A stretch of 64,000 nucleotides of DNA from Rhodosorus marinus CCMP1338 (taxonomy: Eukaryota; Plantae; Rhodophyta): assembly GCA_029953675.1 (NCBI GenBank), contig JAMWBK010000006.1, forward strand, positions 868,001 to 932,000, read 5' to 3'. How positions within the stretch are numbered: position 1 is the stretch's first letter; each line of letters starts with the position of its first letter. The position numbers and the translations under genes are program-made. Below the pieces are notes generated by a model. That model was not told the origin of the DNA and searched no databases. It saw nothing but the letters and a program-made list of their open reading frames with translations. Positions 1 to 64,000 of this stretch are shown piece by piece.

Positions 1-7
1 CTATCAG

Positions 8-1256
8 GTCACGGAGAGCTTGTTCAAGTATCGAATGTTTGAGAGACGCGGAGACCCCACTTTCAAAGCAACAAGTTTTGTTATGGAGACGTGCGTGACG
101 ATGTTCAATTTGTCTTGGGTTCCCTATTCCTACGGAAAGGCCGTCAAGAGACAAGCTACTCCTGCGGTAGGTGCAGCTGGTCCTTTATTTGGCGTTGGAC
201 TGTGCTGTCTTGTTCCGGGTGCCATTGCGTCCAAGTCGGACCTGCACTCTTCATATTGCTCAAGCTGCGTAGCTTTTTCTCCAACGAATTCATTGCAGTA
301 CAAAGTGAGTATCCGCTCATCACCTGGACACTGAGAAAGGTTCTTCTTTTCGCCCTATTTCGTTTTCGCATTTGTAGGACTTTGGGAACACAAAGTATGA
401 GATTACTCTGTACGCTAGCAACGCTCCCACGGATACTCATGGTTTGGTGTACTCGGCGGACGATCGAATAGTAGTAGCTTTCAAAGGGACCCAGTCCGGT
501 GCGAATGTAAGAACCGATCTTCAAGCCGCGATGTACCCTCTCAACAGATTCGTTGAGGGCTTCGTGATAGAAGATCAAGTGCACCATTTGCGCAAGGGCT
601 GGGTGAGGAAAAAGATGCAGCCGATGATTCATAAAGGGTTCGGGTTTGCGTACACGACTGTTCGGCAACTAATATGGAATGAAGTGCATCGCCTATACGA
701 AGAAAACCCACGCCCTCTCTTCTTCACCGGGCACTCGTTGGGCGGAGCGCTGGCGACGTTGTGCGCAATGGACTGCTCGAAGACGATCTCTCCTGTTGAT
801 GGCTGCTACGCGTTTACGTACGGGAGTCCCAGGGTTGGAAACAAACAGTTTGTGGAGGAGTACAACAGGGAAGTTCCATGTACGTGGAGACTGGTTCACG
901 CTGAGGACCCAGTCACGAAGCTCCCGCCTGCACTGTTTTTCCGTCACGTTGGACAATCCGCCTTGATAACACGAACGGGTAATTTGTTCATAGACCCAAC
1001 TCTTTTTGAGATGGGATGGATGCACTCGAAGATTGGTATCCGCTGCAAGATGAAGATCCACAAGAAAACTGGCTACGCGGTCGCAATTTCCGCTTTCATT
1101 GAGAAGCAGCACCAAACATTGATGGGAGATCGGGGGAGAATCTGGAGAATTCCCAAGAAAGGCATCCAACATGGGGATGAGTCAAGCGCCGAGGCATCAA
1201 ACACTGGAAGCCATACTGTCAACTCGAACGTCCGGACCATAGACGAGATACTGTGA
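8..1256 (+). CDS. Class 3 (fungal-type) lipase, 5'-partial, spliced
   Basis: GHSLGG nucleophile elbow, YTYGSPRVG-like motif (FTYGSPRVGN), VHAEDPV Asp and a downstream H..Y. An acceptor at 6-7 and intron 305-377 (gtgagt...tttgtag) join ORF 20..334 in frame to ORF 444..1256. A further intron at 167-298 is possible but uncertain. Confidence 0.85.
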
Positions 1257-1660
1257 AGCGAACAAAAATTGAATCGTGCTAATCTCTATTTACTGCCGCA
1301 CATCTAGAATGAAAGAACGACTCTTTCTCAACCCAAAAATTTTCTCGGAATCGTACACCAAGTCCTGGTTCGCAAGTCGTCAGAAACGCTCCACGGGGCC
1401 GAAGCGCTCTCGTCGCGGCTTCCTGATTTGCTGGACTCAGCACCATCTCATGAAACCTCAAGAAGCAACCTTAAGATCACCTAGCCTCAATCGACCATTA
1501 CCATCCAGACCATTCCAATAGCCAAGCGACGCTATTCCTTCAAATTCCACACTGCGGTTTCGTGCAGAAAAAGTGTTGGCGGACATGCTCCGTTTCACCT
1601 CTGGTTTCGTTGCGTTTCAAGCGTAGCTCGCCTGTTGGCATCCTCCATTCGTTGTAGATT

Positions 1661-3151
1661 TTAAAGAAACGCGCGACCTTCATATTTCCTCAAGAACTTC
1701 CTGTGAAAGTCAGAAAAAGATTTGATAATACCCTCGAAATCCTCTTCAGGCGGCAGGATTGTCGTCCGAAGGTGATATGTCCCGTCCGCTTGTCCAAACC
1801 CAGAGCCCGGTACGGTGCAAATTCCAGTCTCGTCAAGGAGCTCCAAGCAGTACAATACATCCGCAGCGTATCCCTTCTCAGCAGCGGCAGCCACAGCTTT
1901 GGGTGGGATTCTGATCTGCGGGTAGCAGTACAGGGCTCCTTCCACAGGGTTGCTGGTAACGCCCTCAAGTTTGTTGAAAGCACTCGATATCATTTCAGCT
2001 CGACGTGCGAGAGACCCCAGAATTCCCTCAGTTTCTTCCTTGTATAACGGGTACGAGGGGTCCCCAACTCTTGGAGGATTCACCATAAGTCCCATCATAA
2101 TTTGACCGTCAACGTTGGACGATAAATTTGTGGACATGACCTTGTAGAGTTCATCTTTGACTGCTGGGTGAATATTGAGACACTCAACATACGCTCCACG
2201 GCGTCCGCATTCTCCAACGGCTCCCTTAGAGACCGTATGGAAAGACAGCAGTTCTACGTCCTCAGCTTCCCTACCCATATCCAGGATGACCTTGCGGAAG
2301 GATACAAACTTCTGCGACGGCAAATACACGTTGGTCTGATATACCTCATCGGCAAAGATTACAAGGCGCTCCTGCTTGCAATACCTTACAATTTCTTGCA
2401 TGTTCTCTTCTGTCAAGCACTGCCCCGTCGGATTGCCAGGGTTGATGATTACGATCGCGCGGGGCTGAATACCTTTTGCGCGAGACTCCGCAACACTCCT
2501 GGAGAGCTCAGCTATAGACAATCCCCAGTTGTTCGCCTCATCCAAATAGTAACCGCAGCTGGTTCCGTTTCGGATCTCGATCGTTGCTGAGTACAGAGGG
2601 TATTGAGGAATCGGGGTCAGAATTCCATCAAAGCGACCCCGAATAGTAAGAAGCAAGCACAATCCTATGGCTTGACTTGCTCCATCTGTCATGAAGAGCT
2701 CGTTGACGGATCCAGGGTATCCGTCGCGTCTCGTCAGAAAGTCTGCGATTTCGTGTCTGATGAACTCGTTTCCGCGGGAATCCTGATATGCCCCCGTTCC
2801 ACCCGGAATCTTGGAAATGTACAAACGAGCTCGTTCTACGACATCCGGCGGGAAGGAGGCTAGTACTGCAGGGTTGTTCATCATTTCAGGGTATGTAATC
2901 AGCGCCAAAACCTGCCTGAAAAAGGTAATCGGCTTCTGGCCAACTGCGTGGGGATTGCCCACATTCGTATAGATAACCTTCTTCCCGGACTGCGCTCTCT
3001 CCACCGCCGCATTGTACAGCTTTCCCCGAACAGCGTACTCAGCATGAACGACGTTCTCGTTAATGGTCGTAGGATGCAGTACCGCAAACGGCTTTGGATC
3101 CTCCGGGTCAATACCCCGCATTTTTATACTCTGTAAACCCGCCTGATACAT
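1661..3151 (-). CDS. ALAAT: Alanine aminotransferase (PLP-dependent, class I/II)
   Basis: Intronless 496-aa ORF with EYAVRG, NVGNPH, PIPQYPLYSA, IINPGNPTG, ADEVYQ and the SFHTVSKG PLP-lysine motif. Confidence 0.95.
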   Translation of the reverse strand: MYQAGLQSIKMRGIDPEDPKPFAVLHPTTINENVVHAEYAVRGKLYNAAVERAQSGKKVIYTNVGNPHAVGQKPITFFRQVLALITYPEMMNNPAVLASFPPDVVERARLYISKIPGGTGAYQDSRGNEFIRHEIADFLTRRDGYPGSVNELFMTDGASQAIGLCLLLTIRGRFDGILTPIPQYPLYSATIEIRNGTSCGYYLDEANNWGLSIAELSRSVAESRAKGIQPRAIVIINPGNPTGQCLTEENMQEIVRYCKQERLVIFADEVYQTNVYLPSQKFVSFRKVILDMGREAEDVELLSFHTVSKGAVGECGRRGAYVECLNIHPAVKDELYKVMSTNLSSNVDGQIMMGLMVNPPRVGDPSYPLYKEETEGILGSLARRAEMISSAFNKLEGVTSNPVEGALYCYPQIRIPPKAVAAAAEKGYAADVLYCLELLDETGICTVPGSGFGQADGTYHLRTTILPPEEDFEGIIKSFSDFHRKFLRKYEGRAFL

Positions 3152-4741
3152 TGCGCCGCCGCTCGCTTACTCACTCCACAGGCCCCCACCCACCCCCCCC
3201 CCTCTTTTAGCGCTCCCTACTTTTCAATCAATACTCACACTATCCCAGAAAACTCAGCAGCAATAACCCCACCCAAAAACCCAAACTTCAGTTGCACGCA
3301 AGTCTTGATCTTAGTATAAAACCCTCAGGGACGTCCAATCCATCTCCACCTCCCTCCTCACCCACCTGCATCCCCATCCACCGAAAGCCCCAGTGCTCAA
3401 ATGGATGCGTATATCACCTCCGAAAACCAAAATAATCAAATAAAATATCCATCAGTGCAATTACAAACCTCCATGCATCGCATTCATCTACAAAATTTCA
3501 AAAACACAATATGCGTTTAATCCATAAATATCTTCCACGCGTCGTAAAGTTACATTCTATCAAATAAAACTTATTTACGTGTCTCATATGTATCGAATAA
3601 TAAAATAATTATCAGTAGTGATTTGGTGGACATTTATATTAGTAAAATTGTTCGATTTGGACATGGGGATTGAGTGCGTTGCACTCAATCTTCGGAATTG
3701 CAATTCGATGGGTTTACGTCAGGTGCGGAGGAGTTGGAAGGCGTGGGGCTCATGGAGAAGTTCTGGCGTCCTCTGGTTAGGAGGTCAAGTTGTTCGTTGG
3801 TCCCTTCAATCTCTTCTTAGTTTGGCCTTTTGTCGTCGTTCAGCCGGGCTTCTTCTTGAGGCTCGATCTGGGCGTCGTGCGTAGTTCTGTTTCTTCCTTC
3901 TCTTGGTTTCTAGCCCTAGCCCTAGAGTCCAATTGAGCACAACCATCGCTCGGCTTACCATGCTACTTAAGCGAGGCAAGCCCCCCCCCCACCCCCCCGC
4001 GGAGGCCGACTGTGTGGTCAGTAGCGTTTGGAAAGTCCGCAGCATGCACACGCGATCAGTTCTCTTGTGATCCAAAAGTCTTGAGATTCCGGAAGTGCCT
4101 TTAGGGGGCTGCGATGAATCGACCTTGCAAATCAGAGTGAAGTGAGGCACAACGCCATAGCCGGTTTGCCGACGGCCATGTTGAGTTAGCCTGTATATTG
4201 TGATGGTTTTCCGCAAGGAAACTTGGATACTGGGCGGACTGGACTCTTCCCGATGTGCGAAACAGCCTTGAGCCTACGCAGCTGAACTCCTGGATTCGAT
4301 GCTTTAATGGTCGCGGGACTTCAGGTGTGTTGAAAAGGTGCAGTTTTCACATTGGCTGGTGGCGGGTTGGGCGTGCTGTCTCTGCTCATGCATCGGCACG
4401 GGATCTGACGGACCTCATGTTCAGTCCCTAGATTGCTGCCGTATCTGAAGTTCAGGTTGCCAAGATCTGGTTGCTAAAGATTTGCTCGATTCACAGACCC
4501 GGAGCCCTTTGAATGCCGCCGTACACGACTGTAACTGAACAAGTCAAGCACTACAAACAAGTCTCTCCACTTCCAGTTTCCCTTGTGCGCCCGGACAGGC
4601 GTTATCATTTACGAGTGTAATCACCTTCCTTCATGAGTCATTAACAACTGTCCAGGGCATCGCATCAACATCCTGTGGGACCTGAAAAGACTACCAATAC
4701 CGAGATTACGAATATTCGTGTCCTTCATTTATGTCAAATAT

Positions 4742-5400
4742 TTACTCATCAATCGTAATGTTGGAAAGACCACGGAATCCTGCACGATTAGCAATAGGGA
4801 CAACGGTAACAAGAGTGTACAGTGCTTCCTGCGCTTCCTCATCATCATTATGTCTCCTACACATCCGACAAAAAGTGCACCCGAATCAGCCTTATTCGCG
4901 CGAAATCATCTACCTTTCATAGTGGCCCTTACGAGTCTCATTCTTACCTTGCCAGTCTAACTCGAATTCGGCGGGGGACGTTCTTCACTCCACACTTCCA
5001 CACCTCCTTATTCAACTTAGTGTCAATACGAACATCCTTGGTGCTCATCACTTTCTCTGCGAACTTTCTAATCTCCTTCAGAGCTTTCGGCGCCCGCTTC
5101 TTAAACCCAGTACCATGAACTCTCTTATGGAGGTTGATGGTATACTCCCTCGTCACAATCTCAGCCGCGCGCGGCTTATCCTCTCTCTTCTTCGACGACT
5201 GCGACGACAAAAACATCAAAGCAAATACCAGTCAGAACAACAACCAACAAAAAACCCCCAAAAAACACAATCCCAAAGCATCCGAAAAACAAACACACGC
5301 CAACTCACACGGGGCGAAAACTGCCCCCCCCCTCCCGCACCACCACCCGTCGGAAAGCCCAAAAGAAAAAACTTGCTTTCGTAACAGGACTACTCACCAT
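4742..5400 (-). CDS. RPL31: 60S ribosomal protein eL31
   Basis: Exons 5400-5398 (ATG only), 5199-4948 and 4856-4742. Protein [27 protein letters not shown]...[29 protein letters not shown] introns restore the frame. Confidence 0.95.
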
Positions 5401-5914
5401 GTCTCAACAGTAACAAGAAAAAAGAAAGAAAGAGCACAGTTCACCAAAAAAAAATTAAACCGCCCCTCTCTGCCTCCCCCCCACAACCTTCCTCACCACT
5501 TCACGCAAACAATCCTTCCCCTTCCCCCGACTTTCACATTGCCCCACCTCAAATCCTCATCGTCGTCTTCCACCAAAAAGCTTTCATCCATCAAGACGTC
5601 GAACGATAAAAAAAACTAATAATTAAACAATACCTCCTAGCCAAATTTATTTTCACAAAAAAACAACGGCAGATAAAGTTTGAGCATTTTATTTATGCAA
5701 ATCAATCTTTCTAAACCCACGACGCCGTCGATGTCGAAAAAACTGTATCGACAGCTGTCCTAATTCGCCATTGGGACAGCTGTGTTTTTATGGACAGGCT
5801 GTCCATATGGATGTTTGTGCTCGTATTGGTGGGGATGTCGTTCGAGGCTCGCCGCGCGATGGGGGAAGGACTGATTGACGGGGAAAGTTGGGGAGGGTTG
5901 GGGGATATTTGGAG

Positions 5915-5922
5915 TAGGGTTT
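5915..5922 (-). promoter_or_regulatory. Possible telo-box (AAACCCTA) about 515 nt upstream of the RPL31 ATG
   Basis: TAGGGTTT on the + strand. Telo-boxes are typical of plant ribosomal-protein promoters, but a single 8-mer can occur by chance. Confidence 0.25.
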
Positions 5923-6765
5923 TGTGGGGACTGTACTGCTGCTGAGTAGGAGAACAGTGGACTTATAGCTCAATAGCTGGGTTTCAAATCTTTTTCCTTT
6001 TGTTTCCTTGAGTGGTCTGCAGGCTGTTGTATGTAACGGACAGTCTCCCGCGCTCGGAATGGGACTTTAGGAGAAACGGCAAAGGGATGAGTGAGTTTGT
6101 GTCGACGACGGCGGTTATTTAAGCTGGATGTAAGCGCAATGTGAACTATAGAGGTCCATGTTCTGTCAACAACCAATCAAACAAGCTATCCGCAACTTAG
6201 ACAAGGGATGAAATACCCCCAACGGAGTACTAGAGTCGTCAAGCCACCCAAGAAAAGGCGGGAGAAACAGCTCTCTCGAGGATTTTCGAGACCGCCGACC
6301 CTCACATCTAGAGGAGCTCCTATCTATATAGGAGCTACTATCTATCCACTGAAACGATTTGAGCAAATACCAATCGCCCAACTATCCTTCTTCACGCGGA
6401 CACAAGTCCGTCTCACGCCTGACTACCCCAAAGCAAATCGGAGGCCGGAGGCAAAGCGAAGTCACAGTCGCGCAACGCGTATGTGAACACTCCAATACCT
6501 CACCCAAGCTGTCTTGAACAAATCTCCGTTGAAAAGCTCTGCAATCTCATCGGTGGAACGTGCTAGATGGTTGAAAACAGAATCCATCCTCATCCACATT
6601 GCTCATGATCGGAAGGTTCTGGATGATTGAAGGATGGGAGATGGGGTAGCGGATGCGGGACAGCTTAAGCTCGAACCTTCGTTACGATAGAGAGCTGGGA
6701 AAAGAGAGAAACGGTAAAGGACAAAGACGACAGAATTATTTCATACGGATAGCTGGGGAGGAACG

Positions 6766-7593
6766 ATGGCTATTGCGTTTGTACAAGGGGGAGGGGCGTC
6801 CAGAGTCGTCCGACCAAAGTCGACCCTTCGAGTTCGGAGGAGGGAAGCGTTCGTTTGCGCTTCTGCGTCTGAATCAGGGCTTCGTCGAATTGAGGTGGGT
6901 CTTGGCACCACAAGGACGCAGGAAACGAATCTTGTGGAGTTGGTTGCGGTGAATGGTGCGAGTGCTGCGATCGAGGAAGACATCAATGTTTTCGAGAGGT
7001 ATGCGGGGTCAGTCGGCTATGTGTGGTTGTACTTTGGGGCGTTTTGCTCGGCTGCCTTGGGGCTTAAATGGTTAAGAAAAAAACAGATGGAAATGAACAA
7101 TGAAAAGCCGAAGAATCCGACAATCATCACGAGCGAGGAAATGGAAGCGGAGCTCCACATTTTCAAATGTGGCGGATGTGGATACGAGATGTATCCGGCG
7201 AGAACAAGAGAATTCAAGTTCTTTCCGGACGACTTTAAATGTCCTGTTTGCGGCTCCGGAAAGGAAGAATTTTGGGACTTGAACGATCCGAATGATCCTC
7301 GAAACCAGGAGGAGGAAGAGGAGGAGGAGAGCGAGCAGGAAAGCGAGGAGGAGGCCTCAACTGACGAACAGGTTGATGTAGCTGACGACTCTATGACAGA
7401 TCCGAAAGCATCTACTGAGGAGAGTGAGGATTCAAGTGAATCTTCACGTGAACAGGTCGGTGAAGTGGATGACTCGGCGACAGATCCGAAAACGTCTGCT
7501 GATGTGATTGTTGAATCCGACGAGTCCTCGGAAGAATCTTCAGATGACTCAAAGGGTGAATCGCCGGAAGATGCGAACTCCAAACAGACGTAA
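6766..7593 (+). CDS. Plastid-targeted single-TM rubredoxin-like protein with acidic tail
   Basis: MAIAFV... transit-peptide-like N-terminus, hydrophobic segment VGYVWLYFGAFCSAALGL, rubredoxin knuckles CGGCG and CPVCG, E/D/S-rich C-terminus. Intronless. Confidence 0.8.
   Translation: MAIAFVQGGGASRVVRPKSTLRVRRREAFVCASASESGLRRIEVGLGTTRTQETNLVELVAVNGASAAIEEDINVFERYAGSVGYVWLYFGAFCSAALGLKWLRKKQMEMNNEKPKNPTIITSEEMEAELHIFKCGGCGYEMYPARTREFKFFPDDFKCPVCGSGKEEFWDLNDPNDPRNQEEEEEEESEQESEEEASTDEQVDVADDSMTDPKASTEESEDSSESSREQVGEVDDSATDPKTSADVIVESDESSEESSDDSKGESPEDANSKQT
7366..7533 (+). repeat. Two degenerate 84-nt (28-aa) coding repeats in the rubredoxin tail
   Basis: EQVDVADDSMTDPKAS vs EQVGEVDDSATDPKTS; gaacaggt recurs at 7366 and 7450. 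Confidence 0.8.
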
Positions 7594-7651
7594 GGCGGGT
7601 TCTTTTGATAAGAGTCGATTTTTTTTGCAACCTCGTAGTTAGAGTCGAACA
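7529..7651. repeat. Left arm of a ~123-bp inverted repeat (3' end, stop codon and start of 3'UTR of the rubredoxin gene)
   Basis: Its reverse complement matches 8560-8683 with two substitutions and one 1-nt indel. Confidence 0.95.
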
Positions 7652-8559
7652 TGATCTACAGGGCCAACTAATATTACGGTGGTTCATTCTGGCGGCGGTT
7701 TGGGATCTTGGCAATCGGGTCCGTGACGACGCCTGTTTTCCGATCTATCGTTGACATCGTTTTCTTCTTCTGGGCACTGTTTCTATTGTTCTCGGGAATC
7801 CTATTGATCTCAATCATGTCTAATAAAGCGAAAGTTGAACGTGCGGGTAACTGGAAAAGAGAACTCATCCAGTTGGGTTTCTCTAATAAGTCTTAAGTCC
7901 AGGTGCTTGACATATTCAGTTCCAGCAGAACGATAGATTGTAATAGACAATCGTTCAAGAGATCTATCTGAACTCTGAGAAAGTGAGCTGCTGCTGGAGT
8001 ACCACTACGGTTTATTTTGAGAGAACAACCTTGGGAGGACGAAAACTACTCGGAACAGAGAGAACGGGTCTCTACCGCTAAGGCGGCAATAAAACGCGAC
8101 AAAATAGAACTTAGCGGAAACGCCTGCGAAAACTTAAGGAAGGGCGGAAACGACTGTGATTCTCACCGCACTCTAGAAAACAGTCACAAAGCTAAGCCGC
8201 GCCAGCACACGCAACGTTCGCAAAGATCGCAACGACAACGGAACGTACTGGTGCGCACCCCGCAAATCGGGTATGTCGATTACGGGGTTGTCACATTCGT
8301 AATGGCCACCTGGAAGCCTCCTCTTAGTGGTGGCGCATGATTCGAGCACCTACACCACACTTCAGAGCCGAAGACAAGACATAACGATAGGCGACAGGGC
8401 AACAGACTTCATATCGGCCAGGGCTACCGAGCCTAGCACATGACCGTCGAGGTTACGGACCAGAGCTCAGCGTTCAGTCGACGATATCCGTGTGGTTAGG
8501 TCGTAATACGTGTGGTGCTCGTTTCCCTATCATCGACATTGTTGGGGTTGGCGCTACCG

Positions 8560-8683
8560 TGTTCGACTCTAACTACGAGGTTGCAAAAAAAATCGACTTT
8601 TATCAAAAGAACCCGCCTTACGTCTGTTTGGAGTTCGCATCTTCCGGCGATTCACCCTTTAGAGTCATCTGAAGACTCTTCCG
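8560..8683. repeat. Right arm of the ~123-bp inverted repeat
   Basis: tgttcgactctaactacgagg...gagtcatctgaagactcttccg equals the reverse complement of 7529-7651 at about 97% identity. Confidence 0.95.
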
Positions 8684-9825
8684 TAACTGCGGAAGTACAA
8701 CAAAATGGTAGATGCGGATAGCTGGAATCTATCATTCCGATTCCCATCCTCTCCCCGGTACAGTAATATGTGGCAGTGGAGCCAGACAAAAGATCCGCTC
8801 AGATCAGCTGGCCACTCTCCTGGACCCTTTCCAAGAGTGTGGTTGACGGGAATCTACAGCAGCCAGAGTTTGCCAGGACGGAGCAACACATACTTAACTT
8901 GATTATGTACCCGAATAGTACACAGAGTTTTCATAGTCCCGCTTTTCGTGTACTACTCAAGCGTTTCAGTTCTGATCGTTTATACAGTACAATATAGCTA
9001 TCATGAAGGAAAAAAGCGACCTTCTATCAAGGAGTAAAACAATAAATTTTCCCGAAAAACGTTTTTCTGATTAGTGTTCGTACTCGTATCGTTCCTAAGC
9101 CAGTGAAAGAAAACCTCCGAATTTTTTCTCTTCAGTTTTCGGTTGTTACCTTCCGTATGCCGTAATAAACGATATTAAACGCCCCATGTTCTCATGTAAA
9201 GGTCGAATTTAATAGCACAATTCTAAATTTTTTTCGTATCAGCCAGACCCGCAGATCTGCGGGCAGAAAGAAAGCCAGGAAATGTGGAAGATATTCGTGA
9301 TAATGACGATCACTTTCTTGAACGGGGGTAGTGTTCTCGGAGGACTTGTACGTAAGTTTTTCGTACAGGGGGTAGTTTTGAGTAGCTTGGAACCAAATAC
9401 GTCCAAAACAGGTTGACTCCATGATGGGCTAAGTTTGTTACCTTGATCTAGACAAATTAGAACAAGGGGTAGGGGGAAAAATCGCTTTGGATAACTTTGA
9501 TCTATGGGACAGATTTTATTCTTTCGTCTAAAGGTAGTGGCTGGAATCGCGTTTTGAGGTAGTTTGGCAGGTTCGGGAGATCACAGTGATTTAGTTGAAG
9601 AATTTTCCAATGATTTGTTACTCCGGTAAGACGTCGTGAGGAACTCCTGGATTTCTGAAATGTTGGGAGCTTTTGTCATAAGGAGCGAGCAGGACGGTTG
9701 TGGCTATGCGGAATACTCGCGTAGCACTTGCGGAACGGGGTGTCAAGTTGCTCGTTGAGAAATATATTGAGGACGCTGGAATTGTTATTTTTGGTTGGGT
9801 GTTGTACGAGACAGCTGAAAAAAAA

Positions 9826-10404
9826 ATGGCATTCGTTGGTTCGGTAGGTTTCGGAGGCGTGCGGGCACCCGGCGTGGTTCGTTCGACACGATCTGGATTC
9901 CTTGCGGCACCTGTCGCCCAGAAGAATGCTGTACGCGGAAAGAAGGCACGCGTCACGATGGCACAAGATGCATGGGTGCAGCTTTGTCCAACCGCAGATC
10001 TCTCTCCAGGAGAAGTTAAATCCGTCTTCGTTGCCGAGCAGAGCGTTCTAATTGCCTGTGATTTTGACGGTCAGGTGTATGCATCTGCGAATGTTTGCCC
10101 ACATTTGGGAACTCCGTTGAGCGACGGATCCGTCGGTGATGGTGCGATTGTTTGCGCACAGCACAAATCGTCGTTTGATCTTACCACCGGTGCTCTGAAG
10201 GGAGAATGGTGTCCTTACCCGCCATTGATTGGTCCACTTCTCGGTAAGCTGCAGCCTCCCAGGGATTTGCTGACATACGCGGTCCGAGAAAGTAACGGCT
10301 ACGTAGAGGCTCTTATCAACGTTGAGGCGAGGAAGGACTTTGAGGAAGATTATTGGTTCGGTCTTTTGGACGCGAGGGGAAAGGCTACGGGAGACTACCA
10401 CTGA
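9826..10404 (+). CDS. Plastid-targeted Rieske [2Fe-2S] ferredoxin-like protein
   Basis: MAFVGS transit peptide at ATG 9826 (the longer 9700 start is non-ATG). Rieske ligands C-P-H ... C-A-Q-H. Intronless. Confidence 0.9.
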   Translation: MAFVGSVGFGGVRAPGVVRSTRSGFLAAPVAQKNAVRGKKARVTMAQDAWVQLCPTADLSPGEVKSVFVAEQSVLIACDFDGQVYASANVCPHLGTPLSDGSVGDGAIVCAQHKSSFDLTTGALKGEWCPYPPLIGPLLGKLQPPRDLLTYAVRESNGYVEALINVEARKDFEEDYWFGLLDARGKATGDYH

Positions 10405-11370
10405 AGAGTTCGTGTTATGGCATACCGATGAATTTCTTACCCGGGATCAGTTTTCGTTTGTTGCCTTAGTTCATAGTTTACTTCAATGAAGAAAAAGTTC
10501 TTTGCTATACACGTTAGCTGTTCTAGAAATCTGCTTGATGCAAGCACGTTACGCTTCTAAGAACGCCTTTCCCTCCAAGATTCAATTGTGCTCTAAGTTC
10601 AAACGATTGGCGGTCAATTCAGAGCCCCGTGGACGAGCTCTCCACGAAGCTCGAAAGATTTGCCCACTTCCGAAAGACTGGTTTGCGCTCTTTAATACGC
10701 GTTCTAAGAGCTCGCATGGAGCCATCTGCACTAGCTCTTTAAACTCCCAGAACCGAGCGCCCAATTTGTGTTTCCCGGCTCCAACCTCGTTCAGTGGTTA
10801 TGTGATATTGACCACGAGAGTAACTATCTCAATTAATGCTGTCGCCCTGTGGTTCACACCAAACGACGAGTGGGTACGCTCCAGAGGCTATGTTTAGAAC
10901 CGTACATGTGCTGTCAAAGCCACCCGCAAGCCTTGGGGCTGAAGTTACTGAGGTCCAGCCTGCGGTGCAAGCCTATTTGAAGAAATGAGGAACATTCCTC
11001 CAACGTGTGACATCGATGTCCACAGTATGTTGGAGCTGTCTCGAAACATGTCCCCCCGCTACCATTCGCGACGTGGGGTGACACAGGCACCAACACCTGG
11101 CGTAATCGGATGCGAACCTCTCATCAGGCCCTCAACATCGGTCCCAATGTGTGCAACAGCCTGTCCCCAGCATGGAAACGGTGGAGGAGAGCTTCACTAT
11201 AAGATCCATAGATAGTGACACTCCTCTAGTCTGAAACTGCGAGAGACGCCGCATGACACATTCGAGGAGAACTGGTTTCCTCCTTGTCGACAAGGGGGTG
11301 GAAACTTGCAAGATGAGTACTTTGGGATTAAAATTGTGATTATACTTGTACTCCATGGTTTTTCGTACTA

Positions 11371-11924
11371 GTTTGTACTTGTTCTACGAACTTTGTTCGT
11401 TTCATAATTTTTCGTCATGTCCAGAGTTGTTTTTTCTTCGCGGGTCCCTTCCCTGCCCTTCCGCGTTTTCTCTGCGGCAACTGAGTCGATCAGAACCGCA
11501 GAACCCCGATTAGCTGATTACCGGAAGCTCCAACTCGGCTTTTTAGGTGTTGTTGATCGGTGATTGATATATGGTAGGCGCGTGATGAGCGTGGCGTCTC
11601 CGTGGGTCTCCGCCCAACCGAATCCATTCAGTTAGCTATTCTACCTTGGTTTGCTCGGCCCAGAAAAGCCTTAACAGTTCTCAACATGTTGCGTATCTAC
11701 TAACCAGACAGATCGGTTTAACTAGAGCCCAAGGTCCTTGAATGAGGAGCGCTAGGCAGAGACAGGGCTTCTGGGGATCAACTGATCTTGGTTTTGAAAT
11801 CTGGAACCCGCGGAGAAAAGTTGTGAAAGAACTGGGAAGGAAGCAGAGCAGCTAAGAAAAAACGAAAAACAGGACTTGTACAACTCTATGAAACGATAAA
11901 AACATTCGTACAACTAGTACAAAC
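11371..11924. repeat. Diverged inverted repeat, arms 11371-11528 and 11767-11924, 238-nt spacer
   Basis: Collinear matching blocks after reverse-complementing the right arm: gtttgtact, tacgaa, tcgtttcata, gttttttctt, ccttccc, ttttctcYgcgg, gatYagYtgat, ccRgaagc. Both arms are 158 nt. Confidence 0.8.
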
Positions 11925-12997
11925 ACTAACATGCACACGTGGCTTTTTTATTTCAAAATACTAACCCCGTAAGAATCCATCTCTTCCTGATTTGATGTGC
12001 TGGAAAACTGTTCAAAAGAAAAATATATATCGCCGCCTAGGCAGGAGCCGCCCAAAAAAATTTATATAATCAACAAAGGAGGGCAAGAGAGCTCTCAGGA
12101 CAAAGGTCTATGAATTTCAGTAGAACTTTGCCTAATCCATAAAAAGCAGTAATATTTTATTGGCCAAAGTCAGAACACGAATGTTCTAGTTTGCCAAAAC
12201 TCACCACTCCCTTCTTCCTCCCCACTAGACAACAGATTGAAAACAGGAATAGTAAGAAGAAGTCAGAAGGTAGGGGTGCAAAACACTCCCTAAAACTTCC
12301 AATACTCCAAATAGTTTTGTGAAAACAACATAACGCAGAATCATACAAGTCCAGACGAGGGGGAATACATGTTTACTTTCCTGCTCGCTTTCCCCGCGCT
12401 CCCCTCCTTCTGTACTGCCAGCATTTTGCTTCCTTTACCTTGAGCAAAGGGTGGAAGCGTTTCTGACTGCATGCAAAAAAAAAAAGAGGGCCGGATTTTT
12501 TTTTGAGATTGTTTCTTTTTTTTCCTTTGGACTGGAGGTGTTTGATGGGGCATTTGTGAATGAGATGGGAAACGCTCTACTGATTTCCTATGTGGACTTT
12601 GGCTCCTTTTTTATTTGAAAAAGCTTGTATTTGAGTTTTTTGTTGGTTTTTTGGTATAGACGGAGATGGCATTAGGGATTAGTTGAGAAGGGCGGGCGGG
12701 GAGGTGGGGAGGGGGTATGGGGAGAAAGGTGATTTGGTGTGAATGGTTGGAGGGAGTGGGGGAGTGGAAAGGGCTATTTGGCCACTGATTAGAGGCTAAA
12801 GTATTTTTGTCGGGGTTTTTTCTTGGGGGTGGTGGTGGGGGATATGTTGGTAGGGGATTGAGGGGTATTGGTGATGGACGTTTGAGAGAATCTTGTGACG
12901 GGTTCCGGAGGTTGACTTTTTTGATGTTCCCGGTCAGGGTTGTGAGGAGTAGCTTCTTTTGCTTCCAGTTTTTCGGGTAAAGTGAGTGCGGGTCAGC

Positions 12998-13780
12998 ATG
13001 AGGAGGAGCTTTTTCGGAGGTGTGGTTTCCGTGAAGGAACCTTTGTTCCTGGATGGGTCGCCGGAGCAGTCCATTGTATTATCTCAGGTGAGACCAGATT
13101 TGGTTTTTCTCGGCACTTCTTGAGTAGATTTGCGCTAAGGCTATACTTCTGCCTGATTAGGCGTGCTTGTCCAAGAGCCCAAAAGACGGAGAGCGAGTTC
13201 TCCTCCGAGTCATGCCTGGACACGAGGAAGCGGCGGTTATCGGTTCAATTAACCCTGGTCAGGGACTAGATTGTGTAAGTGTTGCTGTGACTCCTTTTCC
13301 CTTCCTAGTTGGTCCAGGGCCCCAACTTTCTGTAGACAGGGGGCTTACCGATTTCGTTTCTCGTGCGAAACGTAGTTGAAGCTGAGGTTTGTAGTGAGCG
13401 AGGCAGTTTGGCTTCAGCTTGAGGGATCTGAGGATGCGGAAGTACATGTTACTGGTAGCGTTGAGTTCGCGAACGTCAGGTCGAGAGGGTCTAGGAATAG
13501 GAACGATCCGAACTCGCCCTTCAACTTCTCTGGACCTGGTCAACGAGCCTTCAATAGTGTTCACAGGTGGAATGACAGGGATATGGATTTCCGAGCCCCA
13601 CGAGCGAGAGGCGTCGGACCCACAAAGTACCGGCCCGAAATTACTCCCGAACCGCTTGAATTGGATCCTACATTGTGGAACTACGACGGCATGACCTTGA
13701 CAGTGATCGAAGCGGACAGCAGCGACGAGGAGGCTGAACCCTACTATGTTATTTTGCGTTTCGAAGGTCACGAGCTCTGA
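12998..13780 (+). CDS. Nucleoplasmin-like (NPL) domain protein, ~202 aa
   Basis: Exons 12998-13087, 13161-13274 and 13376-13780 join in frame: MRRSFFGGVVSVKEPL...LSQ/ACLSKSPKDGERVLLRV...IGSINPG.../LKLRF...AEVHVTGSVEF, matching the FWG...LSQAAL...VHLTG pattern of NPL domains (HD2/FKBP39 type). Confidence 0.65.
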
Positions 13781-14640
13781 CGGAGACTATTTACCAACGA
13801 ACATGGCTTTTCCAGTAGAGCCACCTGCGTCCGTCGAGGCTTAGACATCTGTACAATAGGAGACTTGTCAGAAGTCGATGGTTTGTTTGGCCGTATATTG
13901 TATGTACATCTACCGAGAGTACTCCAACTTCTCCCTCAATGATATTCTCCGATGGGAACAGAAGTTCTCGCTGGGCTTTCGGAACCGCACACTGAATGGA
14001 CATTGGATGCGGATGCTATGATAGATAGCACGTTGAGCCTGCTTTGAGCTCGCCTAGTGACGACTCCATCGGAACCACACTGTGGATCGCGTTTCACACA
14101 AGTGTAACTGTTAATAATCAAGAATTTAAAAAGTAATAAATACGAAGGATTGCGTAATGAGTTGAGCCTGTACTCCCACCAGGTGGATCACGGCTGTTGC
14201 CGTTTCCGTTCGCAAGCCGAAGCAGTCTAAACTCTGGTGCCGTTCAAAGCTCGACATGTAGGAAAGACCAGTCACAATCTAAAATGCACGTTGCGCACCA
14301 AGCGGATGACCTTTTTGTTCAAAACCTGGCTTCACTGGCGAACGAAAAAAAGAGTGAGGGCCGATGTCCCCGAACAAGACGCGATCAATTTGCTTTGTCC
14401 TGCCTGCTTGCTCAAAATTCTAAGTCGTCTCATATCTGACTTTCAACGACTTTCTACCTTTCGTTCTACTACTCAAGACGGATTTCACGCGTAAGCCAGA
14501 CCCGCGAACAAAGGTCTCTCACTGTCGAAAAGGGGGATCCGCTCAACAAAAATCACATTTGCCAATCCTTCGTCGACTCCTTTGGCCAACACTTTCCTCA
14601 GTAACAATCGTCAATGTTTGGCCAAATCATCTTCCGGTAA

Positions 14641-14855
14641 CATTCGCATCGTTTCGTTTTGGCCGAGCATTTCTGAGTAGCATTTGCCATGGTTTCCTTT
14701 TGGCCAGCATTTCTGAAAACATTTGCCATGGTTTCGTTTTGGCCAGCATTTCTGAGAGCATTTGCGATGGTTTCGTTTTGGCCAGCATTTCTGAGTAACA
14801 CTTGCCATGGTTTCGTTTTTTCCAGCATTTCTGAGTAACATTCGCCAATGTTCCG
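14641..14855. repeat. Minisatellite: five 39-40-bp units plus a partial unit, with degenerate units from ~14580
   Basis: Consensus catttgccatggtttcgttttggccagcatttctgagtaa; units start at 14641, 14681, 14720, 14759 and 14799. No unique spacers. Confidence 0.95.
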
Positions 14856-15038
14856 TGCATATATTTGGCCAACAGTCCGGCTTGGATTTGCCTATTTCAC
14901 ATGTGCATTAGGAAGACAAGGGTTGGGCGGGAAGGAGTTGAACGTGTTGGTTGCTTTGGACTCAAAAAGTAGATAAATAGAGAGGATTGGAATATGGAGG
15001 AGGGGTGAACGGACACGGGTCAGTAAATTTTGACGAGC

Positions 15039-16598
15039 ATGGCGAATACGACGGATCCGTTGGCGATTCGTGCCCATGGGACGGATCCTCAGTTTCTGAT
15101 TGAGAAGATCACTAGGGAAAAGATTTACAGTTCAACGTTTTGGAAGGAAGAATGTTTCGGCCTCAACGCATCGACGCTGATTGACAAAGCTGTTAAGCTT
15201 CAGTACGCGTGTGGACTGCACGGGACTTTTCGGCTGCCGTCCCCGTTCCTCTGCCTGGCGCTGAAGATGCTTCAGCTCTCTCCAGAGCGAGACATTACGC
15301 TCGAATTCATTAATCAGGAGCAGTTCAAATATGTTAGAATTCTTGGTGCGTTCTATCTGCGCCTCGTGGGAAACTCCGTGGAAGTGTTTCGCCATTTGGA
15401 GCCACTGTACGAAGACTTTCGAAAGATTAGAGTCCGGAACTACGATGGCTTTGAAATCAAGCATGTGGATGAGATTGTCGAGAAATTGCTTTGGGATGAA
15501 GACCTCTTCGACACAAAACTGCCGAGGCTCGCAAACCGGACGACCTTGATCAGCACACGTCAGCTACCAAAAAGAGTGAGCCCGCTTTCCGATGAACTAG
15601 AGGAGCTCATGAAAGAGGAAGAAATCAAAATGAAGGTACGCTGTAATATCGGACCAGCCACCAGTTCTTCCACAGTCATATCTGAGAACGGCGTTTCTCT
15701 TTTCCTTGCAGGCTTCCGCGGAGAAAAGTGAAGCTGAAAAAGGCGAAGCGTAAGTGATCATGCAATACTTTTCAGGCTCCAAGGCTATCTGCTTCACCCT
15801 GGTGGAGTATATGTACGGACTCGTTGGACTTTCAGCTGTGTCGTGGAAGCCTTCGATACTGATGATGAGCTGGGCCCATGATATCGTCCTTTTGCTGACT
15901 GTGTATAACGATTTTGTAGGAATATGAATGGACGTGAGGATGTGCAGGCAGCGGAGACGACGCGGCGACAGAAAACAAGTAAAGATTCTGAGCCAGAGAC
16001 GGGAGAACAACCTCATAGCAAGACGTTGGAAGAGAGGCAAGGCCGTGGTCGAGAAAATGAGCGAGACCGTCATCGAGGTCGAGAGCGAGACAGAGACAAA
16101 GATGGTAGGGATCGAGAACGGAGCAGAGACCGCGAACGAAACAGAGATCGAGAACGAAGCAGAGATCGAGAACGAAACAGAGACCGAGAACGCGACAGGG
16201 ATTTAGATCGTGACAGGGATCGTGGTCGTGATAGGGAGCATCGGCACAGACATAGTCGGAGGGGTAGGGATAGATCAAGAAGCGGTGATAGAAAACGACG
16301 ATCCAGGTCACGGAGTCGCGGCAGGCGAAGAGACCGGTCGAGATCATCCAGCGGAGAGCGACGAAGGCATCGTTCCGGATCCAGGAGTGGAAGGAGAAGT
16401 CATTGGTCCAGGTCCCGAGATAGAAGTGGCCGCGACCACGGACGCTCGCGGGATCACGATTCCCGAGCTGAGGACCGACGCAGCAAATCCAAGTCCTCCA
16501 ATGAGAATGCTGGAGCTGGTTCCAAGCCAGCTCCTGAAGGCAGCGTAGATTACTGGAATATTGAGCGTGCGAAGCTTGGCCTGAAGCCCCTCAAGTAG
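15039..16598 (+). CDS. PRP38: Pre-mRNA splicing factor PRP38 with RD/RS tail and C-terminal HIND-like motif
   Basis: MANTTDP..HGTDPQFLIEKITREKIY..FWKEECFGLN and KYVRILGAFYLRLVG. Exons 15039-15635, 15712-15749 and 15920-16598. RD/RS repeats; ends NIERAKLGLKPLK. Confidence 0.93.
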
Positions 16599-17003
16599 GT
16601 TTGCTGGTGCACTAGGCAATCTGTTATTTCTTACTAGGCCGGACTCCTGGAAGAGCTAGCCTCATTTCGTGCTACGTAAATAGGAGTGTACATAAAAGAA
16701 GAGAGCCAGGAACTTTGACACTTCTACCCAGGATTGTGTTCCTTTGGGAGATGCAGGAAGGTTGATGATGATGATGAAGTGACACCCAGAGTTTCCCTGG
16801 GGTGCAACTGAGTTGCTTCTTCACACAAGACAGGTCATCATCGTGTTTGAAGTCATGATTTACAATATTCGTATTCAGAACATAAAACGACGTGCCAGGC
16901 ACCCCACTCAAGCCGGGAACGGAAGTCGTGCGGCAGGACGAACGAGCGCCCAGTTATTAGATATCATGTGGACCACATACTTCTCGAATCTGACCGAGAA
17001 TCA

Positions 17004-18394
17004 TCAGGGTTTACTTCCCAGGTGCTCGTTCAAGACTTCGGTAAGCTTTTCCGTGCTTCCGATGGCCGGAAAGTTTGGACCGGAAAAGTATGGACCGGTG
17101 CTCTCCAAGTTTTTCATTGCTGCATTCGGAAATAATTTCTTGATTGCTGCTTCTTCCTCTTCGCTCCACTGCTTTCCGAAAGCAAAAAGAGACTTTCCGG
17201 TATAGGTCTCGGATTCGTAGCTGACGTCACAAGTCACAGAAAAAAATAAGCCCGGGTCCAACCGTTGAGGACAGCATTGTGAACCATTCGAGTTCACTCG
17301 TAATCGAGTAAGTTTCCTTGTCACTACTTACACAGGGAAAGTGATAAGGGCCGGCATCGCTTCCTGTATGGCTTGGATACCATGCCTCCACTTGTAGAAA
17401 CCTGGTTCATCGCTGTCACTAACAACATTCGTCATCAGAAACTGACGTAGCCTGTCATCTTCGATACCCCCCTTTTTCAAGTCTTCTTCAATGTCCCTGA
17501 AATGTTGTCGCCAATCGGAACTTTGTCAGAACCAAGAAACAGGCCCAGCTCACATGCCTCAAGTGCAAAGCTCTTTCCAGACTCACTTCTTTTGTGTGTA
17601 GTTCTCGATTTCCACGTCGTGAATTACTTGAACAATCTTATTCACAAACTCCAGTTTCTTGTCAGATGCCAGCGGTGAACCATCAATCACAACTAGGTCC
17701 GATACTCGATCTGATTGTTCCAATGCAAGAATCATTCCAACCTACAATTTGGGACAGTTGATTGCAGACGTAAGTATTCAGTCTACGTGACACAACACCA
17801 TCTGCCTCAGGGAATGATTCCTACCTTTCCACCAATATTAGTCCCTACGATAGACGCTGCCTCAATACCTAACGCAATAAAAGCACGGTTTTTAGCGTCT
17901 CTTATCCAGACTGCACAGGACCGTCATCCTCTATGCACTCAAGGAGCCGCTCGCCTTACCTTCGTTGTCTAGGAAAAGCGAAACATCTCTCGATAGCGCG
18001 TGCAGGTCCATCTCTCCAGTATGAGGGCTCAGACCGTGATTGCGCATGTCAAGTGTATAAATATCCCTTTTCGGCGCTGCGCAGTGCGTAGAGGAAACAA
18101 CAAAAACACTCAAAAATAAGAATCGAAAACTCAAGATAAGACTTGAGGTCAGAAGGTACCGAACTCCGGCTTCTTGACCAAGCTCCGGTAAGACATCTGA
18201 CTTCCAAGCAAGCCATGCAAGAGGACAACAGGAGGCGAGGGGGCCGCATCTTCCTTCGCATCGAACTTGGTGAATGCAACGGGCACAGTACATGAACCTC
18301 TGCGGGTCACTGGTTCTTCTACCGCCGAGGCGGATGTCGCGAAAGCTCGTCGTCGAATCTCGTTCGCTCCGCGACTCTGAAGAATCCGTAACAT
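17004..18394 (-). CDS. Mitochondrial-type ABHD11/YbfF-like alpha/beta-hydrolase fold protein, probably catalytically inactive
   Basis: Six exons: 18394-18160, 18076-17960, 17868-17825, 17741-17587, a fifth from ~17496 to ~17331, and 17220-17004. Motifs LLHGLLGS, DMRNHG and VVIDGSP; the elbow reads GTNIGG. Arg-rich presequence MLRILQSRG...RRRAFATS. Confidence 0.8.
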
Positions 18395-20786
18395 TTTGTA
18401 AAAGCAAATCAAAACAGCCCACAAGCGGCAGGGAAAAAAAAACCAGAGCCCACAAAAACTACTCTCAGACCCTCACAACTCGCAGATCGCCACACTCTCC
18501 TCCCTTCAAAAGTCAAAAAACCCCGCCGAGAAGCTCCCACATCAGCACACCACCGTCCAACAGCTCCCAAGTTGAGCCCCCCCTCCCAAACCTTCACCGT
18601 TCTCCGATCCGGAACCTCCTTCAACCACAAAGCTCCTTGGAACTTTCACCCAAACCCAGGCAAAATAGATAGTTACCAGTACCCACCCAAACCCCTCCCC
18701 CTCCTCCGTCTCCTCCAACCTAACCCACTCCCTACTCTCCTCGAACATATACCAACTCCACTTCAAAATGCTTTTCCAACATTCTACTTCAGATCCAAAA
18801 AACACTACCAAAAAAATAACTATCAACCAGAAACCCTCCAAAACAACCCAAATTTCCAACATTCCCTCTCATGGCCAATGTTCAAACAAAAACTGTAAAA
18901 CAAGGCCGGCTAGATAGGCCACAACTGTTCGCGCAAAAAAAATTTGGCGAATGATACATGAGATGTAATCCAAATCACATGGGAAGTATCCAATCATCCG
19001 AGACGCTCTCGCGGAAAGCGAACTTCCTTTTTTAACACGTTTAAATTTATTCAAAATATAAAATGTATTTATTCAACATGGCGATATTGAGCCAATCCGT
19101 GCGGTTCTAAAAAAATACAAAAATCTGCATGGTCTGCAGGCTAATGTAACTCCTTTGACTACCTTCTTTTCCCCCCTCCCAAACCCCAATTACATGGGGG
19201 TTGGATGGAGGAGTCCCGTCCCGTCCCAATCACGAAAAACAAAAATTACAGAACAAATTAGATTGTTCGGAGATATCTTCCTAGAAGTAGGTGAACAGCT
19301 CTGTACCCCTCCTTTTTCCCCCGTTCTCTCATCTCCTCTTCCCCTCCCCCCCCGCGCCACCCCGGGAGGCATCGAGATGGTTTCTGGTGACCGTTGATTG
19401 ATATAATTTTTTCTTCGAGATTTAATAAACCAGCAAAACGGAATATAGATGTTGACACCCTCCCGTGGGGTTGGAACTTGTGCAAAATTGTGAGTCCTCG
19501 GGAACATTTGCCTTAAGATTCTATTTTGGCCCCGAAAAAAAAATGAGGGACGCGCGATGCTTAGGAATCTTGACATGCAGAATGGCATCATGGCAGTGGA
19601 AGCCTTACTGGCGATGAAGGGCATAAGCTTGTTTTGCTGAGCTACATTGCTTTATGGAAGCCTCCAGTAGCATTGTTACTGAAAAACTAACCCTTCCCGC
19701 GGGTTGGGGGGTTAAGAACATGGAAACGGGAAGTCCCAAGCACGTGACTACTTGTCAGCAAAGAACTATTAGCAACGAGTAAACCCCTGCTGGCGGATGG
19801 TCTGCATGGCGGTTCATGAACCGTCTCTCCGCGCAATCAGGAGCGAATGTACTGTTTAATTAGAAGAAAGGTCGAGCTGCGGGTAGAGTCCGTCCGACCT
19901 TGAGAACATAGGGCGACTGGTGGTAAACGCCAGGTTTGGTGCATCTGAGAATATGCAGTGTGGACGTATTTGCTCACGGGGAGGCGGGTGAACCAACCTG
20001 GATTCTTTCTCCGCCATTGCAATTTTCCAGTTTGGTCTATAGGGTTTCAAGCAAGTGAATTGGAATGCCTCAGCATGATGTCGAACAGCTTAGCAGCTCG
20101 AACGCTGAAAGCCTTGCCCTTTGTGAGAGCTGCTTACCGAAAGACGCAGTTACGATCACCATAGCTGGGTCTCTACATGTAAATGATTTTCATCTCCCGC
20201 ATCAGGTCTGTTTGTAGGTCTAGAACTGGCTACTTCTCTCTGCAGGAACTTCAGCTCTGGTTCAAGCCGATGGGCTAGGAGCAATGAACTGAATTCCTGA
20301 TCGGTCCGGTAGATCCCTAAAAAAAACCGAGAGCTTCCGCTTCAATGATCGTACCTTTGAAGCAGAGTCACGAGAGACCGCATATCGGGCAGAGACGAGC
20401 TGGTGCGGCAAAGCTGGGGGTAATTCTTCATCAGGACATTCACGGGATCACGCTCAGAAAATTTATTCGAGATCCCGTTTGCAAGACGGGAGCCAGGCGA
20501 ACGAACACATCTGCATAGCTTAACGATCCGAAAACCCACCGAAAATGAAGTTCGACACTTTCCGAATATAGCTTGTTTTGGTCTGTTAATGACCAAGGGC
20601 TTCAATTCAGCTCGAGGCTCAAGTCCTCCAGTTCTGTCATTGCTAAAGACAAATGTGCACATGTAGAAATAACAATCTTTACATCTCTTGAGAGCAAACC
20701 GACAAATCTCAGGAAACAAATATATTCTGCGTCGGCCGCTAAGCTCACAGCTTTCAACCGCGCTCCAAACTAACGTGCTCCTCGCG

Positions 20787-22187
20787 CTATCGCAGGGTGG
20801 CTCCTGCGAGCTTCCCTTTGTACCGATTGGATTGCGATCTGGGGCGGAAGAACCCAAGGCTCCGCAGAATAACCAATCCCGCAATGCTCGTTATCATCAT
20901 GAAGAGAATATGGGCACGGTAACGAGCTATCCCGACTATCCTCGCCGAGTCCATCGAGCCAGACATCAGGGGACCTACGCGAATCTTCCGTGTACGAAGG
21001 AACCCGGGGGCGTCCTGCAACTCCATTACAGCTTCCCTACTGTAGGATATTCGATCAGAAAACTGGAAGCCATCGTTACTAACTTCAAGATCGAACTCCA
21101 CAGTTGGAGGAAAACCCACTGCGAGGTCTGCTGGCACTTCGCATATTACGAGCTCAGGCGAAATAAACCTCGCTGACGACACCAAGGCAAATGTTGCTTC
21201 GTCTCTCACCGCATGGCGACAAACGAGACTTATTGTGTTCATGAACTTCAATCCTGCGACTGCGACATATCCATTGGCTTGAGTTGCAGAAACAGACAAA
21301 ACAATCGGTACATCTGCGGAAAATCGATTACGATCAAGTTCTCCGGTAAACTGATTGTGTTCCATTTCGGAATCGCCAGTTGTGCCAGGGTCCACCGCAA
21401 TGTCTGAGCTCATGATAGCATCGACTCTCAAGTCATCTTCGTCAATTGTTTCATCCTCATCATATGTTCCGCTAGCACCGTTTGATCCAGACTGGTGCTG
21501 GTTCACTCCCGCATCGACTTCTTGGTTCGACTGTATTCCGTACTTGTGGGTTTCAAGACCATTAGACTCCGACGCAAATCCAGAGGTACTGTGTGCACCG
21601 TCGTAGGATCCCGTTCCGTCTCTGCCTGTCGAGTCTCCATAGAGCTTAGGTCCAAACCTCCCCTGCTCGAATCCTCCCGAAAAACTACTAGATTCATCCG
21701 CTTCTTCCGTCTCTTCGTGATACAGAGGATTGCTTTCATCTAAGTCCTCGTCTTCATCTTCGTCTTTATCAAGGCTGGCGTCCTCATCTTCCTCTTCATC
21801 TTCATCTTCATCTTCATCTTCATCCTCATCTTCATCTTCATCCTCATCTTCGTCTTCGTCTCCGTCTTCGTCCACGTCAGACTCGAATAAATCAGAACCG
21901 GAGCTGGAGTTCGATTCAAAAATTCGGCTCCTATCTGGGAAGGTCTCCTCCTCAGCTTCCCAAGAACCAAAGCCCTTGGTCGTACCGAAACCATGCTGAT
22001 CGCTCGTCATACGCTCAAGTCCAGTGCCTATCTGATGTTCATCAGTAGACAGGAGTGCCGTCTCCGAGCCCGCATTTCCCAGTTCCTCCTCAGAGCCCTC
22101 ACCCCAACCGAACAGTGGTAAACCGTCTCCGACAGACACCACGGCCACGCCAACCAACAACACCACAACCCCCCAATACCTTGGCAT
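20787..22187 (-). CDS. Type I membrane protein: signal peptide, long acidic region, IPT/TIG-like Ig segment, TM helix, short basic tail
   Basis: Intronless 466-aa ORF. Hydrophobic N-terminus, (ED)n tract, ARFISPELVICEVP...DLEVSNDGFQFS resembles IPT repeats, TM segment HILFMMITSIAGLVIL. Confidence 0.7.
   Translation of the reverse strand: MPRYWGVVVLLVGVAVVSVGDGLPLFGWGEGSEEELGNAGSETALLSTDEHQIGTGLERMTSDQHGFGTTKGFGSWEAEEETFPDRSRIFESNSSSGSDLFESDVDEDGDEDEDEDEDEDEDEDEDEDEDEEEDEDASLDKDEDEDEDLDESNPLYHEETEEADESSSFSGGFEQGRFGPKLYGDSTGRDGTGSYDGAHSTSGFASESNGLETHKYGIQSNQEVDAGVNQHQSGSNGASGTYDEDETIDEDDLRVDAIMSSDIAVDPGTTGDSEMEHNQFTGELDRNRFSADVPIVLSVSATQANGYVAVAGLKFMNTISLVCRHAVRDEATFALVSSARFISPELVICEVPADLAVGFPPTVEFDLEVSNDGFQFSDRISYSREAVMELQDAPGFLRTRKIRVGPLMSGSMDSARIVGIARYRAHILFMMITSIAGLVILRSLGFFRPRSQSNRYKGKLAGATLR
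21780..21872 (-). repeat. Coding (GARGAY)n microsatellite encoding a Glu-Asp tract
   Basis: tcatct/tcctca/tcgtct iterations on the + strand, read as DEDEDE... on the - strand. Confidence 0.9.
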
Positions 22188-23768
22188 TCTTTCGGAATAT
22201 CAATACTTACGTCAGAACAAAAAGCGCTACCTCGTCATTTCCGGGCATAACACCATCAACAAAACCAGAACAACTGCCTCTAAACAAAGCAAACTCCAGA
22301 AACCTATAAGATTCAACTTACTCCTTTCAAAAACCTTGCACACGTCGTACTACATATACTACGTACCCAAACAGGCCCTCTTCAGCGCAGAAGGAACCAA
22401 CCCAACACCTCCCCCCCACTTTCCCGAAAGTAACAGAACACTTGAGCACCTCAGGAGTACCAAAAAAAAAACCGCGTTTCCCCCTCCCCTCTCAACAGCC
22501 GACGCTAGTAGCGGGTAAGAAAAAACGAAATTCCTTCTTCTTAAGTAGCTTTGACTTCGCACCAAACAGGACAAAAGAAAGCTAAATAAAACCTTAACTG
22601 AAAGGAGCAACAACTCTGAGCGCTCACTGCCTGCGCCCGAGACCATTGCCCTGGACTGCCCATCCTCAAAAAGCTCACTGATAGAGCCCAGCAGACCATA
22701 AGCCACGCAAAACAGAAAAAAATAAAGTAAGAACCACTCTTTGAAGAGCCTATATAAAGAACAAAAAAATCTATATTAAGAAAATTATATGAACGTGGAC
22801 CCCGCTCAACGTGAAATATTTCAAAAACCACGTTTATCAGAGACTTCACAAGTGGCCAGCCTGTCCGCCGTCCTTAAATTAGATTGATCATTTACCAGAA
22901 TAGCGTGGACAACAGTCGATGAGGCCCAAGTGACACATCAAGAAAAGGAACTCCGTTTAACTGAGCAACGCTTCATGCTCACACTACCCGATGAATTACC
23001 CCTCCCAGCTTGAACGTGCGTTTTTGATGTAGATCATAAAACGCCTGGGGTATATACGGGTAAGATGATGGCCATTATTTTTTATTTTGTAATTTTTGCT
23101 ATGATTATTTGCTTTTTAAGCACGTGTGTGGTTAACCCTGAATACTCCGATTAAATAGAAGCGGCTAATCACAGAGAGTTTCTACCCCTAGTGGAAAACT
23201 CACCGGTGGACTTGCTTACGTAGCCCCAGATCGTATCCGTTTTTTTACACTTTTCCAGAAATTTTCCGGGATGTATTTCTAGAATATTTTTGAGGCGATA
23301 TTCTGTTCTATCGGATCTTTTTTTATTTATTTTTGGTCATATCACCGGTGGAATTTTAATGTTTTGGGGGGCGCATACGAAAATATTTTAGGAAATGCAG
23401 TTCTTCAACGTAATTGGTAAGGATATTCTACGTCGTACGAATGTACTAATCGTTGGAAAATAAAAACCCTAACGAATTGTCCGACGAAGATGACGTGCAG
23501 ACAACGAGCTTGAGGCGGCTCCAAGTTTTCGACATTGGGCCATGCAACAAACTCCTCGTTTTTTTTGTTACTATTTCTTTACTTAAATGTAAATAGAGTT
23601 TGTTATTCCGCCTCCTGGTGTGTGCCATTCCATTGTACGTAGCCGGACGGTACCAGGCCTGAGAAATCTCTGAATGCTCCACACCCGAGCGTAGCCGACC
23701 CCGCTCAAACAAAAACAAAAAGGGTTTGGGCCGCTTCAGGACTTTAGCGGTTCCCCGCAGCAAGTATA

Positions 23769-24943
23769 CTACTCCCTCGTTTCTGAGTAGGCGCCGATTC
23801 GTGAGGGACGAATTAGGAACTCTGCTATTTGGGACAAAACTGTACGCAGGCGATGGGATGACTGTGGTGGCATGGCCCTCATGAGCGCTTCTCCCCGACC
23901 GGCCAAGCTCCTGATGCTCTCGGCCGACCCAGCAGAGAGCGAAAATCCGCGAGGTAAAGGACCATTCTTAAAGATAAAGTTGAAACCAGCAATCGCCTTC
24001 CACAAGTCACGTCGGTCCATGTTCTTCCGTAACCTTCGAATGTTGAGGCCTCTCAGCCGTGCTGGGCTTCCGGAAACCAATGTGTGAGGGATTACATCTC
24101 GCTGCAAATAACTCAGACCTACGTATTCCATAGAGTACGGGTATCAGGTTTCCAGTCGCAGCAGTCGATCTATCATCAGTCTGTTCAGTTGCACCAATTG
24201 GCTGCGTACCTCCAACCATAGACTCAGTACCCACAGTTAAACGCTGGACCATTGTTGCGTGCCCCCCAACTGTGACGCCATCTTGCAACTCGCAGTGGCC
24301 AGCCAGGGAGCTCCTGTTTCCAATTACACACCCATCTCCAATAGTGCAATCATGGCCCACATAAACACCACTCATTACAAGAACATTGCTACCAACTTTC
24401 GTCACACCGCCACCCTGTACGGTTCCGCGCTCAACGATGGCGCCTTCCCGAAGAACCGAATTTTGCCCAATCTCTGTTCGAGTTAGTTCTCCTCGGTATT
24501 TCTTGTCCTAGACAATCGAAAAGCAGCATAACGCATGATTCGTTCATTAGTCTGGGGTTATTTGTGTTTCAATTTTTTGCCCTGGCAGTTCGTACCTGCG
24601 GTATGTTCCCTAGAATAGCGTTTTGATATACACTGCTCTCCGAACCAATCTTAGTTCCCTCATAAACGCAGCTTCCGCGACTCAAAACCACTCCGTTCCC
24701 TACCTCAACTCCTTCACCAACACTCACGTATCGGTCCACGAGAGTTCCATCGCCTACTCTCGCTTTTGGTCCAATCTCAGACAGAGCACCAACCGCGACC
24801 CCACTCCCAAGAACCGCAGTTACGGAGACCTCAGCGAGTTCGTGCAGCTGACTAGTCATCTGAGCTGGCAGCGACCCCGTCCACCTCGTTCCAGACCGCA
24901 GAAGCACGCCACGCATGGCTACACAACCACCTATCCCCATCAT
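23769..24943 (-). CDS. lpxA: UDP-N-acetylglucosamine O-acyltransferase (LpxA), organelle-targeted
   Basis: Exons 24943-24596, 24507-24210 and 24118-23769. Hexapeptide repeats, PQ/DKKYRGE, RGTVQGGGVT, GHDC, LAGH, DVIP...G.PARLRGLN. N-terminal extension; the exact start ATG is uncertain. Confidence 0.88.
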
Positions 24944-25487
24944 CCTTCAACGGCCTCCTCTCCCCCCCCTAAAAAAAAAACAAACAAAAAAACTAAAGCA
25001 TCCGGATGAATGCTCCAAAGCAAAGGCGGAGTCACGCCTTGCCCTCCATGCATACCACTACGCTTCTTGCGCTGTTGACCTACCACATCAACATAAGAGC
25101 CCAAGAGCACATGTCCGCGCCTGGGATGCAAACTTCCTCCCTCCCCAATACACACCTCTTAACTATCTCATGCAACTTTTTCTTATTGATTAGAGTACTG
25201 CCAACGGGTTTTTTTTCTCACAGTCATACCAAAATTTAACTAATTTCAATGCAAAAATCAATCAATATAAGTCGTTCTGGGACATCTGGGAGAATATTTC
25301 TAAAGTTTGGTGATTTAGTGTCAATATTTTACCTATCCTGTCCTTTTTCCTTATTTTACATCCGCGATAAGCTAGATATGATCCTTCGCACTAGAGGACC
25401 GAAGCTTCTGCTGACTGTGCGCAACGGAGGCGGTGAGGTAGGCCCAGCACATGACCCAATTGAAGATCGGCGTATATTTCAACGGTT

Positions 25488-26329
25488 TTGATACCCGTTG
25501 GCCCCGAATGGCCTCCAGTGGCAAGCCATATCGCTGATGCCAACCGGCTCGTCCCGGTTCTGATGCCCCAGTACTTGCCCCAGTTCAGTACCCCAGTTCT
25601 TACCCCAACACCTGATTTAAGGGTTTGGTTAGCGGTAAGCAGGGGGCGAGAAGCTTGTCGGGTTAGGCAATACGAGAAAAAAAGCTCTTGCTTCTCAAGA
25701 AGCAGGTACATATCTATAATGAATTTCAGCTCAGTGGATCATTTTTTTAAAAGAATGATGCTTTCATCTGGTTGGTGGTAGTAGGAGGAGAGAGGCTCGT
25801 CTGACGAGACGATATGAAAAGCTGCTCCTTCGCAAGATGCGGGTCCATCTCCAGAATGACTTCCAGCTCAATAGTTCATTCTCAGGTAAGACCTTCAATA
25901 TATTAGAGATGTATTAAAGTGTAGACCAATGGGGACTGATACCTCCCCTATGTGCTCGAAGGCGTCGAAATATGCCCTAAAATCCAATCTGGCCCTTTCA
26001 ATTTTTATCATTATCGAATTGGTGCAGATTCGCACGTGTTTGCGTTGTGTATAGCTATGAAGCCTCGTTCTTGCGCACATTCCCACCAGCTGCCCCTGCG
26101 AATGGCGAAAATGACTACCCACCACAACCGTCTCTACATACGACGTTGCGACAAACGAGCACTTCTATTGCACCGATATCGCAGAATGTACTATTCCATG
26201 ATAAAGTTTCCACATCCAGCCTATCCTGCGCCGCTCGAGTCCATCCTCCGAGATGAGTCCATTCACAACCCATTACACCCGAACATGAGCATAATCACAA
26301 AAGAACACAGAGACCACTATAAGTCTTGA
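25488..26329 (+). CDS. Possible hypothetical basic protein (3 exons)
   Basis: ORF 25488 frame, then intron 25706-~25783, exon to 25885, intron 25886-~25961, and ORF 25952..26329 all join in frame through GT-AG sites. No recognisable motif and the start is unclear. Confidence 0.3.
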
Positions 26330-26609
26330 CAGTCAATGATCTGTTCGTCCCTAGATAAGCACCACGGCCATAACGAAGACATTAAATCTTTCCAAGCCCT
26401 TCGATGTCTCTCTAACAAGGAAAGACAATTATTGCAAAACGAAAGCCATTGTCTTCTGAGGGCAATGGATTCCACCTTTCTGCCGTCGTTGTCTCCCTGC
26501 CTTTTGTCACTTTGATGATATTTGTGAGCCTTCGGGATGTCCAGCTGGCGAAGGGGTGTGATACCTTGGGGAAGGATTTGGTAATACAGATGCTTTTCAT
26601 CGTGTAAGC

Positions 26610-28483
26610 ATGGAATCAGGAGCTGAAGACTCTGTTATAGCGTATCTCCGAGGGAGATCCGAAGAAGGATGGATAGAATCCAGTACACTGGCGGAGGAGA
26701 TCGGGCTGGATCATCAGGTGCTAGTGGATTCGGCGCTGAAGGCGTTGACTGCTCGGGAAGCGATTTTAACGGAGACGATCACGCATTCGTCCTGGAAGCT
26801 GAGCGATGAGGGTCAGAACTACGCCGAGAATGGAACACCGGAAGCACAAGTTTTCGACGTACTGGCTTCCCCAATGACGCTGGATCAGTTGAAGGAGAAG
26901 CTTGGGAACGATTCGAGCATCGGCATGCAGCAGGCGATGAAGAAGAAATGGATAGTCTTGGATAAGGGAACTAAAACTCTGTCGAGGAAGGTGGATACAG
27001 CAGTAGATGAAGTGGCTGACATCCTTAAAAAGCTCGCCGTCGACAGCGCAGGGCAAGGTAAAGGTTTTCACCGTGATTGATTGATCAACATCAGCGCGTT
27101 TGAGCCTTCACTCACGACTTTGCGACCACCGACTGTTCTTGCCTCGTTCAAAGGGTTGGCGGAGAAAGACCTGAAGGTATTGAAAAGTAGGAAGCTTATC
27201 GTTCACAAGCCCTACAAGACATATAAGATCAAGAAATCAGACAAGTTCGACGATGCAACGACAAAGCAAGCGACTGAACTGACTCGGGAGTACGTCGATA
27301 ACAAAAAATTGCGATTTGAATTAATCACCACATCTGTAGCCTCCTAACGCTCTTTCCCCTCACCTTTGTTCTCGCAAAACAGAATGCTTGAGAGCGGAGA
27401 ATGGAAAGAACTGAGCTTCAAGAGCTACAACTTTGAAGCTCTAGGAAAAGCACCAGAAGGTGGATCACTTCACCCTCTCCTGAAAGTCAGAGAGCAGTTC
27501 AGATCGCTTTTCCTCGAGATGGGTTTCGAGGAGATGCCGACCAACAACTACGTCGAGAGCAGCTTTTGGAACTTCGATGCGCTCTTCCAGCCACAACAAC
27601 ATCCCGCAAGGGATGCGCATGATACTTTCTTCTTATCTGCACCTGAGTTGTCAAGAGTAGAGAATCAGGAGTACTGGAACAGAGTACAGAAGACCCACGA
27701 AGAAGGTATGCGTTGTTCCCCTTTCTTTGCGTCGCTCTCTGTCGCTTTCGAGCTCAAAAACTAGTCTGTGCTGTAAACCTGTCAAGGTGGTTACGGGTCT
27801 ATCGGATATCGCTACAAGTGGAGCGAGCAGGAGGCGAAGAAGAACGTCCTACGAACGCATACTACGGCAGTATCATCGCGGATGCTGGAGAAGTTGGGAA
27901 GTACCGGAGAGTTTCAACCGAAAAAGTACTTTTCAATCGATCGTGTGTTCAGAAACGAGACTCTGGATGCTACTCACCTGGCGGAGTTCCATCAGATCGA
28001 AGGAGTAATTGCGGACAGAAACCTGAGTCTCGGTCATCTCAAAGGAATCCTCCACCTCTTCTTCCAGAAGTAAGTTTGCCTCGCTGAGCAGTTCAGGAAT
28101 GAGGTCTCGTTCAAGCCGATGCAGACCCTCATAGGTTTTTCCGTTTGTCTTCTGTCTTGTCTTTCCCCTGTATCTCCAGGTTGGGAATGCCGAAGCTGAG
28201 GTTCAAGCCAGCTCATAATCCATATACTGAGCCATCCATGGAGATCTTCAGCTACCACGAAGGATTGAATAAGTGGGTAGAAGTGGGTAACTCTGGAATT
28301 TTCCGTCCGGAGATGCTCCAGCCTATGGGGTTGCCTGAAGATGTCACCGTTATTGCGTGGGGACTGTCCCTGGAGAGACCGACGATGATCCTCTACGGAA
28401 TCAGCAACATTCGCGAGCTGTTCGGACACAAGGTTGACTTGGAGAAAGTCAAAAGAAATCCGATCTGCAGACTCACTTTCTAG
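26610..28483 (+). CDS. FARSA: Phenylalanyl-tRNA synthetase alpha subunit (cytosolic type)
   Basis: Five exons. [86 protein letters not shown]. Confidence 0.97.
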
Positions 28484-28767
28484 GGCTCGGAGACAGGCCC
28501 GGACCTTGCCCCCTTCACTGGTTGTAAGAGTCCGCTTCTTTCTGTTCTGTGCTTTGGAGCCTCCCTTGAGTAGCCATTGCCATGCTCGGCTTCAGAAGCC
28601 CCACACTATAAGGGCATGTACTGACTCGCTTTTGTACAGCAGCTGATGCCACTGTATTTCAATAAAAGGACGTTACTATAAAAGGGGTTGGTGGGCGAGG
28701 CTGAGATCTCATGCTTTTCGGGGCGTTAGGACTGCACGGTGAAACTAGTAGAAGGACTAAGATCGCG

Positions 28768-30148
28768 ATGGGCTTCTCAGAGCCTTCAGGTCCGTTTCCA
28801 GTTGGCTGCCGAAGAACAGAGCTGGATTCTATACCAGTGAATGCGTTCTACCCGTGTGTTAATTCTGGTGAGTGCGTCCGGGCCAGTTGGTGGCCTCAGA
28901 ACACCAGCAGCGACTTCGCACATCCATATGCTGCGGGTCTGGCTGCTGGGTCGCAGCTTCCAGGATTAGCGCCAATAATCTCGAGTCTGTCCTGGGTTAG
29001 GACAAAGTGTTTCCTCGATGCTCCGATCGAAGCTTCAGCAACGCCGTAAGTGGACACAGCAGGGCGACTTTTGCCCAACATCGTGTGTCTGAGTAATTTG
29101 GTTTTCGTTGCCCGTGGATCCCCTTTGCTCGCAAGCAGGTGTCGCCCTGTGGTCTTTAGCCACGGCTTGTGCTCCACAAAGAGCTTTTATTCGGCGATCT
29201 GCTCCGAGATGGCCTCGCAAGGTCTGTTCGTCCTTGCCCTCGAACATTCGGATGGTACAGCGTGTGCTTGTATGCGCGAGGATCCTCAGCTTTCCATGAA
29301 GTAAGCGCCTGATTCGAGCTCGTTCGCAATGCGGATCGTGCAGTCGACATGATTGATAATCGACCGTATTCTGCAAACACGCGGAGCAGATTCCAGCCTG
29401 GTGCTGATGCAGGGCGAGATGCCCAGCTCGCAACTCGTGTCGCGGAGATGAGTAGAGCGCTCAGCGCATTGGAGAATGGATTTCCGGAAGCAACTTTTGA
29501 CATGGAGAATTCAGTGGCCGCAGGGCACTCCTTGGGAGCTACTGCCGCACTGGTCGCTGCAAGTGCAGACTCCCGTTTCAAAACGGCCATTTGTTTAGAC
29601 TGCTGGTCACCTGGACGAGTCGCTCCCAAGCTAAAACCGAACTTTAACATCCTGTTCATACGGTGAGCATCTCTCGAACGATCAGGAGGTGGTAGTGATC
29701 CGATTCACAATATCTCAAACAGGAATGCCTCTCGAGAATCTCCAGGATTGACAACCCTAGGGATCCTATGGTGCGAATCTGCCAGCGGAATAGTCAGAGT
29801 GGTCACCGATCGGCGGCTTTCGCAATTAATCGAAGTCGCGCTCAGCACAACCATCAAACTGACTTCTTCCTTCTCCTGCCCAAGTGGACTGTGAGAATGG
29901 TACGGGACGCTTCTCTATCATACCTAAAAGCGTCCGGCTCGCATCACGTTTATAAACTCTTCCAAGCCGCTCCGCGCTGTATTTTTCAGGCTCTTGGAAG
30001 GCAGGTGGACGATGCAGCTACTGTCCTAGCAGCAAACAACAGGCTCTGCATCTCCTTCCTTCTCGACGAATTGTCGTTTACAGCATCCGCGAGAGAGATC
30101 GTCGATAGCTCTCAGGGACTGCTTATGATGGAGTTTCCATCTTTCTAA
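28768..30148 (+). CDS. PAF-acetylhydrolase-like (isoform II family) alpha/beta hydrolase
   Basis: Four exons (28768-29045, 29139-29269, 29344-29663, 29761-30148). PSGPFPVG, VFSHGL, LEHSDGTA, AGHSLGA, CLDCW, QHNHQTDF. Confidence 0.85.
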
Positions 30149-30579
30149 AACTGCTTCCCCCAGGAATCATCTATTAAAACTGTGTACTTCAACAGCTGGG
30201 TTCCAGTGGCAAGTAGAGCTAAGTTAACTTCTTCAACGTTCTAAACGTCTTTTGGGACGATTTGTGGCCCCCCAACAAGGTCATTGAGAGTGTTCGGAGC
30301 TTTGCCGCACCTGTGTTTCAAAAAGTGAGCATCCTTTGGACGTCGTTGGTGCTCAATCCACAAAGCCTTCTCTTTCAGAGGGACTTTTGTCTTGGGCCTA
30401 TCTAGATTTGCCTTCGACATTGGACTGGGGACCGTTTCGGGCAACCGTTTTTATGACCGTTTGAGTTTCTGGAGAAGTCTGGTGTTCGTCATCGTCTTGC
30501 TGTCTGGGGAGTTTTGGGCGTGACGGAGAATGTTCATGTTTGGCCCGTAGAAGGTTGAACGTGATGCTCTTTCTTGCTT

Positions 30580-31550
30580 ATGATGTTGGCGGGTAGCATA
30601 GGAAGGAGGTGGTTGTCCACACGACCGGTGAAGGTCAACTTTCCGCGTGATGTGCTTGCGAGGTTGGTGCAGGAGACTGGGGCCACGATTCTGACATGCA
30701 GACTGGCGATGTATGACGCGAATGGAGACGTTGATCGGGCGAGGGAGATTCTGCGGTTTAGAGCGGATACGAAATACTTGTTCAGGCGCGTACAGCAGAA
30801 GCGCAGTGGCCTCGTTATAGCACTGCTCAGTCGCGATCAAAACTCGGCGGCTCTGTTGCAGCTAAGCAGCGAGACGAAGTTTGCATCACGATCGGCAGAC
30901 TTTCGAGACACCATCAGACGGATTGGCGATTTCATCTTGACTAGGGCGACACAGGAGGGCGCTGTCGATAAGAATTGGCTGAAAGGCATCTTCACAGATC
31001 AAGTCTCGCAGCTTGCAAAGACTCTGAACGAGTCTATCATGATAGATGGAGCTTACTTTCTGAAGGCAGAGTCCAAAGCTCAGGTCATATGCAAGAGCGT
31101 CCTGGGAACTGTGGAGTCGAGTATCGGTACCACAGGAGTGCTTCTGGTGCTACAGAGTAGCAAAGAGCTCGAAGGGGAAGAAATCCGCAGGTTCGCTCGG
31201 ATACATCACGCAAAGACACTTAACCTGCGAGGTACTAATCCAAGAAGAGTCTTCCACGCAGAGTCCGACATGCAGGAAGACTTATCGCTGCACAGATCGC
31301 TGAGGAAGAACCAGCAGAATGCCAGACCATGATCCAACAAAGCACGAAAGATGCGGGACTCCACTTGCAGAACGATGATGATGATGGAGGTAGCATCTTT
31401 TCGAAGAGTTTAACAGTACTCCCAAGATCCTACCTTGCAAATGAGACAATCGGGGGCCTGCTTCGCTCCCTCGGGAAGGACTGTAGCAACAGCTCAATAT
31501 CCATCAAAACCATACATCGACTTTCATCAATCAACGAGATGGAGAAATGA
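30580..31550 (+). CDS. TSFM: Divergent mitochondrial elongation factor Ts-like protein
   Basis: Presequence (RRWLS), UBA-like N-terminus (LVQETGATILTC...ANGDVDRAREILR), LQLSSETKFASR corresponding to NCETDFVAR. Intron ~31191-31261 leads to GRLIAAQIAEEEP. Confidence 0.7.
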
Positions 31551-32179
31551 ATAATTTTTAATTTCCAAAAATGTTTGAATAGACCAATTTGTAGCAACTT
31601 TTACAAACTAATTTTTACTTTTTACTTTTAGGAAATCTACCATTAATTTAGAAAACAGTAGTAGTTTTGGAGAATTATTTATCCTCTATTCAACAACAAA
31701 GTATCTATATATAGAACAAATATCTTTTATTAACGCCACATATCCCAAAAACATGACCCATTTTTTACCAGATTTTAATACGCATTTTACGGGTGTTTCT
31801 ATCGCCAGATGCAAATTTATTAAAATAATACGTAGATTGTAAGCCAAGAAATTGATATATAAGCTATAAGTGTATCGATATATTGATTTATATACGATCG
31901 GTAGCAACAGGTGCTGTTAGAGGAGCTCTCGCTTTTAACTGTCGATGGAGGGGTATTGATGATGATCGAAGTGGAGGATTGGAATGAGCAGGCTTTGGGG
32001 GTTATAGGTAGGAACTTGTTGGATGTGATCTGGAATACATAAGGAGGCGCATACGGACGATCTGAAGAACGGAAGACATAGAACGATCAGTTGGTTTTGT
32101 TCTGCGTAGGGCTTTGGGGTGAGGGGGGGTGGTGGTGGATTTCGGGGAGTGCTGTTTTTTGTTGTTTTTTTGATCAAGG

Positions 32180-33356
32180 ATGACGAGTATAGGAACTGGG
32201 GTAAGATTCTTGGAGATCAGACAGAGATCGATTGGTTTGTTTTGTGTTTTCTGGGTTTGACTGTTTCTACCCGGCTCTCGTTCTGATCTGATTGTTATGG
32301 TTTTTCTCACCGTGGTGTCTCTGGTTACCGTAGTATGACTTGTCGTCGTCGACCTTTTCTCCGGAAGGTCGTGTATTTCAAACAGAGTACGCGATGAAAT
32401 CCGTGGAAAATAGTGGGTATGGATCTATTGCTCAAGGCGCTTTCTTCAAACGGGATTTCCCAAGTGGCATTTTTTGGTCTTGGGATCTTTAACGTAGAGT
32501 CTTGTACGTTTGGCTTTGCTGCTAGGACTGCGGTGGGTGCGAGATGTTCTGATGGTGTCGTGATTGCGGTAGAAAAGGTGTACCACTCACGGATGATGAT
32601 GAAGGGATCGCTTAGAAGAGTACATTTTGTCGAGAAACACATAGGAGTCGGTATTGCGGGATTGCTTCCTGATGGTAGACAGGTGTGTACTTGACCTGAA
32701 TTCTATGATCTTCATCCATCAAGGTTTTCTGACGCTAGAATTGTCCTCTGCTAGATGGTCTCGAAGTGCCGAGAGGAGGCTACTCAATACCGCGAAGTAT
32801 ACGGGGAGCCAGTCCCCGGGCGAGTGCTTGTGGATCGTCTCGCTCGGTTCACTCATCTGTATACATTGTATTGGCACGTCCGATCATTTGGATGCTCTGC
32901 TCTTGTAGCAGCGTACGACGCCGAGGGGCCACAGCTGTACATGGTTGAGCCATCAGGAATGTTGATGCGGTATAACGCCTGCGCCACCGGTAAGGAATCT
33001 TCCAAGCTTTTAAATAGCGTTCAAGCTTGTACAAGTGCATGCCGAAGCTGACACTAGTCCTGGTTGTGCCCATACCATCATCAGGGAAAGCCAAGCAACA
33101 GGCGAAGACGGAGCTGGAAAAGTTGAAGCTCGGCGAACTCACCTGCAGGGAAGCTGTGACGGAGCTGGCGAAGACAATCGTTAACGTGCACGACAGTACA
33201 AAGGACAAGCTTTACGAACTAGAGATGTTGTGGGTATGCGAGGAGAGTGGGAGGACAGCCCAATTTGTTCCACAGGAACTAATCGATGAGGCAAGAAAGG
33301 CCGCGGAGGACGAGAAGGACAGAGAGGATGACGACGACGACATGGACGACGCGTAG
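32180..33356 (+). CDS. PSMA3: 20S proteasome subunit alpha type-3 (alpha7)
   Basis: [35 protein letters not shown], five exons, [27 protein letters not shown], acidic C-terminus. Confidence 0.96.
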
Positions 33357-33635
33357 ATATGCTGCTTTTCTTAATTGGCATTGGATGTTTGGTGGTTTCC
33401 TAGCTTGACACCGGTGAGGGGCGGAGGGAGGGCGGAGGGAGGGCGAAGCAGTTTCTTACTCGCAAGTCGTAGTAGTCAGTGCCAGGGAAACTAAAGACAC
33501 GTAATCTGTATGTAGCAAATCGGAAAGGTTTATGTACACAGTAGCGCGCTTTTTCAAAATCGAAAGCCAAGCTTTCCGCGCGGACTTAGTTGTCCGCGGT
33601 GGTTCCACTCATTCGCCAGAAGTAGGTCTCCTGTT

Positions 33636-36003
33636 CTAGTAGGGATCGTAATCGAGGTCCAAGAACTCAGATTGGTCTCCTAGGTCTTCTACCTCGCCGC
33701 GACCTTGCATCTCCTTAAACTTCTCGAACGCGGCATCGTACTGGAGCGGCTCTCCAAGAATAGGATCAGGGCTGAACCAGACTTTTCCACTGAAGGATCT
33801 GTCCGGCTCAAGTTGCAGCAAGACGATTCTATTTCTGCCCTCGTTGAGTATATCGCTTGGCACGAACAAAGTCTGCTCCGGACCCTTGTACGCCCAGAAA
33901 CGTCCTAAGGGGAATCCATTGACCCACACCAGTCCATGACCTTCTATTTTCAAAAACGCGCAGTGAAGGTATGGAATTCCTTTCGGTATGACGAACGACC
34001 CACGGAAAAACATTGGCGTTCGCCAGTTGCCGGATTTCAAGCTTGAGCTAATCAACATATTCGAAACGTCCTTGATTACGGTGCGGTTCAGTACATCTGG
34101 CCACAGCTCGTGGCTATTCTCCAAGGATATCCTGTGATGGAACCAGTCGGTGACGACATCCCCATCCAGAGTGACGTCGCCAAGTATCCCTTTCTTATCA
34201 CCCAGAGCGAAACCACCCACGCTTGGTCGGCCCATGTTCTCCACTAGAATGTCCAAGACGTCAGAATCCTTTTCTATTGTCATCTCGTGTGAATCCTCGT
34301 TTCTGGCGAAGATTTCTTCCGTGTTACCGTTGAGGATGACATAGGCTCGGTCTCCCACTCCCTCTATGATAAGCTTTCCTGTTCTCTTCTCGTCCTTCGC
34401 GAAAACATGTCGATACAGAACGAAGCCAAGGCTTGCTCCATTGACTCGCTCCATATGGAGTGGATGCTCACTTCTCACAGGCTCATAAGGGCTTGCGACA
34501 TCCAATACATCCAGGAGCGGCGCGTGGTGCTCCAGCTCAAGAACTTTGACGTAATCGCTGGTCGTAATCCTGAATTCTTCAAGGGTTTTTGGCACCCACG
34601 AAAAGCCCTGGGAGGAGAGCACTCCCGCTACGATTTCATACTTAACTCGCCTCAGATTCTTGGTCTCATCAACAATCCCATCATAGTCGTGGCTTGAAAC
34701 ATATGGGTAGTGCTTTTGAGTCTTGGAATCAATCAGGGCCCCGTTATACATCCCAAAGGTTGAACCGCCAGCAAACATGTGCACATTCAAGCTCGCGCGA
34801 AGCACGACAACCTCCTGTATCATGCGGAGGACGTCTGAGTTCTCTCGTGTGAAGTGCACCACATCCCCCCACTTGTCACAGTCTCCTATGTTCAATTCGG
34901 CTGCGAATAGTGGTCCTGTGGGTTGCACAGTCCGCAATTTCCGAAAGCTTTCCACCGTATCCTTTCGGACGGATATAGATTTCAATACGCCAGGAACTGG
35001 GGCTGTGTTTTGAACGCCATCCGGCGTATCCAACGTGAAGAACAGCTGGCTTTCAAATCCTCGCTTAACCCAAGTAGTTTTCAGGTAGGAGACGTACTCC
35101 GGAGAATCTCCGAAGCTCCCAAGATTGTGCTCCAGCTGCATAGCAATGAGAGGTCGGCCTTGCGCGAAAGGACGAACCTTTTCTGCCAGGGCGTTGTGGA
35201 AGCGATCAACCCTATCTAAAAATGCGGCGTTGTAATCTCTTACCCGCATCTCCCGATCGTCATACAAAAGCCAGCCTGGATCATAGATGTTCGTGAGGAA
35301 TGGGCACTGTGGTTAGCCAGCTCGCGCCTGCTTCGGAAGAGCACAAATTTACCCCCACTACGAAGTGTCTTCTGCCCTTTGAATGTTGCTGCTACATACC
35401 TGGAAGACCTCCAAAGTCCAATTCAGCGCCAACAAATGGACCAACTTTGAGGATTACCATCAGCCCCGATAGTTTGCATTGTTCCAAAAACTCGGTGATG
35501 TTCAGGAGCCCTTCGAACATGTACTCCCCGGGTTCAGGCTCGTGCATGTTCCAAGGGACTGAAGTTACAATGCTATTGAACCCTGTGGCCTTGGCTTTGT
35601 CCAGCACCCGCTGCCACTCCGTAGGAATCATTCGGAAATAATCCACAGATCCCGAGTACACTCGAAACTCCCTCCCGTTCAGCCGAAATCCCTTCCGATA
35701 ATATGTGAGCTTACGCGGCTTGATAAATTGATCCTCGCCCAAACCTAACCCGACCATGACCCCACTTCTTACATAATAAACATTTACAGCCAGCAGCATA
35801 ATCAGGACCACACCGATTGGCAGCACGTAGTACGCGTTCCTTCTCAACCACTTCATGTAATACTCAAACCCCTCAATCTCAGTCCTCTGTTGATTAGAAT
35901 CTTCATTTTTGGGTGGCAACATAGGTGCCTCCGGGATCCCATTGGCCTCTTCCTCCGTCTCCTCCATCAACTCCTCCACTTCCTCACCAGCAGAAGAACC
36001 CAT
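33636..36003 (-). CDS. Type II membrane GH35 beta-galactosidase-like protein
   Basis: Exon 1 from 36003 (acidic N-tail, TM VLPIGVVLIMLLAVNVYY, SGSVDYFR, VPWNMHEP, GPFVGAELDFGGLP); intron to 35276; exon 2 35275-33636 (HMFAGGSTFG, YDGIVDE, LVENMGR, NGFPLGRFW..GPEQTLFVP). Confidence 0.92.
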
Positions 36004-37078
36004 CTCGACTCTCAACCCCGCCCACCCCTCCCCCCCAACCAAAAGTTGATCCTAGTCAACCTGAGCCAAACAAAAAAAAGAAAACGGAAGGAACGCCTTC
36101 TATCATCACTACAGATGAGAGCTACTCTACACTAGACCCCTCACTCTTCCCCAACGCACCATCTCCATCCTCAAACTACTACTTAATGATCCTCTCCTTC
36201 AACTTCACTCCAGAAAACAAACCCAACCTGAAGGACACCCGTTCAAGACCAATATTTTAGAAGAATTCACCGGGACAAATCCGATACACAACAGATGGCC
36301 TTTGATACCCCCCCAAGAACCAGAGCCCATGTCAAAGGTGTTCTAAAAGTTTCAAAATACAACTAAACCGCACGAACCAGGAAGGACCCCTTTCTTTCCT
36401 GTATCGCTTAATCGCTCGACGTTCACAAAATGGCTAACACGTGTCTTTTTGTTGAAAAGTTTCCAAAAGTCAATGAAATAATTCTTCAATGAATAAAGAA
36501 TGGATATATCTTTAAGCCAATTATATTTTGACATGTGTTTTTATTGTCGAATGAGGATTAGAAGAGCGGTGATATAGACTGGGATCAATCGTTTATCAAC
36601 GCTGTTAGAGTTGTTGATGGAAGGGTTGAGTGTGATGGATGTGGATCCGGCCCCCTCGTGGGGGGTTCTCAGCTTCCAGTGAGCGCTCTTCGACTATTAT
36701 TACAATAGGCTCTGATGGATTGAAAGCCAGGACGACTTCTTAGAATGAAGAGGTTTTTTGCCCTCGTGGAATACCTGCTTCGCAATGTCATAGGCAGCTG
36801 CGCTCTCGAGTCATGCTTGGTTTTCTGTTGTCCTTTAGTGATTCGTGCGTTTAACGAAACGCAAGCCTCAAGGCCCTTCTCGAACCTCTACCCAGCGCGC
36901 GAGAACACGCGGCGAGATCGATGCTGACTAAACGATCGACTTCAAGGATATGTTTAATTGATTTCGAAGCAACAAACCTTTGGCGACTGATGAGCCACTC
37001 CCCTCTTCTACCATCCCTTTTCTGCTTCCCTGTAACTAGCGTGCAGCATTGAGCTTGAATCTTCAACATCAATTCAGC

Positions 37079-38356
37079 TTACGGAGAATCTATCCTCTTT
37101 ATCCAATCCGCTTTCTCGTTCAGTTTGTCCAAAAGTCGAGTCCCAAGCGCTGTCGCTGGAGTGTAGAATCCACCCACCAGCGAATGCGCTGGGATCGACT
37201 GCTTCTCAAGAGCGAGCAACATACCTGCCTCTGCTAATATCCGAGAGGTCTCCCCAAATCCTGGATCCAGGGTGTTGATCTCAGTGAAGAGTGTTCGCGG
37301 TTCAGCTTCATCCGTTTTCGCAATCTGTACGACCCTTGCACTTCCCCGTTCAATGGCCTTGTCATCCGGCTTAAAACCCATGTTCGTGATCAAGTTGAAT
37401 ACTTTCTCGTTCAAGGTCTTATTCGCAAGCAGCTTCTGAGCGGTATTCAGGATCCCAGTCAGTATTCCGCATAGAGTGTACGCACCCACCTTGCTCTGGA
37501 TACCCGAAAACTCCTTGTACAAAAACCGTCCTGAACAGTAGGCGTCGCTTCCATTGAGTTTAACGGACTCTGTTGGTGTTGCACTGGCAAATATGCTTGC
37601 CGATCTCCGAACAACTCTAGTGTTTGCATAGCCCAACATGAACGGGATTCCGTACATGCCGAGCTCCGGGATGTACTCGGGCTGGTAATGCCAGTCAGGA
37701 AAGTATTCTGTGACTTTCTCTGGCTCTGGATTGGGATAGTCCTTTTGAAGTCCGTAGGGATCCAAAGAGGAGGGCTCGGCGAAAAGCTTCACAATGCTTG
37801 CCACTGACCCTGAACCAGCGGTACCATCAAATTTTGTAAAAACAGATGTTACTTCTGAAACACCGCACTTAAAATTTCTCTTTGCCTCTTCAACGAGGAA
37901 CAGGGTTCCCAAATCCGAAGGAACGCTGTCAAAACCACATGTAGGAATAAGGGTAACGTTGTTCGTCTTTGCCAGTTTTCCATACTTTTCGATCATGCGG
38001 ACCATGAACTGGGGCTCCCCATTAATATCCAAATAATCTGCATTGTGCTCTATGCATGCCTTTACGAGCGGCTCTCCTAACACCTCGTACGGTCCAACAG
38101 TCGTCATAACAACTTTCGCTGCTTTGGCCACGTTATCAATCGTCTCACCAGAACCAACGACAATTCCTACGTCCACAGGCTCTCCCCCCTCAACAGACCC
38201 CTTCAAGCCTTCCACTATCTGTTCCAGCTTTCCTTGGCTCCTCCCGGCGATAGCCCATTTCAGCCCGGGACGTGCATTACGATACAAATACTCAGCGACC
38301 TTCTTCCCAACCGAACCCGTAGCTCCGTAAATCAGCAAATCATACTGCTTCTCCAT
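37079..38356 (-). CDS. Saccharopine dehydrogenase-like oxidoreductase, copy 1
   Basis: Intronless 425 aa. YDLLIYGATGSVG, WAIAGRS, VGPY, YLDINGE, CGFDSVPSDLG, DPGFGETS, GGFYTPATALG. Confidence 0.9.
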   Translation of the reverse strand: MEKQYDLLIYGATGSVGKKVAEYLYRNARPGLKWAIAGRSQGKLEQIVEGLKGSVEGGEPVDVGIVVGSGETIDNVAKAAKVVMTTVGPYEVLGEPLVKACIEHNADYLDINGEPQFMVRMIEKYGKLAKTNNVTLIPTCGFDSVPSDLGTLFLVEEAKRNFKCGVSEVTSVFTKFDGTAGSGSVASIVKLFAEPSSLDPYGLQKDYPNPEPEKVTEYFPDWHYQPEYIPELGMYGIPFMLGYANTRVVRRSASIFASATPTESVKLNGSDAYCSGRFLYKEFSGIQSKVGAYTLCGILTGILNTAQKLLANKTLNEKVFNLITNMGFKPDDKAIERGSARVVQIAKTDEAEPRTLFTEINTLDPGFGETSRILAEAGMLLALEKQSIPAHSLVGGFYTPATALGTRLLDKLNEKADWIKRIDSP

Positions 38357-38619
38357 CGCACCGACTATCAGTAGCCCTCAAGTAGCCTCCCTCCTTAACT
38401 TGCAACTTCCAGAATGACCCAACCTCACGAAAAACAACATCCAGCCACGCACACGATGGTTTGGGGTCTGGTTCCCCACAGCAAGTCTCCCAACCCAATG
38501 GAGTGCGTACTTATATCCTATCTCCCCCCCCCCGCTCCGAACTCTGTATCCAAAACAATCCATCGCTTTGGGGAATGCCCTTGCAACCAGAAAGACAAAA
38601 AAAACAGTTTGCTAGGCTC

Positions 38620-38657
38620 CAAATCGTACCCAAAGCTTCAAATCGTACCCAAAGCTT
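38620..38657. repeat. Perfect 19-nt tandem duplication upstream of SCCPDH-like copy 1
   Basis: caaatcgtacccaaagctt occurs twice in tandem. Confidence 0.9.
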
Positions 38658-40459
38658 CTGCTTTGCCGTCACCGTGATCCCAGCTGACAGCAACGGAAAA
38701 ATTTGAGAAGTATTGAGCAAAGGGTGGGTTAGTTTGCCAAGTTTATCGAAAATATGTCTTGAAGATCTTTTTAATAGTATCAGTAAAAAAATCGACCAGA
38801 CCCCTTACTTAATTAAATCTTTGTGTTTATGCGAAAGTAAAAGAATCACGTTTTGGCATTGCTGTGGTTTGCGTAGGCCAGAAATATGAATTTCCGATGA
38901 TTTTGTTGGCTTTTGTTTGGTGGTTTACGCTTTCCGATCTGCTGGTTGGAGATGGCTCTGTGCACAAGTTGTTTCCAAAGAAGCTTAGAGCTTCAGACTA
39001 GGAGAGGCCGGTTTTCTGTCGATCGTGATTGATTTGGAGGATCTCGGTTTTTTTTCAACGCGAAGACAAACACGACGTTTGTGAATTGGTCACTGCGTGC
39101 GATCGCCAGGAATGATTTCGTAAGAGCTGTGTGGTTGGGATTGTCACTGGAAATAGAGCAGTTGCTCAAACAGTTCGATCGATCCGATGGTCTAATAGAG
39201 ACGTCGACGGGACAGGGAAAATTTTTTGTCGTACAGGCTCGTCTGTACCTGCTCGACGAGCGGTATCACAGAAACGCACCGCGAAGGACGATCTTGCGTG
39301 AAGCGTACAACAAGATGATCTTCGAGGCTGTCGAATAGAAGCCCACCAGTCCATAACCAATGCCCCAGTCTATCCAGCCTGCGCTCCGACCTGTCTTCAC
39401 TTCTAGCCCATCGCCTACTTGAGGAGCTCCAACACTGGATGAGATGCCAGTTTCTAATCAAGGTTCTTTTCGGATGTGGCTGCAAGCAATGCTTGAAAAG
39501 CGGATTGGATACACGCATCGTTGACATGAGCAAATGATAGTTTTGAACTTCACAGCAAACATCTACCCAGACGGCAGCTACTGTCCAACTCGCAACTCTT
39601 CAGAATAGTGTCACAAACAGGCGAGCACATACTTGATGTGTACCATTGACGAGGCTTTTGTAACTTTCAAATGCAAACTCTCATTTTTCATTTTTCATTT
39701 TGGCAAACCCGCTAAGCAAGGATACTTGTAAGCCTGTACTAATTTACTATCCGGCTGAGCAAAACCGCACGGCACTCACCCCCAAAAACTGGGGGGGCCA
39801 AACCTGGCTAAAGAAAAAAGTATCCGGTCGTCCAGCTGCGGGTCTTGAGGGGCCTGGCCTATCCGCAGATATGCACCGGGCGTGGTAATCATCGCAGAGC
39901 ATTGAAGTCAACAGTATCGCACGCCGAGATCTAGCTCAGCCGTAAGCTTGCTTGATGGTTAGTCGGAGGTGTGCGCCTTGAAATCGTGCGTTCTCAGCGG
40001 AATTGGTGGGCTCAGAAAAAATATTTTTCTCTGTCTCGTGGAAGTGGCGGGCGCCTGGTTAGTTTTGAGGATGTAGTCTGTGCTCCCCTTCCGATGCTTC
40101 GGAAAACGTGGTACAGAGCATGAAACGTATGCAGGTGAAAGTCTTGCACAAGCAGTAGCGCTCCCCCTTCCTTCAGATTGGTTTTGTTAAATTTTCATTC
40201 AGCGGTGGTGTGGTTTGACCTCGCCCCCTAACCGGGCACAACAACTCCAGCTTAAACCATTCCTGTCTTTTGACTTCATTGAAGACATCCTTTTTATTAA
40301 GAAACCCTTTTACCGGGGGTGGCATCGCTACCATGACGCGAACATGTAGCATGTACAACACCTAGAGCGGACACGCTAGCTCTTCAAAGCACTGCTTCAT
40401 ACAAAAGATGATGAGCTTCGAGTTTTGTCCTCGACTCTATCGGGCCAGTGATGAAGGAA

Positions 40460-41845
40460 TTACTTCACTCTCTTTATCCAATCCGCCTTCTCGTTTAGCC
40501 TTTCCAGGAGCCGTGTCCCGAGCCCAGTTGCGGGAGTATAGAATCCACCCCCCAGTGCATGAGCTGGGAGCTCCTTTTTCTCGAGAGCAACCATCATACT
40601 TGCCTCAGCTAACAATCTTGAGGTCTCCCCGTAGCCTGGATCCAACATGTTGATCTCGGCAATGAGCGTGCGTGGCTGGGCCTCATCCGTTTTCCCGACG
40701 AGGGTGAACTTGGACCTTCCCCCTTCGACCATTTCCTCCTTCGGCTTCCAGCTGTTGTTCATAATTCCTTTGTAGAGCATGTCGCGTAGGGTCGAGCTCT
40801 TAAGTGCCAAGCCAATACCCACAAACAATCCGCCAACGATTGCAGATCCAACATAGGCGGACGTTTTGCTCTTCAAACCGAGGAACTCCTTATACTGAAA
40901 CCTTGATGAACAGTAGGCGTCGCTTCCATTAATCTTGATGGACTGAGTGGGTCTTTCACTGGCAAAAATAGAAGCCGACCTTCTGACAACCCGGCAGTTC
41001 ACAGGCGATAGGAAGAAGGGTATTCCGTACATGTCGATTTCCGGGACATGCTGAACTCCAAAAAGATCTGGAAAGGATTCAGTTACCTTCTCTGGCTCTG
41101 GATAGTCTTTTTGAAGTCCGTAGGGATCCAAAGAATCGGGATCACCTCCGGCACGAACAATGCTCGCGATCGTGCCTGAACCAAGACCTCCCCGTGCTTC
41201 CTCTACAACAGTGGTTACCCCTGAAAGACCACACTGGAATTCTTTCTTTGCCTCTTCCACGAGGAACAGAACTCCAAGATCCGAAGGGATGCTGTCAAAC
41301 CCACATCCGTGGAGAACAGTCACATTGTTCTCCTCCGCCTGCTTTCCATACGTTTCGATCATCCGCCGCATGAAATTAGGTTCTCCAGTCAGGTCCAAGT
41401 AGTCTGCTTTATTCTCAACACACGCCTTCACAAGCGGTTTTCCAAACTCGCTGTAGGGCCCCGCTGTCGTTGCCACGACCCTAGCCGCCTTCGCCACCTC
41501 ATCACTCGTGTCCCCACTTCCAACCACAATCCCAATATCCAGGGCCTCGCCTCCTTCAACAGAACCCCTCAGTTCCTCCCTCACATGCTCCAACTTCTCC
41601 AAGCTTCTCCCTGCTATCCCCCATTTCAGCTCTGGAGGCGCGTTCTTCAACAGATACTGCGCCGTTCTCTTCCCAGTAGCTCCCGTTGCTCCATAAACCA
41701 GCAAATCATACGGTTTCCCTCCTTCGCTCATCTTCGCGACGCTCCTCGTACTTAGACTCCTCCGAAACGCAAACAACCCACCAGCGCTCACAAACCCAGC
41801 CCCGTTGATGGTGATGGCCTTGTTCATATCTAACTTCGCCTCCAT
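40460..41845 (-). CDS. Saccharopine dehydrogenase-like oxidoreductase, copy 2
   Basis: Intronless paralogue of copy 1: YDLLVYGATGATG, CGFDSIPSDLG, DPGYGETS. The core starts at ATG 41731; in-frame ATGs at 41845 and 41827 add an extension. Confidence 0.9.
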   Translation of the reverse strand: MEAKLDMNKAITINGAGFVSAGGLFAFRRSLSTRSVAKMSEGGKPYDLLVYGATGATGKRTAQYLLKNAPPELKWGIAGRSLEKLEHVREELRGSVEGGEALDIGIVVGSGDTSDEVAKAARVVATTAGPYSEFGKPLVKACVENKADYLDLTGEPNFMRRMIETYGKQAEENNVTVLHGCGFDSIPSDLGVLFLVEEAKKEFQCGLSGVTTVVEEARGGLGSGTIASIVRAGGDPDSLDPYGLQKDYPEPEKVTESFPDLFGVQHVPEIDMYGIPFFLSPVNCRVVRRSASIFASERPTQSIKINGSDAYCSSRFQYKEFLGLKSKTSAYVGSAIVGGLFVGIGLALKSSTLRDMLYKGIMNNSWKPKEEMVEGGRSKFTLVGKTDEAQPRTLIAEINMLDPGYGETSRLLAEASMMVALEKKELPAHALGGGFYTPATGLGTRLLERLNEKADWIKRVK

Positions 41846-42462
41846 CAGCGGAACAGGTCAGCAGAAAGGTCGTCCAACCCCAACGCTCTATGCTTCGCTG
41901 TTTCCACGGCAAGCCCGCAGACAAAAAAAACCCTGGGCGTTCAGAACGCCAGCCGGTTGATGAACCATAGGGTCGGAGGCATTTCCGAAAGCAGGCTATC
42001 AACCCGCCAGCTAGGTTGCTGCAAAAGAGGCCACGAAGTCAACGGATGACCCGCATCCTCACACGCCTTTGAAGGTAGCTTACAATAGTCATCAAAAGAG
42101 TGCGGAAGATTGAGACTGCTCGCTTCGAAAGCGATCGTTGGTGATCTGCTTATGTCCATCGCCCAGGAGCGGCAGTAACGAGGGAACTGGAGCAGTTGAG
42201 GAGGACGTTGGGAATGCTATAGACCTGAGAGGAAGGAAGTGTCGTTTTCGAGAAGTGATACCACATCCCCGAACAAGTTTTCTGGCTGATTATAAGGGCT
42301 GGAGCAGACTTACATGTCTACTGTCCAACTGGGCAGAACGGTCGGTCTGCTTCTGGAGTCATCGAGGCGTTTGCTGACCATGACGAGGATTGCTCTCAGC
42401 TCGGATTGATCCGAGCGAGTCAAGGCGACGGGCGTGTTCCGTTTGGCCACGGGCGCCACCGG

Positions 42463-44938
42463 ATGAATCTTCAAGGCAGTCGAATACTGGGCTTTCTTCT
42501 GCCTGGAGCTGGTGCCAGGCATCGATCACCAGCTCGGTTCAGAAGGTGGCTTTGTACGCGCGCAGAGAACTTTCAGCCAACGGAGGAGGTTCTAGATCAT
42601 GCAGTTAGGCATAGGACCAGACACATGGCGGTGGTTCTTGACCAGGTCTCCAACTTGAGAAATTTGGGATCCGTCTGTCGATCATGCGACGCGAACGGGG
42701 TACAAGATCTGCACATCATTCCGAAGAGGAGTGCAGGTGAGGCTCCGCTCACCACCGGCTGAGCAAGCCTTCTCAGAGTCAGCACCGCCTCAGCGACTTC
42801 TGCTGCTCAGTTGATTTCGGGTTTGTATTTACACAGGACAGAGCGAGGAGGAAGCTTTGGATCGTTCGAACAAGAAGTGGGCCTCGCAAGACTTCAACAA
42901 GATATCCAGAGGTGTTGACGCGTATCTATCAGTACACAGACATCTCAACGCAGAAGAGTGTGCTCAGGAGCTACGAGATCTTGGCTACAAAATTTATGCA
43001 TCCTCACTACACCATGAAGCCGTTGACCTAGATCAGGTTCCTTTGGGCGAACCTCTTGCGTTGGTATTCGGCAACGAGCGCACAGGAGTCAGCGATGAGT
43101 TTCTGAGTCTTGCAGATGGGTACTGTTCGGGCGCCACGCCGAGAAGAGAAAAGCAGAACCGCGGGTTTCATGGAGCTAAGGAGTTGGTCTGAGAATCTTC
43201 GATCTTCGTTCTAATTCCAGGTACTTTCGAATCCCAATGATGGGTCTCGTGGAGAGCTTTAACATTGCCGTAGCAGCCGCAGTCTCGATGGATTCTGTCA
43301 TCTCACGAGCCAGAGTTCAGCTTCCGGCTGAGAGCTTCTATCTCAGCTCGCACGAGCAGAACGTGCTCCTCCAGAAATGGACAGATCCCCATACGCTTGG
43401 ACATCAGAGAAAGGTGTGGTATCTCAGCTACCTCTTGGCTAATTCACTCCACATAGTGCTTGTTTACCAAGATAAGGGGACTGTTTTCTGCGCCAGGTTG
43501 TACAGCTTCTGCGCCCTCAGCTGACTTCCTTTGGACTAACCGAGGAGAAGCAGATGGCATCGCAAGGACTGTTCATGCGAAATAATGCCAACAATTCTTC
43601 CAGTTTGGATCTGAAGCAGTTGATGCTTCTAAACCAAGGCCCCGGGGTGAACCTGAACAGAAAGTTCCACAGAGCCAAGTTCGGAATCATTCACGATAGA
43701 GATCTCGGCCGTTCTCAACTGACCTTCCTTAAAACCCTCGTTGGTATGTCCACTGGATGGCTCACTGTGAAAATTCCTCGTTTTGCTGAGTTTCACAGCC
43801 TTCTGGTGTCTTCTCCAGGTCCATCCACACTGCTAACTTCGCGAACGACGGGTCTCCCCGTCGATGTTTTAAAGCCCGGCTTTGAGCGGGTGGTGAACTT
43901 TATCATCGACCAATTCTCAATGCGTGAGAGCAACGCGGACGATATCCTCGATGATCGACTGGAGGAGGTGAGCTCGAATTCAGCTTCACAGCGATGTTGC
44001 ATATCTTCAAAGAATAGCTGATGGCATTCACTTCACTTCCGTCAGACCCGACAAGCTGTGACTGAGGGATTCAAGACAGTCGCCGAGTTCGTTTACGGAC
44101 GTGAACTGGAAACCGACCACATTGAAGAGAAGATGGAGGAGGTGCTGTCAAAGGCGGTGTTCTCTGATATCCTCCGAGTCTTTTGCTCAGTCATTGGCAT
44201 CGCTCTTGATGACCTTCGAACAATCTTGGGAAGCATGCCACAGAGTGAAAACCCCACCCCTTTCGCGTAAGTCGTGGAGTTCACGTTCTCCTCAAGCCGG
44301 GTACCCGCTACAAGCTCTGTAGTGAACGGATAGTCCCCTTCGTGGGTTTGCTCGAATGGCAGGTCAATATTTGATGAAATTTTACAGCGTTTCGGAAAAG
44401 AAATTGATGGAAAAGGGCCAAACTTGATGTCCGAGCTCTTCAACGGTCCAGGTAAGATGGCCCCTGGCCCAGATCAGCACGCCGTTACCGTCACCTCTGA
44501 CCATACTGTTCCGCGATAGCGTTTCAATTTGAACGAAGGAGCCAACTTTCCGACCAGCAGCTTGTCCAACTTGAAGTATTGCTCAGATTTCACCACGACG
44601 CGTTTATTGCATACGAAATTCTTTCTCAGCGCAACTTGAAGGACTTCAAGCTTAGCGATGAAACCAAGATGCGAATCACTTGTTCCAGAACAATGCCGTA
44701 TGAGGTATCATAGTCAATTGTTTCTCGTTGATCCATCTACTACTTATTATTTTGCCTAACGCTCGAATCGTTTGCTTCCTTCAAGTGTATGATCGTCAAC
44801 GCCTTCCAAGAGACACTACCAGAGGATCAATGTACAGACGAGCAAGGCCAAGTGCAGCGGAGCGGATTGGCCAATGCTCTATTCGAAATACTGACAGAGC
44901 TCTCTGAGCTGAAAATATCAACGCGGAGGAGGAGATGA
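42463..44938 (+). CDS. SpoU/TrmH-family tRNA/rRNA 2'-O-methyltransferase with presequence and probable long C-terminal extension
   Basis: SPOUT motifs VVLDQVSNLRNLGSVCRS, LVFGNERTGVS and RIPMMGLVESFNIAVAAAV (exons 42463-42736, 42837-43119, 43221-43413). Intron 43414-43505 links in frame to ORF 43554 and later exons ending at TGA 44936-44938. The SPOUT part is secure; the extension is less so. Confidence 0.75.
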
Positions 44939-45025
44939 GCTCACTTACTTTGATACCCGAAGACAACCACGAACCGAACACAGCGTGCTCTGCTCACCGC
45001 GGTAGAGGACGTGGCGACCAGGCTT

Positions 45026-45778
45026 TCACTCGTTTTCGGATTCAGCCTGTTCGGCTTCCTTAGCAGGCTCGAACGTCATGGTTACCGAGTTGACACAGTA
45101 GCGAAGTCCGGTTTTTGTTTTGTCGGGAAAGTGATGCCCAAGATGCGCCTGGCACTAGGAATTTTGAACCGCAGTAGGAAACTAACTTTTTAGGACTATT
45201 CTCGTCTTCAACAGGGAAGAGATTAAATAGAGAATCATGACCCCTTACTTTTGAACAGAGAATCTCAATCCGAAACATGTGGTGCGAAAGATCTAGCTTG
45301 TCCGTCACGGCTTCTTCAACGACCGGTGCTGTGAACCTAAGGAGCGCGGTTCGGTTAGTCGGTGGTCACAGTTTACTCGGAAGAGACAAGGAACTGGACT
45401 TACGATGGCCAGCCGGTGCCCGAATCAAACTTGTCCTCGGAGCTGAACAATGTAGAGCCGCAGCATCTAATCACAAACGTTGCAGAAGGGATGATAAAAC
45501 CCAAATCCAAAACGACATCTGCCCAGTTTCAGGGTGACCTAACTATGCCCGTAGGGGTTTTGCAAAGAATCATAGACTTACTTGCAGTGATAAGAGCCTG
45601 ACCGCTTCTCATTCCATAGATTCCCGGTGAACGCCTTCTCCGTTCCCCCAAGCCTTGCAACACGGTACTCCTCTTCCGTCAGCTTCTCTTTGTACGGATC
45701 GGAATCCGCAAGCCTACAAATCCGAACTGATCGAGCCGGCCTAAAACGTAGACCAGGCAAAACAGAGAACGCCATCAT
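45026..45778 (-). CDS. msrB: Plastid-targeted peptide methionine sulfoxide reductase B (Cys type)
   Basis: MMAFSV transit peptide, four exons. [54 protein letters not shown]. Confidence 0.93.
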
Positions 45779-46105
45779 GTAGTCTTCTTAACGCCGCAAC
45801 TACACACTCTTCTCCCTATACTCCGTCTTTACGCTAGCCGAGCTTGATACAGTTGCACCTCACGCAATAGACTATGCAATGGATATTGAGATCGGATTTG
45901 GATGGAAGCCCAAATTGGCTGTGGACAGGGGGTAACTCTTTCCTTCTCTTTTTAGATTCTTCTTGAGACTTGATGTGGATGTAAATGTGCACAGGACCTG
46001 GTGTTCGCTGGTCCACAAGAACAAGACGGCGCCTTTTCTTGCGAGGTTGCAGATACAAAAGCGACACCAAGTTTTAAGAAAATAACCGAACTTTTTATTT
46101 GTTAA

Positions 46106-47072
46106 CTATGCTGCAACTCCACTTCGAAGTCTGGGCGCCTTCCGCTTTGGCGTAGAGTCTGGCTCGGCCGCGACACCCTCCTGAAAAACATTCGGAAGCA
46201 GCAGAAGTCGTATAAATATGTTCAGGGACGGGCTATCAAGACCGGGGTGAACGATTTTCTGAACAACGTTTCAAGCAGTGCTAAGGCGTACCTCTCTCTG
46301 TGTCAACCACATTTCAACGTGGCACGGATGGTTCATGAACGCGTTGATTCTTCCGTGGGCTCTGTAAGTTCGACGTCTACCTTGCATGGCCTTGTTGACC
46401 TGAACGTGCTCGATGAACATTTGGTCGGGGTTGAGTTCCTTCATGGTAGCATTTCCTTCGGCGTTCTTCAGAAGCGAAAGCATGAACTCGCACGACTTGA
46501 CTGGCCACCGACCGTTGCAAACCTGCCAGGCACCACCCATAACCAACAAGTTTAGAAGCCAAGTCACGGTCATCGATTTCACAACCTGTATTCTCGAGCC
46601 TATGGAGGAGCCCTTTCCGGGCCAACTGGGCACCCTCATCCCTCACGCCCACCCTCTCGCCTCCCCATAGCCTCACAAACTTCACCAGACGCATCTTACC
46701 TTGTACTTCTTGCACTGAGCCTTGCGGCCGACACCATATCGGTACCTCTTGAAAGGAATAATATCCTCCTTCTTCATGACCTTCTCAAGATAAGCCTGCG
46801 CATCCTTCAACGCCATCCCCTTGATCGCCTGCGCAGTCTCATGGGTGTTCTTGAACTTGATCCGAATGTCTTGCCCACTCGTCTTGCAAGCTATAGGATA
46901 AACAAAAAAAAAAAAAACCAAACCACCAATACAATAGCGGGTCAGCAAAGGAAGACGCAGTCGAATCGAGAGAGACCAGACGACACAATGCCAAAAACCA
47001 GCCCTCCCAAGAAACAAAATAAAACTTACTGTTGCTGGAATTCTCCGGCTCCCTAGAGTAACGCTTCACCAT
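46106..47072 (-). CDS. RPL17: 60S ribosomal protein uL22 (L17)
   Basis: Exons 47072-47030, 46890-46700, 46522-46292 and 46180-46106. [33 protein letters not shown]. Confidence 0.97.
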
Positions 47073-48878
47073 CTTGTCCTAAGTATTCCTCTCCCGCCTA
47101 CAAGAACACAAGCCTACCCTCCTTCCTCAACCTCCTCACCCCCACAAGTCCATCTACTCCAAACCTAATTCCCCCAAATTGACTCCTTCCCCCAAGAGAG
47201 CCCAACGCGCCAACGGCCGCGTACTCCGTCCGAAAGCACTCGCCCTGAAGTGCTACCAAAAAAATAAACAAAACTCAATACCTTTGATAAAAGGACAGAC
47301 TGTCTATCCACTGATATTTGTTTTCCATTATTTTGAAGCGCTCGTAGCAGTTTTTCAGGCCGTTTTTGATGGAAGCGTTTTTTTATTTACGAAAAGGGTA
47401 TAGGTCGTCGACGACGGCGTGGTTTTTATCCTTTTTTGGGGGTCGCATTGTTGGGAATTTGTTGGAAAGGGATGAATTCTAGGGGTTACGAGGAAACTAA
47501 AAATGTGGAAAATAATGTTTTTAAAAACTTTTATGGATCTTTTCTGTGTCGAATTTGGCGGTTTGAGTTACCGGTGGTTTTCGAGGTAATAATTTCATGA
47601 TCCCTATTGGGTAGCTGGGATATAGTAAGGTATGTTTTGTACTATAATACTAATGACTATGTTGAGCTTGTGGGGGATAGTGGAAAGGGAAGACAAAGCA
47701 AAGACCGGGCGTTGTCGACGGGACGTGGGGAGGGTTGGGGTGAGAGCTGCTAACCTCAAACGGCGGAGAGCAGGCTCTCCTGAGGAATTAGAAATCCGAA
47801 CCGCCAAATCAAGTAAGCTAAGACTCTGCGAGTCCGAGGGACCGAAAGTGTCAGGGAAGAAACGGGGGTTGGAAGTTTGACCTTGCCGTTGTTCAAGACG
47901 GGCTGCTGTTAGCTGTTTTTTTTTTGCTGGGATTTGACTCGTCTCACGTTGGCTGCCGTGACCTGTGTGGAAGGGGATGTCCGCGGCTTCTTTGCTTGCG
48001 TATGGAGGGATAGGGGATGCCAAATTCAGCGAAACGGCAGGTCGAGAAATGTGGAAAGTTGAATCGAGAGCCAGTGGGGGCAACCCATGGAACCTCTGTG
48101 GCTTGTGCTGGTCAGTCTAGTTATACGATATAGTACTAAGTCAGAGAAGCATCCGGCACAGTCTAAATTCTGGGCTATGTCAACGTCGATCAGTGGGTTG
48201 AAAACAAGACTGGCCCACCAGCAGTAGAGCACACAAGCCTCGCGAAATCACGCGTTTGCGTTATCTCCCGTTGAGGATTCTGCAAACTCCCCGGGTGATC
48301 ATCTCTGTCCCATGTACGGCATTCTTGGCCGAGATGTAGATTCTCCTTAGTGGTCCCTTTCCGAGCTTCTCTGTACTGAATGGACAAGTGCCCATGGCCT
48401 CCAAACGTTGGAAACTTATCTATATGGAGGTTTTCTGTTTCTTCCCGATGTACTGATAGAAAACCTTGAGAATGTGGCAACCTCCCTGTAGTTTGGGAAA
48501 CACAGTGTTAGTACTGATATATGTGTTTTGCGCTGGGTGTTCCTTGTCTCGGTCATTTCGCCGTGGTCTCCTAGGGACTACAGGGAGAGACCCACGGGAA
48601 GCCTTCCAGTGATCAGCTGACTCTTAAGCGCACGTTCCTACTCATTTCGTACTTCGATGTTGCGATTTTGTTCTCAATACTTTATGTTTACTCCTCCTCT
48701 CCAATGCAATACCGCAGCTTGTCAGAAACGGAACAGATGTTCATCGTCGTTCACCCACTTGTCGGACTGGTCGGCGTTTCCAAAACTGAAGAGCAGCCAA
48801 GAAACCAAAAAATAATCACGAATAAGGAAAACTCGATCTACCTTTAACTCTTCATCCTTAGCCAAGGTCCCAGCCGAC

Positions 48879-50266
48879 TTAAACCATCGCCGCAGCAGCT
48901 TTGGCCTTTGACGACAAGCCTACAAGCTCAGTGCTGCTGGCAATCTCCTCTCTTGTAGAGCCAGTTGGGATGTCAGGAATGGAGTACCACTTGGTGGGTA
49001 CGGCCATGGCCGGTAGAATGCTCTGCGCATGGGCTCGAAGCCACTTGTCCGTAAGTCTCGCACCTGGGAGCCCGGAGCAATGTCGTTTAGCTGTTCTACA
49101 TGAAACAAAGGGGATATGAGGTTAATTGGTGGTTGCACATACCGGCCTTGGTTTGCACCGCCACGGCAATCTCCTGTCCAGAGTTTCCGTCTCCGACCGG
49201 GAAAGCAACTGCCTTCTCTACACTTGGGTGCATCGCCATAGTTTGCTCGACGTCAAACATATCCACCCGGACTCTCTTCTCAACGCTTTCAAGATTGGCA
49301 GGCACTTGAGCTTGGAACTCTCGAACAATTCTCTCCGATTGCGGTGGGACGAGGGTACCAGCGCCGTCCGCAACACTAGCGGCAAGGGTGGCCTGCGCAG
49401 CGACTGTGCTCGCTGCAGCGCCAGACTGTGACAAATGAGGAGATGAAACCTCAGACGTTTGCGCGCTTCCCTATTGTGCGAGTGAAGTCTCACCTGCAGA
49501 ACAAGCTTCGATGTATCGCCCAGGATTTCGCTGATTTGAGAAGTTTTCACAACCGCATCTTGCGCAGTATCGTTCGCTTCCGCAGCGGTAGCCGCAGTCA
49601 AAATGGCCGCGCCCTCAGTTTCCTCGAGTTGCAACTGTACCGGGGCAGGTTTGGGTGATTTCTCTGCGGCAACAGCGGTCTTGGCAAGGGCGTTTACTTC
49701 GCTCATCTGCCCAATCTCGGTGTCGAGCTGGTTTACGTGAGTAGCAAGCTCGTCAACTGAACGCTTATAGTCCCTCTGGAACTCTTGCTCGTACTTGGCC
49801 TGTTGCATCGCAACTTCATCCAGTTTCGCGCGGAGATCACCCCTGTGCTCTTGATCAAACTGCTGTTGCGCAGCCGACAGTTGGGTTAGCCTAAAAAGGT
49901 TCAGCCAAGCAAACGAAGGATTAGCTATTTTCTACGAGCACTCGCACTGGGAACAACGGCACGGGAGACGATTGCATACTGTGATATCTTTCGCCGGAAT
50001 TCAACTTCTGATTCTTCCATGAACTGCCGCTCTGCGTTCATTCGGTTCGCTCGGAGAACCACTTCGCGATTTACTCTCGTCAGTTCCTCGGCCTCTTTCT
50101 CCGCCACTCTACTGCGAGTCTCGTCCTTCAACGACTCGAGGATCAAGTCCCGCCTCTTCAGAACATCCTCCGAAATCACAGCAGGAGCTGCGGGGACCGC
50201 ATCTTCCACTATGCTAGTCCCGAGTCCGGATGTCGTCAGGTCCGCCGCTTCCATATCCTTCTGCAT
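48879..50266 (-). CDS. Coiled-coil plus AMP-binding C-terminal subdomain protein (partial paralogue of 51482-54662)
   Basis: Four exons with open frames and the same intron positions and phases as the last four exons of the upstream gene; MHPSVEKAVAFPV is shared. Stop TAA at 48879-48881. The 5' end is uncertain (first ATG 50266; short upstream exons are possible). Confidence 0.75.
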
Positions 50267-51481
50267 CGCTTCCAGGCGCGTACTGAGACGTTACAAATCC
50301 ATCGACAAATCTGTTAGCTCCGTTCCGAAAACGTTTTACTCCACTTCGGCCTCTGCACACTCACCCGCGTGTACTCAATCCCAAAAGTCCGTCCTAGTCT
50401 AACCCACGATGTCTACCTGGACTTCCTCCAAGTCTATCAAACCAAAAAAGAAATATAAGACAAACAGAAAGCTGGTTATGGTTCTTACTCGCTGGTTAAG
50501 ACAGCATTTGATGGTTCCTAGAGAAAACAACAACAAAATAACAGTCGTCTTAGGATCGCTTTCAAGATCCCTAAACGCAATTCCCTCCCCACCCCTTGCT
50601 CTCCTTCCCTCAAACAGAGTCTCCCTCAACCATTGCTCATCAACTGCCTCTCCAAAAAACCCACCCCATGACCGTTTCCATTAAAAACCCCAATAAAAGG
50701 CATAAAAAGCCACACCAAATTTTCATTCTTTTTTCCAGGGGGCATAGGAATTCATTGGTTTTTTCAGATTTTGTTTTTAAAAAAATCAAAGTCCCCGAGT
50801 TTTTACCTTTCAGCACCTTTTTCCAAAAATCATTCTCTGAATCCTGAAGGGGTGCTGATGGGACCATGTCGAAGGAGTTTGTATATTTTTTAGTAAAGTA
50901 TTCCCAAGATATCTGGAGTATTTAAATATGTTGGCGGTTGCTTTGTACCCCCTAGCCGCCGGAGAGTTTGAATTCGCTTCTTTGTGATTGGTCAGGATTT
51001 ATTGTAGTACGGTAGTAGCAATGTACTAATCTTCTGCCGCGGGGTTAAGTTTTGGTGTCCCAGCGAAGTGGCAAGAGTGGGATGTGGTTTCAGGCGCAGC
51101 GGTGCGAGGCCGAAAGCGGCCTGAAAGTTCGCACTTTACTTAGCCGCAGTGCATGCCCTTGAGCTTCCAAGAATCATCAGCGGTGCTGTGTGGCTTTCTC
51201 GCAGGTGAGCTTACTACAAAGGTCGGTGTTGTGTGGTGAGGAGCTTCTCGTCCTGAATATATGATATGTTTATTCCTCGTCCCTAGAGTCGCGAAACCGG
51301 AAAGAAGGAGATTAGCAACCAATGCTTCTGCCGCCCCTAATGTGCTGTCGTTCACCACGCCAGCGTCCAACCAGCCGGTATCTCAAAACTTTGCAGAGCA
51401 GCAAAGAATGCAAACAAAAAGGAAAGCAAAAATCTCATCTACTGTGGAAACACCCCGCGATTGCAGCCCCGAGCTCCGAAA

Positions 51482-54400
51482 TCAAACCGCCATCGCGGTC
51501 GCTTGCGCTGGTGCTGCAAATTCCACCAGCTCATTGCTGCTCGCGATATCTTCTCGGGTAGCTCCAACTGGAATCTCAGAAATTGAGTACCACTTCGAAG
51601 GGACTGCAATGGTCGGTAGAATACTCTGAGCATGGACCTTGAGCCATTTGTCAGTGACCCTCGCGCCTAAAAGCAACGAGAAGCGTCCATTAGCATGCTA
51701 CGTACAAAACCGAAAAGCCAGAGGTGGATGCAGCTGTTCTACGCAATATACACATACCGGGTTTGGTCTTCACAGCTACCGCAATCTCAGGGGCGGAACT
51801 CCCATCTGAGACAGGGAAAGCGACGGCCTTTTCTACACTTGGGTGCATCGCCATAGTTCTCTCGATATCAGCCATTTCCACCCGAACTCTCTTCTCAACG
51901 CTATCAAGACCAGTCGGAACTTGAGCTTGGAATTCCTGAACAATTCTCTCCGGTCTACTCGGGACTAGATAGCCAGCATCATGGGCTGCGTCAGCCGATT
52001 TGTTGGCAAGCACAGCAGCACTAGCCGCTGCAGCTCCAGCCTATGGCAAATCACACAAATAGCAGTTCAGCTATTGGAATTTTTTGATGAACGTGTGCTC
52101 CCCGCAACAATCTCACCCCAACCGCTAGTGTGCCTGCCTCTGCAAGCATGCCATTCGTCTTGGAAGTAGTTCCGACAGCATCCTTAGCATTTTGTTCCGC
52201 TTCTTTGGCTTGGGTTGCGGCAGATATTGCCGTGTTCTCAACGTCCTCTGTTTGAAGATGGACAATGGCAGGTTGCGATGACTTATCGCTGAGCATGGCC
52301 GTCTTCGCGAGGAAGATGACTTCGCTCAGCTGTCCAATTTCAGCATCAAGCTGGTTCAGCTCAGTAGCCAACTCGTCAACTGACCGCTTGTGATCGTTGT
52401 GGAACTCTTCCTGGTACTTGGCTTGCAATCTCGAAACCTCGCTAAGCTTTGCCAATAGATCACCCCGTGTCTCCTCATCGAATTGCTGCTGCGCCGCTGA
52501 CAAGGAGATAAGTCTGGGTAGTGACGAACATCGAAAATCCACAATGTCAGATTAGCACGCTCTCAAAGGATTTCAAAGACGCGAGACCGTCAGCTTTTGA
52601 GTGCGTACTGCGATATCTTCTTCCGGATGCCGACTTCTTTATCCTCCATGAATTCTCGCTCGGAATTCATTCGACCGGCTCGCAGATCTAGCTCGTGATT
52701 TGCTCGCCTCAAATCTTCCGCATCCTTCTCCGCAACCATGCGGCGAGACTCGTCCTTCAGAGACTCCAGAACCAACGCTTGCTTTCTGAGCATGTCTCCG
52801 GATACTAAGCCGGTGTACGCCTGATCCTCTCCTTCAAGGGCACTGGTCACAAGTGCGGAGGTTGTCAGGTCGGCACCTTCCAACTCCTTTCTCATGGCGT
52901 CGGATTCCTTCTGTGGGAAAGATGATGCCTGTTGGAACAATTTGCGAGCGTGGTGAAGCGTTATTGTTCAGCCAATTGTCATCGGCAAAGGTCAATATCT
53001 TTCTCTGAAACAGTTGGCAACATGCTCACGAAAATCGCAGCTCGCGCAGATGCTCCAGCCACTTCAGTCATCTTCCTTGACTCCAGGTCAAAGCTAGCCG
53101 CTCCGGCTGCAGACAGAACTGACGTCTGTGAGAGGAGATCGTAGGCCACCTTGAGATTACCCTCACTGTCTATTTGACCTCGATCGCCAGTTAGAAACCA
53201 GACTACCCCTGTGCATAGACAGCGACAGCGATTGGAGGACTTAGTTAGATACAGTCAACGTCCGACATTCTGTGAAAACTTTGGTACTCTACCTTCAGCG
53301 TCTGTGTAAAGCGCAGCTTCGTTCAAAGTAGACTGGCCGATGTAGCCAACCGGGGCTACCATTTCTCCAGCAACCGCAATGTCGCCCTCAACGTCAACTG
53401 GTGAGACCTCCTTATTATCGTCAAAAATACGGAGTTGGCAACCCGCTACCGGCTTCCCTTGGGTTCCAACAGCTTTATCTTCCTTCACAACTGCTGTAGC
53501 AATTCCTGATGCTTGGGCGGGACCATAAGCCTCAAGAATAGAGGTTTTCAGGACTTCTTCAAGCGTCTGCACCTCAGTCTTGATTGTACCTGAAAACCAT
53601 GACACAGGGGATTCCTGGTCAATTCATCTAGTCAAACCATTCAGCGATTGGGCAGAGGCCAGGGAGAAGACGAACCTGGGCAGCTTCGAACAAACTCAAG
53701 GGCGGACGCATCGCTTCCAACCTCTCTTGTGTAAGTACAGATCTTCATAACATCAACAGCCGGCACACAAAGGTAGTTCATGCCGTCCTGCTGAATCAGT
53801 TCGGGGAGTTTGGAAACCACGAACGATTCTCCCGGGGTAAGAATCAGGCATCCGCCACTGGACAAGGAACTCACGAGGTGGAGAAGCCCGTGGACAGAAT
53901 GGACCGGATGTGCCAGAAGTGTGCAGTTAGTCTGATCAAGATTATACGTGGTCGTGAAGGCTTTTGCGGCACTGCTAACGACGGTGTGCGATACAGGCAA
54001 AAGAGTCGGGATGCCTTGCGATCGCGAGGATATAATAGCCGCTGGTTCCGACGGATCTTTTGTTCCGGAAGCTGGAGTGGAAATCGTTCCATTCTGCGTG
54101 TCAAGTACCACCTCAGCGGCACCCACAGAGCTTTCTACAGTCCAGTGTATCAACGACATAGCCTGAGCAATTCGGGCACAAACTTCGGATTTCTACGAAA
54201 AATGCGATGAGGAAGAGAAAATCAGCATGGAAAACAGATCAAAGCGTGCCTTGTAGCATCAAGTACCGTCGATATCAACACATTGGCGCCAGCGCTCTGC
54301 GCAGAGGAAGCAATAGATTCTTCGCTCGCATCGGGATCGACAAACAGTGCGGTTCCGCCCAAACTCTGAAGTGCAGCGAAGCAAACTACAGCCTCGAGGC

Positions 54401-54662
54401 TGTTCGGCAGCGCAAGAGTAATAATCGAGCCTGCACCAACGCCTGCACTCTCCATCGCGTTGGAAACAGATGCTACATTACCTGCCAGGTCCGCATAGGA
54501 GACATCGAACTTCTCTCCATCGCCCCCCGTTGGATAAACCTTCAACGCAATCGCTGTCCCATACTGCAGATTGACAATCTCGTGCAGAGAAGTCAGCTCC
54601 GGCATCGTGGTCTTCGAGCCGAAGAGCTTCTGGGAGATCGAACCCAACCCGAATCGAGACAT
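51482..54662 (-). CDS. Degenerate ANL-family (AAE3/Pcs60 oxalyl-CoA-synthetase-like) protein with a coiled-coil insertion
   Basis: Eight exons. LPNSLE, SVHGLL, EFVRSC, ILEAYG, GKPVAG, WFLTGDRG, then ~330 helical residues, then DIERTMAMHPSVEKAVAFPV and VPSKWY. Confidence 0.8.
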
Positions 54663-55957
54663 GTCTTGTACTCTTTTTTCCTCTCAACGATATCCTCAGT
54701 GCTCCATTCCACCAACTACTCCCCTTCTTCAGTCCCCTTGGAACACCCCTCTACCCTTTCCAAACCCCAACCCCTTCCCCCCTCAGTAGCCTTTCATTGC
54801 TTTGCTGCGATGAAAAAAAAAAGGCAGACCTCCGAAAAACCCACTCCCTCACCAATCCATTCAGGCCGCCCAAAACAAAAAGAAAAACGTCTTCGAAAAA
54901 CTAGTCGCCTAATTCGCCGGAAAAGGAATAACTCGAAACAACAAGAACAACTACTCCTTACCCATAGCACCAAACACCCAATCCAACCGACAAAGCTTCA
55001 AATCCCTCTAAAATATAATGTAATTATCAATTTACATTGGCAAGAACCAAAATTATACCCCTTGTTGCCGAATTCCGTTTGTAATGCATCCATTCGAATT
55101 CGCTCTTTTCTGCCTTTGCGATTTTCATATTTAACGATAAGTATTAAAAAAGGTAAAATTTTCTAATCAGTCATTTTAAGAACTCATTTTGATTGGGAAA
55201 CGGGACAGTAACTGGACATCTTCATGATTAATACAAATAATTTTAACTTTTTCTTCAAGTTCTTTTTGAAACCTGAAAACTATCTTCCCTTTTTTTTGCG
55301 CGCTGCCCCTCAATCTGAGCTTTTGTCGTATTTCAATTAAAACAATTATGGACGACCTTGAGACTTTGAAGCGTTTTCCTGTCGAGCTCAGATCCTCGAT
55401 CGGGCTCCGTCTATTTCGGAGATATTTTCCCCGATTATTTTTCCCAAAAACTTTACAGTTCCTGAATATTCGTTTTTGGTACTCAATAATACGATATGGG
55501 TGCGTAAAGACGATTTCGCCTATTGTTCTTCGGAGGACTACACCGCAAAAATATGAAGAGCTCTGAAGAACATGAGATTGAATCATGTTTACTAAATTGC
55601 AGATGGTTTTCAGATTTAGACGATATGGGATATTTTGAGAAAATAGCCAGAACTAGGACTTGCAGCGGACCAGATTGCTTATGACGAAAACGCTATTCGC
55701 TTAATATAGCCAGTGGATGGCTGAGCTATGTTCTATCTAACGAATCAACAAGCATATAATATAATAGATGATCATGTTAATTCTGGATTGGACCAATTGA
55801 TCACTTCATAAGGAGATGTCCAATGAATTGCTTCGAGATTGATTTCAATCTCATTTTGGCGAAGTTCACATTTGGGAATGGTGGGCGGTGCTCAGGCATC
55901 TCCTTGAGGTGTGGATGGGAACGGGAAAGACTTGTGTGAGAGTCGATGAAGGTTTCG

Positions 55958-58900
55958 ATGCAAGCAATGGATTTACCTCGATATCCATGCTTTGTAGTCT
56001 CGGTATGTGTACCTCTTGATCTTTGCCGAACGCCAGAACAGTCATGTGGGAGGAACTCGGGGCTTCGATGGCTGTCCGCGAGGAGGGTACGAGCGCCTTC
56101 AGACACGCAGCACGTCAACGACATGGGCGATCATACCGCTCCCAAAAAGAGAAAGTCGTAAGTAGTTTGGTTCTTGTTGCGGCTCCGGTGACACCATCGG
56201 TTCTCGAGATCGCGGGATGCGCTGTGCTGACTTTTGGATCCCTCATCCGCTGACGAACAGATGGGAGCAAATGTTCGAAATTACTCAGAGAATAGTCTTG
56301 GATGGGCGAGATGTCACTCCAGATGACGGTGATGTATACCGGTGGTTGAAGCGTCAACTCTCGCTCTGCAAAAGAGGGAAGCTCTCTGCTGAGAAGACTG
56401 AGAAGTTGAAGAAGTTCGACGTCTCAGTGAGACGTAACCCCTCACAAGCGTACGCGGTTCAATCTTCGCGATCTCTTAATGATTCCGAGATTCAGGGCAA
56501 ATTCACTGAATCCTTCCCCGTGCTTCGTAATGCAAAGATTCATGCAAAGATGTCAAGAGTACAAAGAGAAAATTGCCAACGGAGCGGATAAGTACGGACC
56601 AATGCCATCAGCAACGCCTTTGGGGCAGTTCTGTCATCGGATGAGGAGCCTTCGGGATCGAGGAAAGCTCTCGGAAACGCAGATTCGTCTATTGGATGAA
56701 GTAGGCTTTGTCTGGAGCTCGAGCAGGTTTGAGACATGGTTAGAGATGTTCGAAAGTCTCAAACAGTACAAAGCTGAGCACGGGCACTTTCGCATCGATT
56801 CAAGGAACTATCCAGAGCTTGCGAGGTACACGCCAATCGCTAACGGTTGATTGTTTTAGCTATACCTGTGTTGATTAGCGATGCCTTCGTTTCAGGTGGG
56901 TGGCCCAGACGAGGTACCACAAACGAGTTGGGAAGTTATCGAAACGTACTTTCCAAATACTAAGCTCAATCAACTTTGATTGGGAGCATTCCGACTATGG
57001 TCAAACTTGGGAGGAGTCGTTTGCAGAGCTCCTAGAGCTGAACAGCAGAACGGTCCATGCAGCTGACTTCACTAACACGCACGCTAGGCTTGGTAGATGG
57101 TTGAGGACACAAAGAATTCTAGCTAGAAAAGGTGAGGATGGCTTCTGGCAAGATGCGCGCAAACTACGAAGCCACCCTTTTCTGAAGATAACCCCAATTC
57201 TGCAGGATTGCTAGATCCCGAGCGAGAAAAGCTCCTCGTTAAGAACGGTATCAATATTAGGAAAAAGAAAACCGAGAGCGCTCTGTGGGAAGAGCGATTC
57301 CAAGAGCTCATGGCGTGGAAAGAGAAACATGGCGAGCTGAAGGCCCATCCCGGGTGTGCAACCTCGAACCCGAAGGCACGTCGATACTGTTTTTGCTAAC
57401 GAGCTTACCGTTCTTGGCTTTATTAGGAATCTCGAAGATCATCTGCACCGATGGATGCAGAGACAAAGACTGTTCCGTGCTCAGCTGAGCGCGGATCAGG
57501 AGCGGCGCCTGGGGGAGATTGGCTTTGTATGGGATACAGAGGAGGCGTGGGAAGGCACATACGAAGAGCTCGCTGCGTTCTATCGAAATCATGGTCATGG
57601 AGACGTACCTACATCAGAACCACTGGGACTCTGGCTGACTGATCAGGTGAGCAGATAAACCTTGTCAGCGCGCTCGAATGCAAAACTTCTGATTCAGCTG
57701 TGAACACTCATGAACTGACGAAAGTCTCTATACACTCAGAGCATGTACTACCACTTCGGCCGGCTTTCTGAAGATCGTCAGGAAAAGCTGCGAGAGCTCG
57801 GGGTTGACCTGGACCATATGTGGTCCCAGCTGAAATGGAGGAAAATGTATGCGAAGCTGCATGCTCACTACAAGACTCACAAATCTTCGGATGTACCGGT
57901 TACTAAGGTATGGAGCTCCCTAGCAGTATATTCGACGACGGTCGTTCCAAAGTAGCAAATTCACGAGATGAGGAGACGGCGCATGGACAGCGTATAGGCA
58001 AACCGAGCCTTGCCCGTCTAGCACAGGAATCAGCTTGATGCTTGGATGTTTCCCGCCGCAAACATGGACCTGGGGGCTTGTCTAGTTTGTTCATCATTTG
58101 CTAGTCTTCAGAAGTTCTACTTTTGCAACTACCAAAAGAGAGCTGGTTTTGCTATGGCTAGGTATGAGGTGCCGGCGTTGACTGGGCTAACTCGCTTGCT
58201 CTATGCACTTTGATTCTTAACAGGGTGTTCTGGGAAAGTTCGTCGCTCAGCAGCGCTCCCTGTACAAAGCTGGAAGACTGTCAGAATCCCGGATACGATT
58301 GCTCGAGGAAGTGAACTTCACGTTCATTCTGGGAATGGAGAAGTGGAGACAGATGAATGAAAAGGTCAAGGAAGCTGGCATTCGGAATCTCAGCCGTAGC
58401 TTGCGCTTCTGGTTGGACAAGCAGCGATCAAAGCATCGAAGGGGACTCCTCGCTGAAGTAAGCTTCTTTTGTGCTCGCGAACTTTCCCCCGATGAGATCT
58501 ATTAACCCCGTTTGCTTTTGCATACTGAAGGTACAAGAGAACCTACTACATGAGCTGGGCGATTGGGATCCTGATCTTCCCTGGGAGACTGGCCTCAGAA
58601 TGCTTGCGGACTTCAAAAAACTCAAAGGTATCTACGACAGATAATTTTCAGGGAGACCGTGGTTTGTTGAAGCTTATGGACTCCCTTCTCACCCATCGGA
58701 CAACATGTTGACGTATCGCTTCGGATAAGGCCACTGCTATGTTGCCCTGGAGGACGAAGGTGAGCTCGCAATATGGCTAACACATATGAGATGGATGCAA
58801 CGCCGCGGTGAACTTCCCGCGGATAAAGAATCCGCTCTGGCTTTACTTGGCGTGGTTTTCGACGTGGGCGAAGCAAGCTACTTGTCGAGGTTCCATCTGC

Positions 58901-59217
58901 TGAAAGAATATTTAGAAATCGCGGGCCCAGACGCAAGTCCCCCACAGCACATCACGGATGCCAACTTCAAGTATTGCAAACTCTGGTCCTTTGTGTGGGG
59001 ACAGCGGGATCTGTACAAGAGAGGCAAACTTCAACCTGAACGGGAGGCTGCACTCAGGGACATTGGTCTGAGGCTGGAGACGAAGTCCGAGAGGTCAGTC
59101 AACGTCGAGATGACCAAAGCCGAATCCGTCTTTGATATTTCAGAGAGCCCATTGAGCGTCGAGAGCTTCGTACCCGAAATGGACCCAACCGAGGTTCCCC
59201 TGATCGATTCTAGGTGA
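55958..59217 (+). CDS. Helicase-associated (HA) domain repeat protein without a helicase domain
   Basis: Multi-exon. About 9-10 repeats of W...F..L..Y...HG...VP......LG.W...QR......G.L...R...L..IGF.W. The start is uncertain; the N-terminus contains GLRWLSARRVR. Confidence 0.8.
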
Positions 59218-60277
59218 AATGTGCGTGGATAAAAACAAGCCCGACGCCTCGGAAGGAAGGCCAATTGTTGTTGGAAGCACGTGCACTATACGATTTAGCT
59301 GGCCACGGTCCGAGCGGACAGAGGTTCCAAGTGGTCCAGCTCATGATCCCACCCAAAATCTTCTTTCCACTACGTCCATTCAGTCTGCGAGTAGTCAATT
59401 TAACGAAGCGGACGCTAGAACTTGGCACAGAACGAAACGGCTTTCTCATACTGGTTTCCGGATGACTAATCCGTTCACGTTTTCTCATGGCGGCACCATT
59501 GCCTACTCGCCCCGTCCGATACGCCAACCTTCAACCACCTGCGGTAGCACAGCTCGTTCGGGGAGTTTCACATCCTAGTAACTCTGAACAAAGCTCCCTT
59601 GCCTGTTGTCTTAGACTAGTTGAATAGAACATTTAGGAAGCCAGTTAGCTTCTCAGAGGCTTGCCGGGGTACTCAACCTACGAGCCATACTCCCCACAGA
59701 AGAATCCATTCTAAGGAGGTTACTCATAGACATTTACTGACAGCCTGTCCTTATTTTATCTTCGTCCTGTCTTGGGTTTTGAGCGGTGTGGCGTTTGGCT
59801 TATGGCATTATGAAGTTCTGAAGCAGCTTTAAACATACCGACAGATTCCGGATCAGTACATTGGTCTTGGATGCTAGTCTGAAGCACCCATCGCAGGGCC
59901 AAACTCTCCAAGAATCCCCTTTGGTCAGCGCGAGATCGAAATAGTGTGCTTGTCAGGGGAAGGAGAGGTGTTGCCCATAGCTTTAGAAAAGGGCTGAGCG
60001 CAGATACTCTTGAGGCTTATGGCCAGAGTAGATGGACAGATGAAGATAGGCAACTGGAGGCGCAAGTTTGTGATCAGTTGGCTGAGCAGATGAATAGAAG
60101 TTTTTGAGCTTGTTGTTTTCTGGTTCAGTTGAGGCGTTCAGGGAGTATACGATGACGGAACCTGGACATCAGCGCTGAACTGCGTTGATGAAGACGGTAC
60201 CTGGACTTGGGTTTTAAAGCGTTCAGGGGAGGTTGTTGGTTAGTCTTCAACAGATTATGTCAGTAGAAGGGTTTTTC

Positions 60278-63200
60278 ATGCGCACGGCAGTGCCTCCCGG
60301 GGCTGTATCTCAGATAATCCCGTGCAACCTGATTCCTTCGCTATCAGGAGATGAAGGAAAGCGACAGGCGAGTTTTGCACAGACTTGCCTTGGATGTCAA
60401 CTCGGAACTTCCACTGAAACGATACTTTTGTGTAAATCATCAGGCCGTACTGCTGAAGGAAACATGGCTGGAGATCCTCAGTGTGTCAGAATCTGGAGGC
60501 GTACCGCAACTGGTCTCTAGACAGCCTGTACACGGCATAGCAAGAGGATGCGCAACACTGCGGACTGGAGTAAATGACATCGACATCCTGGTGCTGACGT
60601 CGGATTCTGGAGAGCTGACCTTCCTAGGATTCGACGTCAAATCATTCCTTTTCAGACAAATCGATAGCGTGAAGATTGACAAGCCTGGTTTCGCACCTGA
60701 GGCTTTGGGCCAAAGCGTTGTTTCTGATCCGCAGAACGGCTTAATCGCGGTAGGAGAAGTTTTAAAGCGGCGTCTTTGAGCAGGAACTCGAAGCGACCTT
60801 AGGCGTCCGCTCTCGGAGGAGATTGCTCTATTCTCTTTAAGCTTCTTAGCTTCCCGCTGCAGGCGTCTAACCGAGATCGTACTTGTCGTCTTGTCGTGCA
60901 GGTTTCAGCGATGGAGGACGCGATCCAAATCTTCCGTGCTTCCCTGGACGAGAGCTCTCCGACCTTCACTGAGATGGATTCATTACATCTTGATGCAGTC
61001 ATCGTCTCGCAAACTTTTCTCCCCGGCGTTGCTCTTGTGGTTCTGACGAGCTCTCGCTATGGAAACGAAGTACACATATTTCCAGAGGCCGACGGTGAAG
61101 TTTCTCTTGTGTACGTACGCCTTTAAATACCTACGTCCGTGAGGGCCGGATCTCGCAGAGGTCTTAATGCCCAAGGAAGCTTCTAATGGTCATTCATGAC
61201 TTTTTCTGAATCCTCAGACCAGTAGTAGCATCAGCCAGACAACTGCTTGATCTTGGAGCTAGTGACCTCGCCCCTAATATGGGTGAGGTAATGGCTGTTC
61301 CAGGCTCAGAAACTATTTTTGCTCTCGTCTACGGCTCAAAAGTTGCCTTCTTCGATATTGGGTGCGCGCTTCACCCCATCAGTGTGTCGCCCTTCCAAGT
61401 TCTATGCTTGGTAGATATTGCGAGTACCGTGACTAACAACTGCATTCGCTACCTCCATCGAAAGCAGAAAAAACTTGCAGCCCGGTCCGGGAAGTTTCGA
61501 TCTACTGAACAGAATTGGACTGTATGATATGATTGACGTGGTGAATATAGGTGAATGCTTAATAGTCGCTGCTACGTGGTGGGAGTATCAAGGACCGAGC
61601 TATACGAGCACAACGGTAAGAAACAGACACCCATAATCTGTCCAGGACCACGCCAAATTCACAATGAACCGTTCGGGAGAGGACTGCACGAGGCTGAGCC
61701 CAGGATCCCTGCTCAGCACACATCGTGAAATTTAGCCACCTTCTGATAGTCGTTGCCACTGCCAAGGTTCCGGCCTTTCAGTTGATGCACTGTCCATCAC
61801 CCCAGGGTGTTTGGACCTTGGTCCTTGAACAAAAAAGTTTGGTGGCTGCAATTTCTCATGTGTAACCGCAAACTGAGCTCACGAACCAACCTCTGCCTTA
61901 GGCTATGCTTGTGAGTCTGGAGAACGGGGATCTGAAGATGATCACTGATGAGATTATACACCTCGGCAACTTTGGGCCGTGCATTGACATAGCAACTCTC
62001 GTGAACGAGCATCTTGTAATGTGTGGTGATGGGTGCGATGGCGGAGTTCGCCGGGTAAGGCGTCAGTCAGTATCCTAGCTTTTGCAGTTAATTGTTTAGT
62101 CTACTTGGTGATGTTGAGCTGAACTTTCCGAGGCGTGTTGTGGACAACGTTTGTCAGATGACAGTTGACACTGACTTTAAAGTCAATCTCAAGCTACAGC
62201 TCGTGCTGGAAAACTTCTCACCAGTCTCAAGCTTCGACTACGACCCGAATGAACAGGAGCTCTTCGTGTGTTCTGGAATAGGCAAGAGCGGCACACTACG
62301 CCGACTTCAACTCAGCGTCCCGATACATACACTGAGCAGAACTGAATCAATATTTGTGGGTTGCAATCGAATTTGGTCTCTGAAAACCAAGACCAGCGAC
62401 CGTCACCACTCCTTTCTCGTGATTTCATACATTGACTCAACAACAAGTGTGCTGGCCGTGGACCAAAGCGGAAACCACTTGACCGACAACACCGCTGAGC
62501 ATGGATTGCTGCTCCAGCAAGCAACAATCGCAGTCGGTCTGCTTGTTGAAAACGTACCGGCACAGGTCCATTCTGAAGGGATACGAATTGGCCACCTTTC
62601 AGACAAACCTGGAATCGCCCCGAAAACAGCCGATTGGGTGTTCCCGAGTGGAACAAAGGTCAATGCTGCTGTGGTGGTGGAAGCGTAAGTTCATCACTCT
62701 AGCTGGTCACGTCGCAAGCAGCCTCCTGAGCCGTTGACCCAATTTCGTTACGCTCCTATTCAAAACCTCAGAGCGATCTACGTGGCCTACATAGCAGCGG
62801 ATAAAGGTCCACAGATTACTCGGTTTGAACTCAGCGATGGTGCTCTTATTGAGAGCTGTACTCAACGCCTCAAACATGAAGTTTCGTGCATGGAGCCATT
62901 CCCTGAGAAGTCAGCACTAGTCCTCGGAACGAGGTTACCATCTCTGGAAATAAGGGACGTGGTTCGGTTGGAGATGCTCCGCGAGTACCCTTTGAGTGAT
63001 TGGAACCTTCTGCCGCAGCTCCCTCGCCAGAAGGATCCGGCGATCCTGAAGCAACTGAAGCCAACGCAGCGCGCACCTGTAAGTGACGATGTCTGGGAGA
63101 TTGTTAACCCACAAGTGAACCTCCTATTTGTCTATTCTGATCCCCCGTTTGTCCATCGCGTTGCTAGGGTATTCCTGAATCCGTGTGCGTCCACGTTGAC

Positions 63201-64000
63201 GAGGCAGGCCCCACTGTAGTTGCCAGCCTACGTGGCGGCATGTTAATCACATGGACTATCAGAGATGGATTCACACTCGAGCACAAGCAGACGAAGTTTA
63301 TAGACTTTTCTTCTGGACAGGTAGGATCTTCACAACGAAGTTGAGGGCATCTCGATCTTCCACTGACAGTAGCTAATACCTGGGTCTCTGTCGGCTGCTC
63401 TTTACAAAGCTCATTCATGCGCGCTTAGAATCGTCGCCAGCACTGATTTTGCTTTCGGAGCGCCTCTGGCTTGTCCGGTTCAGGGACGGTCGTATCTCAT
63501 GTGACCCGACGTCGTTGAAGGAGGTAGGTGTTGTCTCCACGCTCTGTACCTGGCCTTGCTCAAGGAGAGCTGCGCCTACCCTTTATGTACTGTTTGACGA
63601 GCAACTAGTCTCGCTCGATAGTTGAACTCGACAGCTGGCGACTTGCATGTTACACGATTAAGGCTGACTTCGTTGCGCTTGCTCAAATCCTGGCCCTTCT
63701 TCCCAACCTTTCAGGCGGACGCCGTAGTACCGTTTAGCTTGGCGGAGCTTGGCAGCTGCCTTATCGTAATATCGAAGGGAGCCTTGTTGATAACGAAGCC
63801 AAGGCGGACGTTGGTTTGTACAAAGAAGATCCTCTTGCGTGCAACTCCTCGACGGGTCCTACTCGAACGCGGACCGGATGGCAGAAAGTGCGAGAAAGAA
63901 AGCAAAGTTGGCTCTAAAGTTTTTGGCTTTCTAGCGGCAGGGTGAAAAGCCTTATCCTTCCCTGTTTTCTCTAATCGAGCGAACAGGATCTTCGTTGTTG
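60278..64000 (+). CDS. DDB1/RSE1(SF3B3)/CPSF1-family beta-propeller protein, 3'-partial
   Basis: Multi-exon. KETWLEIL, QPVHG, DILVLTSDSGELTFL, GQSVVSDP..LIAVSAMED, ENFSPV..FD, LFVCSGIGKSGTLRRL, RIWSL, SFLVISY...T.VL, TIAVG...QVHSEGIR. Runs off the window. Confidence 0.82.

Follow-up and report, generated by a model that had tools for sequence, protein, structure and literature searches.

The Rhodosorus marinus gene NDN08_000552 probably encodes a pseudoenzyme that derives from AAE3, bears a helical stalk and may act as an adaptor or scaffold; it is a functional and expressed member of an undescribed family distributed over several classes of red algae. The family retains the ANL fold together with the structural motifs A1/A2, A4 (in part), A6, A7 and A9, and has lost the elements for adenylation and domain alternation, i.e., the phosphate-binding loop of A3, the A5 Thr, both hinge and hairpin of A8, and the A10 Lys. 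The conserved core of the insert found at the hinge is predicted to consist of a helix, a Pro-containing turn and a second helix (Table 1).

Table 1. Coordinates of NDN08_000552, its domains and exons and the adjoining gene within the window, the whole 64-kb stretch of DNA analysed here.
Feature	Position	Strand	Residues	Remarks
ANL large (N-terminal) domain	53147..54536	-	aa 43-424	interrupted by introns 1-3
Insert at A7/A8 hinge	51876..53146	-	aa 425-757 (333 aa)	interrupted by introns 4-6
Insert, low-confidence segment		-	aa 427-510	AF2
Insert, helix 1	52793-52288	-	aa 509-645 (137 residues)	AF2
Insert, turn		-	aa 646-658	AF2
Insert, helix 2	52248-51969	-	aa 659-726 (68 residues)	AF2
Insert, linker		-	aa 727-757	AF2
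ANL small (C-terminal) subdomain	51521..51875	-	aa 758-845	interrupted by intron 7
Exon 1	54267..54662	-	aa 1-132	exon 1/2 junction supported by transcript contigs L001 and L005
Exon 2	53676..54192	-	aa 133-304	degenerate A3 remnant IISSRSQGIPT at 54036-54004
Exon 3	53293..53589	-	aa 305-403	A5 YGPAQ at 53527-53513; A6 GDIAVAGEMVAPVGY
Exon 4	53030..53208	-	aa 404-463	retained A7 TGD at 53191-53183; end of ANL N-domain (aa 424 = 53149-53147), then start of insert
Exon 5	52609..52928	-	aa 464-570	insert
Exon 6	52117..52513	-	aa 571-702	insert: conserved part of helix 1, Pro-containing turn, helix 2
Exon 7	51758..52040	-	aa 703-796	end of helix 2, linker, first half of C-subdomain
Exon 8	51482..51666	-	aa 797-857 and stop	degenerate A10 remnant IPVGATRE at 51574-51551
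NDN08_000551, adjacent partial tandem duplicate	48882..50703	-	411 aa as annotated	tblastn and peptide mapping

NDN08_000552 runs on the minus strand from an ATG at 54662 to a stop codon ending at 51482 (54662..51482). The eight-exon model proposed in the sequence-only reading, with seven GT..AG introns of 74-101 nt, yields an 857-aa spliced product that matches NCBI 'hypothetical protein NDN08_000552 [Rhodosorus marinus]' with 100% identity, and transcript contigs from two other strains bear out the modelled splicing of each intron at least once. Introns 2 and 3 are spliced in L001, intron 4 in both L001 and L005, and intron 5 in L005, P0006 and P0190. None of the transcript contigs splices out the helical exons, an outcome named beforehand as one that would overturn the proposed architecture. 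The open frames are colinear and intact wherever transcripts of the other strains cover the gene, that is, over the full length in L005, which carries an ungapped 857-codon orthologue, and over aa 1-570 in L001. Ribosomal protein L14e synteny, present in L002 and L004, is absent from the window.

Orthologue comparison speaks against neutral decay, another of the refuting outcomes named beforehand, and reveals purifying selection. Over 570 codons dN/dS is 0.117 against L001; against L005 it is 0.156 for all codons, with 0.152 for the N-domain, 0.155 for the insert and 0.150 for the C-subdomain. In these strain comparisons dS is 0.26-0.30. Non-synonymous changes are depleted with high significance against L005, and the insert is about as constrained as both domains. 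That two unrelated genes were fused by wrong splicing, or that we are looking at a pseudogene in the form of a dead, neutrally drifting duplicate, could be argued from the retained introns (intron 5 in L001, introns 2-3 in L005) and from the existence of the C-terminal half as a separate adjoining gene. Such an artefact is nevertheless most improbable and largely refuted already, given that transcript contigs span every exon junction, that in other species some homologues of like architecture consist of one unbroken ORF, and that the frames are intact wherever covered, at a dN/dS of 0.12-0.16. R. marinus NDN08_000552 is a genuine gene, both expressed and conserved.

At the level of the fold, sequence and model place the protein in the ANL superfamily through both of its subdomains. 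Pfam AMP-binding (PF00501) matches aa 43-384 (E=5e-35, 121 bits against a cut-off of 29.9 bits), while AMP-binding_C (PF13193) matches aa 761-829 at E=1.4e-3 with 19.9 bits, under its 24.5-bit cut-off; in the family alignment the latter profile matches 19 of the 23 aligned sequences at E<=0.01. The proposed likeness to AAE3/Pcs60-type oxalyl-CoA synthetases holds in sequence and in structure comparison alike. Among solved structures, AAE3 5ie0 (E=5.7e-31) and 6qjz, both oxalate-CoA ligases, match best, followed by Pcs60 8aff; the alignments cover aa 51-424 for the N-domain and aa 756-832 for the C-domain. Foldseek on the AF2 model returns the same top structures (5ie0, E=9e-32, target-normalised TM 0.70). 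The C-terminal subdomain, described as intact-looking, aligns to the AAE3 C-domain, and both subdomains are predicted with an intact fold (pLDDT mostly 85-94 in the N-domain and about 88-93 in the C-subdomain).

ANL enzymes are textbook examples of catalysis by domain alternation around a short hinge. Adenylation depends on the P-loop and the A10 Lys, the Thr of the A5 motif YGxTE attends to phosphate and its Glu to Mg2+, and the Gly-rich hairpin of A8 is used in the thioester conformation. We read these motifs from residue-by-residue alignments to solved ANL proteins and family members, in which the reported degeneration of A3, A5, A8 and A10 was borne out in each case. At A3, 'IISSRSQGIPT' (aa 185-195) stands against 'LHTSGTTSRPKG' in the aligned oxalyl-CoA synthetase and departs from the P-loop consensus [ST][ST]G[ST][ST]GxPKG. 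At A5, 'YGPAQ' (aa 326-330), found in all three strains, faces 'YAMTE' and departs from YGxTE. All ANL matches end at aa 424, where the GRxK of A8 is absent; the next residues read AYDLLSQTS..., and 333 aa intervene. At A10, 'IPVGATRE' (aa 828-835) replaces 'LPKTASGK', and the catalytic lysine of PKTxSGK is missing. A7 is retained as WFLTGD (aa 407-412), with the ribose-binding Asp of (Y/F)xTGD, and so are A6 and A9. The rest of the family tells much the same story: the conserved Gly/Thr/Lys loop at A3 is present in none of the aligned full-length members, the A10 loop is shortened and lacks its Lys in every aligned member, and A8 is reduced to a mere 'GxSR' relic. At A5 the other members read YG[PT]PE, having lost the Thr and kept the Glu. 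In NDN08_000552 the loss of the A5 Glu comes on top of the losses common to the family.

From these motif losses we infer that NDN08_000552 has lost catalysis. The head could still be an enzyme if it performed a non-canonical reaction, whether by accepting a pre-formed adenylate, by carrying out only the thioester/transfer half-reaction, or by using ATP through other residues, with the insert serving regulation or localisation. Strong selection on the N-domain (dN/dS 0.15) is what would be expected of a pocket in use, and conservation extends to the A7 TGD, A6, part of A4 and, for most of the family, the A5 Glu. We nonetheless consider such an activity unlikely, because the P-loop and the A10 lysine, required for adenylation in ANL enzymes generally, occur in no family member, the A8 Gly-rich hairpin is gone too, and NDN08_000552 has also lost the Mg-binding Glu (YGPAQ). 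The closest NCBIfam equivalog, the FadD7 family, reaches just 148.6 bits against a cut-off of 650 bits. As most members keep the A5 Glu and A7 Asp, the family may still bind nucleotide or catalyse a non-canonical reaction.

The separation of the large domain from the C-subdomain, put at about 330 residues by the sequence-only reading, measures 333 aa and is mostly helical in prediction. Its description as Ala/Glu/Lys/Arg-rich stands for Ala (16%) and Glu (10%) but not for Lys and Arg (5.7% each); with Leu at 10%, Ser at 9% and a net charge of about -18, 'Ala/Leu/Glu/Ser-rich' fits better. Likewise, the notion of a ~330-aa coiled coil is upheld only in part: AF2 predicts two long helices, and helix 2 has a heptad period, yet the two helices do not make one continuous coiled coil and the segment is only partly coiled-coil-like. 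We judged periodicity on the family profile. On this basis helix 2 displays a strong hydrophobic period of 3.5 residues (power 17) and helix 1 a weak one of 3.6 residues; a crude single-sequence heptad score, which gave no clear distinction between insert and globular domain, was superseded by this measure. Conserved blocks within the insert comprise 'ILARLxxIExNQxxLEEE', the Pro-containing turn and an Ala-rich helix.

No further domain was detected in this region. Pfam found only AMP-binding and AMP-binding_C in NDN08_000552 and in all aligned members; matches of the insert to XLF_CC and ArlX were noise (E>0.1). A PDB search with the profile of the conserved insert core gave, as its best hits, non-significant coiled-coil peptides of the GCN4-pIQI type (E about 0.08). 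We also rejected aa 696-714 as a transmembrane segment (Kyte-Doolittle 1.65): this Ala/Gly-based stretch falls within a helix predicted to be continuous, and its counterparts in other family members carry charge. How head, stalk and C-subdomain are placed relative to one another is predicted with low confidence (pTM 0.52 for NDN08_000552 and 0.31 for NDN08_000551).

The architecture is not unique, contrary to what had been implied. A word-index search with region 425-760 found no insert homologues beyond Rhodosorus, and the family emerged only by a full HMMER scan, in which at least 17 protein clusters of 838-1315 aa, with the same domain order and A3/A10 losses, match across N-domain, insert and C-domain. 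Named members come from Compsopogon caeruleus and Porphyridium aerugineum and include a second Rhodosorus paralogue. Compsopogon P0009, Porphyridium P0014 and P0157 and the long Rhodosorus paralogue P0187 all have the domain order, the A3/A10 losses and the insert blocks in common with NDN08_000552. They differ from it in that the red-algal homologues possess the A5 Glu (YG[PT]PE) and an 'AAWxGGxxD' block before A3, and most of them a C-terminal '[VI]K[SA]PxW' tail, all missing from NDN08_000552. Against two canonical ANL proteins as outgroup the family is monophyletic, with support of 100/99. The branch leading to NDN08_000552 is roughly three-fold longer than the median (2.52 against 0.85), which marks it, as judged by the tree, as a fast-evolving member; this long branch and the lack of the conserved C-terminal tail suggest that it may differ in function. 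The slower-evolving P0009 scores 1e-58 to 1e-43 with oxalyl-CoA synthetases and 6e-21 with the next ANL class, and its similarity points to AAE3/Pcs60-type oxalyl-CoA synthetases as the origin of the family. Further members may come from Bangiales or Florideophyceae, the basis for this placement being only the GC content of L006, intronless ORFs and tree position. L006 has a GC content of 66% and a GC3 of 82%.

Comparison with known systems sets the protein apart in several respects. The order A1-A10 of AAE3/Pcs60/FadD7-type oxalyl-CoA synthetases (5ie0, 6qjz, 8aff) can be traced in NDN08_000552, with A6, A7 and A9 kept. Unlike these enzymes, it lacks the A3 P-loop, the A5 Thr-Glu pair, the A8 hinge and hairpin, the A10 Lys and a PTS1-like C-terminus; it has a 333-aa helical insert where they have a short hinge, and measures 857 aa (838-1315 aa in the family), whereas oxalyl-CoA synthetases of solved structure have about 510-545 aa. 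In the interrupted adenylation domains of NRPSs, a methyltransferase or other catalytic module is embedded, usually at A8/A9 or A2/A3, and the A domain stays active. As in those proteins, the ANL fold is split by a sizeable insertion located within the C-terminal subdomain or close to it, and both halves fold. Here, however, the insert lies between A7 and the A8 remnant, the host lacks the catalytic motifs, and an embedded catalytic domain of the NRPS type was not found in the insert, with no Pfam match in any member and no PDB profile match below E 0.08. FAALs and the FAAL-like domains of DIP2 carry an insertion of ~20 residues in the N-domain and still adenylate, with A3 and A10 intact. They resemble NDN08_000552 in that inserted residues modify or prevent domain alternation and thereby change the use of the fold, whereas the latter lacks the adenylation motifs and bears more than 300 residues at the hinge. 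A literature search for ANL pseudoenzymes or for a red-algal AMP-binding coiled-coil family returned nothing relevant.

Under the pseudoenzyme explanation, the ANL head would no longer form an acyl-adenylate and may act as a folded binding module, its retained A7 Asp and pocket possibly still holding a carboxylate or a ligand of the adenosine type. The insert would be a stalk that may fold into an antiparallel hairpin of about 100 A and so return the C-subdomain near the head, and by mediating self-association or partner binding this stalk could make the whole protein an adaptor or scaffold. The filament or tether and the ligand sensor that the sequence-only reading also offered are conjectural. 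A related alternative is that the dead head works as a ligand-regulated sensor, in which binding of an adenosine nucleotide or of a dicarboxylate such as oxalate shifts the geometry of stalk and C-subdomain and so signals to partners. Its oxalyl-CoA synthetase ancestry, the ribose-binding Asp kept at A7 and the pocket architecture preserved overall in the AF2 model are in keeping with this idea, but NDN08_000552, on its long branch, diverges at many family-conserved positions, and we regard a sensor as improbable. Should the adaptor or scaffold explanation be true, the ANL fold could be repurposed as a pseudoenzyme in the way that kinase and protease folds have been, in this instance by a conserved family under selection that has done away with hinge, P-loop and catalytic lysine and kept both subdomains on either side of a long helical module. 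Little is known of the lineage-specific cell biology of red algae, which would gain a new family for study. Genes of the NDN08_000552 type should then not be annotated as 'AMP-dependent synthetase/ligase' nor counted as oxalate- or acyl-activating in metabolic reconstructions.

We more tentatively propose that red algae harbor, in several of their classes, a family of AAE3-derived ANL pseudoenzymes in which a long coiled-coil stalk has replaced the hinge, with a non-enzymatic structural or adaptor role and, in Rhodosorus, a separately encoded 'stalk plus C-subdomain' partner; as far as we found, the ANL superfamily would thereby gain its first described family of pseudoenzymes and its first architecture with a hinge insertion. 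The candidate partner is the neighbouring NDN08_000551, homologous only to aa ~474-857 of NDN08_000552, i.e., the helical region and C-subdomain, at about 60% identity. A complete MMETSP transcript ORF of 382 aa (P0007; 62% identity to NDN08_000552) indicates that NDN08_000551 is expressed. Being a stand-alone gene, it shows that the helical part and C-subdomain can form a protein of their own, which may pair with full-length NDN08_000552 via the homologous helices. AMP-binding_C matches NDN08_000551 at E=6e-6, its AF2 model has helices of 139 and 69 aa together with the C-subdomain, and Foldseek superposes the latter on 5ie0 with an rmsd of 1.4 A.

By fold, NDN08_000552 (hereafter 552) is a member of the ANL superfamily. 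Pfam AMP-binding matches residues 43-384 (E=5e-35), and AMP-binding_C matches residues 761-829 weakly, under the cut-off (E=1.4e-3). Nearest among solved structures come the oxalate-CoA ligases AAE3 (5ie0, E=5.7e-31), Lathyrus OCS (6qjz) and yeast Pcs60 (8aff), which align in two separate blocks, N-domain (aa 51-424) and C-subdomain (aa 756-832), and bear out for both the AAE3/Pcs60 resemblance and the C-terminal subdomain proposed by the sequence-only reading. The same three rank first in a Foldseek search of the PDB with the AlphaFold2 (AF2) model, the alignment being limited to the N-domain. All 25 best NCBIfam matches stop at residues 422-425; the top one, the FadD7 family, reaches 148.6 bits against a cut-off of 650 bits. 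Our alignments also agree with the motif readings made earlier: A3 (canonical LHTSGTTSRPKG) reads IISSRSQGIPT, A5 (YAMTE) reads YGPAQ, A10 (LPKTASGK) reads IPVGATRE, and no A8 (GRxK) is found beyond aa 424; A6 (GDIAVAGEMVAPVGY), A7 (WFLTGD) and A9 are kept. As four of the five tested sequence motifs that define a competent adenylate-forming enzyme fail, 552 is not to be filed as an oxalyl-CoA synthetase. Because A3, A5, A8 and A10 have established roles in ANL enzymes, 552 would be expected not to adenylate, and we regard residual or non-canonical catalysis, against which these losses stand, as improbable.

The gene is real, expressed and under selection. It lies in nuclear DNA of R. marinus, a unicellular red alga, on the minus strand, from an ATG at 54662 to a stop codon ending at 51482, and its eight exons are separated by seven GT..AG introns of 74-101 nt (see table). 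The spliced 857-aa product is 100% identical to NCBI 'hypothetical protein NDN08_000552 [Rhodosorus marinus]'; the assembly has been published with gene models from BRAKER and RNA-seq hints (PMC10250338). Transcript support comes from two contigs in transcriptomes of other R. marinus strains (~90% nucleotide identity). L001 (1938 nt) has introns 1-4 spliced as in the model, keeps intron 5 and stops after the first 32 nt of exon 6; in L005 (3096 nt) only introns 2 and 3 remain, 1, 4, 5, 6 and 7 being spliced out. Between them, the contigs confirm every intron at least once, and the eight-exon model holds. Both contigs contain the helical exons, whose removal by splicing, an outcome raised in the sequence-only reading, was not seen in any 552 transcript contig from other strains. 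Joint skipping of exons 5 and 6 (52928-52117) would keep the frame (-717 nt, 239 codons) and, if it occurred, remove most of the helical insert. A 933-aa EukProt entry (P0190, MMETSP0315) spans the entire protein and carries an assembly artefact, namely read-through of intron 3 and a duplicated exon 3 end. Every available other-strain transcript contig (L001, L005, P0190) retains at least one intron, which may reflect slow splicing, regulated retention or assembled pre-mRNA; retention of intron 5 would yield a truncated 584-aa product.

Coordinates of features, with AF2 confidence and dN/dS against the orthologue rebuilt from L005
Feature	Position	Strand	AF2 pLDDT	dN/dS
Exon 1	54662-54267	minus		
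Exon 2	54192-53676	minus		
Exon 3	53589-53293	minus		
Exon 4	53208-53030	minus		
Exon 5	52928-52609	minus		
Exon 6	52513-52117	minus		
Exon 7	52040-51758	minus		
Exon 8	51666-51482	minus		
All codons				0.156
N-domain	aa ~30-424		mostly 85-94	0.152
Insert	aa 425-757			0.155
Low-confidence segment	aa 427-510		<50	0.062 (aa 425-508)
Helix 1	aa 509-645		67-82	0.209
Break	aa 646-658		low	
Helix 2	aa 659-726		about 67-74	0.132
Linker	aa 727-757		low	
C-subdomain	aa 758-845		88-93	0.150
Ala/Gly-rich stretch (aa 696-714)	about 52137-52004	minus		
NDN08_000551	about 50703-48882	minus		
HA and beta-propeller ORF fragments	58786-59217, 60351-63219	plus		
Antisense ORF	54207-55166	plus		
Region of family gene and L14e gene, contig L002	2189-6953			
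Region of family gene and L14e gene, contig L004	10001-16320			

Nei-Gojobori dN/dS was computed between the window and L001 (570 codons; dS 0.30, dN 0.035, dN/dS 0.117) and an ungapped 857-codon orthologue rebuilt from L005 (see table). The ANL and insert parts are equal in the first comparison, the non-synonymous deficit is well past chance expectation, and constraint on the insert equals that on the folded domains. Neutral decay is excluded by both comparisons, which argues against a pseudogene; the same architecture occurs in single uninterrupted ORFs in contigs L002, L004 and L006 and therefore does not stem from a splicing artefact. That 552 is an artefact or pseudogene is thus very hard to credit.

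A full HMMER search of 1.84 billion representative proteins returned 17 or more clusters, 838-1315 aa long (NRPS megasynthases, also matched, being excluded), that match N-domain, insert and C-domain, so the architecture is not unique to 552 as the sequence-only reading had implied. Members include proteins of Compsopogon caeruleus (P0009, a complete 846-aa ORF aligning over residues 6-844 of 552) and Porphyridium aerugineum (P0014/P0157) and a second, longer R. marinus paralogue (P0187, 1226 aa); others were located in NCBI assemblies lacking annotation, on a metagenome contig from ENA and in Logan assemblies. The architecture spans three or more red-algal classes. A maximum-likelihood tree with two canonical ANL outgroups recovers the family as monophyletic (support 100/99), with 552 on a terminal branch of 2.52 (median 0.85) and clustering weakly (86/83) with P0187, probably the slower-evolving representative in R. 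marinus. P0009, which evolves more slowly, matches oxalyl-CoA synthetases with E-values of 7.5e-58 to 1.3e-42, against no better than 6e-21 for the next ANL class; the family, which keeps the ANL fold in both subdomains, is therefore derived from the AAE3/Pcs60 clade. The A3 loop and A10 lysine are missing in all aligned full-length members, A8 is at most a 'GxSR' relic, and A5 Thr is replaced by Pro in most; the A5 Glu is lost solely in 552's Rhodosorus lineage and kept elsewhere. Since this loss of catalytic and phosphate-binding motifs and hinge is family-wide, the 'dead' state is ancestral and 552 an extra-derived copy. It also lacks two family features, an 'AAWxGGxxD' block and a C-terminal '[VI]K[SA]PxW' tail. 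P0187, encoded outside the window, has an insert of ~700 aa and the A5 Glu. The L002 and L004 family genes, from two species, are intronless and lie upstream of a gene for ribosomal protein L14e, at a distance of 1.7-3.5 kb, indicating conserved synteny; the Rhodosorus window contains no L14e gene. L004 also bears a canonical AMP-binding plus AMP-binding_C gene ~10 kb upstream of its family member.

The 333-aa insert between the two ANL subdomains is conserved and for the most part helical; its composition is Ala 16%, Leu 10%, Glu 10%, Ser 9%, Lys 5.7% and Arg 5.7%, with a net charge of ~ -18. AF2 was run on a 23-sequence family alignment (mean pLDDT 74.6, pTM 0.52). Hydrophobic periodicity in the family profile is strong for helix 2 (3.5 residues, power 17) and weak for helix 1 (3.6 residues). 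The ~330-aa coiled coil first read at the hinge is thus supported in part only: its length and a heptad-like helix 2 stand, whereas the weak period of helix 1 and the low-confidence segment speak against the label. The core conserved across the family (~aa 577 to 726) runs from 'ILARLxxIExNQxxLEEE...H..E' through a Pro-containing turn to the Ala-rich helix 'AAxxAExSxxxT..A..AA'. At 68 aa, helix 2 roughly matches the length of helix 1's conserved C-terminal half, and the two would fit an antiparallel hairpin. No Pfam domain was detected in the insert of 552 or any family member, and no PDB relative was found. The Ala/Gly-rich stretch AGTLAVGAGAAAASAAVLA, across intron 6, is borderline for a membrane helix (Kyte-Doolittle mean 1.65) and was rejected as one, other family members being charged there.

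NRPS 'interrupted A domains' have a catalytic domain inserted into a host that stays active, and FAALs carry a short N-domain insertion with activity kept; 552 is unlike either. Neither ANL pseudoenzymes nor this red-algal family were found described in literature searches. Databases already list 552, calling it a hypothetical or 'AMP-dependent synthetase/ligase domain-containing' protein. What surprises is the combination of a selected, family-wide loss of catalysis, as the motifs suggest, with hinge replacement. We lean towards 552 being a pseudoenzyme scaffold, whose insert would serve, as a stalk or hairpin, to oligomerise or to bind partners. The head may still hold a ligand via A7 and the pocket; a ligand-sensor role, which overlaps with the scaffold reading, seems rather unlikely.

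Directly downstream, NDN08_000551 (protein P0174, 411 aa as annotated) is a partial tandem duplicate. Its homology is confined to aa ~474-857 of 552 (helical region and C-subdomain, ~60% identity), its exon pattern is that of 552 exons 5-8, and the DNA between the two genes holds no remnant of the N-domain. Its expression is shown by MMETSP data, in which the transcript ORF P0007 is complete at 382 aa and 62% identical to 552; this ORF lends no support to the two small exons annotated first (50703-50665 and ~50393-50364). NDN08_000551 scores above the AMP-binding_C cut-off, and its AF2 model has helices of 139 aa (pLDDT about 90) and 69 aa together with a confident C-subdomain, which superposes on that of AAE3 at 1.4 A. 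The 'stalk plus C-subdomain' half is thus able to exist as an independent gene product, and the two proteins may interact. Further along the window, ORF fragments matching an HA (helicase-associated) domain and RSE1/DDB1/CPSF1-type beta-propellers 1 and 2 belong to neighbours unrelated to 552. A low-complexity, basic 319-aa ORF antisense to exon 1 and the promoter region is most likely spurious.
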